Shown piece by piece: positions 1 through 43,690 of a DNA stretch of 43,690 bases. Position 1 is the stretch's first letter; every line of letters starts with the position of its first letter. A program made the position numbers and the translations under genes. The notes under the pieces are model-generated. The model was not told the DNA's origin, did no database searches, and saw only the letters and a list, made by a program, of their open reading frames with translations. The DNA comes from Gammaproteobacteria bacterium (GTDB lineage Bacteria > Pseudomonadota > Gammaproteobacteria > Burkholderiales > SHXO01). The DNA lies in the NCBI GenBank assembly GCA_041499435.1, contig JBGQKF010000001.1, forward strand, positions 1 to 43,690. Reading direction: 5' to 3'.

Positions 1-353
1 ATAGGCATGCAAATGGTCTAACGGCTCCGATCCTGATCGTTCTTACTCGGTGTCCTGACGATAGAGCTCTTGCTCACCTTCTACTCGCGTAGCATATCGC
101 GTGCCTCCTGTGCACGAAGCGGTAAAACGCAATGGAAAGAACAGAAAATTCGCGATGTGCACGCGGCGGCTGGGGGATTTCAACCAGACTTGGTAACTGC
201 CTTTGTGTATTTGAACCAAGCGGTCTTCACGCGGTCGGTTTGAAGAACGGATCAATGGCTTTCGCCGATCACGAGGGGCGTGCGGCTAACGCTGTGATTT
301 CAAGGAGCAGCCTTCGCTCCAACTAGAGCCCTCACGCATGGCCCCAGTCAGGC

Positions 354-1856
354 ATGGACCCTGCGATAGTCGCCCAGCGTGTGGACACCCCAAGATATAG
401 AATGCTGATGTCGCGAGAGCCCGAGGTCCGAGCGAAATCAGTGCTGGTGCGCCCTATTCAACTTGCCGTCGCGGTGTTTGCACTGACGCTCACGCTCGCG
501 CTTGCGGCACTTGCGCTGTTCACGTGGCTGGACTTCAAGCGCGTCGAGTCGATCCGATCGCACGTGAACCGCACCGAGCTGCTGGAACAAAGCGCATCGC
601 TGTTGAAGGAAGCACAAGCGCTCGCGGCCGCCGGTTCCACACCTCCGAACGCGAAGATTGCGCAGATCTGGGACAAGCTCGCCCAGATCCCGATCCGCGG
701 CGCACCGGTCCGAGAGGTCACTCGAGAGCGCCTCGCACAACTGGACGGCCTGCTGAAACAGGCGCAAACCGATCCGGGCAGCGCCTTACCCACCGCCGGC
801 AAGATCATCGATCAGATGCTCGACCGGGAGACAGCGATTCAATCCGATCTCCTGGATGCGGTCTATGTGCACACGCGCTTCGAGTGGCGCATTTCTCTGA
901 TTGCGCTGGTCGCATTTCCAGGCATGCTCGCGCTAGCCTTGTGGGCATGGCGGCAGCGCATTTTTCGGCCGATCAACAATCTCAGGTACTTTCTTGCACG
1001 CCTGTCCGACGGCGACTTTACCCCGGTGACGGTAGCCGGCATCGATCCTCTGCTGGTGCCGCTGTTCGAGAACTACAACATGATGGTGACGCGGCTCGAG
1101 CAGCTCGAGCAGGCCAACCGCACGCGCACGCTGCTCCTCGAGAAGGAGGTGAGGGCCGCGACCGAGGCGCTGCTGAAGCAGCAGCAGAGTCTGGCGCGCG
1201 CTGAACGGCTGGCCGCCACCGGCGAGTTGTCCGCCATTCTCGCGCACGAGCTGCGCAACCCGATTGCAGGAATCCAGATCACCATAGCGAACCTGCGGCG
1301 CGATATTTCCGATGCATCGCTGGGCGAGCGCATCGACCTCGTGAGCGCGGAGCTGCAGCGCATTACCCGCCTGCTGAACGGACTCTTGCAGCAGTCCGGC
1401 CACGTGCCCGAACCGGCGCGTGCGGTAGCCGTGGATAGCCTGCTGCAAGAGCTTGCTACACTGATTCGCTATCAGCTTCCGCCCCAGATCAAACTGGAGG
1501 TGGACGCGCAGGCAGGACTCGAGTGCCGGCTGCCCGAAGATGGCCTGCGGCAGGCCGTGCTCAATCTGGTCCTGAACTCGGTACAGGCCATGCAGCAGGC
1601 GCCGGGAACCGTGACGATTGAGGCAAACCGCAATGGGCCATCGCTCGTTCTCCACATCACCGATGAAGGGCCGGGATTTCCCGCAGAAGTACTTAACGGG
1701 ATTCGGCCGTTCGTCACTTCGCGAGATTCCGGCACCGGGCTCGGTCTGGCGATCGTGCGGCGCTTCGCGAAGGATCTCGCGGGCGAGCTCAAGCTGCAAA
1801 ACCGCAATCCGCACGGGGCCTGCGTTACGCTTACCGTGCCGTGCATACAGCCATGA
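354..1856 (+). CDS. Two-component sensor histidine kinase (two TM segments, HAMP-like linker, HisKA, HATPase_c)
   Basis: H-box AILAHELRNPIAG, N-box LNLVLNSVQAM, G1 DEGPGF and G2 GTGLGLAIV. Hydrophobic segments flank a ~130 aa periplasmic region. The stop overlaps the downstream regulator start (ATGA). The start is uncertain: ATG 354, or ATG 402/408. Confidence 0.85.
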   Translation: MDPAIVAQRVDTPRYRMLMSREPEVRAKSVLVRPIQLAVAVFALTLTLALAALALFTWLDFKRVESIRSHVNRTELLEQSASLLKEAQALAAAGSTPPNAKIAQIWDKLAQIPIRGAPVREVTRERLAQLDGLLKQAQTDPGSALPTAGKIIDQMLDRETAIQSDLLDAVYVHTRFEWRISLIALVAFPGMLALALWAWRQRIFRPINNLRYFLARLSDGDFTPVTVAGIDPLLVPLFENYNMMVTRLEQLEQANRTRTLLLEKEVRAATEALLKQQQSLARAERLAATGELSAILAHELRNPIAGIQITIANLRRDISDASLGERIDLVSAELQRITRLLNGLLQQSGHVPEPARAVAVDSLLQELATLIRYQLPPQIKLEVDAQAGLECRLPEDGLRQAVLNLVLNSVQAMQQAPGTVTIEANRNGPSLVLHITDEGPGFPAEVLNGIRPFVTSRDSGTGLGLAIVRRFAKDLAGELKLQNRNPHGACVTLTVPCIQP

Positions 1857-3244
1857 CTGAGACGCTGCTTCTGATCGAAGACGAATCGCTGCTCAGCGCG
1901 GAGCTCGTGCGCCACTTTCATCGCGAGGGCTGGGAAGTGCTGGAAGCGGCCAGTTTGCAGCAAGCAAAGCGGCTGTTGGTCGATCAGCGTGTGCAGCCCC
2001 TGGTCGTGGTATCGGACATGAGCCTGCCCGACGGCAACGCGTTGGACCTGCTCGAATCAGTGCGCCCGCACGCGACGGGTGGCGAGTGGGTGTTTCTCAC
2101 CGGCTATGGCGGCGTAGCCGATTCGGTTCGTGCGCTGCGGCTGGGCGCATACGATTTTCTGGAGAAGCCCTGCGAGCTCGCGCGGCTCGATCTGGTGGTG
2201 AGCGGAGCCGCGCGCAGCGCACGTGCTCAGCGCCAGCTGCGCGAGCGCGCAGCGCTGCAGAACCGCCGTTATACGCCGGCCGCATTCCTCGGCAGGAGTG
2301 CAGCAGCTCGGCACGTTCGCGAAATGCTGGACAAGCTGGCGCGTACATCGATCAGCACTTTGCTGCTCACCGGCGAAACCGGCACCGGCAAGGGGCTGGC
2401 GGCGCGAATACTGCATCACACCGGGGCGCGTCGCGAAGGTCCCTTGATCGAAGTGAACTGCGCCGCCCTGCCTCATGACCTGCTCGAGTCCGAGTTGTTC
2501 GGTCACGAGCCCGGGGCGTTCACGGACGCGAAGGCGCGGCGCCGCGGACTGATGGAGCAGGCCAATGGCGGCACCATCTTTCTCGATGAGATCGGTGAGC
2601 TCAGCCTGGGGCTCCAGGCGAAACTGCTGTCCGCCATCGAAGACCGCCGACTGCGCCGACTCGGAGGCAGCACGCAGATCGAGATCGACGTCCAGATCAT
2701 CGCTGCAAGCAATCGCAACTTGTTCGAGCGTGTGCGCGAAGACGCGTTTCGCAGCGATCTCTATCATCGCATCGCGGTGTTCACCCTGGAGCTTCCTCCG
2801 CTGCGAGCGCGCAAGGACGATCTCGACGACCTTGTCCCCCTGTTCATGGAGGAGTACAACGCCAAGGCAGGCAAATCGATCCGCACTGTCCCCGACTCCG
2901 TGTGGTCGATACTGCGCGCATACGATTGGCCCGGAAACGTGCGCGAGCTTCGCAACGCGATCGAGCGCTGCGTTTTGCTGTCGGACACACATACGTTGGC
3001 AGCGGAGTGGCTGCAATTCCCAACAGCTCGGGGTATGGAAACCGCGTCCAGGACTCGCGATCGTCTATCCATCGACCTGCCTCTGGACGGCAGCATGTCT
3101 CTGGAGGACATGGAGAAGCAGATCCTGATCGCTGCGCTGGAAAGATCGAATCACAGCGTGAGCGCTGCAGCGAGGCTGCTTAGCGCCTCACGCGAGACAG
3201 TACGCTATCGCGTGAACAAGTTCGGACTGAAGTTTCGTGAGTGA
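1853..3244 (+). CDS. Sigma-54-dependent response regulator (NtrC family: receiver + AAA+ EBP + Fis-type HTH)
   Basis: Receiver VVVSDMSLPDG, Walker A GETGTGKG, Walker B IFLDEIGEL, sigma-54 contact loop ESELFGHEPGAFTDA, FRSDLYHRI, and a C-terminal HTH (AAARLLSASRETVRYRVNKFGL). I chose ATG 1853 (MTETLLLIEDE), which overlaps the kinase stop as ATGA. Confidence 0.9.
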   Translation: MTETLLLIEDESLLSAELVRHFHREGWEVLEAASLQQAKRLLVDQRVQPLVVVSDMSLPDGNALDLLESVRPHATGGEWVFLTGYGGVADSVRALRLGAYDFLEKPCELARLDLVVSGAARSARAQRQLRERAALQNRRYTPAAFLGRSAAARHVREMLDKLARTSISTLLLTGETGTGKGLAARILHHTGARREGPLIEVNCAALPHDLLESELFGHEPGAFTDAKARRRGLMEQANGGTIFLDEIGELSLGLQAKLLSAIEDRRLRRLGGSTQIEIDVQIIAASNRNLFERVREDAFRSDLYHRIAVFTLELPPLRARKDDLDDLVPLFMEEYNAKAGKSIRTVPDSVWSILRAYDWPGNVRELRNAIERCVLLSDTHTLAAEWLQFPTARGMETASRTRDRLSIDLPLDGSMSLEDMEKQILIAALERSNHSVSAAARLLSASRETVRYRVNKFGLKFRE

Positions 3245-3602
3245 TTCGGGCGTCGACCGGGACCCTCGCGTCTATTTCGCGGCAGAGCGAACGATTCTGG
3301 CGTGGATTCGAACCGCTCTCACGCTGATGGGCTTTGGCTTCGTCGTCGCTCGATTCGGGCTGTTTCTCAGGATGCTCCACCCTGAGGAGTCGGGAGGGCA
3401 TGCCTTTTCGGTTGTGGTTGGCGTTGCCCTGGTATTGCTAGGTGTGCTGACAGTGGCGGCGTCCGCAATCCAGCATCATCGGTTCATCGCCACGCTGGCT
3501 GCGGCGCAGCTGCCCCCACGCGTGTCGATCCGATTCCCCGTCCTCCTCGCATGGGCGCTGTGCCTGATCGGCTTGTTGCTGGCGGCATATCTCTCGATCT
3601 AG
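3237..3602 (+). CDS. DUF202 (YidH-family) small inner-membrane protein
   Basis: ERTILAWIRTALTLMGFG motif and three predicted TM helices. The GTG start overlaps the regulator stop by 8 nt, which suggests translational coupling. Confidence 0.7.
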   Translation: MSDSGVDRDPRVYFAAERTILAWIRTALTLMGFGFVVARFGLFLRMLHPEESGGHAFSVVVGVALVLLGVLTVAASAIQHHRFIATLAAAQLPPRVSIRFPVLLAWALCLIGLLLAAYLSI

Positions 3603-3626
3603 CCAGCGGAGGTCTCAACATCCGCA

Positions 3627-4085
3627 TCACAACGATCGTTCGGACCCCGGCAACGCGATCGGGCCATCGGCGCGCGAGGCCATGAAGAGGCGATGGAGGA
3701 GCGCTCCCGACAGCACAGCCGGCACGAACACCCATGTCTCCCAGGAGGGTGCAGCGAGCAGCGCGATGCCCGGACCGGGGCAATAGCCGCTGATCCCCCA
3801 CCCCACACCGAAGATCAGCGCGCCGAGTATGAGCGGCTGGTCGATGTCTTCTGCAGTGGGCAAACGGAACGTGCCTTCCAGGACCGGCGCCTTGCGGCGC
3901 AGAACGAGGCGGAACGCGATCGCCGTCACCGCCACTGCGCCACCGAGCACCAACAGCAGGCTCGCGTCCCAGTCGCCGGTGACATCCAGGAAACCAAGCA
4001 CTTTGCTTGCATGTGTCATACCGGCGACAGCAAGCCCGAGTCCGAACACGAAGCCCGAAATGGCAACGCTGACGTACTTGTTCAT
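3627..4085 (-). CDS. YeeE/YedE-family (half-size, 4-TM) putative sulfur-compound transport protein, second of a pair
   Basis: MNKYVSVAISGFVFGLGLAVAGM..., with GxxxG-rich TM helices and ISGYCPGPG. ATG 4085 overlaps the upstream gene stop (TGATG). The longer 246 aa ORF extension overlaps the neighbouring gene and I discarded it. Confidence 0.7.
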   Translation of the reverse strand: MNKYVSVAISGFVFGLGLAVAGMTHASKVLGFLDVTGDWDASLLLVLGGAVAVTAIAFRLVLRRKAPVLEGTFRLPTAEDIDQPLILGALIFGVGWGISGYCPGPGIALLAAPSWETWVFVPAVLSGALLHRLFMASRADGPIALPGSERSL

Positions 4086-4540
4086 CAGTACACTCCGAAC
4101 ATGTGACGCACGACAAACGCAGTGACGATACCGGTTACCAGAAAAATGCACGTGGCTGCAAGGGACCGCACTGAGAACCGCCCCAGGCCGCATACGCCGT
4201 GTCCGCTGGTGCATCCGCTTCCAAGCGAGGTGCCGAACCCGACCAGCACGCCGCCAAGTCCGAGCAGCCAACCCGGGAAGCTCAACCGCGGCGCAGGCGC
4301 ATTCCCAAACAGTCTGTAGTAGATGGCGGCGCCTGCCACGAGTCCGCCAAGAAACAACAGACGCCACAGCACATCGCCCTGCTTCAACGCGAGCAGGCCG
4401 CTCGTGATGTTGCTGATGCCGGCGATGCGGCCGTTCAGCAACAGCAGCAGCACCGCTGCGCCGCCGATCAGCAGCCCGCCACCCAGTGCACTCAAGGGAG
4501 TGAAGTTATGCATGGATTTGTCACCGAGGGAAAATGACAT
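4085..4540 (-). CDS. YeeE/YedE-family (half-size, 4-TM) putative sulfur-compound transport protein, first of a pair
   Basis: GGLLIGGAAVLLLLLNGRIAGISNITSG and GSGCTSGHGVCG, the conserved Cys-containing motif of the YeeE/YedE family. Highly hydrophobic. Confidence 0.75.
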   Translation of the reverse strand: MSFSLGDKSMHNFTPLSALGGGLLIGGAAVLLLLLNGRIAGISNITSGLLALKQGDVLWRLLFLGGLVAGAAIYYRLFGNAPAPRLSFPGWLLGLGGVLVGFGTSLGSGCTSGHGVCGLGRFSVRSLAATCIFLVTGIVTAFVVRHMFGVY

Positions 4541-4667
4541 TCTACTATCGCCTCGAGTGAGACAACAGCCTGGCCTCGCCTTCCCGCATTACACGCACTC
4601 GCACCAGGTGCGCGTATGCTCGCTGCAATTCTCCTCGAGAGGCGCCGTTTCAGCAGCGCAGCCGCTG

Positions 4668-5252
4668 TCAGCCCGCCGCCCTGCCGATCCTGGTCGCTTC
4701 CGGGACCTCGATGAGCTTGCCGGTCTTAACGTCGTAGATGTAGCCGTAGATCGGGATCGACTTCGGAACCAGCGGATGATTGCGGATGCGCGCCACGTCA
4801 TCGACCACGCTGCCCGGGAGATCGCTGATGGTATGCCATTTGATGTATTTACCGACGGTGGACCCGGGACCCGTGCCCACGTCGCGCCAGCCTTTCTCGT
4901 CGATGGTGGCGGTCTCGAGACTCTTCTCCAGCAGACCGGAAATTACATCATCCGTGAACAACTCCATGCCGCAATTGGTGTGGTGGATGACGAACCACTC
5001 TTTGGTGCCGAGCAGCTTGTAGGAGATCACCAGCGAGCGGATGGCATCGTCGCTGGCTCGCCCGCCGGCGTTACGAATCACGTGTGCATCGCCTTCGGAG
5101 AGCCCGGCGTACTTGGACGGATGCAGCCGCGCGTCCATGCACGTCAAAATGGCAAACTGTCGGGCGGGCGGCAGCGGCAGCTTGCCTTTGTCGCCAAAGC
5201 TCGCCGCGTACTTCTGGTTGGCGCTCAGCACTTCCTCGAGGACTTTGCTCAT
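4668..5252 (-). CDS. Beta-class carbonic anhydrase-fold enzyme, clade D (Rv1284 / COS-CS2 hydrolase-like)
   Basis: Zinc-ligand motifs CMDARL and HHTNCGM, plus HVIRNAGG. Strong SD (GAGGAG) 6 nt before ATG 5252. Confidence 0.85.
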
Positions 5253-5556
5253 GGGGTCTCCTCACAGATTTTAGTTGGTCCACAGCGCGACCGTTTGGGG
5301 CATCCGTGCAGTATGTCCGAGCCGGCAGCATGGTCGCAACGAACCAATCGCGATAAGCATATGAACATGCACACAACCAACGCAGGAATGGATCACGCGC
5401 GAATCTGTTGCGCAACATTGCGCGTACGTTCGCAGATGGCTTCATGATCTCGGCCGCACATCTACCTTCGGCGAGCTGAGGTGGGTGGTGCAAAGGCCCG
5501 GTCCGGGAGCTGACTCTGACGAGCGCTGCGCGGCGACATGCAGCACATCATGGGAA

Positions 5557-5589
5557 GCTGCGGGTGAACGGCGTGCGTCCACCCGCAGC
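5557..5589 (-). terminator. Stem-loop immediately downstream of the PQQ dehydrogenase gene (possible terminator without a clear U-tract)
   Basis: A 10-bp stem GCTGCGGGTG / CACCCGCAGC with a 13-nt loop begins 15 nt after the stop codon. The trailing sequence is TTCCCATGATG, so the T-run is weak. Confidence 0.4.
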
Positions 5590-5604
5590 GTGCTAACACT
5601 TAGC

Positions 5605-7332
5605 TTACTTGACCGCGAACACCCATACGACACCGCCTTGCGGCACGTCGGGGTCAAAGCCGATGTTCAATGCCGCCAGACCGTCTTGAATGCGCTGTGC
5701 ATCCACGCCCCAGCCGGACTGCACCGCGATGTACTGCGTGCCATCGACTTCGTACGACACCGGCGCTGCCGTGATGCCGGAGTTGGTGACGAACTCCCAC
5801 AACAGCTTGCCGCTCTTCGCATCGAGTATGCGCAGCTTGCGATCATTGGTGCCGCCGACGATGACCAATCCGCCCGCCGTCGTCAGCACGGAACCGAACA
5901 GCTGCGTCTTCGGGAAGTTGTACTGCCACGCCTTCTTGCCGGTGGCCGGATCCCAGGCCTGCAATTCGCCGATATGATCCCAGCCCGAGCGCACGCCAAG
6001 CTTGATGTCCTCGACTTTGGTGCCGAGCCATAGCTGACCGGGAGTGAGCTCGACTTTCTCGCCCTTGAACGATTGCACCAAGTTCTCGTTGGCAGGCACG
6101 TAGAGCAGCTTGGTCTTCTCGTTGTAGGCACCCGAGGGCCAATCCTTTCCGCCCCACAGCGACGGCGCAAACTCGACCTTCTTGCCGATCACCGGCGTGT
6201 ACTGCATATCGCGCGTGAGCTTGCCGGTGTTCTTGTCGATGTTGGTCCATACGTTGGTATAAACGTATTTCCAGCCGTCCACGAACTTGATGCTGTCGGG
6301 ACTGCGCTCCAGCACCCAGAAGATCGCGTCGCGGCCCGGGTGCACCAGCGACTTGATCTTGCGACCGTTCTTCTCCAGGTCGATCAGCACCGGCGGATCG
6401 ATCTCGTCCCAGTCCCACGAGTCGTTCGCGTGGTACTGGAAGTAACTCTTGATTTTGCCGGTCTCGGGATCGAGCGCGACGACCGAGGTGGTGTACAAGT
6501 TGTCGCCGGGATGCGCGTCGCCCGGCCACGGTGCCGCGTTGCCCGTCCCCCAATAGATCAGGTTCAGGTCCGGATCGTAATTACCCGTGATCCAGGCCGA
6601 GCCGCCGCCGCTCTTCCAGTCATCCCCCTGCCACGTTTCCGAGCCGGGCTCGCCCGGACCGGGCACCGTATACGTGCGCCACAGCTGTTTGCCGGTGTTG
6701 GCGTCATACGCCGCGATGTAGCCGCGCACACCGTACTCGCCGCCGGAACCGCCGACGATCACTTTACCGTTGACGACGAGCGGCATCAGCGTGAGGTAGT
6801 GGCCCTTCTTATAGTCCTCTACCGTCGCATCCCACACCTGCTTGCCGGTCTTCGCATCGATCGCCACGAGGTGCGCGTCCACCGTGGCAAGGAACAGCTT
6901 GTCCTGCCACAGACCTGCGCCGCGATTGGTGGGGTGCAGCTGGAATAAGTCTTCGGGTAATTGCTTCTTATAGCGCCAGATCAGCTCGCCGGTCTTGGCG
7001 TTCATCGCCAGTACCTGGTTTTGCGGCGTCGTTACGAATGCGACGCCGTTGTTTACGATCAGCGGGGCCTGATGGCCTTCGCCCACTCCAGTGGAAAACG
7101 TCCACACTGGCGTGAGCCGCGACACATTACCGGTGTTGATCTTGTCCAGCGGACTGTAGGCATGGCCGTCATAGGTGCGGCGGTACAGCAACCAGTTGCC
7201 GGGCTCGGGATTATTGAGTCGTTGCTGCGTGACTGGGCTGTAGTTCGCGATCTCGCCAGCCAGTGCCGCGGCGGACGACATCGCAGCGGCCAGGGTCAGC
7301 ACGCCGACTAATGTACTGCTGCGTTTGTTCAC
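5605..7332 (-). CDS. Periplasmic PQQ-dependent dehydrogenase, methanol/ethanol (MxaF/XoxF/ExaA) family, atypical
   Basis: Family motifs GGSGGEYGVRGY, DPDLNLIYWGTGNAAPW and NDSWDWDE, with repeated W-containing propeller blades. Signal peptide NKRSSTLVGVLTLAAAMSSAAALA. I chose the GTG at 7332 because GGAGGAG lies 5 nt upstream; ATG 7365 is the alternative. Confidence 0.85.
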   Translation of the reverse strand: MNKRSSTLVGVLTLAAAMSSAAALAGEIANYSPVTQQRLNNPEPGNWLLYRRTYDGHAYSPLDKINTGNVSRLTPVWTFSTGVGEGHQAPLIVNNGVAFVTTPQNQVLAMNAKTGELIWRYKKQLPEDLFQLHPTNRGAGLWQDKLFLATVDAHLVAIDAKTGKQVWDATVEDYKKGHYLTLMPLVVNGKVIVGGSGGEYGVRGYIAAYDANTGKQLWRTYTVPGPGEPGSETWQGDDWKSGGGSAWITGNYDPDLNLIYWGTGNAAPWPGDAHPGDNLYTTSVVALDPETGKIKSYFQYHANDSWDWDEIDPPVLIDLEKNGRKIKSLVHPGRDAIFWVLERSPDSIKFVDGWKYVYTNVWTNIDKNTGKLTRDMQYTPVIGKKVEFAPSLWGGKDWPSGAYNEKTKLLYVPANENLVQSFKGEKVELTPGQLWLGTKVEDIKLGVRSGWDHIGELQAWDPATGKKAWQYNFPKTQLFGSVLTTAGGLVIVGGTNDRKLRILDAKSGKLLWEFVTNSGITAAPVSYEVDGTQYIAVQSGWGVDAQRIQDGLAALNIGFDPDVPQGGVVWVFAVK

Positions 7333-7423
7333 GTTATCTCCTCCAGTTACAACGCCAGGAAACATCTGGCTCGTGAGGATCCATCGTCGGCCCACCCCGC
7401 CATTGCTGCGGCGGTGCGGCGCT

Positions 7424-8038
7424 TCAGACGGACCGGTTTCCGACCTTGCCGCGGAGCGGCGCGGCCACGGTGAGTGCCCCGTCGACGATCTTCAGAGGAA
7501 GAATCGGCAACGGCCGGGGTGCCGGCCCGGAAACCACCGCCGCCGACTTCCGAGGGTCGTACTCGGAAGCGTGGCAAAAACAATGGAGCAGCTGCTTTTC
7601 CCTGTTCCAGCCGTTCACTGGACACTGCGCATGCTTGCAGATGGCGGAGTAGGCGACGATGCCATCGGCCGCATAAGGCCGGGTGCCCTCGTCGAGCGTA
7701 TCGGGCTCGAAACGCAGCAGGAGGATTTCATTGAGGCGCGAGCCGCTTCTCACTTCCTTGCTCGCTGGATCGAGCGGCCAGGCCATGATCTGTTGCTCGC
7801 CGAGGACCATATCCTCGGGCTTGATCTCGCGCCCGGAACGATCGCCTTCGGCGAACACGAGGCGATCTCCGGCTTTGGGCAGTGCACTGCTTTCGGCCGA
7901 GGGCTCATCGGCTCGCGCCGCGGAAAGCGTGACGCTGGTACCAATTGCAATCTGGAGAAAGGCGCGCCGGGAGCACGAGCAGCCTTCAGCGGCCACGTTG
8001 GCGGCGCTCGCGCCTGTGCCCGTTGTCGTATCAGACAC
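7424..8038 (-). CDS. Tat-exported Rieske [2Fe-2S] protein (bc1 / arsenite-oxidase small-subunit type)
   Basis: Twin-arginine motif CSRRAFLQIAIG. Cluster-binding boxes CKHAQC and CFCHAS (C-x-H-x-x-C ... C-x-C-H), including the disulfide cysteines typical of high-potential Rieske proteins. The GTG start at 8038 has no obvious SD, so the start is uncertain. Confidence 0.8.
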   Translation of the reverse strand: MSDTTTGTGASAANVAAEGCSCSRRAFLQIAIGTSVTLSAARADEPSAESSALPKAGDRLVFAEGDRSGREIKPEDMVLGEQQIMAWPLDPASKEVRSGSRLNEILLLRFEPDTLDEGTRPYAADGIVAYSAICKHAQCPVNGWNREKQLLHCFCHASEYDPRKSAAVVSGPAPRPLPILPLKIVDGALTVAAPLRGKVGNRSV

Positions 8039-8447
8039 GCTGCGACACCGGCGGATTGTAGTGTGCGTTCATGCCGGATCTCCCCCTTGCTTCGACCAAC
8101 GTCAGGTTGGCCCATACACGCTCATGATTACGACGAAACCCCGCCGGCAAGGCGCCTCCTCGCGGCAGCAGTCCCACGTATTTACTCATGCTAGCTCTTC
8201 CGGGAATCTAACTCAACGGGGGGCCGGCTTGAAGGAACCGTTGGTTAGGACGATATGCCAATGGACCGCTGGCACTCAGTTGCTGGCGCGCAGAACTCGA
8301 ATGCATCGTTCGGCACAAGCCGATTCCATGATGTGATGGAGCGGATGCGAGCGCGACGCACGGCTTAGACTGCTATGATCTTCAAGTCGTGTATCGAGAC
8401 CCGTCGTCCGACGCGACCTCGAAAGATCAGCGCGAGGAGGCAGAATC

Positions 8448-8957
8448 ATGAACGCAGACGAGCTACGCGCCTTGCAGGCGCCGCTGAAGGACCGTTATCG
8501 CTCTTTACCGGAGAGCGCACTGATCACGCTGCGCGCCCGCGATCGATTGGGCGAAGAAACTATCGCCTGCAATGTCGAAACCGGCAAGGCACTGGTGCGG
8601 GCGGGACTGCACCCCGGCACCGGGGGCGACGGCAGCTTCGCGTGTTCCGGTGACATGCTGCTGGAAGCGCTCGTAGCGTGCGCTGGTGTCACGCTCAAAG
8701 CGGTGGCAACCGCGCTCGACGTTCCGCTGCGCAGCGGAACGGTCATTGCGGAAGGCGATCTCGATTTCCGCGGGACGCTGGGCGTAGACAAGCAGGCGCC
8801 GGTGGGGTTCTCGAACATCCGCCTGCGCTTCGAGCTCGACAGTGACGCGACTCAACAGCAGCTCGATCAGCTGATCGCTTTGACGGAACGGTACTGCGTC
8901 ATCTATCAGACGCTGCGCAATCCGCCCGCGATTGCTGTGCGGCGTTCGATCGCGTGA
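8448..8957 (+). CDS. OsmC/Ohr-family peroxiredoxin-like protein
   Basis: Motifs GSFACSGDMLLEALVACAG and ERYCVIYQTL carry the two conserved cysteines. SD GAGGAGG lies before ATG 8448. Confidence 0.75.
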   Translation: MNADELRALQAPLKDRYRSLPESALITLRARDRLGEETIACNVETGKALVRAGLHPGTGGDGSFACSGDMLLEALVACAGVTLKAVATALDVPLRSGTVIAEGDLDFRGTLGVDKQAPVGFSNIRLRFELDSDATQQQLDQLIALTERYCVIYQTLRNPPAIAVRRSIA

Positions 8958-8969
8958 CAAACGCGTGAG

Positions 8970-9842
8970 TTAAGCGAACTGCGCCATACCGCTCGCGATC
9001 GCGAGCTCTCTGCGCGCGTTGTAAACGGCGAATTGCAGGATGCGCGGGAACGCAGCATCGTGTGCGTACTCGAGATGCACATCCTCGCCAGGAATCACCA
9101 TCCCGTGGAAGCGACCGGCGAGTCGGCACAAACCTCCTGGGTCGCCGCCTGCGAATCGGCGAATCAGCTCCTGTCCGGCCATGGCCCACGTGCATGTGCC
9201 ATGCAAGACGATGTCAGGTAATGCATTCCCCCGCGCAACGACGCGTTCGGTGTGAATGGGATTCCAGATCCCGGCGCATTCCGTATAGACGTGAGCGCGA
9301 GTTTTCGAGATCGGCAGCGTGACGCGCGCCTGTGCCGGAACGGTCAGCCCTTTGCCCTCTCGCGCCACAGGGGGTTCCTCGAGCGTTTGCGCCTCGCCCG
9401 CAACCTCTAGCTTCAAGAAGATCCGCGTGAACCAGCTCGTCACGACAGGCGCTCCGGTCCGCGCATCGGTGGTGTCAAGCCGGTTCACCACCAGCGCGCC
9501 CGCGCTGGTTGGACGAATCTGGGTGATCGTACCGATGGTCCGCAGCTGGTCGCCAGGGCGGATGAGCCGGTGGAAATGCGATTCCTGCTGCACGTGGATG
9601 CCGGCCCACGATTCTTCCACCGAAATGCCAATCTGCTGTTGGAACAGCGCGCCGTTGACGATCGGCCATTCGATTGCGACACAGAATGCGGGCGGCGCAA
9701 CCACGCCGCCCGGCCGCAGATCATCGAGATAGCACGCATCGCTGGCGTCGATCCCGGCGGCATAGGCCATGGTGCGCCTTGCGCTCACACCCTCGAGCGA
9801 CTCGCCCATGGTTTTTCCAACAGCACTGGCCTGTACCGGCAT
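8970..9842 (-). CDS. Double hot-dog fold protein, MaoC-like (R)-hydratase/dehydratase family
   Basis: The C-terminal half (YTECAGIWNPIHTERVVARGNALPDIVLHGTCTWAMAG) resembles the MaoC dehydratase signature, and the N-terminal half is hot-dog-like. I preferred ATG 9842 (SD GGGAG) because the TTG at 9860 lies inside the rpoD terminator T-tract. Confidence 0.65.
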   Translation of the reverse strand: MPVQASAVGKTMGESLEGVSARRTMAYAAGIDASDACYLDDLRPGGVVAPPAFCVAIEWPIVNGALFQQQIGISVEESWAGIHVQQESHFHRLIRPGDQLRTIGTITQIRPTSAGALVVNRLDTTDARTGAPVVTSWFTRIFLKLEVAGEAQTLEEPPVAREGKGLTVPAQARVTLPISKTRAHVYTECAGIWNPIHTERVVARGNALPDIVLHGTCTWAMAGQELIRRFAGGDPGGLCRLAGRFHGMVIPGEDVHLEYAHDAAFPRILQFAVYNARRELAIASGMAQFA

Positions 9843-9858
9843 GGCATACTCCCGGGCC

Positions 9859-9893
9859 AAAAAAAATCCCGCACGCTGAGTCCACGTGCGGGA
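9859..9893 (-). terminator. Rho-independent terminator downstream of rpoD
   Basis: On the minus strand, a TCCCGCACG / CGTGCGGGA 9-bp stem with a 9-nt loop is followed by T8. Confidence 0.8.
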
Positions 9894-9939
9894 TTCATCT
9901 CGTTCGCTAAACGCGACCTTGCGCGCGATCAGAGCATTC

Positions 9940-11838
9940 TCAAGTCTCGGTGTCGAGAAAGCTGCGCAGACGCTCGGAGCGCGACGGATGCCGCAGCTTG
10001 CGCAGTGCCTTGGCTTCGATCTGGCGGATACGTTCGCGCGTGACGTCGAACTGCTTGCCGACTTCTTCCAGCGTGTGGTCGGTATTCATCTCGATGCCAA
10101 AGCGCATGCGCAGCACCTTCGCTTCGCGCGGCGTCAGCGTATCGAGCACTTCCTTGGTCGCGTCGCGCAGGCTCGTGTACACCGCCGCCTCGACCGGCGC
10201 CATGGTGCCCTGATCCTCGATGAAGTCGCCCAGATGCGAATCGTCGTCGTCGCCGATCGGCGTTTCCATGGAGATCGGTTCCTTGGAGATCTTCAGGATC
10301 TTGCGGATCTTCTCTTCAGGCATCTCCATCTTCTGCGCGAGCAACGCAGGATCGGGCTCCTGCCCGGTCTCCTGCAGGATCTGGCGCGAGATGCGATTCA
10401 TCTTGTTGATGGTCTCGATCATGTGCACCGGGATGCGGATCGTGCGCGCCTGGTCCGCGATCGAACGCGTGATTGCCTGGCGAATCCACCACGTTGCATA
10501 CGTCGAGAATTTGTACCCGCGGCGATATTCGAACTTGTCCACCGCCTTCATCAGGCCGATGTTGCCTTCCTGAATCAGGTCGAGAAACTGCAAGCCGCGA
10601 TTGGTGTACTTCTTCGCGATCGAAATCACCAGACGCAGGTTGGCTTCAGTCATCTCGCGCTTCGCCCGCCGGGCCTTCGCCTCGCCGGTGGACATCTGCC
10701 GGTTGATTTCCTTCAAATCCTTCACCGGAATGCCGACGCGCTTCTGCAGGTTGATGAGATCCTGCTGATGCTCGAGGATCGCCGGCGCAAAGCGCGCCAG
10801 CGCATCGCTGTATGGCTTGCGCCCTGCAATTTCGCGACGCACCCAGTCCAGATCCTCCTCGTTGCCCGGGAAAGTCTTGATGAAGTACGAGCGCGGCATC
10901 GAAGCTTTGTCCATGCACAGCTCCATGATCGCACGCTCGTACGAGCGCACTTCTTCCACGGTGCGGCGCACGCTATCGCACAGCGCTTCGATCTGCTTGG
11001 CGGAGAAGCGGATCATCATCAGCTCGCGCGAGATGTCTTCCTGCGCCTTGAGGTACGGCTTGCCGCGCGGGCCATGCTTGACCAGCGCTTTCATCATCTT
11101 GCCGTACAGCTGATTGATCGCCTCGAAGCGCTCGAGCGCTGCGACCTTGAGCTGCAGCAGGCTCGCGCTCTGCACGGCGGCGCCGTCTTCATCCTCGCCT
11201 TCTTCCGCCTCGAGCTCTTCCTCGATCTGCTCATCGGCCATCTCGTCGCCGATGATTTCCTCGGCGTTGGGATCGAGCAGGCCATCGACCACCTCGTCGA
11301 TGCGCATCTCCTCCTTCTGCACCTTCTCGGAGAGCGCCAGAATGTCGGCAATGGTCGTGGGGCAGGCGGAAATCGCCTGGATCATATGGCGCAGGCCATC
11401 CTCGATGCGCTTGGCGATCTCGATCTCGCCCTCGCGCGTGAGCAGTTCGACCGAGCCCATCTCGCGCATGTACATGCGCACGGGATCGGTCGTGCGGCCA
11501 AACTCGGAGTCGAGCGTGGAAACGGCGGCTTCAGCTTCCTCCGCCGCGTCCTCATCGGGCACGTTGGGCGTGGCATCCGACATGAGCAACGCCTCGGTAT
11601 CCGGCGCCTCGTCGTACACCTGGATACCCATGTCGTTGATCATGCTGATGATGTTCTCGATCTGCTCGGCATCGAGAATATCGGGGAGGTGGTCGTTGAT
11701 CTCCGCGTACGTCAGGAAACCACGCTCCTTGCCCAGCACGATGAGGTTCTTGAGACGGGTGCGCCGCGCCTCTGCATCGTTGGGCAGAGCGTCGAGCTTC
11801 TCCTTCTCGACTTCCTTGACCTTTGGTTCTTTTGCCAT
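9940..11838 (-). CDS. rpoD: RNA polymerase primary sigma factor sigma-70
   Basis: Acidic region 1, the RpoD box [33 protein letters not shown], and region 4.2 [31 protein letters not shown] used ATG 11838; a GTG 9 nt upstream is also possible. Confidence 0.97.
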
Positions 11839-11903
11839 GGTCACCACTCGTCAGCTTGAGAATCGCGGAAAAAACCGCGAATTATACCTAAAAATACACA
11901 CTT

Positions 11904-13661
11904 TCAGTCGGCTTTGACTGATTTTTCCGCAGCCGGTGCCCGTTTCAGCAGGGCCCTTGCCTCTGCGCTGAGCTCGCCCGGGGAAGAAATCCCCTGTACC
12001 GCCCGGTTCATGAGCGTTCTCTGCGCCTCCGCAAGCAAGTTCTGGATACCGCCTCGCACCTCGACGCGCAGCTCTTCGGTGCTCAGGCGCTGCAGATCTT
12101 CCACGTCCTTCATGACCTTCGTGAGCGTCGCCTCATGCCCACGCCCGCGCAGAAGCTCGATCGCGCCGGCAAACGTCGGCACCTGATCCAGACCGGTAGA
12201 TTCCTCGAGCAGGTCGAAAAGGGCGCTCGCCTCGGGGCCGGGGCTGCTCGGGACGGGCAAACCCGCCTCCAGCAGCTCTTGGAGCAGAACCGGCTCGGCC
12301 AGCACGCGCTCGAGCAGCTTGGCATACGGGTTGGAGCCCTTACGCTGCAGGCGGGCCGGGACCTCGTGCGCGCGTCTGGGGGCCTTCAGGTCGAGGCGCT
12401 GCTCCAGCTCCGCTTGTGTGATTCCGGAGAGCTCCGCTATGCGCTTGCGCAGCATGAGTGCGAAGATGGGTGCAGAGATCTGCTTCACAAGAGGTTTCGC
12501 GTCCTGGAGAAACTTGGCCCGACCCTCGGCGCTTGCCATGTCGACTCCGGAGCTCAGATGCTTGAGCGCGAACTCGGACAACGGCATGGCACCGTCCACG
12601 AGTTGCTCGAACGCGGGCTTGCCTTCGCGCCGCACGAAGCTGTCGAGATCGTCCTGCTCGGGAAGAAACAGAAACTTGATCTGCTTACCATCCTGCACCT
12701 GCCCGATGCTGTTTTCGAGTGCACGCCACGCGGCCTTGCGCCCGGCTGCATCGCCATCGAAGCAAAACACGATTTCGTCGGACTGGCGCAGGAGCTTCTG
12801 CACGTGCCACGGTGTCGTGGCAGTGCCGAGCGCTGCGCAGACGTAACCGACGTCGAACTGCGCGAGCGCCACGACATCCATGTAGCCCTCGACCACCAGG
12901 ATCTTGCCTGCATCGCGGATCGCGCGGCGTGCTTGCGGCAGACCGTACAGCTCGCGGCCCTTCTCGAATACCGGGGTCTCCGGTGAGTTGAGATACTTCG
13001 GCTCCGCCTGGTCGAGTACGCGGCCGCCAAAGCCAATCACCTGACCGCGCTGACTCACGATCGGGAACATGATGCGGTCGCGGAAGCGGTCGTAGCGCTT
13101 GCCGTCATCGCCGTTGATCACCAGGCCTGCTTCAACCAGGGCCTGCCCCTGATAGTTGTCGAAAGCCGCGCTTAGATTCTGCCATCCGGGGGGCGCGTAT
13201 CCAAGGTGGAAGCGCCCAGCGATGTCGCCTGTCAATCCGCGCGATTTGAGGTATGCGATCGCACGCTCAGAGCGTTTGAGCTCGGCCTTGTAGAACTGCG
13301 CGGCGCGCTGCAGCACGTCGGTGAGCTGCTCGACGTCCGGAGCGGCTGCGGTTTCGACTGGGCGCGCGGTAATCTGGGGAACCTGCATACCGACACGCCC
13401 CGCCAGATCCTTGATCGCCTCGACGTAGCCCATCCCGCTGTACTCCATCAGAAAGCCGATGGCGCTGCCGTGTGCGCCGCAGCCAAAGCAGTGATAGAAC
13501 TGTTTGCCCGGGCTGACGGTGAACGAAGGCGTTTTCTCGCTGTGGAACGGGCAGCAGGCGACCAGATTGGTGCCGGCCCGCTTGAGCGGGACGTAGGACT
13601 CGACCACATCGACGATGTCCGCTCTGCCCAGAAGCTCCTGCACGAACGACTTTGGGATCAT
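11904..13661 (-). CDS. dnaG: DNA primase
   Basis: Zinc ribbon CPFHSEKTPSFTVSPGKQFYHCFGCGAHG, TOPRIM VVEGYMDVV and FCFDGDAAGRKA. Sits between yqeY/rpsU and rpoD. Confidence 0.96.
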   Translation of the reverse strand: MIPKSFVQELLGRADIVDVVESYVPLKRAGTNLVACCPFHSEKTPSFTVSPGKQFYHCFGCGAHGSAIGFLMEYSGMGYVEAIKDLAGRVGMQVPQITARPVETAAAPDVEQLTDVLQRAAQFYKAELKRSERAIAYLKSRGLTGDIAGRFHLGYAPPGWQNLSAAFDNYQGQALVEAGLVINGDDGKRYDRFRDRIMFPIVSQRGQVIGFGGRVLDQAEPKYLNSPETPVFEKGRELYGLPQARRAIRDAGKILVVEGYMDVVALAQFDVGYVCAALGTATTPWHVQKLLRQSDEIVFCFDGDAAGRKAAWRALENSIGQVQDGKQIKFLFLPEQDDLDSFVRREGKPAFEQLVDGAMPLSEFALKHLSSGVDMASAEGRAKFLQDAKPLVKQISAPIFALMLRKRIAELSGITQAELEQRLDLKAPRRAHEVPARLQRKGSNPYAKLLERVLAEPVLLQELLEAGLPVPSSPGPEASALFDLLEESTGLDQVPTFAGAIELLRGRGHEATLTKVMKDVEDLQRLSTEELRVEVRGGIQNLLAEAQRTLMNRAVQGISSPGELSAEARALLKRAPAAEKSVKAD

Positions 13662-13809
13662 CGCGGTGGCTGATGTGCGGGATCGGCGTTGGTCGAATAA
13701 GGTATCAAGCTTAAGTGTGCTACGAATTCAGGTTCGCGTAACCCGCTTGGCAGGACCGTTTTCATTATAGGTCACTTTTTCTGTGGTTCCACGGCCAATG
13801 GAACCGGCA

Positions 13810-14256
13810 CTAACCCGCCAGTTTGGCCTTCACCAGCGCCGAGACCTTCGCCATGTCGGCGCGCCCCGCCAGTCTGGGCTTCAAGACCGCCATGACTTTA
13901 CCCATGTCCTGCGCGGACCTGGCACCGGCCGAGGCGATCGCTTCCACGATCGCCTGCTCGATCTCCTCGACCGACAGCCCCTGGGGCATGTAGGCGCTCA
14001 GCACCTGTACCTCGAATTTCTCTTTGTCCGCAAGATCCTGACGCTTACCCGCTTCGAATTGAGTGATCGAGTCGCGGCGCTGCTTGAGCATCTTGTCGAT
14101 GACGCCCACCACGTCGGTGTCGGTAAGCTCGATGCGCTCGTCCACTTCACGCTGCTTGATAGCCGCCAGCAACAGCCGCAGCGCAGACAGACGCTCACTA
14201 TCCTTGGCGCGCATCGCCGCTTTCATATCTTCGGTGATCCGTTCTCTCAGGCTCAT
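13810..14256 (-). CDS. GatB/YqeY domain-containing protein
   Basis: MSLRERITEDMKAAMRAKD...LSALRLLLAAIKQ is typical of the YqeY family. SD AGGAGG upstream. Confidence 0.85.
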   Translation of the reverse strand: MSLRERITEDMKAAMRAKDSERLSALRLLLAAIKQREVDERIELTDTDVVGVIDKMLKQRRDSITQFEAGKRQDLADKEKFEVQVLSAYMPQGLSVEEIEQAIVEAIASAGARSAQDMGKVMAVLKPRLAGRADMAKVSALVKAKLAG

Positions 14257-14270
14257 GTTCGAGGCCTCCT

Positions 14271-14307
14271 AGAAAACGCAACGCGGCAGGGAGAGCCCTG
14301 CCGCGTT
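14271..14307 (-). terminator. Rho-independent terminator/attenuator between rpsU and yqeY
   Basis: On the minus strand, a 12-bp stem AACGCGGCAGGG / CCCTGCCGCGTT with a 4-nt loop is followed by GCGTTTTCT. This is analogous to the internal terminator of the macromolecular-synthesis operon. Confidence 0.75.
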
Positions 14308-14338
14308 GGCATACTAAAGTTCGAAAATCCTTGTGGCC

Positions 14339-14551
14339 TTAATACATGCGCGGGGGCAAACGCTGGCTGCGGATGCGTTTGAAGTGGCGCTTGATCGCTG
14401 CGGCTTTCTTGCGCTTGCGCTCGGCGGTGGGCTTCTCGTAGAACTCCCGCGCCCGCAACTCCGTGAGAAGTCCGGTCTTCTCTACGGTGCGCTTGAAGCG
14501 GCGCATCGCGACTTCAAATGGCTCGTTTTCCTTAACCCGCACAGTCGGCAT
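14339..14551 (-). CDS. rpsU: 30S ribosomal protein S21
   Basis: [42 protein letters not shown]. Confidence 0.97.
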
Positions 14552-14734
14552 AATTCCCTTCCCGAAAAGCCCCTAGATCCATATAGACTCATCCCAGGAA
14601 ATCCCCGTGCCCCGGAGTCCAACCCGGCGCTAACACTTGGCACTGGAATGAAATTGGCTGGAACGAAAAGGGAGAAAGTATAGCAGACAATGCCCGCAGC
14701 TCGCCACCCCGTGCCCGGCTGGAGGATCTGAAGC

Positions 14735-15775
14735 ATGCTGGTGCTCGGTATCGAGACCTCCTGCGACGAAACCGGCGTCGCGCTCTACGAGGCAGGATCG
14801 AGCCCCGGCGAGCAGGGCCGAGGGTTGCTGTCGCACGCGCTGCACTCCCAGGTCGCCATGCATGCCGACTACGGAGGGGTGGTGCCCGAGCTCGCCTCGC
14901 GGGATCATATCCGCCGGGTGCTGCCGCTCATCCAGCGGATCCTGCGCGAGAGCCACAGCCGGATCGAGGACATAGACGCTGTTGCCTATACGCAAGGCCC
15001 CGGGCTGGCCGGCGCGCTGCTCGTCGGCGCCTCCGTCGCTTGCGGCTTGGCCTATGCCCTCGAGATCCCGGCGATCGGCATCCACCACCTGGAAGCCCAT
15101 CTGCTCTCACCGCTGCTGTCGGGCGATCCGCCGCGGTTTCCGTTCGTCGCATTGCTGGTATCCGGCGGGCACACGCAGCTGATGCAGGTGGATGGCATAG
15201 GCAGGTACACGCTGCTGGGGGAGACACTCGATGATGCAGCCGGCGAAGCCTTCGACAAAACCGCGCAACTGCTGGGACTGGGGTATCCAGGCGGCCCGGC
15301 GATTTCCGAACTGGCGCGCAGCGGCGACGCGCAGCGCTTCAAATTTCCGCGTCCGATGTCAGGCAGCGACGACCTCAACTTCAGCTTCAGCGGACTCAAG
15401 ACCGCAGTGCTGACAGCGCTGCGTAAACATCAGCTCGACGAGCAGTCTCGCGCCGACATCGCAGCGGGAGTCGAAGCGGCGATCGTGGATGTCCTGACCG
15501 CGAAAGCGCTGGCGGCCCTGGAGGCCGCGGGCTGCGATGAGCTAGTCGTTGCCGGGGGCGTGGGCGCCAATCGACTGTTGCGCGAGCGCTTGTCCACCGC
15601 GGCTGCTCAGGTCGGCTGCGTCGTGCGCTACCCGGAGCTCGAGTTCTGCACCGACAACGGCGCCATGATCGCCTTCGCCGGCGCGATGCGACTGCAACAT
15701 GCCTCTGCCTCCGCGCCCTACGGCTTTACCGTGCGCGCACGCTGGGAACTGGAGGAGCTGGATAGGCCGGGCTAG
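14735..15775 (+). CDS. tsaD: tRNA N6-adenosine threonylcarbamoyltransferase
   Basis: [28 protein letters not shown], and CTDNGAMIA at the C-terminal end. Confidence 0.95.
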
Positions 15776-16407
15776 GCAGCCGGATCCGAAGGCGGAATGG
15801 CGCTGCGCGCTGCAGCGATCTTGCTCTCGGTACCGGCGGCGAGTCGCTGGAGGTTCGCACGATGGCGCCAGATGATGAGCGCCACCAGCACGATGACTGC
15901 GATCGCATAGGCGGACCACCCGAAGAGCGTCACCGCTGTTACGGCCGCCGCGATTGCTGCGGCGACGCTGGCAAGAGAAACATAGCGCCACACGAGCAAA
16001 ACTACGGCAAACACGCCCAGTGCAACCATCGCCAGCCACAGGCTCAATCCCAGCAGTACGCCCAGGGCGGTCGCAACGCCTTTGCCGCCCTTGAAGCCGA
16101 AGAACATCGGGTACAAATGGCCTAGAAATACCGCCACCCCACAGGCAGCGACCGTCTCGGCTCCGAAGCCAAGCAGCGGTGCGAGGCGTGAAGCCAGCAT
16201 CACCGCAACCCAGCCTTTGCCGGTGTCACCGATCAGCGTGACCAGCGCCGCTGCCCTCTTGCCGCTGCGCAGGACGTTGGTCGCACCCGGGTTCCCTGAG
16301 CCATACGTACGCGGATCGGGCAGGCGCAACAACCAGCTCGTGAGAATAGCGAACGACATGCAGCCGATCAGATAAGCGGCGACGACACAGACGAGCGAGG
16401 CGAGCAT
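15772..16407 (-). CDS. plsY: Glycerol-3-phosphate acyltransferase (acyl-phosphate dependent)
   Basis: [16 protein letters not shown] and FKGGKGVAT, with multiple TM helices. I chose the start at MLASLV (ATG 16407); the upstream 380 aa ORF extension has no PlsY similarity. Confidence 0.9.
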
Positions 16408-16494
16408 GATCGATATCTTACAATGGCGTTCGTGGTCACAGGCTGCACGCCGAAGGCTGTAACCGGCAGAATTTCGCAACACGACGCCCATACC

Positions 16495-16863
16495 ATGGAC
16501 ATCATCGCCATTCACGACTTCCGGGTCGAAACGCAGATCGGATTCTACGACTGGGAACGTCGCCTGCCGCAAATCATCCAGCTCGACCTGGAGCTTGCCA
16601 TCCCCGGCGCGCACGGCACGCCCCGCAGCGATCGCATCCGCGACACCATCGACTACGGAGCCGTCGTGGCAAGGGTGCGCGAATCGCTCAGCACGCGCCA
16701 TTTCATTCTTCTGGAAGCATTGAGCGAACATATCGCCGACCTGTTGCGCAAGGAGTTCAACTCGCCCTGGGTGCGCGTGAGTGCGAGCAAAAGCGGCGTG
16801 CTGAAAGGCGTGAGGCGCGTGAGCGTGACGATTGAGCGGGGGGTAAAAGCGTGGACGAGGTGA
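16495..16863 (+). CDS. folB: Dihydroneopterin aldolase
   Basis: MDIIAIHDFRVETQIGFYDWERRLPQIIQLDLEL...DYGAV is the FolB pattern. I used ATG 16495. Confidence 0.85.
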   Translation: MDIIAIHDFRVETQIGFYDWERRLPQIIQLDLELAIPGAHGTPRSDRIRDTIDYGAVVARVRESLSTRHFILLEALSEHIADLLRKEFNSPWVRVSASKSGVLKGVRRVSVTIERGVKAWTR

Positions 16864-16956
16864 AAAGGTGAACAAGTGAAGAGGTGAACGGGCCAGGTCG
16901 TCTGGATCTACCACAAGCCTAATCTCTTCACCTTTTCACCTTTTCACCTGTTCACG
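16859..16956. repeat. Composite palindrome: 4 tandem 8-mers (RGTGAANR) facing 4 inverted 8-mers (TTCACC-type), separated by a 34-nt spacer
   Basis: Left arm 16859-16890: ggtgaaaa ggtgaaca agtgaaga ggtgaacg. Right arm 16925-16956: tcttcacc ttttcacc ttttcacc tgttcacg. The arms pair 25/32 in register and 24/26 when shifted by one unit. The element lies between the convergent folB and xerD stops, and the folB TGA sits inside the first unit. Confidence 0.9.
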
Positions 16957-16959
16957 CTT

Positions 16960-17874
16960 TTACCCCCGCGGATGATGCTTCGCATGCAACTGCTTCATCC
17001 GCTCGCGCGCTACATGCGTATAGATCTGAGTGGTCGAGATGTCCGCGTGACCCAGCAACATCTGCACCACGCGTAGATCGGCGCCATGATTGAGCAGGTG
17101 TGTGGCGAAAGCATGACGCAGCGTGTGCGGCGAAATGTCCTTCGCGATGCCGGCGCGCAGCGCATAGCGCTTGATCAACTGCCAGAACGCCTGCCGCGTC
17201 ATGGCCTCGCCCCGCGTGCTGACGAACAGCGCATCGCTCAAGCGCTCACCGAGCAGCAAGCTGCGCGCGCCACTCACGTAGTTGCGCGCCCAATCAAGCG
17301 CCACCTCGCCTACCGGCACCAGCCGCTCCTTGCCGCCCTTGCCCATGATGCGCACCACGCCCATGTCCTGCGACAGCCCTCCGAGGGTAAGCGAGACCAG
17401 CTCCGACACCCGCAGTCCAGTGGCATAGAGCAGCTCGAGCATGGTCCGGTCGCGCACGCCGAGAGGATCTTGTAACGACGGCGCAGCCAGCAGACGCTCC
17501 ACTTCTTCCTCGGTCAGGCTCTTCGGCAGCGTGCGCGAGCGCTTGGGCGCGTCCACGTTGAGCGTGGGGTCGGCCACGATCTTGCCCTGCCTCACGGCGT
17601 ACTGAAAAAGACGTCTGAGGCTGGAAAGGCACCGCGCGCTGGAGCTCGGCCGCGCACCGACCGCGTAACGGTGTGCGAGATAGGCCAGCAGATCGCTGTG
17701 CTCTGCTTCGAAGAGCGCCTTGCCCCGCGTCTGCTGCAACCAACCGCGGAATTGCTGGAGGTCGCGCCGGTAGCTTTCCAACGTGGCAGGCGACAGTCCA
17801 TCTTCCAGCCACAGGCTGTCGGTGAATTGATCCAGTACCGGGTCGCTGCCCCGCGAAGCGTCAGTCGAATGCAC
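16960..17874 (-). CDS. xerD: Site-specific tyrosine recombinase XerD
   Basis: LDQFTDSLWLEDGLSPATLESYRRDL at the N-terminus, catalytic SPHTLRHAFATHLL...LGHADISTTQIYTHV, and a C-terminal HHPRG. The GTG start at 17874 is inferred from the alignment length and overlaps the ogt stop by 14 nt. Confidence 0.88.
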   Translation of the reverse strand: MHSTDASRGSDPVLDQFTDSLWLEDGLSPATLESYRRDLQQFRGWLQQTRGKALFEAEHSDLLAYLAHRYAVGARPSSSARCLSSLRRLFQYAVRQGKIVADPTLNVDAPKRSRTLPKSLTEEEVERLLAAPSLQDPLGVRDRTMLELLYATGLRVSELVSLTLGGLSQDMGVVRIMGKGGKERLVPVGEVALDWARNYVSGARSLLLGERLSDALFVSTRGEAMTRQAFWQLIKRYALRAGIAKDISPHTLRHAFATHLLNHGADLRVVQMLLGHADISTTQIYTHVARERMKQLHAKHHPRG

Positions 17875-18361
17875 GTTCGTGCCGCAGCAGCCAGCGTTTG
17901 ATCTCGAGCGGCTGGCCCGCCCGAGCGTGCATGAAGCCGCCCAACCAGCTGCTGGCGACGACCCGGTGGCACGGGACGAGCAGCGGAATTCGGTTCGCGC
18001 CGCACGCCGTGCCCACCGGCCGCGGCGCCGAGCCGATGGCGCGGGCCACATCCTGATAACTCCTCGTCGATCCACGAGGGATCGTGCGGACCGCCTGCCA
18101 GACTCGCTGCTGGTATTCGGTACCGTGGTTCTCGCATGGCAGATCGAACCGGAAATCCGCATCGTGAAAATAAGCGAGCAACTGGCGGCAGACTTCACGG
18201 GCAAATGCGTCGACCGGCTTGAGCGTGGCAACCGTGGCAGGCAGGTATTCGATCTCGGTCAGGCGCTCACGCCGCGTGCAGATCGCGAGCACCGCAAACG
18301 GCGCACGCAATCTCGCGCTGTAGCCTTCCAGCAGGTCTCGTCTGGTCCTCACGCGCGGCAT
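17861..18361 (-). CDS. ogt: Methylated-DNA--protein-cysteine S-methyltransferase
   Basis: Active site IPLLVPCHRVV, and YQQRVWQAVRTIPRGSTRSYQDVA. I used ATG 18361. Confidence 0.88.
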   Translation of the reverse strand: MPRVRTRRDLLEGYSARLRAPFAVLAICTRRERLTEIEYLPATVATLKPVDAFAREVCRQLLAYFHDADFRFDLPCENHGTEYQQRVWQAVRTIPRGSTRSYQDVARAIGSAPRPVGTACGANRIPLLVPCHRVVASSWLGGFMHARAGQPLEIKRWLLRHERAFD

Positions 18362-18381
18362 TGTAGCAAGGCGGCATCGAA

Positions 18382-18408
18382 GAAAAAAAAGCGACCCTCG
18401 GGGTCGCT
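18382..18408 (-). terminator. Rho-independent terminator downstream of rplS
   Basis: On the minus strand, a GCGACCC cga GGGTCGC hairpin is followed by T8. Confidence 0.85.
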
Positions 18409-18443
18409 TCTTTCCAAGCGCGCGCTGCGCGCCCACGCCTGCT

Positions 18444-18821
18444 TCACTGCTCCGACTGCTTGTCGCTCTGAGTGAGCTTCTCGCGGATCCGCGCCGATTT
18501 GCCGGAACGCTCGCGCAGATAGTACAGCTTGGCACGGCGCACATCGCCACGGCGTTTCACTTCGATGCTGGCAATCAGCGGCGAGTAGGTCTGAAACGTC
18601 CGCTCCACGCCCTCACCCGAGGAGATCTTGCGCACGATGAAGGACGAATTCATGCCGCGGTTGCGCTTGGCGATCACCACACCTTCGTAGGCCTGCACAC
18701 GCTTGCGATCGCCCTCCACCACGTTCACGTTGACCACCACGGTGTCACCGGCAGCAAAGTGCGGGATGGTCCTGCCCAGCCGGGTAATCTCTTCCTGCTC
18801 GATGGTTTGTATCAGGTTCAT
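18444..18821 (-). CDS. rplS: 50S ribosomal protein L19
   Basis: [11 protein letters not shown]...[35 protein letters not shown]. Confidence 0.96.
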
Positions 18822-18840
18822 TTGTCTGTAGCTCCAACAA

Positions 18841-19617
18841 TCACGTTTCGCGGGCGGTTTCCTGCGGCTGCGCCTCGCGCTTGTATTCATCCAGCAGCAT
18901 CTGCTGCTCGACGCTCAACTTGACCTTGCTCATCAGCTCCGGCCGCCTGCTCCAGGTGCGGCCCAGCGACTGCTTCATGCGCCAGCGTTCGATCTCCGCG
19001 TGATTGCCGGAGAGCAGAACCTGCGGGACCGCCAGCCCCTCGTAGACCTCCGGCCGCGTGTAGTGCGGGCAGTCCAGCAGTCCATTCACGAATGAATCCT
19101 GCTGCGCGGACTCGCTCGCACCCAGTACGCCGGGCAGCTGGCGGATCAGCGCGTCCATCAGGACCATCGCCGGCAACTCGCCGCCGGACAACACGTAGTC
19201 ACCGATCGAGATTTCGTAGTCCGCCTGCCGGTCAATCAGGCGCTCGTCCACACCCTCGTAACGACCGGCCAGCAGAATCAAACCCTCGTGACTGCCCAGC
19301 TCACCCACGAGGGCGTGATCGAGCGGGCGTCCCTGCGGCGTGAAGTAGATCACCTTCGATTCCTTCACTCCGCTGCTGCGCTGGCGCTGACGTGCCGCCT
19401 TGAGCGCCTTTTCCAGCGGCTCGGGCATCATCACCATGCCGGGACCACCGCCGTACGGGCGATCGTCCACCGAGCGGTAAGCGTTGGTGCTGAAATCGCG
19501 CGGATTCCACAGCACCAACTCGTACAGCCGTCCCTCGAACGCACGTCGCGTGATGCCCGACCGGGTGACCGCGTCGAACATCTCCGGAAACAGGGTAACC
19601 GCGTCAAAGTGGATCAA
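18841..19617 (-). CDS. trmD: tRNA (guanine37-N1)-methyltransferase
   Basis: [20 protein letters not shown] and [10 protein letters not shown]. The TTG start overlaps the rimM stop (TTGA). Confidence 0.95.
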
Positions 19618-20105
19618 AAGTCAGCGTCCCAATCCACGACCAGCGACCTGCCGGCCACGTCAACCGAAACCACCACCGACTCGATGAAAGGGATCAGCCG
19701 CTCGCGCTCCCCTTCTACCAGCAGTACCTGCTGTGCGCCCGTCTCCAGCAGCTTGGCGACCCGGCCCAGCGGCACGCCCTGGATGTTGCTCACCCCGATG
19801 CCGATCAGGTCGGCCCAGTAATATTCCCCTGCACGACTCGCCGGCAACTGATCACGCGGCACCGCGACTTCATAACCTAGGAGCTGCGCGGCCGCATCGC
19901 GGTCGTGAACGCCGGAGAGCTTCGCGATCACTGTGCGGCCGTGCACGGCCGCTTCTTCTACCTTTCTCTCCTGCCAACCCGCGGCTTGCTTGAGCCACCA
20001 GCTTGGAAACCCGATCAGAGTGTCCACCGATTGCGTGAAGGTCTGGACCTTGACCCAGCCTTTCACGCCGAACGCGCCCGCAATCCGGCCCATCACCATC
20101 ATCAT
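19614..20105 (-). CDS. rimM: 16S rRNA processing protein RimM
   Basis: [15 protein letters not shown] and a PRC-barrel C-terminus, in the rpsP-rimM-trmD-rplS order. Several in-frame ATG/GTG codons at the 5' end leave the exact start ambiguous. Confidence 0.9.
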
Positions 20106-20141
20106 GGCCCTTGGACCTGCAGGAGCGCTAGCTACCGCCGG

Positions 20142-20414
20142 TCAAGCCGGTCCGGGCTGGCCGCTCTGTGTAGCCTTGCTAAATTGCCTGACCAGGCGGG
20201 CCACGGTGTCGCTCACCTGAGCGCCCTGCCCCTGCCAATGCGTCAGGCGGTCGAGCGCGATACGAAGCGATTCCCGACCCGCGGGCGCCTTGGGGTCGTA
20301 AAAGCCCAGGCGCTCGATGAAACGCCCATCCCGCGCACTGCGCGAGTCGGTTACGACCACGTTGAAAAACGGCCGCTTCTTGGCCCCGCCGCGCGCCAGT
20401 CTGATGACTACCAT
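20142..20414 (-). CDS. rpsP: 30S ribosomal protein S16
   Basis: [41 protein letters not shown]. Confidence 0.97.
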
Positions 20415-20447
20415 GGGATTAATGCCCTTCCTTTAGCGAAGCCCGCG

Positions 20448-20477
20448 ATTCTACGTCGTTTTTCGGGTATTTTGCAA
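20448..20477 (-). promoter_or_regulatory. Candidate sigma-70 promoter of the rpsP-rimM-trmD-rplS operon
   Basis: Minus strand reads TTGCAA - 18 nt - TAGAAT. It ends about 33 nt before the rpsP ATG, and SD AAGGAAGGG follows. Confidence 0.5.
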
Positions 20478-20492
20478 GTTTCGAGCGGCGCG

Positions 20493-21254
20493 CTAGCGAT
20501 CGCTCGCCGCGGCACTGCCGTCGTGGAATACCTGATCGAGGAAGCTCACCACGATGCGCGTCAACTCATCCTCCCGGCCTTCGAAGAAGTGCAGCGCTTC
20601 GGACACCACGATCTGGTCCGAGCCCTTGATCTTCATGATCTGTTTTTTGCGCTCATAGGCTCCGACCTGTGTGATCTCCCAGTCCTTGCTGCCGAACACA
20701 TCCAGCACCGGAATCTTGATGCGGAACATTTCCTCGAGCCCGTTGATGATGCCGATGAACACCCAGGCTTTGACGGTCTTGTCGTCGGTGTTGATCAGAT
20801 ACTGGTTGGCCATGGTCGCGCCCAGACTATGCGACACGATGGCGATGTTCTTGTAGCCCTTGCTCTTCAAGAAGTCGGCCGCAAGCTGAAAGCGCTCGCG
20901 CGCATCCGGATAGGTGGGGATATAGTCGCCGATCTTCGCGCCGCCGCCGAGCACAGGGAGCTGAATCGCGAGCGTTGTGTAACCCGCTTCCGCGATCTTG
21001 GTGCGCAACATCCCATACAGCTCGTAATCCGGGCTCCAGCCGCGCCCATGCGCCAGAATGACGGCACCGCGCGCGTTCTTCGCCTCGGTGTACAACGTGA
21101 GGAACTTGTGCCCTTCCTTCTGCGTAAGCCAGACCGCATCGCCCACCATCAATGCCGGCAGGATCTGGTCGGCCCAGCGCTGCTCACGCTCGTAATCCTG
21201 CGCTGCAGCGGCGCCGCAGACGACCCACAAAACAGCAGCCACCAATGCACGCAT
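20493..21254 (-). CDS. Secreted alpha/beta-hydrolase-fold protein (DUF3530-like)
   Basis: Signal peptide MRALVAAVLWVVCGAAAAQ, nucleophile elbow VSHSLGA, HG dipeptide ILAHGRG. Confidence 0.65.
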   Translation of the reverse strand: MRALVAAVLWVVCGAAAAQDYEREQRWADQILPALMVGDAVWLTQKEGHKFLTLYTEAKNARGAVILAHGRGWSPDYELYGMLRTKIAEAGYTTLAIQLPVLGGGAKIGDYIPTYPDARERFQLAADFLKSKGYKNIAIVSHSLGATMANQYLINTDDKTVKAWVFIGIINGLEEMFRIKIPVLDVFGSKDWEITQVGAYERKKQIMKIKGSDQIVVSEALHFFEGREDELTRIVVSFLDQVFHDGSAAASDR

Positions 21255-21328
21255 GGATCTCGACTCTTAACCTGGGGATTGCAATGTGCGGCATTCTAAC
21301 GCCGCATGGACATCGGCAAGATTTCGGC

Positions 21329-22678
21329 TCAGCGCATGCCCGGCAGGATGCCGCGCATCGAGCGCATCATCTTCTGAATGCCGCCCTTGCTGACCATCTT
21401 CATCATCTTTTGCATCTGCTCGAATTGATTGAGCAGCCGGTTGACCTCCTGCACCGGCACCCCGGCACCGGCCGCGATGCGCCGCTTGCGCGAAGCTTTG
21501 ATGATCTCCGGCTTCGCGCGCTCGCCGGGGGTCATCGAGTTGATGATCCCGATGGTGCGGTTGATGATCTTCTCGTCGACATTGGCGCCTTGTGCCATCT
21601 GCGTGAGCTGCGCGGGCAGCTTGTCCATCAACGCGCCGAGGCCGCCCATCTTGTTCATCTGCAGCATCTGCGCCTTGAAGTCCTCGAGATCGAAGCCCTT
21701 GCCGCTCTTTACTTTCTTCGCGAGCTTCTCGGCCTCCACGATGTCGACGTTGCGGCGCGCCTCTTCGACCAGGCTCAGCACGTCGCCCATGCCGAGAATG
21801 CGCGAGGCCATACGCTCTGGATGGAACGACTCCAGGTTCGCGAGCTTTTCGCCAACGCCGACGTACTTGACCGGTCGACCTACGACGTGCCGCACCGAGA
21901 GCGCCGCGCCACCGCGCGCATCGCCATCGAGCTTGGTGAGGATCACACCGGTGAGCGGCAAGGCGTCGCCGAAGGCCTTCGCCACGTTCACGGCATCCTG
22001 GCCCTGCATGGAATCCACCACGAACAGCGTCTCGATCGGCTGCAGCCCCGCATGCAAAGCGCGGATCTCATCCATCATCGCCTGATCGACGGCAAGTCGG
22101 CCGGCCGTGTCGACGAGCACCACGTCGCAGTAGTGCTTGCGCGCGTAGTCGACTGCCGCCTGCGCGATCGCGAGCGGTTTTTGCTCGGGTGTGGAAGGGA
22201 AGAACTCGACGCCCAGCTGTGATGCGAGCGTTCGCAACTGGTCGATGGCCGCCGGCCGATAGACGTCGCAGCTCACCAGCAGCACCTTCTTCTTCAACTC
22301 CTCGCGCAGCAGCTTGGCGAGCTTGCCGGTGGTGGTGGTCTTGCCGGAGCCTTGCAGCCCCGCCATCAGAATCACCGCGGGCGGAGTGGTCGCTAGATTG
22401 AGCTCGACATTGCCCTCTCCCATCAACGCGGTCAGCTCTTCGAATACGATGCCGACCACCGCCTGTCCGGGAGTCAGGCTGCCGAGAACGTCCTGCCCGA
22501 GCGCACGGGTGCGCACGCGATTGATGAATTCCTTCACCACCGGCAGCGCCACGTCGGCTTCGAGCAGCGCCACACGCACTTCGCGCAGCGCATCCTGCAC
22601 GTTCGACTCCGTGAGGCGCGCCTGGCCGCGCAGCGTTTTCATCACGCCGGACAGGCGACTGGTCAGGTTCTCGAACAT
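21329..22678 (-). CDS. ffh: Signal recognition particle protein
   Basis: GLQGSGKTTT, DTAGR, TKLDGDARGG, and a Met-rich M domain (MQKMMKMVSKGGIQKMMRSM). Confidence 0.97.
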   Translation of the reverse strand: MFENLTSRLSGVMKTLRGQARLTESNVQDALREVRVALLEADVALPVVKEFINRVRTRALGQDVLGSLTPGQAVVGIVFEELTALMGEGNVELNLATTPPAVILMAGLQGSGKTTTTGKLAKLLREELKKKVLLVSCDVYRPAAIDQLRTLASQLGVEFFPSTPEQKPLAIAQAAVDYARKHYCDVVLVDTAGRLAVDQAMMDEIRALHAGLQPIETLFVVDSMQGQDAVNVAKAFGDALPLTGVILTKLDGDARGGAALSVRHVVGRPVKYVGVGEKLANLESFHPERMASRILGMGDVLSLVEEARRNVDIVEAEKLAKKVKSGKGFDLEDFKAQMLQMNKMGGLGALMDKLPAQLTQMAQGANVDEKIINRTIGIINSMTPGERAKPEIIKASRKRRIAAGAGVPVQEVNRLLNQFEQMQKMMKMVSKGGIQKMMRSMRGILPGMR

Positions 22679-22943
22679 AGCGAATCCAGCATATTGTTAG
22701 TCAGTACGCACGGCGAGCATGCAGGCACGAGCATGTCCGGTATCGATCCATCAGCCGCTCGATGTCCACGCAAACGGAGTGAAGATGATGCTGTAGACTT
22801 GGATGCCACGTGCGTGAGGCAAGCGGCGGGAGCGTCAGCTCCGAGCCGCGGCAGGGACAAAAAGTGCGACGCGCCGCCGGCATGCACCCGATTGACGGCG
22901 GCATCCGTCGGCGGCTCGCGCCTCATGCGACGTCAACCACCAC

Positions 22944-23759
22944 ATGGATCGGATTCTACCCTATCTCCTGTGTTCGGCCGCGTATGCCGCGATCGCCCTC
23001 GCGCTGATGCGCGTGCTTTCGCGCTCGGCTCCGGCCCGGCAGCCCGCCGTCAGGCAACTGCACCTGGCGGTTGCGCTGCCGCTCGCTGTCCATACGCTTC
23101 TGCTCTACCGCGCGGTGTTCAGCGGCAACGAAATGTATTTCGGCGTCGGCAACTCGATCTCCGTCATCATATGGCTCACGGTGCTGATCTACTGGGTGGG
23201 CGGTTTTTTCTACCGGCTGGAAGGGCTGCAGGTCTTCATCACCGCTGCCGCCGCCGCGCTGGTCTGGTCACCGCTTGCGCTGCCCTCAGTGCGGCCGCTT
23301 GCGCACACCGACCTGCCCGCATTCCGCCTGCATCTGCTGATTTCGCTCCTGGCGTACAGCCTGTTTACCATCGCTTCGCTGCAAGCGCTCACCATGGCGG
23401 TGCTCGAGCGTCGCCTGCACGGGGGACGTCTGCCCAGGTTCCTGCAGTCGCTGCCGCCGCTGCTCACCATGGAGCGCATTCTGTTTCGCATCATTGCACT
23501 GGGATTCATATTGCTGACGTTGACGCTGGGCAGCGGCATGCTGTTCTCGGAAGAGCTGTTCGGCAAGCCGCTGCAGTTCAACCATAAGGTCGTGTTCGGC
23601 ATCATCGCCTGGTGTCTTTTCGCCGCGCTGCTGGTGGGTCGCCAGATATACGGCTGGCGCGGACGGGTCGCGCTGCGCTGGACGCTGGCCGGCTTTCTGG
23701 TGCTGATCCTGGCGTATATCGGCAGCAAGTTCGTGCTCGAGATCATTCTGCACCGTTGA
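22944..23759 (+). CDS. Cytochrome c assembly family inner-membrane protein (YpjD/CcsA-like)
   Basis: Polytopic membrane protein divergent from ffh, which is the conserved ffh-ypjD arrangement. W-rich C-terminal helices. Confidence 0.7.
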   Translation: MDRILPYLLCSAAYAAIALALMRVLSRSAPARQPAVRQLHLAVALPLAVHTLLLYRAVFSGNEMYFGVGNSISVIIWLTVLIYWVGGFFYRLEGLQVFITAAAAALVWSPLALPSVRPLAHTDLPAFRLHLLISLLAYSLFTIASLQALTMAVLERRLHGGRLPRFLQSLPPLLTMERILFRIIALGFILLTLTLGSGMLFSEELFGKPLQFNHKVVFGIIAWCLFAALLVGRQIYGWRGRVALRWTLAGFLVLILAYIGSKFVLEIILHR

Positions 23760-23778
23760 TGCGGCGCGGCCGCGTTTC

Positions 23779-23807
23779 TTGACAAGCCCCGGCACGCTAC
23801 TGATACT
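23779..23807 (+). promoter_or_regulatory. Candidate sigma-70 promoter for the CNNM/CorC-family gene
   Basis: TTGACA - 17 nt - GATACT, ending 33 nt upstream of the TTG start at 23840. Confidence 0.45.
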
Positions 23808-23839
23808 GGCCCGGTCATCTTGCCTTAGGGTGTGCCGCC

Positions 23840-25099
23840 TTGGACGACGTTCCGCTGCAAACTCTGCTGGCCGTCTGCGTTGTGCTGTTGCTCCTCTCCG
23901 CGTTTTTCTCGATCTCCGAAACCAGCATGATGGCGCTCAACCGTTATCGGTTGCAGCACCTGACCAAAACCGGCAGCCGAGGCGCCCGCCTCGCATCCGA
24001 TCTGTTGGCGCAAACCGACAAGCTGCTGGGGGTGGTGCTGTTGGGCAACAACCTGGTCAATGCAGCGGTCGCGGCATTGGCGACCTTGATTACTTTCCGC
24101 ATCTTTGGCCAGAGCGAGCTTGCGCTCTCATTGGGAACGGTGACGATCACCTTTCTTATTGTCGTATTCAGCGAGATCACCCCGAAGGTGATCGGAGCCT
24201 CGTATCCGGAGCGCATCGCCTTTCCCGCTGCATTCGTGCTGCGTCCGCTCTTGCAGGTGCTCTACCCCGTGGTATGGTTCGTGAACCTGTTTGTAAAGGG
24301 TTTATTGAAGCTGCTGCGGCTCACCCCGGGCGGGACCTTGCAGACCGCGGCGCTGAGCCCGGAGGAACTGCGCACGCTGGTGCTCGAAGGAGGGCATTTT
24401 CTGCCCGCCAAGCACCAGAAAATCCTGCTCAATCTTTTCGATCTGCAGTCGATAACGGTGGATGATTTGATGACTCCGCGCAACCAGATCGAAGTGGTGA
24501 ATATCGACGCCGAGGCTGCGGAGCTCGAGCGCCAGATCAAGACCAGCAACCATACGCGCTTGCCTGTGTATCGCGGAAGCCTGGACAACATCATCGGTCT
24601 GCTGCACGTACGCAAAGTGCTCAATCTGGGCACCGGGGAGGCTCGCGCCGAATCGCTCATGCAGATCATGCGCCCACCCTATTTCATACCGCTGGGCACG
24701 CCCCTGCTCGCGCAGCTGCAGAACTTTCAGGAGGAAGAAGAGCGCCTGGGACTGGTGGTCGACGAGTACGGCGAGCTGATGGGTCTCATCACACTGGAAG
24801 ACATTCTGGAAGAGATCATCGGCGAGTTCACCACGCAGTCGCCGCTCCAGTCCCGGGGAATAAATCGTCAAGCGGACGGAAGTGTGCTGGTGGAAGGCGC
24901 CATCACGCTGCGGGAACTGAACCGCAAGCTCGGCATACACTTTCCGCTGGATGGGCCGAAGACAATCAATGGTCTGATTTTGGAGCACCTGGAAGATATT
25001 CCAGAGCCTGGCACCACCGTGAAAATTGCCGGGCATCCCATCGAAATCGTCCAGACGCAGGATCGTGCGGTACGCTCAGCCCGCATTTTTCCGGCCTAA
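23840..25099 (+). CDS. HlyC/CorC (CNNM) family transporter: DUF21 + CBS pair + CorC_HlyC domain
   Basis: N-terminal LLLLSAFFSISETSMMALNRYRL, CBS region, and C-terminal transporter-associated domain. TTG start. Confidence 0.85.
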   Translation: MDDVPLQTLLAVCVVLLLLSAFFSISETSMMALNRYRLQHLTKTGSRGARLASDLLAQTDKLLGVVLLGNNLVNAAVAALATLITFRIFGQSELALSLGTVTITFLIVVFSEITPKVIGASYPERIAFPAAFVLRPLLQVLYPVVWFVNLFVKGLLKLLRLTPGGTLQTAALSPEELRTLVLEGGHFLPAKHQKILLNLFDLQSITVDDLMTPRNQIEVVNIDAEAAELERQIKTSNHTRLPVYRGSLDNIIGLLHVRKVLNLGTGEARAESLMQIMRPPYFIPLGTPLLAQLQNFQEEEERLGLVVDEYGELMGLITLEDILEEIIGEFTTQSPLQSRGINRQADGSVLVEGAITLRELNRKLGIHFPLDGPKTINGLILEHLEDIPEPGTTVKIAGHPIEIVQTQDRAVRSARIFPA

Positions 25100-25184
25100 T
25101 CGACCTAAAATCAATACGTTCGCTTTACAAGCAGACGACCTCGCGGCATTATCTAAAGTAAATTCTGAGGATAGATTAGGGTAA

Positions 25185-26900
25185 ATGGTTGCTGCCATCA
25201 CGCAAAGTCAGCTTTCCGGCCTGGGGCGTGCCATGGTCCAGAAGGGGCTTCTTGTCGAGCGGGACGCCGAGCAGATCCAGGCACGCGCAAACGAGACAGG
25301 GATCACCTTTGTCGAGGAATTGATCTCGTCCAAGAAGTTCGAGGAATCGGAAATCACCGAATTCGCGGCGCACACCTTCGGCTTTCCGCTGATCGATCTC
25401 ACCGCTTTCGACGGGGATCATCTGCCCACCAAGTTCATCGAACCCAAAGCGCTGCAGGCGCGCCGCGCGCTCCCGCTCTATCAGCGCGGGAACCGTCTGT
25501 TCGTCGGCATCTCTGATCCAACCAACCGCTCGGCCATGGATCAGATCAAGTTCCAGACCGGGTTGCACGTTGAGGTCATCGTTGTCGAGGACACCAAGCT
25601 CGGCAACATCATCGCCAAGCTGCTTGCCGCCGCCGGAGTCAACCTCAAGGATCTAGTCGAAGACGAGATGGCGGCGGATCTCACCGAGGCGGACGTGCCT
25701 GAGGCGGTCGACACCGCCGCAGTCGAGATCGACGATGCGCCGGTCGTGCGCTACATCCAGAAGATCCTGCTCGATGCCATCAACAGCGGCGCCTCCGACA
25801 TTCACTTCGAGCCGTACGAGAAGGTCTATCGCATCCGCTACCGCCTGGATGGCGAGCTCTACGAGGTCGCCGCACCGCCGCTCGCCATCAAGGAGAAGCT
25901 CGCCTCGCGCATCAAGGTGATCTCCAAGCTCGACATCTCGGAAAAACGCGTCCCGCAGGACGGCCGTATGAAGCTGGTGCTGTCGAAGACCCGCGCTATC
26001 GACTTTCGCGTGAGCACTCTGCCTACGTTGTTCGGCGAAAAGCTGGTGCTGCGCATTCTGGATCCGTCGAGTGCGACGCTGGGCGTCGAAGCCCTTGGTT
26101 ATGAGCCGGAGCAAAAAGAAGCGCTGTTGCAGGCGGTAGCGCGGCCGTACGGCATGGTGCTGGTTACCGGTCCCACCGGCTCGGGCAAGACCGTGTCGTT
26201 GTACACCTGTCTCAACATTCTCAATCAGCCGGGAATCAACATTTCCACCGCGGAGGACCCGGCCGAAATCAATTTGCCAGGCATCAACCAGGTCAATGTC
26301 AATGAAAAGGCTGGCCTGACTTTTGCTGCTGCCTTGAAGGCTTTTCTGCGGCAGGATCCCGACGTGATCATGGTTGGTGAGATCCGCGATCTGGAAACCG
26401 GAGAGATCGCGGTGAAAGCCGCGCAGACCGGCCACTTGGTGCTGTCGACGCTGCATACGAACGATGCGCCGACGACGCTCACGCGCCTGATGAACATGGG
26501 TATTGCACCGTTCAACATCGCCTCGTCGGTGATCTTGATCACCGCCCAGCGACTGGCGCGCAAGCTGTGCGTGAACTGCAAGCGGCCGCTCGACATTCCG
26601 AAGCCGGCTCTGTTGCGCGCCGGCTTTACTGAGGCCGATCTGGACGGGAGCTGGACCCCGTACGAACACGTGGGTTGCGAAGCGTGCAAGAACACCGGCT
26701 ACAAAGGCAGGACCGGCATTTATCAGGTGATGCCGATCGGCGAGGCAATCAACCGCATCATCATGACCAACGGCAATGCCATCGACATCGCCGAGCAGGC
26801 CAGGCGGGAGAGAATTCCCGACCTGCGTCAGTCGGGCCTGCGCAAAGTGAAGCAAGGCGTGACCTCCCTTGAAGAGGTGGAAGCGGTCACCAACGAGTAA
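25185..26900 (+). CDS. pilB: Type IV pilus assembly ATPase
   Basis: GspII_E N-domain, Walker A VTGPTGSGKT, Asp/His boxes, and tetracysteine CVNCK...CEACK. Confidence 0.93.
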   Translation: MVAAITQSQLSGLGRAMVQKGLLVERDAEQIQARANETGITFVEELISSKKFEESEITEFAAHTFGFPLIDLTAFDGDHLPTKFIEPKALQARRALPLYQRGNRLFVGISDPTNRSAMDQIKFQTGLHVEVIVVEDTKLGNIIAKLLAAAGVNLKDLVEDEMAADLTEADVPEAVDTAAVEIDDAPVVRYIQKILLDAINSGASDIHFEPYEKVYRIRYRLDGELYEVAAPPLAIKEKLASRIKVISKLDISEKRVPQDGRMKLVLSKTRAIDFRVSTLPTLFGEKLVLRILDPSSATLGVEALGYEPEQKEALLQAVARPYGMVLVTGPTGSGKTVSLYTCLNILNQPGINISTAEDPAEINLPGINQVNVNEKAGLTFAAALKAFLRQDPDVIMVGEIRDLETGEIAVKAAQTGHLVLSTLHTNDAPTTLTRLMNMGIAPFNIASSVILITAQRLARKLCVNCKRPLDIPKPALLRAGFTEADLDGSWTPYEHVGCEACKNTGYKGRTGIYQVMPIGEAINRIIMTNGNAIDIAEQARRERIPDLRQSGLRKVKQGVTSLEEVEAVTNE

Positions 26901-26918
26901 TCTGGAGACGAACTGATC

Positions 26919-28151
26919 ATGGCAACTGCAGCAGCAGTAAGCGGCGCGCGGCGCGACGTCAAGGAGTACAGCTTCTCCTGGGAAGGGCGTGATCGCGCGG
27001 GCAAAATCCTCAAAGGCGACATGCGCGCGAGCGGCGAGGCCGTAGTACAGTCGACTTTGCGCCGCCAGGGCATCGCGGTGATTCGCGTCAAGCGCCAGCG
27101 CTCCGGTCTCGGCGGGTCGATCAAGGAAAAGGACATCACGCTGTTCACGCGACAGCTGGCGACCATGATGAAGGCGGGCGTGCCCCTGTTGCAGGCGTTC
27201 GACATCGTCGGCAAGGGTCATAACAACCCGGCGGTGGCCCGCCTGCTGATGGACGTCAAGACCGAAGTGGAAACCGGAAGCGCGCTCAACACCGCGTTTC
27301 GCAAATATCCGATGTACTTCGATGCGCTGTTCTGCAACCTGGTGGGCGCCGGCGAGGCGGCTGGTATTCTCGACAGCCTGCTCGATCGCCTGGCGACCTA
27401 CAAGGAAAAGATCCTCGCGATCAAGAGCAAGATCAAATCCGCGCTGTTCTACCCGATCTCCATCATCGTCGTCGCATTCGTGATCACGGCGGTGATCATG
27501 ATCTTCGTCATTCCCGCGTTCAAAGACTTGTTCTCGAGCTTCGGCGCCGATCTGCCGGCGCCGACGCTTTTCATCATCGCGCTCTCAGATTTCTTCGTCC
27601 ACTACTGGTTCCTCATCTTCGGTGGACTTGCCGGCGGTCTTTGGTTCTTCTTCTATAGTTGGAAGCGCTCGAAGAAGATGCAGGCTGTGATGGACCGGCT
27701 GTTTTTGCGCCTGCCGGTGTTCGGCGACATCATCCGCAAGGCCACCGTCGCGCGCTGGACCCGAACGCTCGCCACCATGTTCGCCGCCGGTGTGCCGCTG
27801 GTCGAAGCGCTCGATTCAGTGGGTGGCGCATCAGGCAACTTCGTCTACGTGCAGGCGACCAAGAAGATTCAGCAGGAAGTAAGCACCGGTACCAGTCTTA
27901 CGGTCGCCATGCAGAACGCCGATGTATTCAATAACATGGTGATCCAGATGGTGGCGATCGGCGAGGAATCCGGCTCGCTCGATGCGATGCTGTCAAAGGT
28001 CGCCGACTTCTACGAAGCCGAGGTCGACGACGCGGTGGAAGCGTTGTCCAGCCTGATGGAGCCGATGATCATGGTGGTTCTCGGCACATTGATCGGCGGC
28101 ATGGTGATCGCCATGTATCTGCCGATCTTCAAGATGGGACAAGCGGTCTAA
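26919..28151 (+). CDS. pilC: Type IV pilus inner-membrane platform protein
   Basis: Two T2SSF repeats ([18 protein letters not shown] and [19 protein letters not shown]). Ends in IFKMGQAV. Confidence 0.93.
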
Positions 28152-28158
28152 AGCGCCA

Positions 28159-28197
28159 CCGCCGGCATCGCGCCGGCGGCTGGTTGGTTTCTTTCTT
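28159..28197 (+). terminator. Intrinsic terminator/attenuator between pilC and pilD
   Basis: An 8-bp GC stem (CCGCCGGC atcgc GCCGGCGG) is followed by the T-rich tract TGGTTGGTTTCTTTCTT. Confidence 0.6.
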
Positions 28198-28251
28198 AAG
28201 TGCGTATTTCGCGCGTCCGCCGGGACGCGCACACGTCCGCACGGAACCTCC

Positions 28252-29181
28252 ATGTACGCAATCGAGCTTGTGCAATCGTCACCCGCTGCGCTCAGCATTG
28301 TGGCCGCCCTCCTGGGCCTGATGGTCGGCAGCTTTCTGAACGTCGTAATCCATCGCATGCCGATCATGCTCGGACGTGAGTGGCACGCGCAGGCGCTCGA
28401 TGTGATCGACGAGTGGGCGCAGCGGCCCGACGCCCCCGAAAGCTTACGCAAGCCGGCCGGCGCCCTGGTCGAGGTGCGCAAGCTCACACAAGGGGCCCCG
28501 CGCTATAACATCGTGGTACCGCGCTCCGCCTGCCCCAAGTGCGGCCATGCCATCACTGCGCTGGAGAACATTCCCGTGCTGAGCTGGTTGTGGTTGCGCG
28601 GACGCTGCCGGGGCTGCGCCACTCGCATCAGTGCCCGCTATCCGTTGATCGAGGCCATCACCGGCATCTTCTCCGGATACGTAGCCTGGCATTTCGGCTT
28701 CACCTGGGCAGCCGCAGGTGCTCTGATGTTCTGCTGGACCCTGATCGCCGCCACCTTCATCGATTTCGACACACAGCTGTTGCCCGACGACATCACGCTG
28801 CCTCTGCTCTGGGCCGGCTTGCTGTTCAATCTGGGCGGCGTGTTCACACCGCTATCATCGGCAGTGGTGGGTGCGATCGCCGGCTATCTTTCCCTGTGGG
28901 GCGTGTACTGGGCGTTCAAGCTCGCCACCGGCAAAGAGGGCATGGGTTACGGTGATTTCAAGCTGCTCGCTGCCATCGGCGCCTGGCTGGGCTGGAAAAT
29001 GCTGCCTGCCGTGATCCTGATCTCCTCAGCGGTGGGCGCCGTGGTCGGCATCGTGCTCATCGTTCTCGCGCGCCATGGACGGCACGTCCCCATTCCGTTC
29101 GGACCTTATCTCGCGGCCGCGGGCGTAATCGCGTTGTTCTGGGGCGATGCGATCAACCGCGCCTATCTGCAAAGCTTCTAG
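28252..29181 (+). CDS. pilD: Prepilin peptidase / N-methyltransferase
   Basis: CPKCGH...CRGC zinc motif, catalytic-Asp regions [11 protein letters not shown] and [11 protein letters not shown]. Confidence 0.93.
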
Positions 29182-29184
29182 GCG

Positions 29185-29820
29185 ATGGCCAACGCTCGCG
29201 CACCGGGCGGTAAGTTGGTGATCGGTGTCACGGGCGGCATTGGCAGCGGCAAGAGCACCGCTGCGCGTCTGTTTGCCGAACACGGTGCCGGTCTGGTGGA
29301 CACCGACGCTGTCGCGCTCGCGCTCACTCAGCCGGGACAGCCCGCGATGCGCGAGATTGCACAGCGCTTCGGTGCAGAGTACCTCACGCCATCTGGCGCG
29401 CTGGATCGGCCGCGCATGCGGGAGCGGGCTTTCTCGGATCCGGAGGCAAAGCGAGCGCTGGAGGGCGTACTCCATCCCCTGATTCGCGCGGAAGTCGCCG
29501 AGCAGGTGAAAGCAGCGCAGGCGCCTTACGTGCTGGTGCTGATTCCGCTGCTGGTCGAGACCGGGGGCTCCCGCGATCTGGTGGAGCGCGTTCTCGTGGT
29601 CGATGTCGATGAACGGGTGCAGATCGCACGCACCATGGCGCGCAGCGCGCTCAGCGAGGAGCAGGTGCGTGCGATCATGCGAACACAGGCGAGCCGGGAT
29701 CGACGTCTGGCTGCCGCAGACGACATCATCGACAATAACGGCGACCTGGAGGCGCTGCGCACTCAGGTCCAAGCCTTGCACGGTCGGTATCTGCAGATGG
29801 CCAACGCCGCCGGAGTCTAG
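29185..29820 (+). CDS. coaE: Dephospho-CoA kinase
   Basis: P-loop IGVTGGIGSGKST. Conserved position after pilD. Confidence 0.92.
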   Translation: MANARAPGGKLVIGVTGGIGSGKSTAARLFAEHGAGLVDTDAVALALTQPGQPAMREIAQRFGAEYLTPSGALDRPRMRERAFSDPEAKRALEGVLHPLIRAEVAEQVKAAQAPYVLVLIPLLVETGGSRDLVERVLVVDVDERVQIARTMARSALSEEQVRAIMRTQASRDRRLAAADDIIDNNGDLEALRTQVQALHGRYLQMANAAGV

Positions 29821-29873
29821 AGCCTATCCGTAATAGGCGCGGGATTCTGAGATAGGTTCTAGTGTTTATTTTT
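29817..29873 (+). terminator. Rho-independent terminator after coaE
   Basis: A 12-bp stem CTAGAGCCTATC / GATAGGTTCTAG (one G-U pair) overlaps the coaE TAG and is followed by TGTTTATTTTT. Confidence 0.6.
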
Positions 29874-30047
29874 GCCTCGTTTTAGGCAATACTTGGGGAA
29901 TTGCCTGTCGTGGTCTCCTTCGCTGTGAAGCAACACACTTAGATTGAAGGCGCGATGACGGTGATTTCGCAATGGTTCGGCAGCGCCATTGACTTGCAGA
30001 CACACACGGCTTCGGATCGAACTTCAACTTTCTGGCACCCTTGAGCT

Positions 30048-30800
30048 GTGATCAGCTACGAGTTTCCGCTGAATGAGCGTGTCCGCACTCTGCTGCGAAT
30101 GGAGAGCCTGTATGAACGGGTACAGTTCTTCAGCAGCATGGATCACGCGCTCGATCATCACGCCGCGCTGCTGTCGCTGTTCGAAATTCTCGATGTAGCC
30201 GGCCGCGCGGATCTCAAGTCCGAGCTGATGCAGGAGCTCGAACGGCAGAAGCAGACTCTGTCTGCCCTGCGCAGCAATCCCGCGATCTCGGAGGAAGCTC
30301 TCAACAGTATTTTGAGCGACATCGACAAAGCGGTCGCCGACCTGTTCCAGTCGTCGGGCAAGACCGGCCAGGGCCTGCGCGAGAACGAGTGGCTGATGGG
30401 AATCAAACAGCGCGCTGCCATTCCCGGTGGCGTGTGCGAGTTCGACGTTCCTTCGTATCATTACTGGCTGCATCAGAGTGCGCAATTGCGCCGCACGGAC
30501 TTGAGCAACTGGCTGGCGCCGTTCCTGCCGTTGCGCTCCGGGATCACTATCGTCCTGCGCATCCTGCGCGAGAGCGGTCGCTCCAGCCACCAGACCGCCA
30601 CCCAGGGCGTGTATCAGCAGATGATGGGCGGCCGCGTGGCCCAGCTGCTGCGGTTGAGTCTCGATGATGCGCACACCTGTGTGCCCGAGGTGAGCGCTAA
30701 CAAGTATGCATTGAACATCCGCTTTACCATGACCGGCGACAGCCAGCGCCGGCTGGCGCAGGACGATATCGCGTTCGACCTCACCTTCTGCAATCTGTAG
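30048..30800 (+). CDS. zapD: Cell division protein ZapD
   Basis: [21 protein letters not shown]-terminus. GTG start. In the coaE-zapD-yacG order. Confidence 0.9.
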
Positions 30801-30814
30801 TACCGTTGCGTCTC

Positions 30815-31009
30815 ATGTCTCAGGAAGCCAAGCAACGGAAGGTCGCTTGCCCGCAATGCGGGAAAGCCAGCGTCTGGACGCAAGACAACCCCTATCGCCC
30901 CTTCTGCTGCGAGCGTTGCAAGCTGGTCGATCTCGGGCAGTGGGCTTCCGAAGGCTACCGCATCCCGACAGCTAAGCCGGAGCCGGACCAGTCCGAAGGA
31001 AAGGACTGA
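30815..31009 (+). CDS. yacG: DNA gyrase inhibitor YacG (zinc finger)
   Basis: CPQCGK...[19 protein letters not shown] used ATG 30815; a TTG at 30806 is also in frame. Confidence 0.88.
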
Positions 31010-31959
31010 GGCGTATTCCAGGCGCCACGGATCATCGCCACACCCTGCGCGCCCGCTGCGCAGGCCGCCTGCAGGGTTTCCACCCGCATGCCGCCGAGCG
31101 CATAGACCGGTAGCGGATAGGCGGCAATCAGGCGTTGGAAATGTTCCCAGCCGAGGAGCGAAGCACGCGGATGGGTCGGCGTCGAGCGCACCGGACCCAG
31201 CACCACGAAGTCCAGACCGAGCGCTGCCGCCCGCGCGAGCTCTCTCTCGTTGTGACAGGAAGCCGAGCACCACTCGATCTGCGGACGGGCATCCATGGTC
31301 ATGAGCTGTGCCGCTGGCAAGTGCACACCATCGGCGGCGCTCTCATGCGCGAGACCCAGATCGCCATTCACGAGCACGCGCGCGCCCCAGGGTCTGCAAC
31401 GAGCGATGATCACACTCACCAGTTGCGCCAGTCGCTCGTGCGGCATCTGCTTCTCGCGCACCATCACCAGCCGCAGACCCCTCGCCAGCGCGCCATCGAG
31501 CCGAGCAAGAAACTGCGCTTCGCCGCGCTGCTCGACGTCGGAGATCGCCAGCACGGGAGGCAGCGCCAGCGCGCGCAGGATCGGACCGTTGGCCGGCAGC
31601 ATGGGCGCGACGGTGATGTCGGGCAGGCGCTGCCAGGTGAGCGCTTGTGCTTCTCTGGGGGCAGGCTCGTTTCGCCAGCGCGTTACACGGAAAAAATTCA
31701 ACCGGACGTGAGCGTGCGCGTAGACATACTCGCGCGCAATCCACGGCAGCGCACGCTCGACTTCGATCCCGAGCTCTTCGTGCAACTCGCGTGTCAGTGC
31801 GGTGGCCGGGGGCTCCGCATGCTCCACCTTGCCGCCGGGGAACTCCCAGTAGCCGGCATAGACTTTACCCTGCGGGCGCTGGGCGAGGAGGAAAGCCCCA
31901 CCGGGGCGCTGTATGACGGCGGCAACGACCTCGACCGGCCGCGCGGCCGCATCGTCCAT
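30955..31959 (-). CDS. Fusion protein: Nudix hydrolase (MutT-like) + thiamine-phosphate synthase-like (ThiE/TenI fold) domain
   Basis: Nudix box [26 protein letters not shown]. The C-terminal half (VMVREK...[10 protein letters not shown]...GVHL...SCHN...DFVVLGPV...PVYALGG) is the TMP-synthase-fold pattern. I used ATG 31959. Confidence 0.85.
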
Positions 31960-31964
31960 GAGCT

Positions 31965-32855
31965 TCAGCGCGGCGCTGACGAAGGCACGGAGCCAACGCC
32001 GTGCCGTCCCGCCCAGTCGCGCGCGAACTGCCAACCGACACGTCCGCTGCGCGAGCCGCGTTGCAGCGCCCATTGCAGGGCTTCCTGGCGCGTCTGCTCG
32101 TCGTCGACATTGGGCACGCCGTATTGTCCGAGCCAGTAACGCACGATCGTCAGGTATTCGTCCTGGTCGAACGGATAGAAGGAAATCCACAGGCCGAAAC
32201 GCTCGGACAGCGAGATCTTTTCCTCCACGCTTTCGCCGGGATGAATCTCGTCACCGAGGTATTTCGTTTCCAGATTTTCCTGCATGTACTCGGGCATCAG
32301 ATGGCGCCGATTCGAAGTGGCATAGAGCAGGATGTTGTCCGGCGTTGCCGCCATTGAGCCGTCCAGCACCGCCTTGAGGGAGGTGTATCCGGGTTCGTCG
32401 GCGGCGAAGGACAGGTCGTCCGAGAACAAAATGAAGCGCAACGGTTGTGCCGCCACGCTATCGATGATACTCGGCAGATCCATGAGATCCTGTTTATCGA
32501 CCTCGATTAAGCGCAAACCCTGATGCGCGTGCTCGTTGAGGACCGCCTTCACCAGTGAAGATTTACCCGTTCCACGCGCTCCGGTGAGCAGCACATTGTT
32601 GGCCGGCAAGCCACGCACGAACTGCAACGTGTTCTGCGCAATGAGGTGCTTCTGCCGCTCGACGCCGCACAGATCCTGCAGCCGAATGCGATGCGGACGC
32701 TGCACCGGCTGAAAAAAACCGCGTCCGTTGTGACGGCGCCAGCGAAATGCCGTGAATGCAGCGAAATCGGGCGGGCTGGCATCGGGGGGCAGCAGGCGCT
32801 CCACCCGCTCGATCAGTGCCTGGGCACGCTCGAGGAATCTGGTCAGTTCATCCAT
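31965..32855 (-). CDS. DUF815-family AAA ATPase
   Basis: Walker A LLTGARGTGKSSLVKA and Walker B FILFSDDLSF. Conserved partner upstream of the Nudix/ThiE gene in Betaproteobacteria. Confidence 0.8.
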   Translation of the reverse strand: MDELTRFLERAQALIERVERLLPPDASPPDFAAFTAFRWRRHNGRGFFQPVQRPHRIRLQDLCGVERQKHLIAQNTLQFVRGLPANNVLLTGARGTGKSSLVKAVLNEHAHQGLRLIEVDKQDLMDLPSIIDSVAAQPLRFILFSDDLSFAADEPGYTSLKAVLDGSMAATPDNILLYATSNRRHLMPEYMQENLETKYLGDEIHPGESVEEKISLSERFGLWISFYPFDQDEYLTIVRYWLGQYGVPNVDDEQTRQEALQWALQRGSRSGRVGWQFARDWAGRHGVGSVPSSAPR

Positions 32856-32862
32856 AGAAGGT

Positions 32863-32953
32863 GGTGATTCGTGACTCCTGACTCGTGATTCGTGATTTGT
32901 AGGGCATGACGCGTTGCTGGCTACGAATCACCATTCACGAATCACGAATCACG
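32863..32953. repeat. Composite palindrome: 5 tandem 7-mers (CGTGAYT) facing 4 inverted 7-mers (AATCACG), separated by a 28-nt spacer
   Basis: Left arm 32863-32897: ggtgatt cgtgact cctgact cgtgatt cgtgatt. Right arm 32926-32953: aatcacc attcacg aatcacg aatcacg. The spacer carries GTAG...CTAC. The element fills the gap between the argJ stop (32963) and the DUF815 gene start (32855). Confidence 0.9.
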
Positions 32954-32962
32954 GCTCCTCAC

Positions 32963-34192
32963 TCAGGTCCTGTATTCCGCATTGATAGTCACATAGTCAT
33001 GCGACAGATCGCATGTCCACACGGTAGCCTGCTGCGCACCTCGGTTCAGGACGACACGCACGGTGATCTCAGGCTGTCGCATCACCCGCTGTCCATCCGC
33101 CTCCGTGTATCCCGGATGGCGGCCGCCGCGCTGGGCCACGTGCACGTCGTCCAGATACAGATCCACGTGCTCGACGTTCAAGTCGTGGATCCCGGCGTAG
33201 CCGATCGCGGCCAGCAGGCGACCCAGGTTGGGGTCCGAAGCGAAGAAGGCGGTCTTGACCAGCGGTGAGTGGGCGATGGCGAAAGCCACCTTGCGGCACT
33301 CATCGGTGGACGCACCTTTTTCAACGCGCACCGTGATGAACTTGGTCGCTCCTTCGCCGTCGCGGATGATCGCCTGCGCCAGACGCTGCGCCACGTCGCT
33401 GAGAGCGTCGCGGAACCGGGCGTACGCCGCGCTCGACGCGTCGATGATCTCATCCGCACGGCTGCGACCGCTGGCCATCAGAATCAGAGAATCGTTAGTG
33501 GACGTGTCGCCATCCACCGTGATGGCATTGAAGGAGCGGTCAGCCGCGTCGCGCAGAGCGTGCTCCATTAGTGCCTGAGGCAGGTTGGCATCGGTCGCAA
33601 TGAATGCGAGCAGGGTGGCCATATCCGGATGAATCATGCCCGCGCCCTTCGCGATCCCGGTGATAGTGACCGGTCCACCGTCCAGGTCGATCCGCTCCGA
33701 CACCGCCTTTGGTAGGGTATCGGTGGTCATGATGGCGTTTGCGGCGGCGAGCCAGTTGTCCTCCTTGAGGTCGCTCACACACGCAGGCAAACCGGCGGCG
33801 ATGCGCTCGACCGGCAGCGGCTCCATGATCACGCCGGTGGAAAATGGCAATACCTGTTCTTCTTTGAAGTCGAGCACGCGCGCGACCTCGAGGCAGGTCC
33901 GCCGTGCCGCCGAGAGCCCCTGCTCACCCGTGCCGGCGTTCGCATTACCGGTGTTGACTACGAGCGCGCGCAGTGGCCGACCATGGGCGAGATGCTCGCG
34001 CGCCACCACCACCGGTGCAGCGCAAAAGCGGTTCCGGGTGAAGATGCCGGCTACGCGCGTGCCTTCGGAAAGTCGGACGACGAGGAGATCGAGGCGACCG
34101 GGCTTGCGGATATGCGCGGCAGCGGTGCCGAGCTCGACGCCGGAAACGGCCAACAGCTGATCAGCGCGCGGCGCACTCAAGTTCACTGCCAC
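32963..34192 (-). CDS. argJ: Bifunctional glutamate N-acetyltransferase / amino-acid N-acetyltransferase
   Basis: AVNLSAP N-terminus, autoprocessing region [16 protein letters not shown], and C-terminal [15 protein letters not shown]. The GTG start at 34192 has GGGGGAG upstream. Confidence 0.92.
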
Positions 34193-34259
34193 TTCGTCGC
34201 GCTCCCCCTTGAATGCGAGCTGGTGTGTTAACGCAGACCGGTCAGCCAGACGCAACCGC

Positions 34260-37004
<2,745 letters not shown>

Positions 37005-37082
37005 CGGATATCCGTGACTGGGCGCTCGGCGTTCTCCAGCTTCTCAGGCGATCAGGTCAACTTGAGATGCGATCCGCGGCCG

Positions 37083-37126
37083 CCAAAAGCAAGAGGGGCG
37101 AAGGCCTCGATCGACCCTCGCCCCTC
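37083..37126 (-). terminator. Rho-independent terminator downstream of the M23 peptidase gene
   Basis: On the minus strand, the stem GAGGGGCGAGGG ... CCTTCGCCCCTC is followed by TTGCTTTTGG. Confidence 0.65.
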
Positions 37127-37143
37127 GCGCGGCAATCTTTGTA

Positions 37144-38061
37144 TCAGCCGGGCATTCGTAAGAAGCGCGCGGGGTTCTGCGCGACGCCTCTGTAGCGCAC
37201 CTCGAAGTGCAGGTGAGTACCAGTGGAGCGGCCCGTGTTCCCGACGTTGGCGATTTTACTACCGCGCAGTACCACGTCGCCCACCTTGACCAGCAGCTTC
37301 GAGGCATGGGCATAACGCGTCATCAGGTCGTTGTTGTGGTCGATCTCGACCATATTACCATACTGAGGATGCACGCCCGCGTAGACCACCACGCCGCCGG
37401 CCGCCGCGTGGATCACGGTGCCTTCCTCGGCCATGAAGTCCATACCCTCATGAAACGCGTTCAGGCCGGTGAACGGATCGATGCGCCAGCCGAAATTGGA
37501 GGAGTAGAAGCCGTCTTCCACCGGCATCCCGCTGGGCACGAGCTGGCGCTTGGCGCTGTCTTCGGTCAGCATGGATTCCAGCACGCGCAGCTTGTCGGTG
37601 CGATCTTCCAGGTCCCGGGACATCTGATCGAGCGTTGTGCCCAGCTGCTTCATCGAAATTTCCGCGGAGGGCATGCTCGAGTCCGCGCCGCCACGCGCCG
37701 GCACACGATCGAACATGAAGTCCTGAGGCTTCAACCCGGCTACCTTGGTCAGACGCTCGCCCAAAGCATCGATACGGAGCACGCGCGCCTGCAGCTCGCC
37801 CAGTTTCGATGCCATGGTATTGAGGCTGTCCCGCATATAAGATTGCATGCGCTCATTCTCCTGTGCCTGCAGACTGACCAGCAGCGAGCGCAGATAGGGG
37901 CTGTCGTTCATCACGGCGTAACGCAACGAGAAGTAGTGCAGGAGGACAGCGAGCGAGATCACAGCGAGGAAGATACCGACCCCCAGCAGGGCGACCTGCG
38001 GGGTACCAAGGATAAAAGACCTGGCCTTGGAGGTGCCGTTGGAAACTAGAATGACATTCAT
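37144..38061 (-). CDS. M23-family peptidoglycan DD-metalloendopeptidase (membrane-anchored, coiled-coil)
   Basis: N-terminal TM helix. The LytM domain carries HEGMDF and TGRSTGTHLHFEV. Confidence 0.88.
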   Translation of the reverse strand: MNVILVSNGTSKARSFILGTPQVALLGVGIFLAVISLAVLLHYFSLRYAVMNDSPYLRSLLVSLQAQENERMQSYMRDSLNTMASKLGELQARVLRIDALGERLTKVAGLKPQDFMFDRVPARGGADSSMPSAEISMKQLGTTLDQMSRDLEDRTDKLRVLESMLTEDSAKRQLVPSGMPVEDGFYSSNFGWRIDPFTGLNAFHEGMDFMAEEGTVIHAAAGGVVVYAGVHPQYGNMVEIDHNNDLMTRYAHASKLLVKVGDVVLRGSKIANVGNTGRSTGTHLHFEVRYRGVAQNPARFLRMPG

Positions 38062-38087
38062 CGTTTCCCCCTGAGACGCCTGGAATT

Positions 38088-38579
38088 TTGATTGTGACTG
38101 CTCACGTTATCGGCTCGCTGATAGCCCGTCTTGATGACCTGAAAGCAATTCACATGCGCGCGAGCCGGCTCGCGGCACTGCAACAGGTCTACCGTGCGGC
38201 CATCCCAGAGGAGCTGGCCAGGCGAAGCAGGGTGGCCGATGAACGCTCGGGAACGCTGGTTATTGCTGCAGACACCAGCGCTGTTGCCGCCAAGCTACGG
38301 CAACTAGTGCCCCGAATTGTCTCTGAAATTGTTAAAAGCGAGCCGGAGGTTACTGCAATCCGAGTGGAAGTGCAAGTTGCGGAGCCCGCTCCTCCAGTGC
38401 CGAGAACTCCTCGTCCGCACATCACGCGGCAAGGACTGGAAAGCTTCGCGCAGCTGCGCGACGCGCTCCCCGATTCGCCGTTACGGCAGGCCCTCTCGCG
38501 CCTGGTGGAACACGGCGAGCGCTCACACGGCCAGGATGACGCGCCCCAGAACGACGAAGGTGAGCACGATCCGGGCTAG
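38088..38579 (+). CDS. DUF721 (DciA-like) domain protein
   Basis: [31 protein letters not shown] is the DUF721 pattern. Conserved location between the M23 gene and lpxC. TTG start, uncertain. Confidence 0.6.
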
Positions 38580-39487
38580 GTGTACTGCGTCTGCAGGCTC
38601 ACGAACGCGGGTGCGTCTTCGGACGCCTCGAAGCTGACGAACTCCCACGCCGCCTTGTTCTCGAGCAGGGCGCGAGCGATCTTGTTGTTGAGTGCGTGGC
38701 CAGACTTGTGCGCGCTGAACGTCCCGATCAGGGGGTGGCCGAGCAGATACAGATCGCCGATCGCGTCGAGCACCTTGTGCTTCACGAACTCATCCTCGTA
38801 GCGCAGGCCGTCCGAGTTGAGCACGCGGTACTCGTCCATCACCACCGCGTTGTCGAGGCTGCCGCCGAGGCCCAGCCCCTGCGCGCGCATGGTTTCGACA
38901 TCCTGCATGAAACCGAACGTACGCGCCCGCGCAATTTCTTTTACATACGATGTGGTGGCGAAATCGACTTGAATGCGCTGCTTCGATTGCTGGAACACCG
39001 GATGATTGAACGCGATGCTGAAGTCGATGCGAAACCCGTTGTAGGGATCGAACTTGGCCCACTTGTCGCCTTCGCGAGCCTCCACCGTGTGCAGCACGCG
39101 GATGAATTTTTTCGCTGCCGCCTGCTCCGCAATCCCGGCAGACTGCAGCAGGAAGATGAACGGCCCGGCGCTGCCGTCCATGATGGGCACTTCGCCAGCA
39201 GTCAGGTCGACATACGCATTGTCAACGCCGAGGCCCGCGAAGGCGGACATCAAATGCTCCACCGTGGCAACCTTGGCAGCATCGCGACCGATACACGATG
39301 ACAAACGAGTGTCTCCCACCGACAACGCATGAGCTCGGATGTCGACTGGCTGCGGCAAATCGATGCGACGAAACACAATACCGGTATCAGGTGCGGCTGG
39401 GCGTAAAGTCATATAGACCTTCTCGCCCGTGTGTAACCCCACGCCGGTGGCCCGGACGATATTTTTAAGTGTGCGCTGTCGTATCAT
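38576..39487 (-). CDS. lpxC: UDP-3-O-acyl-N-acetylglucosamine deacetylase
   Basis: [30 protein letters not shown], and [19 protein letters not shown]...SGHALNN. Confidence 0.97.
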
Positions 39488-39643
39488 GAGGCCATCTCAG
39501 AAGAGGTGGCTAAGGAACTGATTCTGTTAGTATACACAATCCAGTCCTGAAGCGTAGACAAAATCTGTTGTAACCCGCCAAGCTCGCGTGCAAAGCGCAC
39601 ATGATATGGCACTGACGTAGATGGTGTCGTCATGTACCGTCAC

Positions 39644-40801
39644 CTAATCCGCCTGCTTGCGCAGAAATGCCGGAATATCGAGCAACTCGACCCCGGACTG
39701 CCGCATCGCTTCGACGGTCGATTCGCGCGTGCGCCGGCGCATCACCGCAGGGGCCTCGAGCTGTTCGTAGTCGACGACTTCGACCGGACCGGTGTCGGTT
39801 CCGGTTTTGACGACAGTCAACGGCTTGTTCTGCGTCCGGTTGACCACGGCCGCGCCCAATCCCGTCGCCACGACGGTCACCCGCAGCGCGTCGGTCATTT
39901 CCTCGTCGATCACCGTGCCCACGATCACCGTAGCGTCCTCTGCGGTAAAAGCGCGGACCGTAGCCATAACGTCATTTACCTCTTTCATCTTGAGGGTTGC
40001 GTTGGCGGTAATGTTCACCAGCACGCCCCGCGCTCCGGCGAGATTGACATCCTCGAGTAACGGGCTGGCCACGGCCTGTTCGGCGGCGGAGGTGGCCCGA
40101 TGCGGCCCCGAGCCGATCGCCGAGCCCATCATCGCCATACCCATTTCGGACATCACCGTGCGCACATCGGCGAAGTCGACATTGATCATGCCGGGACAGT
40201 TGATCACCTCCGCAATGCCTGCGACCGCACCGTGCAGGACGCCGTTTGCGGCCTTGAAGGCATCCAGCATGCTCACCTCTTCGCCGAGCACCTGCATCAG
40301 CTTCTCGTTCGGGATCACGATCAGCGAGTCGACGTGGCGCGACAGCGCCTCTAAGCCCTCGTGTGCGACCCGCTGGCGCTTGCCTTCGAACACGAACGGC
40401 TTGGTAACTACCGCGACGGTGAGTATGCCGAGCTCGCGCGCCACCTCAGCCACGACAGGAGCCGCGCCGGTGCCGGTGCCCCCGCCCATGCCTGCTGTGA
40501 GAAACAGCATGTCGGCGCCCTCGATCAGCTCCGTGATGCGCTCGCGATCTTCGAGCGCAGCCTGCCGGCCCACTTCCGGGTTGGCGCCTGCCCCCAGGCC
40601 CTTGGTGACATTGGAGCCGAGCTGCATGAGGGTCTTCGCCTTGTTGCGCGACAACGCCTGCGCATCGGTATTCGCGCAGATGAACTCCACGCCCTGCACA
40701 CCCATGTCGATCATGTGATCCACGGCGTTGCCGCCGCAACCGCCGACACCGACTACTTTGATCACTGCTTCCTGGGGTAATGTCTCCACGAGCTCGAACA
40801 T
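39644..40801 (-). CDS. ftsZ: Cell division GTPase FtsZ
   Basis: VVGVGGCGGNAV, tubulin signature GGGTGTGAAP, and C-terminal DIPAFLRKQAD. Confidence 0.98.
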   Translation of the reverse strand: MFELVETLPQEAVIKVVGVGGCGGNAVDHMIDMGVQGVEFICANTDAQALSRNKAKTLMQLGSNVTKGLGAGANPEVGRQAALEDRERITELIEGADMLFLTAGMGGGTGTGAAPVVAEVARELGILTVAVVTKPFVFEGKRQRVAHEGLEALSRHVDSLIVIPNEKLMQVLGEEVSMLDAFKAANGVLHGAVAGIAEVINCPGMINVDFADVRTVMSEMGMAMMGSAIGSGPHRATSAAEQAVASPLLEDVNLAGARGVLVNITANATLKMKEVNDVMATVRAFTAEDATVIVGTVIDEEMTDALRVTVVATGLGAAVVNRTQNKPLTVVKTGTDTGPVEVVDYEQLEAPAVMRRRTRESTVEAMRQSGVELLDIPAFLRKQAD

Positions 40802-40884
40802 GCAAGTCTCCTCTTCGCTGGATTGATCGAATCAACTACGCTTTCAATCTTTCGCCGGCACTCTTCCGCGCGCCGCCGTCCCGT

Positions 40885-42123
40885 TCAAAAATTGCCCTGA
40901 ATCCATGTCTTCATGCGATCGAACACCTGCTTGAACGAGGCGCTCTGCATGCGCACGATCTGCTCACGCTCATGCTCGGTCAGGCCCGCCATAAGCAATC
41001 CCACTACGGTCGAGTAGCGCGGATTGCGCACCACCTCAGCCAGGCCGCCGATGTAGTTGGGCGTACCCACCCGCACCGGCATGTGAAAGATCTCCTCGCC
41101 GAGCTCGACCATGCCCTGCATCACACTGCTGCCGCCGGTGATGACCACGCCCGAAGACAGCAGCTCTTCGAAGCCGCTGCGCCGCAGTTCAGCTTGAATC
41201 AGCGAATAGAGCTCCTCGACACGCGGCTCGATCACTTCGGCGAGCGTCTGGCGCGAGAGCTGGCGTGAGCTGCGCTCGCCGACACCGGGCACATCGACCA
41301 TCTGCTGCGACTCGGCGAGCTCGCGCAGCGCGCAGCCGTAGCGGCGCTTGATCTCTTCGGCGTCCTTGGTGGGCGTGCGCAATGCCATGGCGATGTCATT
41401 GGTGATCTGATCGCCGGCGATCGGGATGACGGCGGTATGACGGATGGCGCCCTGCGTGAACACGGCAATGTCGGAAGTACCCCCGCCGATGTCCACCAGA
41501 CACACGCCCAGATCCTTCTCGTCCTCGGACAGCACCGCCATCGCCGAGGCGAGCGGTTGCAGAATCAAGTCCTGGACTTCGAGGCCGCAGCGGCGCACAC
41601 ATTTCATGATGTTCTGCGCAGCCGACACGGCCCCGGTAACGATGTGCACCTTGACCTCGAGACGCACCCCGCTCATGCCGAGCGGCTCGCGCACATCCTC
41701 CTGGCCGTCGATGATGAATTCCTGGTTGAGGATGTGCAGGATCTGCTGATCGGTAGGGATATTGACCGCCTTGGCGGTCTCGATCACGCGCGCCACGTCG
41801 ATCTGGTTCACCTCGCGATCTTTGATCGCCACCATGCCGTGCGAGTTGAAGCTCTTGATGTGACTGCCGGCAATCCCGGTGAACACCTCGCGGATCTTGC
41901 AGTCGGCCATGAGCTCCGCTTCCTCCAGCGCACGCTGGATGGCATTCACCGTCGACTCGATGTTGACCACCACGCCCTTCTTCAATCCGCGTGACGGGTG
42001 GCTGCCGTACCCCACGACATCGAAGCCGCCTTCGGGCCGAATCTCCGCCACCATCGCGACGATCTTGGAGGTTCCGATGTCCAATCCCACGATCAGGTTT
42101 TTGCTGTCCTTCGGCTTGTTCAT
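40885..42123 (-). CDS. ftsA: Cell division protein FtsA
   Basis: IVGLDIGTSKIVAMV, DIGGGTSDIAVF, and a C-terminal amphipathic helix. I preferred ATG 42123 to the TTG at 42141. Confidence 0.95.
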   Translation of the reverse strand: MNKPKDSKNLIVGLDIGTSKIVAMVAEIRPEGGFDVVGYGSHPSRGLKKGVVVNIESTVNAIQRALEEAELMADCKIREVFTGIAGSHIKSFNSHGMVAIKDREVNQIDVARVIETAKAVNIPTDQQILHILNQEFIIDGQEDVREPLGMSGVRLEVKVHIVTGAVSAAQNIMKCVRRCGLEVQDLILQPLASAMAVLSEDEKDLGVCLVDIGGGTSDIAVFTQGAIRHTAVIPIAGDQITNDIAMALRTPTKDAEEIKRRYGCALRELAESQQMVDVPGVGERSSRQLSRQTLAEVIEPRVEELYSLIQAELRRSGFEELLSSGVVITGGSSVMQGMVELGEEIFHMPVRVGTPNYIGGLAEVVRNPRYSTVVGLLMAGLTEHEREQIVRMQSASFKQVFDRMKTWIQGNF

Positions 42124-42137
42124 ATCCACGCCCTGAT

Positions 42138-42830
42138 TCAACCTCCACGTACCGTAAAACCGTTGGGATAGCGCAGGTCGATGCGCAAGCGCATCGCCGA
42201 CAGTTGTGCGAGCGTGCGCGGGTAGGCCGCGACAAACCGTTGCAACCGTTCATCCATCTGCTCACGGCCGAGCTCGAGAACCTCGCCATTCTCGAGCGTC
42301 ACACGCCACGCGCCGCGATCGGAAAGCACGATTTCCCTGGGGCGCTTGCCTAGGGGGGCCAGCGTCCGGCTGAACGACTGGTAGTGCCGGTAGACCTCGG
42401 GGGCCGTGCCGTCAGGACCGACGAACACCGGCAGCACGTCATTGCTGGCCGCTTGAAACACCTCGGCGTAAGGGTTCACCAGCGCACTGTCGCGCCAGCG
42501 CGCAACCGCGACCTGCTCCTCAAGCTCGACCAGCAGATGATCGGGCCACTGACGGCGCACATTGGCCTTACGCACCCAGGGCAATTTTTCGAACGCCGCA
42601 CGCGCCTGCTCCAGATCCAGCGTGAAGAAGTTGCCCTTCAGCTCGTGCGCCACGATCTGCTGCACCTGGTTCTGGGTGGTATGCGCGATCTGACCGCTCA
42701 CTTCAACCTCGCGTATCGGGAAGATCGGCAAACGCACGACCGCAACGCCGATGGCATACGCGAGCAGCAGGCCGGCGACCGCATACAGCCCGGTGGCGAT
42801 GCCGCTCAGCAGACGGTGGTTATCCCACAT
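42138..42830 (-). CDS. ftsQ: Cell division protein FtsQ
   Basis: MWDNHRLL N-terminus, a single TM helix and a POTRA region (IREVEVSG). ATG 42830 overlaps the ddl stop by 11 nt; ATG 42863 is the alternative. Confidence 0.88.
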
Positions 42831-43690
42831 GCGCCGCCTCCAGAATGCGCACCACCAGCTCATCGAATGAGATCCCGGCCGCCTTCGCCGCCATCGGGAC
42901 CAGACTGTGTCCGGTCATGCCGGGCGAGGTATTCATTTCCAGCAGCGATACGCTGCCGTCGCGACGGCGGATGAGATCGGCGCGTCCCCAACCGCTGCAA
43001 CCGAGTGCTTGCGCGCTGCGCATGACCAGATCCTGAAGCGCACGCTCTTCGTTCGGCGTCAGCCCGCACGGACAGAAATATTTGGTGTCGTCGGTGAAAT
43101 ACTTGTTCTGGTAATCGTAGTTGCCCTGAGGCGCCTCGATCCGAATGAGCGGCAGCGCCTGATCGCCGAGGAACGCGCCGGTGAGCTCGTCGCCCGCGAT
43201 GAACTCTTCCGCGAGCACGAGCTTGTCGTGGCGGGCAGCGAGCTCGTACGCCACAGGAAGATCATCGCGGCGCGCGACTTTCGACAATCCGATGGTGGAG
43301 CCTTCGTGCGCGGGCTTCACGATCAGCGGCAGGCCGAGGTCCTTGGCTAGGTGACCCCAATCGCTCTGCGCGGTGATCACCTGGAAGCGCGGTGTGGGCA
43401 AACCCACAGCGAGCCACACCAGCTTGGTGCGCACCTTGTCCATGCACAGTGCCGAGGACATCACGCCGCTGCCGGTGTAGGCAATACCGAGCAGCTCCAG
43501 CGCGCCTTGCACAGTCCCATCCTCGCCATACCGGCCATGCAACGCGATGAACACGCGTTCAAAGCCTTCTCGCTTCAAGTCGAACAGCTCGCGCTCCGCG
43601 GGATCGAATCCATGCGCATCGACACCGGCACGCCGCAATCCCTCGAGCACCGCGTTGCCGGACAACAGCGAGATTTCGCGCTCAGCGGAT
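42820..43690 (-). CDS. ddl: D-alanine--D-alanine ligase (5' end truncated by the window edge)
   Basis: [18 protein letters not shown] continues to the window end. Also [24 protein letters not shown] and [11 protein letters not shown]. The N-terminal ~20 residues lie outside the window. Confidence 0.93.

Follow-up and report, generated by a model that had tools for sequence, protein, structure and literature searches.

Organization of the locus

Within the window, the whole 43.7-kb stretch of DNA analysed, two genes follow each other on the minus strand, a Rieske gene and, downstream of it, a gene for a pyrroloquinoline quinone (PQQ) dehydrogenase. The features of the locus are as follows:

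7424–8038, minus strand: Rieske gene, encoding a 204-aa, bc-type, disulfide-bearing [2Fe-2S] protein with predicted Tat export (open reading frame list, PF00355, structure matches)
7910–8038, minus strand: predicted Tat signal peptide, Rieske residues 1–43 (sequence reading; predicted cleavage)
7622–7639, minus strand: Rieske box I, C134-K-H136-A-Q-C139, with Cys and His ligands and the first disulfide Cys (sequence, alignments)
7559–7582, minus strand: Rieske box II, C153-F-C155-H156-A-S158-E-Y160, with Cys and His ligands, the second disulfide Cys and the Ser/Tyr positions (sequence, alignments)
7333–7423, minus strand: intergenic spacer of 91 nt between the Rieske and dehydrogenase genes (promoter/terminator scan, fold test)
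5605–7332, minus strand: PQQ dehydrogenase gene, 575 aa, methanol/ethanol family, of a lanthanide-type clade devoid of the Cys-Cys ring, with predicted Sec export (TIGR03075, PF01011)
7258–7332, minus strand: predicted Sec signal peptide, dehydrogenase residues 1–25, ending ...AAALA/GE (sequence; predicted cleavage)
6919–6942, minus strand: segment Q131-L-H133-P-T-N-R-G138 in place of the vicinal Cys-Cys ring (alignments)
6736–6738, minus strand: metal ligand E199 of the dehydrogenase (alignment to PedH)
6538–6540, minus strand: metal ligand N265 of the dehydrogenase (alignment to PedH)
6406–6414, minus strand: D307-W-D309 (SWDWDE), the catalytic Asp and the additional lanthanide-marking Asp (alignment to PedH, controls)
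5557–5589, minus strand: 14-bp GC-rich hairpin, 17 nt past the dehydrogenase stop codon (fold of −34.8 kcal/mol, z = −3.1)

An earlier note on this DNA had described the 7424–8038 reading frame with an SRRAFLQ leader and both Rieske boxes, and its coordinates, strand and motifs were confirmed here; likewise, the TIGR03075 and PF01011 matches bear out its reading of 5605–7332, 91 nt downstream, as an MxaF/XoxF/ExaA-type enzyme with a Sec signal.

Scanning the spacer revealed no promoter- or terminator-like site, and its predicted fold was indistinguishable from that of shuffled sequences (z = −1.1). Equivalent spacers in other lineages are of 25–93 nt. None of 200 shuffles folded as well as the hairpin behind the dehydrogenase gene, which had escaped a simple terminator scan because its U tail is weak (CUUCCC). 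The lack of a terminator between the genes together with the strong hairpin after the second one are signals of an operon, and the hairpin probably represents the end of a two-gene transcription unit. In the flanks (5253–5604 and 8039–8447), for which no convincing reading frame had been noted before, we found only short reading frames overlapping the adjacent genes and no Rfam match. Over the entire window, a search for CxxCH in all stop-to-stop frames of at least 50 aa yielded three strings, of which two run antisense to known genes and one is inside a 54-aa frame, and hence no c-type cytochrome gene. PedF, a Burkholderia cytochrome c and XoxJ/PedG-like binding proteins, used as tblastn queries, also gave no match in the window, extending to its full length the earlier observation that the flanks hold no cytochrome c or MxaJ/XoxJ-type gene.

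The Rieske protein

The Rieske reading frame starts with GTG and matches Pfam PF00355 with E = 3e-9. In the public annotation the protein comprises only 144 aa (P0128) and has therefore lost its leader. The 204-aa reading is the real one, because similarity to relatives begins at about residue 23, exactly at the twin-arginine motif S-R-R-A-F-L-Q (residues 23–29; 7952–7972, minus strand). This motif is followed by a 15–16-residue h-region and the site A-R-A|D, after which cleavage is predicted from the sequence. R24 and R25 were invariant in an alignment of 24 homologues and at least nearly so in the other alignment, and AxA-like sites were conserved among the homologues. The protein thus carries a Tat motif, predicting its export and the cleavage of the leader.

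The four residues that bind the cluster and the two disulfide cysteines were invariant in two alignments comprising 18 and 24 homologues, and S158 was nearly invariant within the PQQ-linked set. Box I contains a Gln at the position of the customary Gly of bc-type proteins, whose box I usually reads CxHxGC. Established mutagenesis of bc1 Rieske proteins has demonstrated that the Ser and Tyr of box II raise the cluster potential, and we read S158 and Y160 as the signature of a putative high-potential cluster. The closest solved relative was the Thermus thermophilus Rieske protein (1NYK/3FOU; E = 2.4e-35, residues 55–201), and a Foldseek search with the AlphaFold model (pLDDT 84.7) returned 1NYK as the top match (TM 0.91, rmsd 1.9), with QcrA and AioB next, so that the modelled fold is of the bc/b6f/Aio class.

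Two identities within this class were rejected. For a bc1/b6f subunit (PetA/QcrA/PetC), the scores stayed far below the cut-offs (NF050121, 80.2 vs 275; TIGR01416, 33.9 vs 97.4; NF045928, 42.6 vs 250), and no cytochrome b gene was found in the window or in related loci. For AioB, TIGR02694 reached 41.6 bits against a cut-off of 95.65 and an AioA-like neighbour was lacking. An origin from an arsenite-oxidase-like complex, which the earlier note had considered as a refutation of its proposal, finds no support in this score, nor in the neighbourhood of the Rieske gene, where no Mo subunit is conserved.

The PQQ dehydrogenase and its vicinal Cys-Cys replacement

The dehydrogenase gene starts with GTG at 7332, preceded by the ribosome-binding site GGAGGAG, and its product scored 585.6 bits with TIGR03075 (cut-off 480) and E = 3e-81 with PF01011. 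Its amino terminus, VNKRSSTLVGVLTLAAAMSSAAALA, with a predicted cut before GE, reads as a Sec leader, and the alignment to mature PDB chains begins downstream of it. The PedH-type lanthanide ethanol dehydrogenase (6ZCV/6ZCW) was the closest solved relative with E = 5e-105, and homologues in Bradyrhizobium and Stellaceae share 69–74% identity. The single-chain structure model was poor (pLDDT 59). Across the clade E199, N265, D307 and D309 were invariant, as was the NRG arginine, and the residues of the PQQ site are intact. Score and metal ligands place the protein in the TIGR03075/PF01011 family, with putative PQQ binding and activity, and the D-x-D signature suggests a dependence on lanthanides. 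The Ca-type D-W-A was found in relatives from Paracoccus, Alteromonas and Methylobacterium aquaticum (L088).

In the alignment, the segment ...FQL-HPTNRG takes the place of ...PCCDVINRG of the PedH-type enzymes, with a one-residue deletion and L132-H133 replacing the Cys-Cys pair. Throughout genomes, metagenomes and plasmids, the Cys-Cys was missing from 142/142 proteobacterial or metagenomic Rieske-linked enzymes, all of which displayed the motif [LMF]-H-[PNY]-T-[NSK]-R-G, and within the close clade L132 to G138 were invariant, N136 excepted. The earlier note had taken the missing disulfide to fit an altered exit route for electrons. This idea agrees with the 142 enzymes, but the Rieske-linked dehydrogenase of Deinococcus aetherius retains its Cys-Cys; loss of the ring is therefore not obligatory for the Rieske pairing and the link is not a general one.

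Conservation of the pair

A Rieske homologue was located directly upstream of the dehydrogenase gene, on the same strand, in 78/80 genome loci of this dehydrogenase clade, and in one further genome locus (L069) it lies 4.2 kb away within the same cluster. For metagenome loci retrieved with the Rieske protein, the dehydrogenase gene was directly downstream in 63 of the 74 informative cases. The remaining 11 contained a related Rieske gene devoid of a dehydrogenase neighbour, as did Thermus and Meiothermus plasmids, indicating that this role is not the only one of the Rieske family. Other members of the wider family sit in bc1/QcrA operons or alone.

The plasmid set comprised 332 plasmids with a PQQ-dehydrogenase homologue. 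Among the matches listed, only the nine closest plasmids (at least 43.6% identity) gave a Rieske match, and the pair was adjacent in all eight of these nine that were examined. The next tier of plasmid dehydrogenases (at most 39.7% identity) adjoins cytochrome c/PedF and binding-protein genes and has the Cys-Cys, whereas tblastn detected no PedF, cytochrome c or binding-protein homologue in any Rieske-linked locus. These counts substantiate the earlier suggestion of a Rieske gene as the regular partner of this clade, and the opposite case, a clade normally found beside cytochrome c with a single stray Rieske gene, was not observed: cytochrome c accompanied the more distant enzymes.

The pair occurs in Alpha-, Beta- and Gammaproteobacteria and in Deinococcota, in more than 140 independent loci, whose flanking genes differ entirely between lineages. 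Both gene orders exist, with the dehydrogenase gene preceding the Rieske gene in Paracoccus and Alteromonas. These reversed-order clusters add a third gene for a small Sec-exported 4-Cys protein. The two genes have been duplicated together (in L004, in L037 and in M. aquaticum, which possesses two pairs), and their products co-diverge with r = 0.83, a value reached by 0/5000 permutations in a Mantel test. A natural fusion of both proteins was not found among the best 150 of 2122 relatives. Taken together, the pairing is strongly supported as non-random. In several lineages aldA or a Tat-exported, Mo aldehyde-oxidoreductase-like pair comes after the two genes, which fits alcohol oxidation.

A putative two-protein redox system

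Characterised members of the MxaF/XoxF/ExaA family pass their electrons to a dedicated c-type cytochrome (cL, XoxG, c550), usually encoded adjacent to them. The Rieske pairing in place of this cytochrome, seen here as in hundreds of other bacteria, suggests that the enzyme family possesses an electron outlet not described before. As judged from gene linkage, the Rieske protein is most likely a dedicated periplasmic electron acceptor or a subunit of the dehydrogenase. The periplasmic location of both proteins predicted from the Tat and Sec leaders, the bc-type Rieske centre and the intact PQQ site are compatible with a shared redox system, and we consider it probable, with due reservation, that the locus is a bicistronic cassette encoding a periplasmic system of two proteins in which the Rieske protein takes up the electrons. 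For the large and widespread quinoprotein clade as a whole, which is mostly of the lanthanide type, we lean towards the Rieske protein being the physiological first electron acceptor, and possibly a stable subunit.

In this system, the dehydrogenase would be exported unfolded by Sec, bind PQQ and a lanthanide ion in the periplasm and oxidise an alcohol or aldehyde, whereas the Rieske protein would be exported by Tat in a folded state with its [2Fe-2S] cluster in place, followed by cleavage of the leader. Docking on the dehydrogenase, the Rieske protein would accept the two electrons of PQQH2 singly, filling the role of cytochrome cL, XoxG or c550 (PedF/ExaB), and then reduce a soluble carrier of high potential whose gene lies elsewhere, either a c-type cytochrome or a cupredoxin, which would deliver the electrons to a terminal oxidase. 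Arsenite oxidase passes its electrons onward likewise, through a Rieske subunit. In the proteobacterial clade, the conserved Leu/Met-His segment that stands beside PQQ instead of Cys-Cys probably reshapes the electron exit for the Rieske partner. If this proposal holds true, the Rieske protein would become the first known iron-sulfur acceptor of a PQQ enzyme, a protein-bound quinol, PQQH2, would be oxidised by a Rieske centre like ubiquinol at the Qo site of bc1, and the Cys-Cys ring would have been remodelled in the proteobacterial branch to allow the Rieske route.

Alternatively, the Rieske protein could serve the same periplasmic pathway without contacting the dehydrogenase directly, for instance as a shared carrier or as the acceptor for the next enzyme, possibly the Tat-exported Mo/[2Fe-2S] aldehyde-oxidoreductase-like pair, with the PQQ enzyme using a cytochrome c encoded elsewhere. 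Such an arrangement is suggested by the Stellaceae and Roseomonas clusters, in which the order is Rieske, PQQ dehydrogenase, Fer2 and MoCoBD, by L069, where the Rieske gene follows the MoCoBD gene and does not precede the PQQ gene, and by L047 with Mo genes on both sides. Moreover, the cytochrome c subunit of three-subunit membrane aldehyde dehydrogenases is missing from these Mo enzymes. However, the pair occurs with no Mo enzyme nearby in the window and in Bradyrhizobium, Azoarcus, Paracoccus, Alteromonas, M. aquaticum and Deinococcus, the Rieske gene has no constant neighbour other than the PQQ dehydrogenase, and it is with this dehydrogenase that the Rieske protein co-diverges, rendering this arrangement unlikely. 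We assign a marginally lower probability still to an accessory function, with the Rieske protein as a redox activator, protector or sensor and the bulk of the electrons leaving otherwise. Linkage alone cannot distinguish between an accessory factor and an acceptor, the clusters of other quinoproteins contain several accessories not involved in electron transfer (among them a SoxYZ-like carrier, a metallohydrolase and a CXXCW protein), and the reversed-order clusters have their additional 4-Cys protein; on the other side, no lineage has a gene for another acceptor linked to the pair, and a disulfide-bearing bc-type Rieske protein with Ser/Tyr is typical of carriers operating at cytochrome c potentials.

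The missing Cys-Cys ring also raises the question of whether the dehydrogenase-like protein could be a cofactor-less relative resembling the 'acido-empty quinoprotein', leaving the Rieske cluster as the only redox cofactor for a different chemistry, as the ring is reported to matter for methanol dehydrogenase catalysis (cited in PMC8561711). TIGR04528 (acido-empty group A) indeed matched partially with 371.8 bits, and the window holds no pqq genes, but this score is far under the cut-off of 650 whereas TIGR03075 exceeds its own, and the invariance of E199, N265, D307, D309 and the NRG arginine across the clade would be hard to reconcile with an empty site. In addition, many of the host genera, among them Bradyrhizobium, Methylobacterium and Paracoccus, produce PQQ, and we regard this reading as improbable. 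A chance adjacency, with the Rieske protein part of some unrelated complex (bc1 or arsenite oxidase, for example), could draw on the bc1/QcrA-operon and solitary members of the broader Rieske family; it is effectively refuted by the synteny counts, as four major lineages have kept the pair, in either gene order. No cytochrome b or AioA gene lies nearby, and every bc1, b6f and AioB NCBIfam model stays far short of its cut-off.

Comparison with known systems

The dehydrogenase clade appears to correspond to "PQQ-ADH type 6a", a class of Keltjens et al. 2014 that is used in PMC7356819, PMC8561711, PMC6028718 and PMC4358397, where it is called putatively lanthanide-dependent and not characterised. 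Two plasmid-borne enzymes of Methylobacterium aquaticum 22A, Adh4 and Adh6, have been assigned to type 6a, and strains in which adh4 or adh6 alone is retained have been made (PMC7356819). On the M. aquaticum plasmid we found two Rieske-linked dehydrogenases (at ~144 kb and ~450 kb) with 50–57% identity to the window enzyme, whose locations agree with the locus tags Maq22A_1p30675 and 1p32165, a mapping to Adh4 and Adh6 by locus-tag arithmetic and not by accessions; a third, weaker PQQ match lies on the same plasmid. These four papers mention neither a Rieske neighbour nor an electron acceptor, and our literature search found no published mention of a Rieske partner for this clade.

With PedH/ExaF-type enzymes the window enzyme shares ~40% identity (6ZCV/6ZCW), the eight-bladed PQQ propeller, the Glu/Asn/Asp ligands, the extra lanthanide Asp, and a Sec signal with the periplasmic location that it predicts. 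PedH differs in possessing the vicinal Cys-Cys and in the company of its gene, pedF (cytochrome c550) and a periplasmic binding protein instead of a Rieske gene. The XoxF-XoxG-XoxJ and MxaFI-MxaG-MxaJ systems belong to the same superfamily and follow the same logic of an adjacent gene for a dedicated periplasmic one-electron acceptor, and their split into lanthanide (D-x-D) and Ca (D-x-A) enzymes recurs inside the Rieske-linked clade. Their acceptor is a c-type cytochrome, accompanied by an MxaJ/XoxJ-type protein, whereas homologues of neither were found at the Rieske-linked loci, and the solved XoxF and MxaF structures are of lower identity to the window dehydrogenase than PedH.

In arsenite oxidase AioAB, and also in IdrAB/ArxAB-type Mo enzymes, electrons exit via a Rieske protein with a Tat signal to a soluble cytochrome c or azurin, and AioB matches the Rieske model structurally with a TM of about 0.72–0.75. 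There, however, the Mo-bisPGD/[3Fe-4S] subunit rides on the Tat signal of the Rieske protein, whereas the PQQ propeller has its own Sec signal, and assembly with the Rieske protein would therefore have to occur in the periplasm. The Thermus thermophilus Rieske protein (1NYK/3FOU) shows 39–45% identity and the same disulfide and ligand pattern, but works with cytochromes b and c in a membrane complex, while no cytochrome b gene is linked here; the amino terminus has the look here of a cleavable Tat signal and not of an anchor, and in box II a Ser stands in place of the Gly of Thermus. A related PQQ domain (E about 1e-90) is present in the type II quinohaemoprotein alcohol dehydrogenases (1YIQ, 1KV9, 1KB0), which demonstrate that members of this family can acquire a first electron acceptor of their own; theirs is a haem c domain fused to the enzyme, as opposed to the separate [2Fe-2S] protein encoded here.

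The adjoining Rieske and PQQ dehydrogenase genes

The earlier note had proposed that a Rieske protein acts as electron acceptor or subunit of a neighbouring PQQ dehydrogenase. Both genes lie on the reverse strand:

7424–8038 (−), Rieske gene, GTG start, 204 aa
5605–7332 (−), PQQ dehydrogenase gene, GTG start after GGAGGAG, 575 aa, 91 nt downstream of the Rieske gene

By sequence reading, the Rieske protein carries a near-canonical Tat motif (S23-R-R-A-F-L-Q29), followed by a weakly hydrophobic stretch of 15–16 residues and an A-R-A↓D site, which would leave residues 44–204 as the mature protein. Pfam assigned a Rieske domain to the 204-aa protein, and the NCBIfam models for actinobacterial QcrA, b6f PetC, AioB and proteobacterial PetA gave only partial matches far below their cut-offs; no NCBIfam model covers this subfamily. 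Together with the gene context, these scores ruled out an affiliation with bc1 or with an arsenite-oxidase-like complex, the latter having been raised in the earlier note. Box I (C134-K-H-A-Q-C139) and box II (C153-F-C-H156) provide two Cys and two His ligands as well as two further cysteines, which in bc-type Rieske proteins form a disulfide, and the six box Cys/His residues were invariant among 18 and among 24 aligned homologues. Box II continues as C-F-C-H-A-S-E-Y. Mutagenesis of bc1 Rieske proteins has established that Ser and Tyr at such positions raise the potential, so the window protein, judged by its residues, would carry both potential-raising side chains, whereas the Thermus Rieske protein has Gly in place of this Ser. 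For the window protein, a midpoint potential exceeding +150 mV is predicted. The nearest solved structure is that of the Thermus thermophilus Rieske protein (1NYK/3FOU; E = 2.4e-35, residues 55–201), and a model calculated from the 24-sequence alignment (pLDDT 84.7, confident in the folded part) matched 1NYK with a TM score of 0.91 and an rmsd of 1.9 Å, with QcrA and AioB ranking behind.

The public NCBI call for this protein (P0128; 7424–7858) comprises 144 aa beginning at Val61, compared with 200–208 aa for its relatives, so that the public annotation omits both the Tat leader and the fold's first strand. Similarity to the relatives starts precisely at the RR motif. A Stellaceae record is likewise shortened, the same DNA being called as 123 aa in one retrieved locus (L083) and as 198 aa in another (L082). 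Annotation pipelines ought not to truncate the Tat leader of these proteins.

The dehydrogenase starts with a Sec-type leader (...AAALA↓GE) that would leave residues 26–575 as the mature enzyme, and it scored 585.6 bits against the methanol/ethanol PQQ-dehydrogenase family model (curated cut-off 480). Its best solved relative is the PedH-type lanthanide ethanol dehydrogenase 6ZCV/6ZCW (E = 5e-105). Alignment to this structure located the metal ligands E199, N265 and D307 as well as D309, two residues past the catalytic Asp, at the position where Asp marks lanthanide-dependent members. The reading as a cofactor-less quinoprotein was rejected on account of the conserved ligands and the family scores. 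Where PedH reads PCCDVINRG, the window enzyme has QL-HPTNRG, with a one-residue deletion and without the vicinal Cys-Cys that forms the disulfide ring near PQQ. The single-chain model, derived from a shallow 20-sequence alignment, was poor (pLDDT 59). As genes, motifs and alignments agree, the earlier description of a twin-arginine leader, both Rieske boxes with the disulfide cysteines and a Sec-leader quinoprotein 91 nt downstream was accurate in each checkable detail.

Surroundings of the pair

The remainder of the window is of housekeeping character, with rpoD, dnaG, tsaD, plsY, xerC/D, trmD, rimM, ffh, pilBCD, coaE, zapD, argJ, secA, lpxC, ftsZAQ, OsmC and MaoC dehydratase genes as well as genes for a beta-carbonic anhydrase, YeeE-like sulfur transport and a sigma-54 two-component pair. 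Judged by its gene content (zapD, dciA, pilBCD-coaE), the host is probably a beta- or gammaproteobacterium. Features relevant to the pair are:

354–3244 (+), sigma-54-dependent two-component system
3627–4540 (−) and 4668–5252 (−), YeeE/YedE-like pair (PF04143, DUF6691) and beta-carbonic anhydrase
5557–5589 (−), 14-bp GC-rich hairpin, 17 nt past the dehydrogenase stop
22944–23759 (+), cytochrome c assembly family protein (PF01578, CcsA/YpjD-like), adjoining ffh

The YeeE/YedE-like pair and the carbonic anhydrase gene lie just downstream of the cassette, in the same area as the two-component system. In a close relative (L180), the Rieske-dehydrogenase pair likewise has a related sigma-54 regulator nearby, together with carbonic anhydrase. 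Close relatives of the window organism retain the order rpoD-OsmC-Rieske-dehydrogenase.

A c-type cytochrome gene is absent throughout the 43.7-kb window. Among all frames of at least 50 aa we found three CxxCH strings, two of them antisense to known genes and one in a 54-aa frame, and no homologue of PedF (cytochrome c550), cytochrome c or the XoxJ/PedG-like periplasmic binding proteins was detected in the window. The missing cytochrome c or binding-protein partner, already remarked upon for the flanks of the two genes, thus holds for the whole stretch. Its only cytochrome-c-related gene is that of the CcsA/YpjD-like assembly protein, itself no cytochrome.

Scanning around both genes for sigma-70 promoters and simple terminators yielded none, the intergenic spacer containing no promoter- or terminator-like site and folding no better than shuffles. 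A search for a sigma-54 promoter ahead of the Rieske gene was negative, and the Rfam search around both genes returned no family. The hairpin at 5557–5589 (z = −3.1; 0/200 shuffles as stable), missed by the simple terminator scan because of its weak U tail, plausibly marks where a two-gene transcript ends.

Conservation of the pairing

Searching 72,556 plasmids with the window dehydrogenase yielded 332 records, of which the nine best (43.6–62% identity) belong to Roseomonas marmotae, Methylobacterium aquaticum, Azoarcus sp. KH32C, Alteromonas macleodii Te101, Deinococcus aetherius and Paracoccus (three species, four records). Among the plasmid records listed, the Rieske search found a Rieske homologue as well only in these nine, and both genes were adjacent in all eight that were examined. 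Dehydrogenases at 39.7% identity or below, from Burkholderia, Azospirillum, Sphingobium and others, form the following tier and are of the ExaA/PedE/PedH type; the three loci examined there contained a cytochrome c or pedF gene (3/3), a binding protein (2/3) and the Cys-Cys motif (3/3). The switch of neighbour from cytochrome c to Rieske protein therefore coincides with a clade boundary.

A scan of one genome per species with the clade alignment revealed a common clade, with at least 490 stretches, mostly from Bradyrhizobium and other soil Alphaproteobacteria. The best 80 of these, 69–74% identical, dominated by Bradyrhizobium and also including Stellaceae and further alphaproteobacterial MAGs, were retained, and 78 of them showed by tblastn a Rieske homologue (43–60% identity) immediately upstream on the same strand, with a conserved T-R-R-x-[LIV]-[LIV] motif. 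In L069, one of the two exceptions, the cluster does contain the Rieske gene, but 4.2 kb further downstream; in the other, L047, the retrieved stretch includes no Rieske gene. In the reciprocal scan of metagenome contigs with the Rieske alignment, a dehydrogenase followed directly downstream in 63 of the best 80 of 566 confirmed matches; six were too short to judge and 11 had space enough but no dehydrogenase. These counts answer the question, posed in the earlier note, of how often the clade has a Rieske neighbour. Its counter-scenario of a clade normally located beside cytochrome c was not borne out. No Rieske-linked locus contained a PedF/cytochrome c or binding-protein homologue. Beyond the pair, the flanks have nothing in common between lineages.

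Two complete pairs per locus occur in L004 (827–3190 and 5342–7704) and L037 (5435–7704 and 11622–13702), from two Bradyrhizobium strains, with both pairs on one strand and only a few kb between them. The M. aquaticum plasmid pairs (L088, L091) lie ~300 kb apart, and their Rieske paralogues are only 38% identical. Pairwise identities of Rieske proteins and dehydrogenases correlated across 12 pairs, including the two old paralogous pairs within M. aquaticum, with r = 0.83 (0/5000 Mantel permutations).

On plasmids of Thermus thermophilus and Meiothermus taiwanensis (L086:5968–7146, L176:3842–5391), the gene for a Rieske homologue that shares 43% identity with the window protein adjoins a TauE/SafE-family exporter gene, with no PQQ dehydrogenase in these loci. 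This neighbourhood is a second conserved context of the Rieske subfamily.

Diversity among the Rieske-linked loci

Paracoccus and Alteromonas show the opposite order, with the dehydrogenase gene preceding the Rieske gene and a third small gene following, indicating that the adjacency outlasts rearrangement. In other lineages, the pair is joined by genes for a [2Fe-2S] and a Tat-signal molybdopterin subunit:

L085:6471–6911, L087:4177–4587, L089:5475–5936, third small gene of the reversed Paracoccus/Alteromonas clusters
L082:11793–14544, L084:8484–11229, L069:8998–11857, L047:3411–5708 and from 7797, Mo-enzyme genes (IorAB/aldehyde-oxidoreductase-like)
L172:4317–6611, Deinococcus aetherius pair on plasmid pDAETH-2, Rieske gene directly upstream of the dehydrogenase gene

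The product of the third gene (136–153 aa) is predicted to be Sec-exported, shows four conserved cysteines, lacks a haem motif and matches no Pfam family; neither the window nor the 80 genome loci contained a homologue. Most Rieske-linked dehydrogenases, including those of the window, L081–L084 and L090, exhibit the lanthanide-type SWDWDE, whereas Paracoccus, Alteromonas and one M. aquaticum enzyme (L085, L087, L088, L089) have the Ca-type SWDWA[AG]. All reversed-order clusters examined are Ca-type, yet the Ca-type M. aquaticum locus L088 is Rieske-first, and the third gene could be a component specific to the Ca-type branch. The division into Ca and lanthanide types known from the MxaF/XoxF and PedE/PedH enzymes is thus repeated within the clade.

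The Mo-enzyme genes accompany the pair in Stellaceae-like MAGs and in Roseomonas marmotae, where they come after the dehydrogenase gene, in clusters without a cytochrome c subunit; in L069 the Rieske gene is placed after the Mo subunit gene. Azoarcus and Paracoccus have an aldehyde dehydrogenase gene (aldA) near the pair. From these recurring aldA and Mo-oxidoreductase neighbours, conversion of an alcohol to an aldehyde is predicted for the dehydrogenase.

In all 142 Rieske-linked segments from genomes, metagenomes and proteobacterial plasmids, [LMF]-H-[PNY]-T-[NSK]-R-G replaces the Cys-Cys motif. The Deinococcus aetherius dehydrogenase retains it (S-C-C-D-V-V-N-R-G, with D-Y-D), so that the Rieske pairing either predates the disulfide loss or does not depend on it. 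The proposal that this loss fits an altered electron exit route consequently stands as a correlation within Proteobacteria and fails as a general rule. The Deinococcus pair resembles a transitional form, between the cytochrome-linked enzymes and the Rieske-linked ones without Cys-Cys. It lies outside Proteobacteria and is followed by substrate-binding protein and ABC transporter genes.

Discussion

The most economical reading of the gene and sequence data is a two-gene cassette that would encode a periplasmic quinoprotein dehydrogenase together with a dedicated Rieske electron acceptor or subunit. The comparative evidence for the Rieske protein as putative acceptor is strong. PQQH2 would reduce the Rieske protein in two successive single-electron transfers. 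By analogy to the Rieske subunit of arsenite oxidase, a soluble cytochrome c or a cupredoxin, with its gene at another locus, would then re-oxidise it. As quinol is the usual substrate of the Rieske centre in bc complexes, oxidising a protein-bound quinol would be chemically natural.

Counting against certainty are the related Rieske genes without a dehydrogenase neighbour, on the Thermus/Meiothermus plasmids and in the 11 metagenome loci, and the absence of a natural Rieske-dehydrogenase fusion among the best 150 of 2122 relatives, all of them 109–310 aa long. The main rival explanation is that the Rieske protein serves the pathway and not the dehydrogenase itself. The Stellaceae-type clusters with Mo enzymes hint at such a role, but the Mo enzymes are missing from most lineages with the pair. 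Where they are present, the Rieske, dehydrogenase and Mo genes may encode an entire periplasmic route from alcohol to acid, served by a single Rieske carrier.

Yanpirat et al. assign the plasmid-borne Adh4 and Adh6 of M. aquaticum to the 'PQQ-ADH type 6a' of Keltjens et al. and describe this family as uncharacterised (PMC7356819). The Rieske-linked genes on the M. aquaticum plasmid are probably adh4/adh6, their positions matching the locus-tag prediction. Type 6a is putatively lanthanide-dependent, and some members of the group containing it lack Cys-Cys (Alessa et al., PMC8561711). Genes of this type are on record for Methyloversatilis and Methyloferula as well. The literature as far as accessible to us linked no Rieske protein to a PQQ dehydrogenase, in line with the earlier view that the pairing matches no described quinoprotein system; a mention in Keltjens 2014 or Huang 2019 is possible. 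A Bathyarchaeia preprint and a Methyloversatilis paper naming both Rieske and PQQ proved unrelated to the pairing.

If the Rieske protein is the acceptor, this would explain why the clade is uncharacterised, as standard assays are guided by Cys-Cys and by a neighbouring cytochrome, both of which its members lack. In expression work on these dehydrogenases the Rieske gene is best co-expressed. Given the lanthanide signature of most members, the pair bears on how widespread lanthanide-dependent metabolism connects to respiration in soils and rhizobia.

To our knowledge, every physiological acceptor yet described for a quinoprotein dehydrogenase is a c-type cytochrome, a cupredoxin, ubiquinone or a fused haem domain. 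As a partner, the Rieske protein would constitute a new acceptor class, as far as we know not previously described for these enzymes, within the already known plan of a dedicated acceptor.
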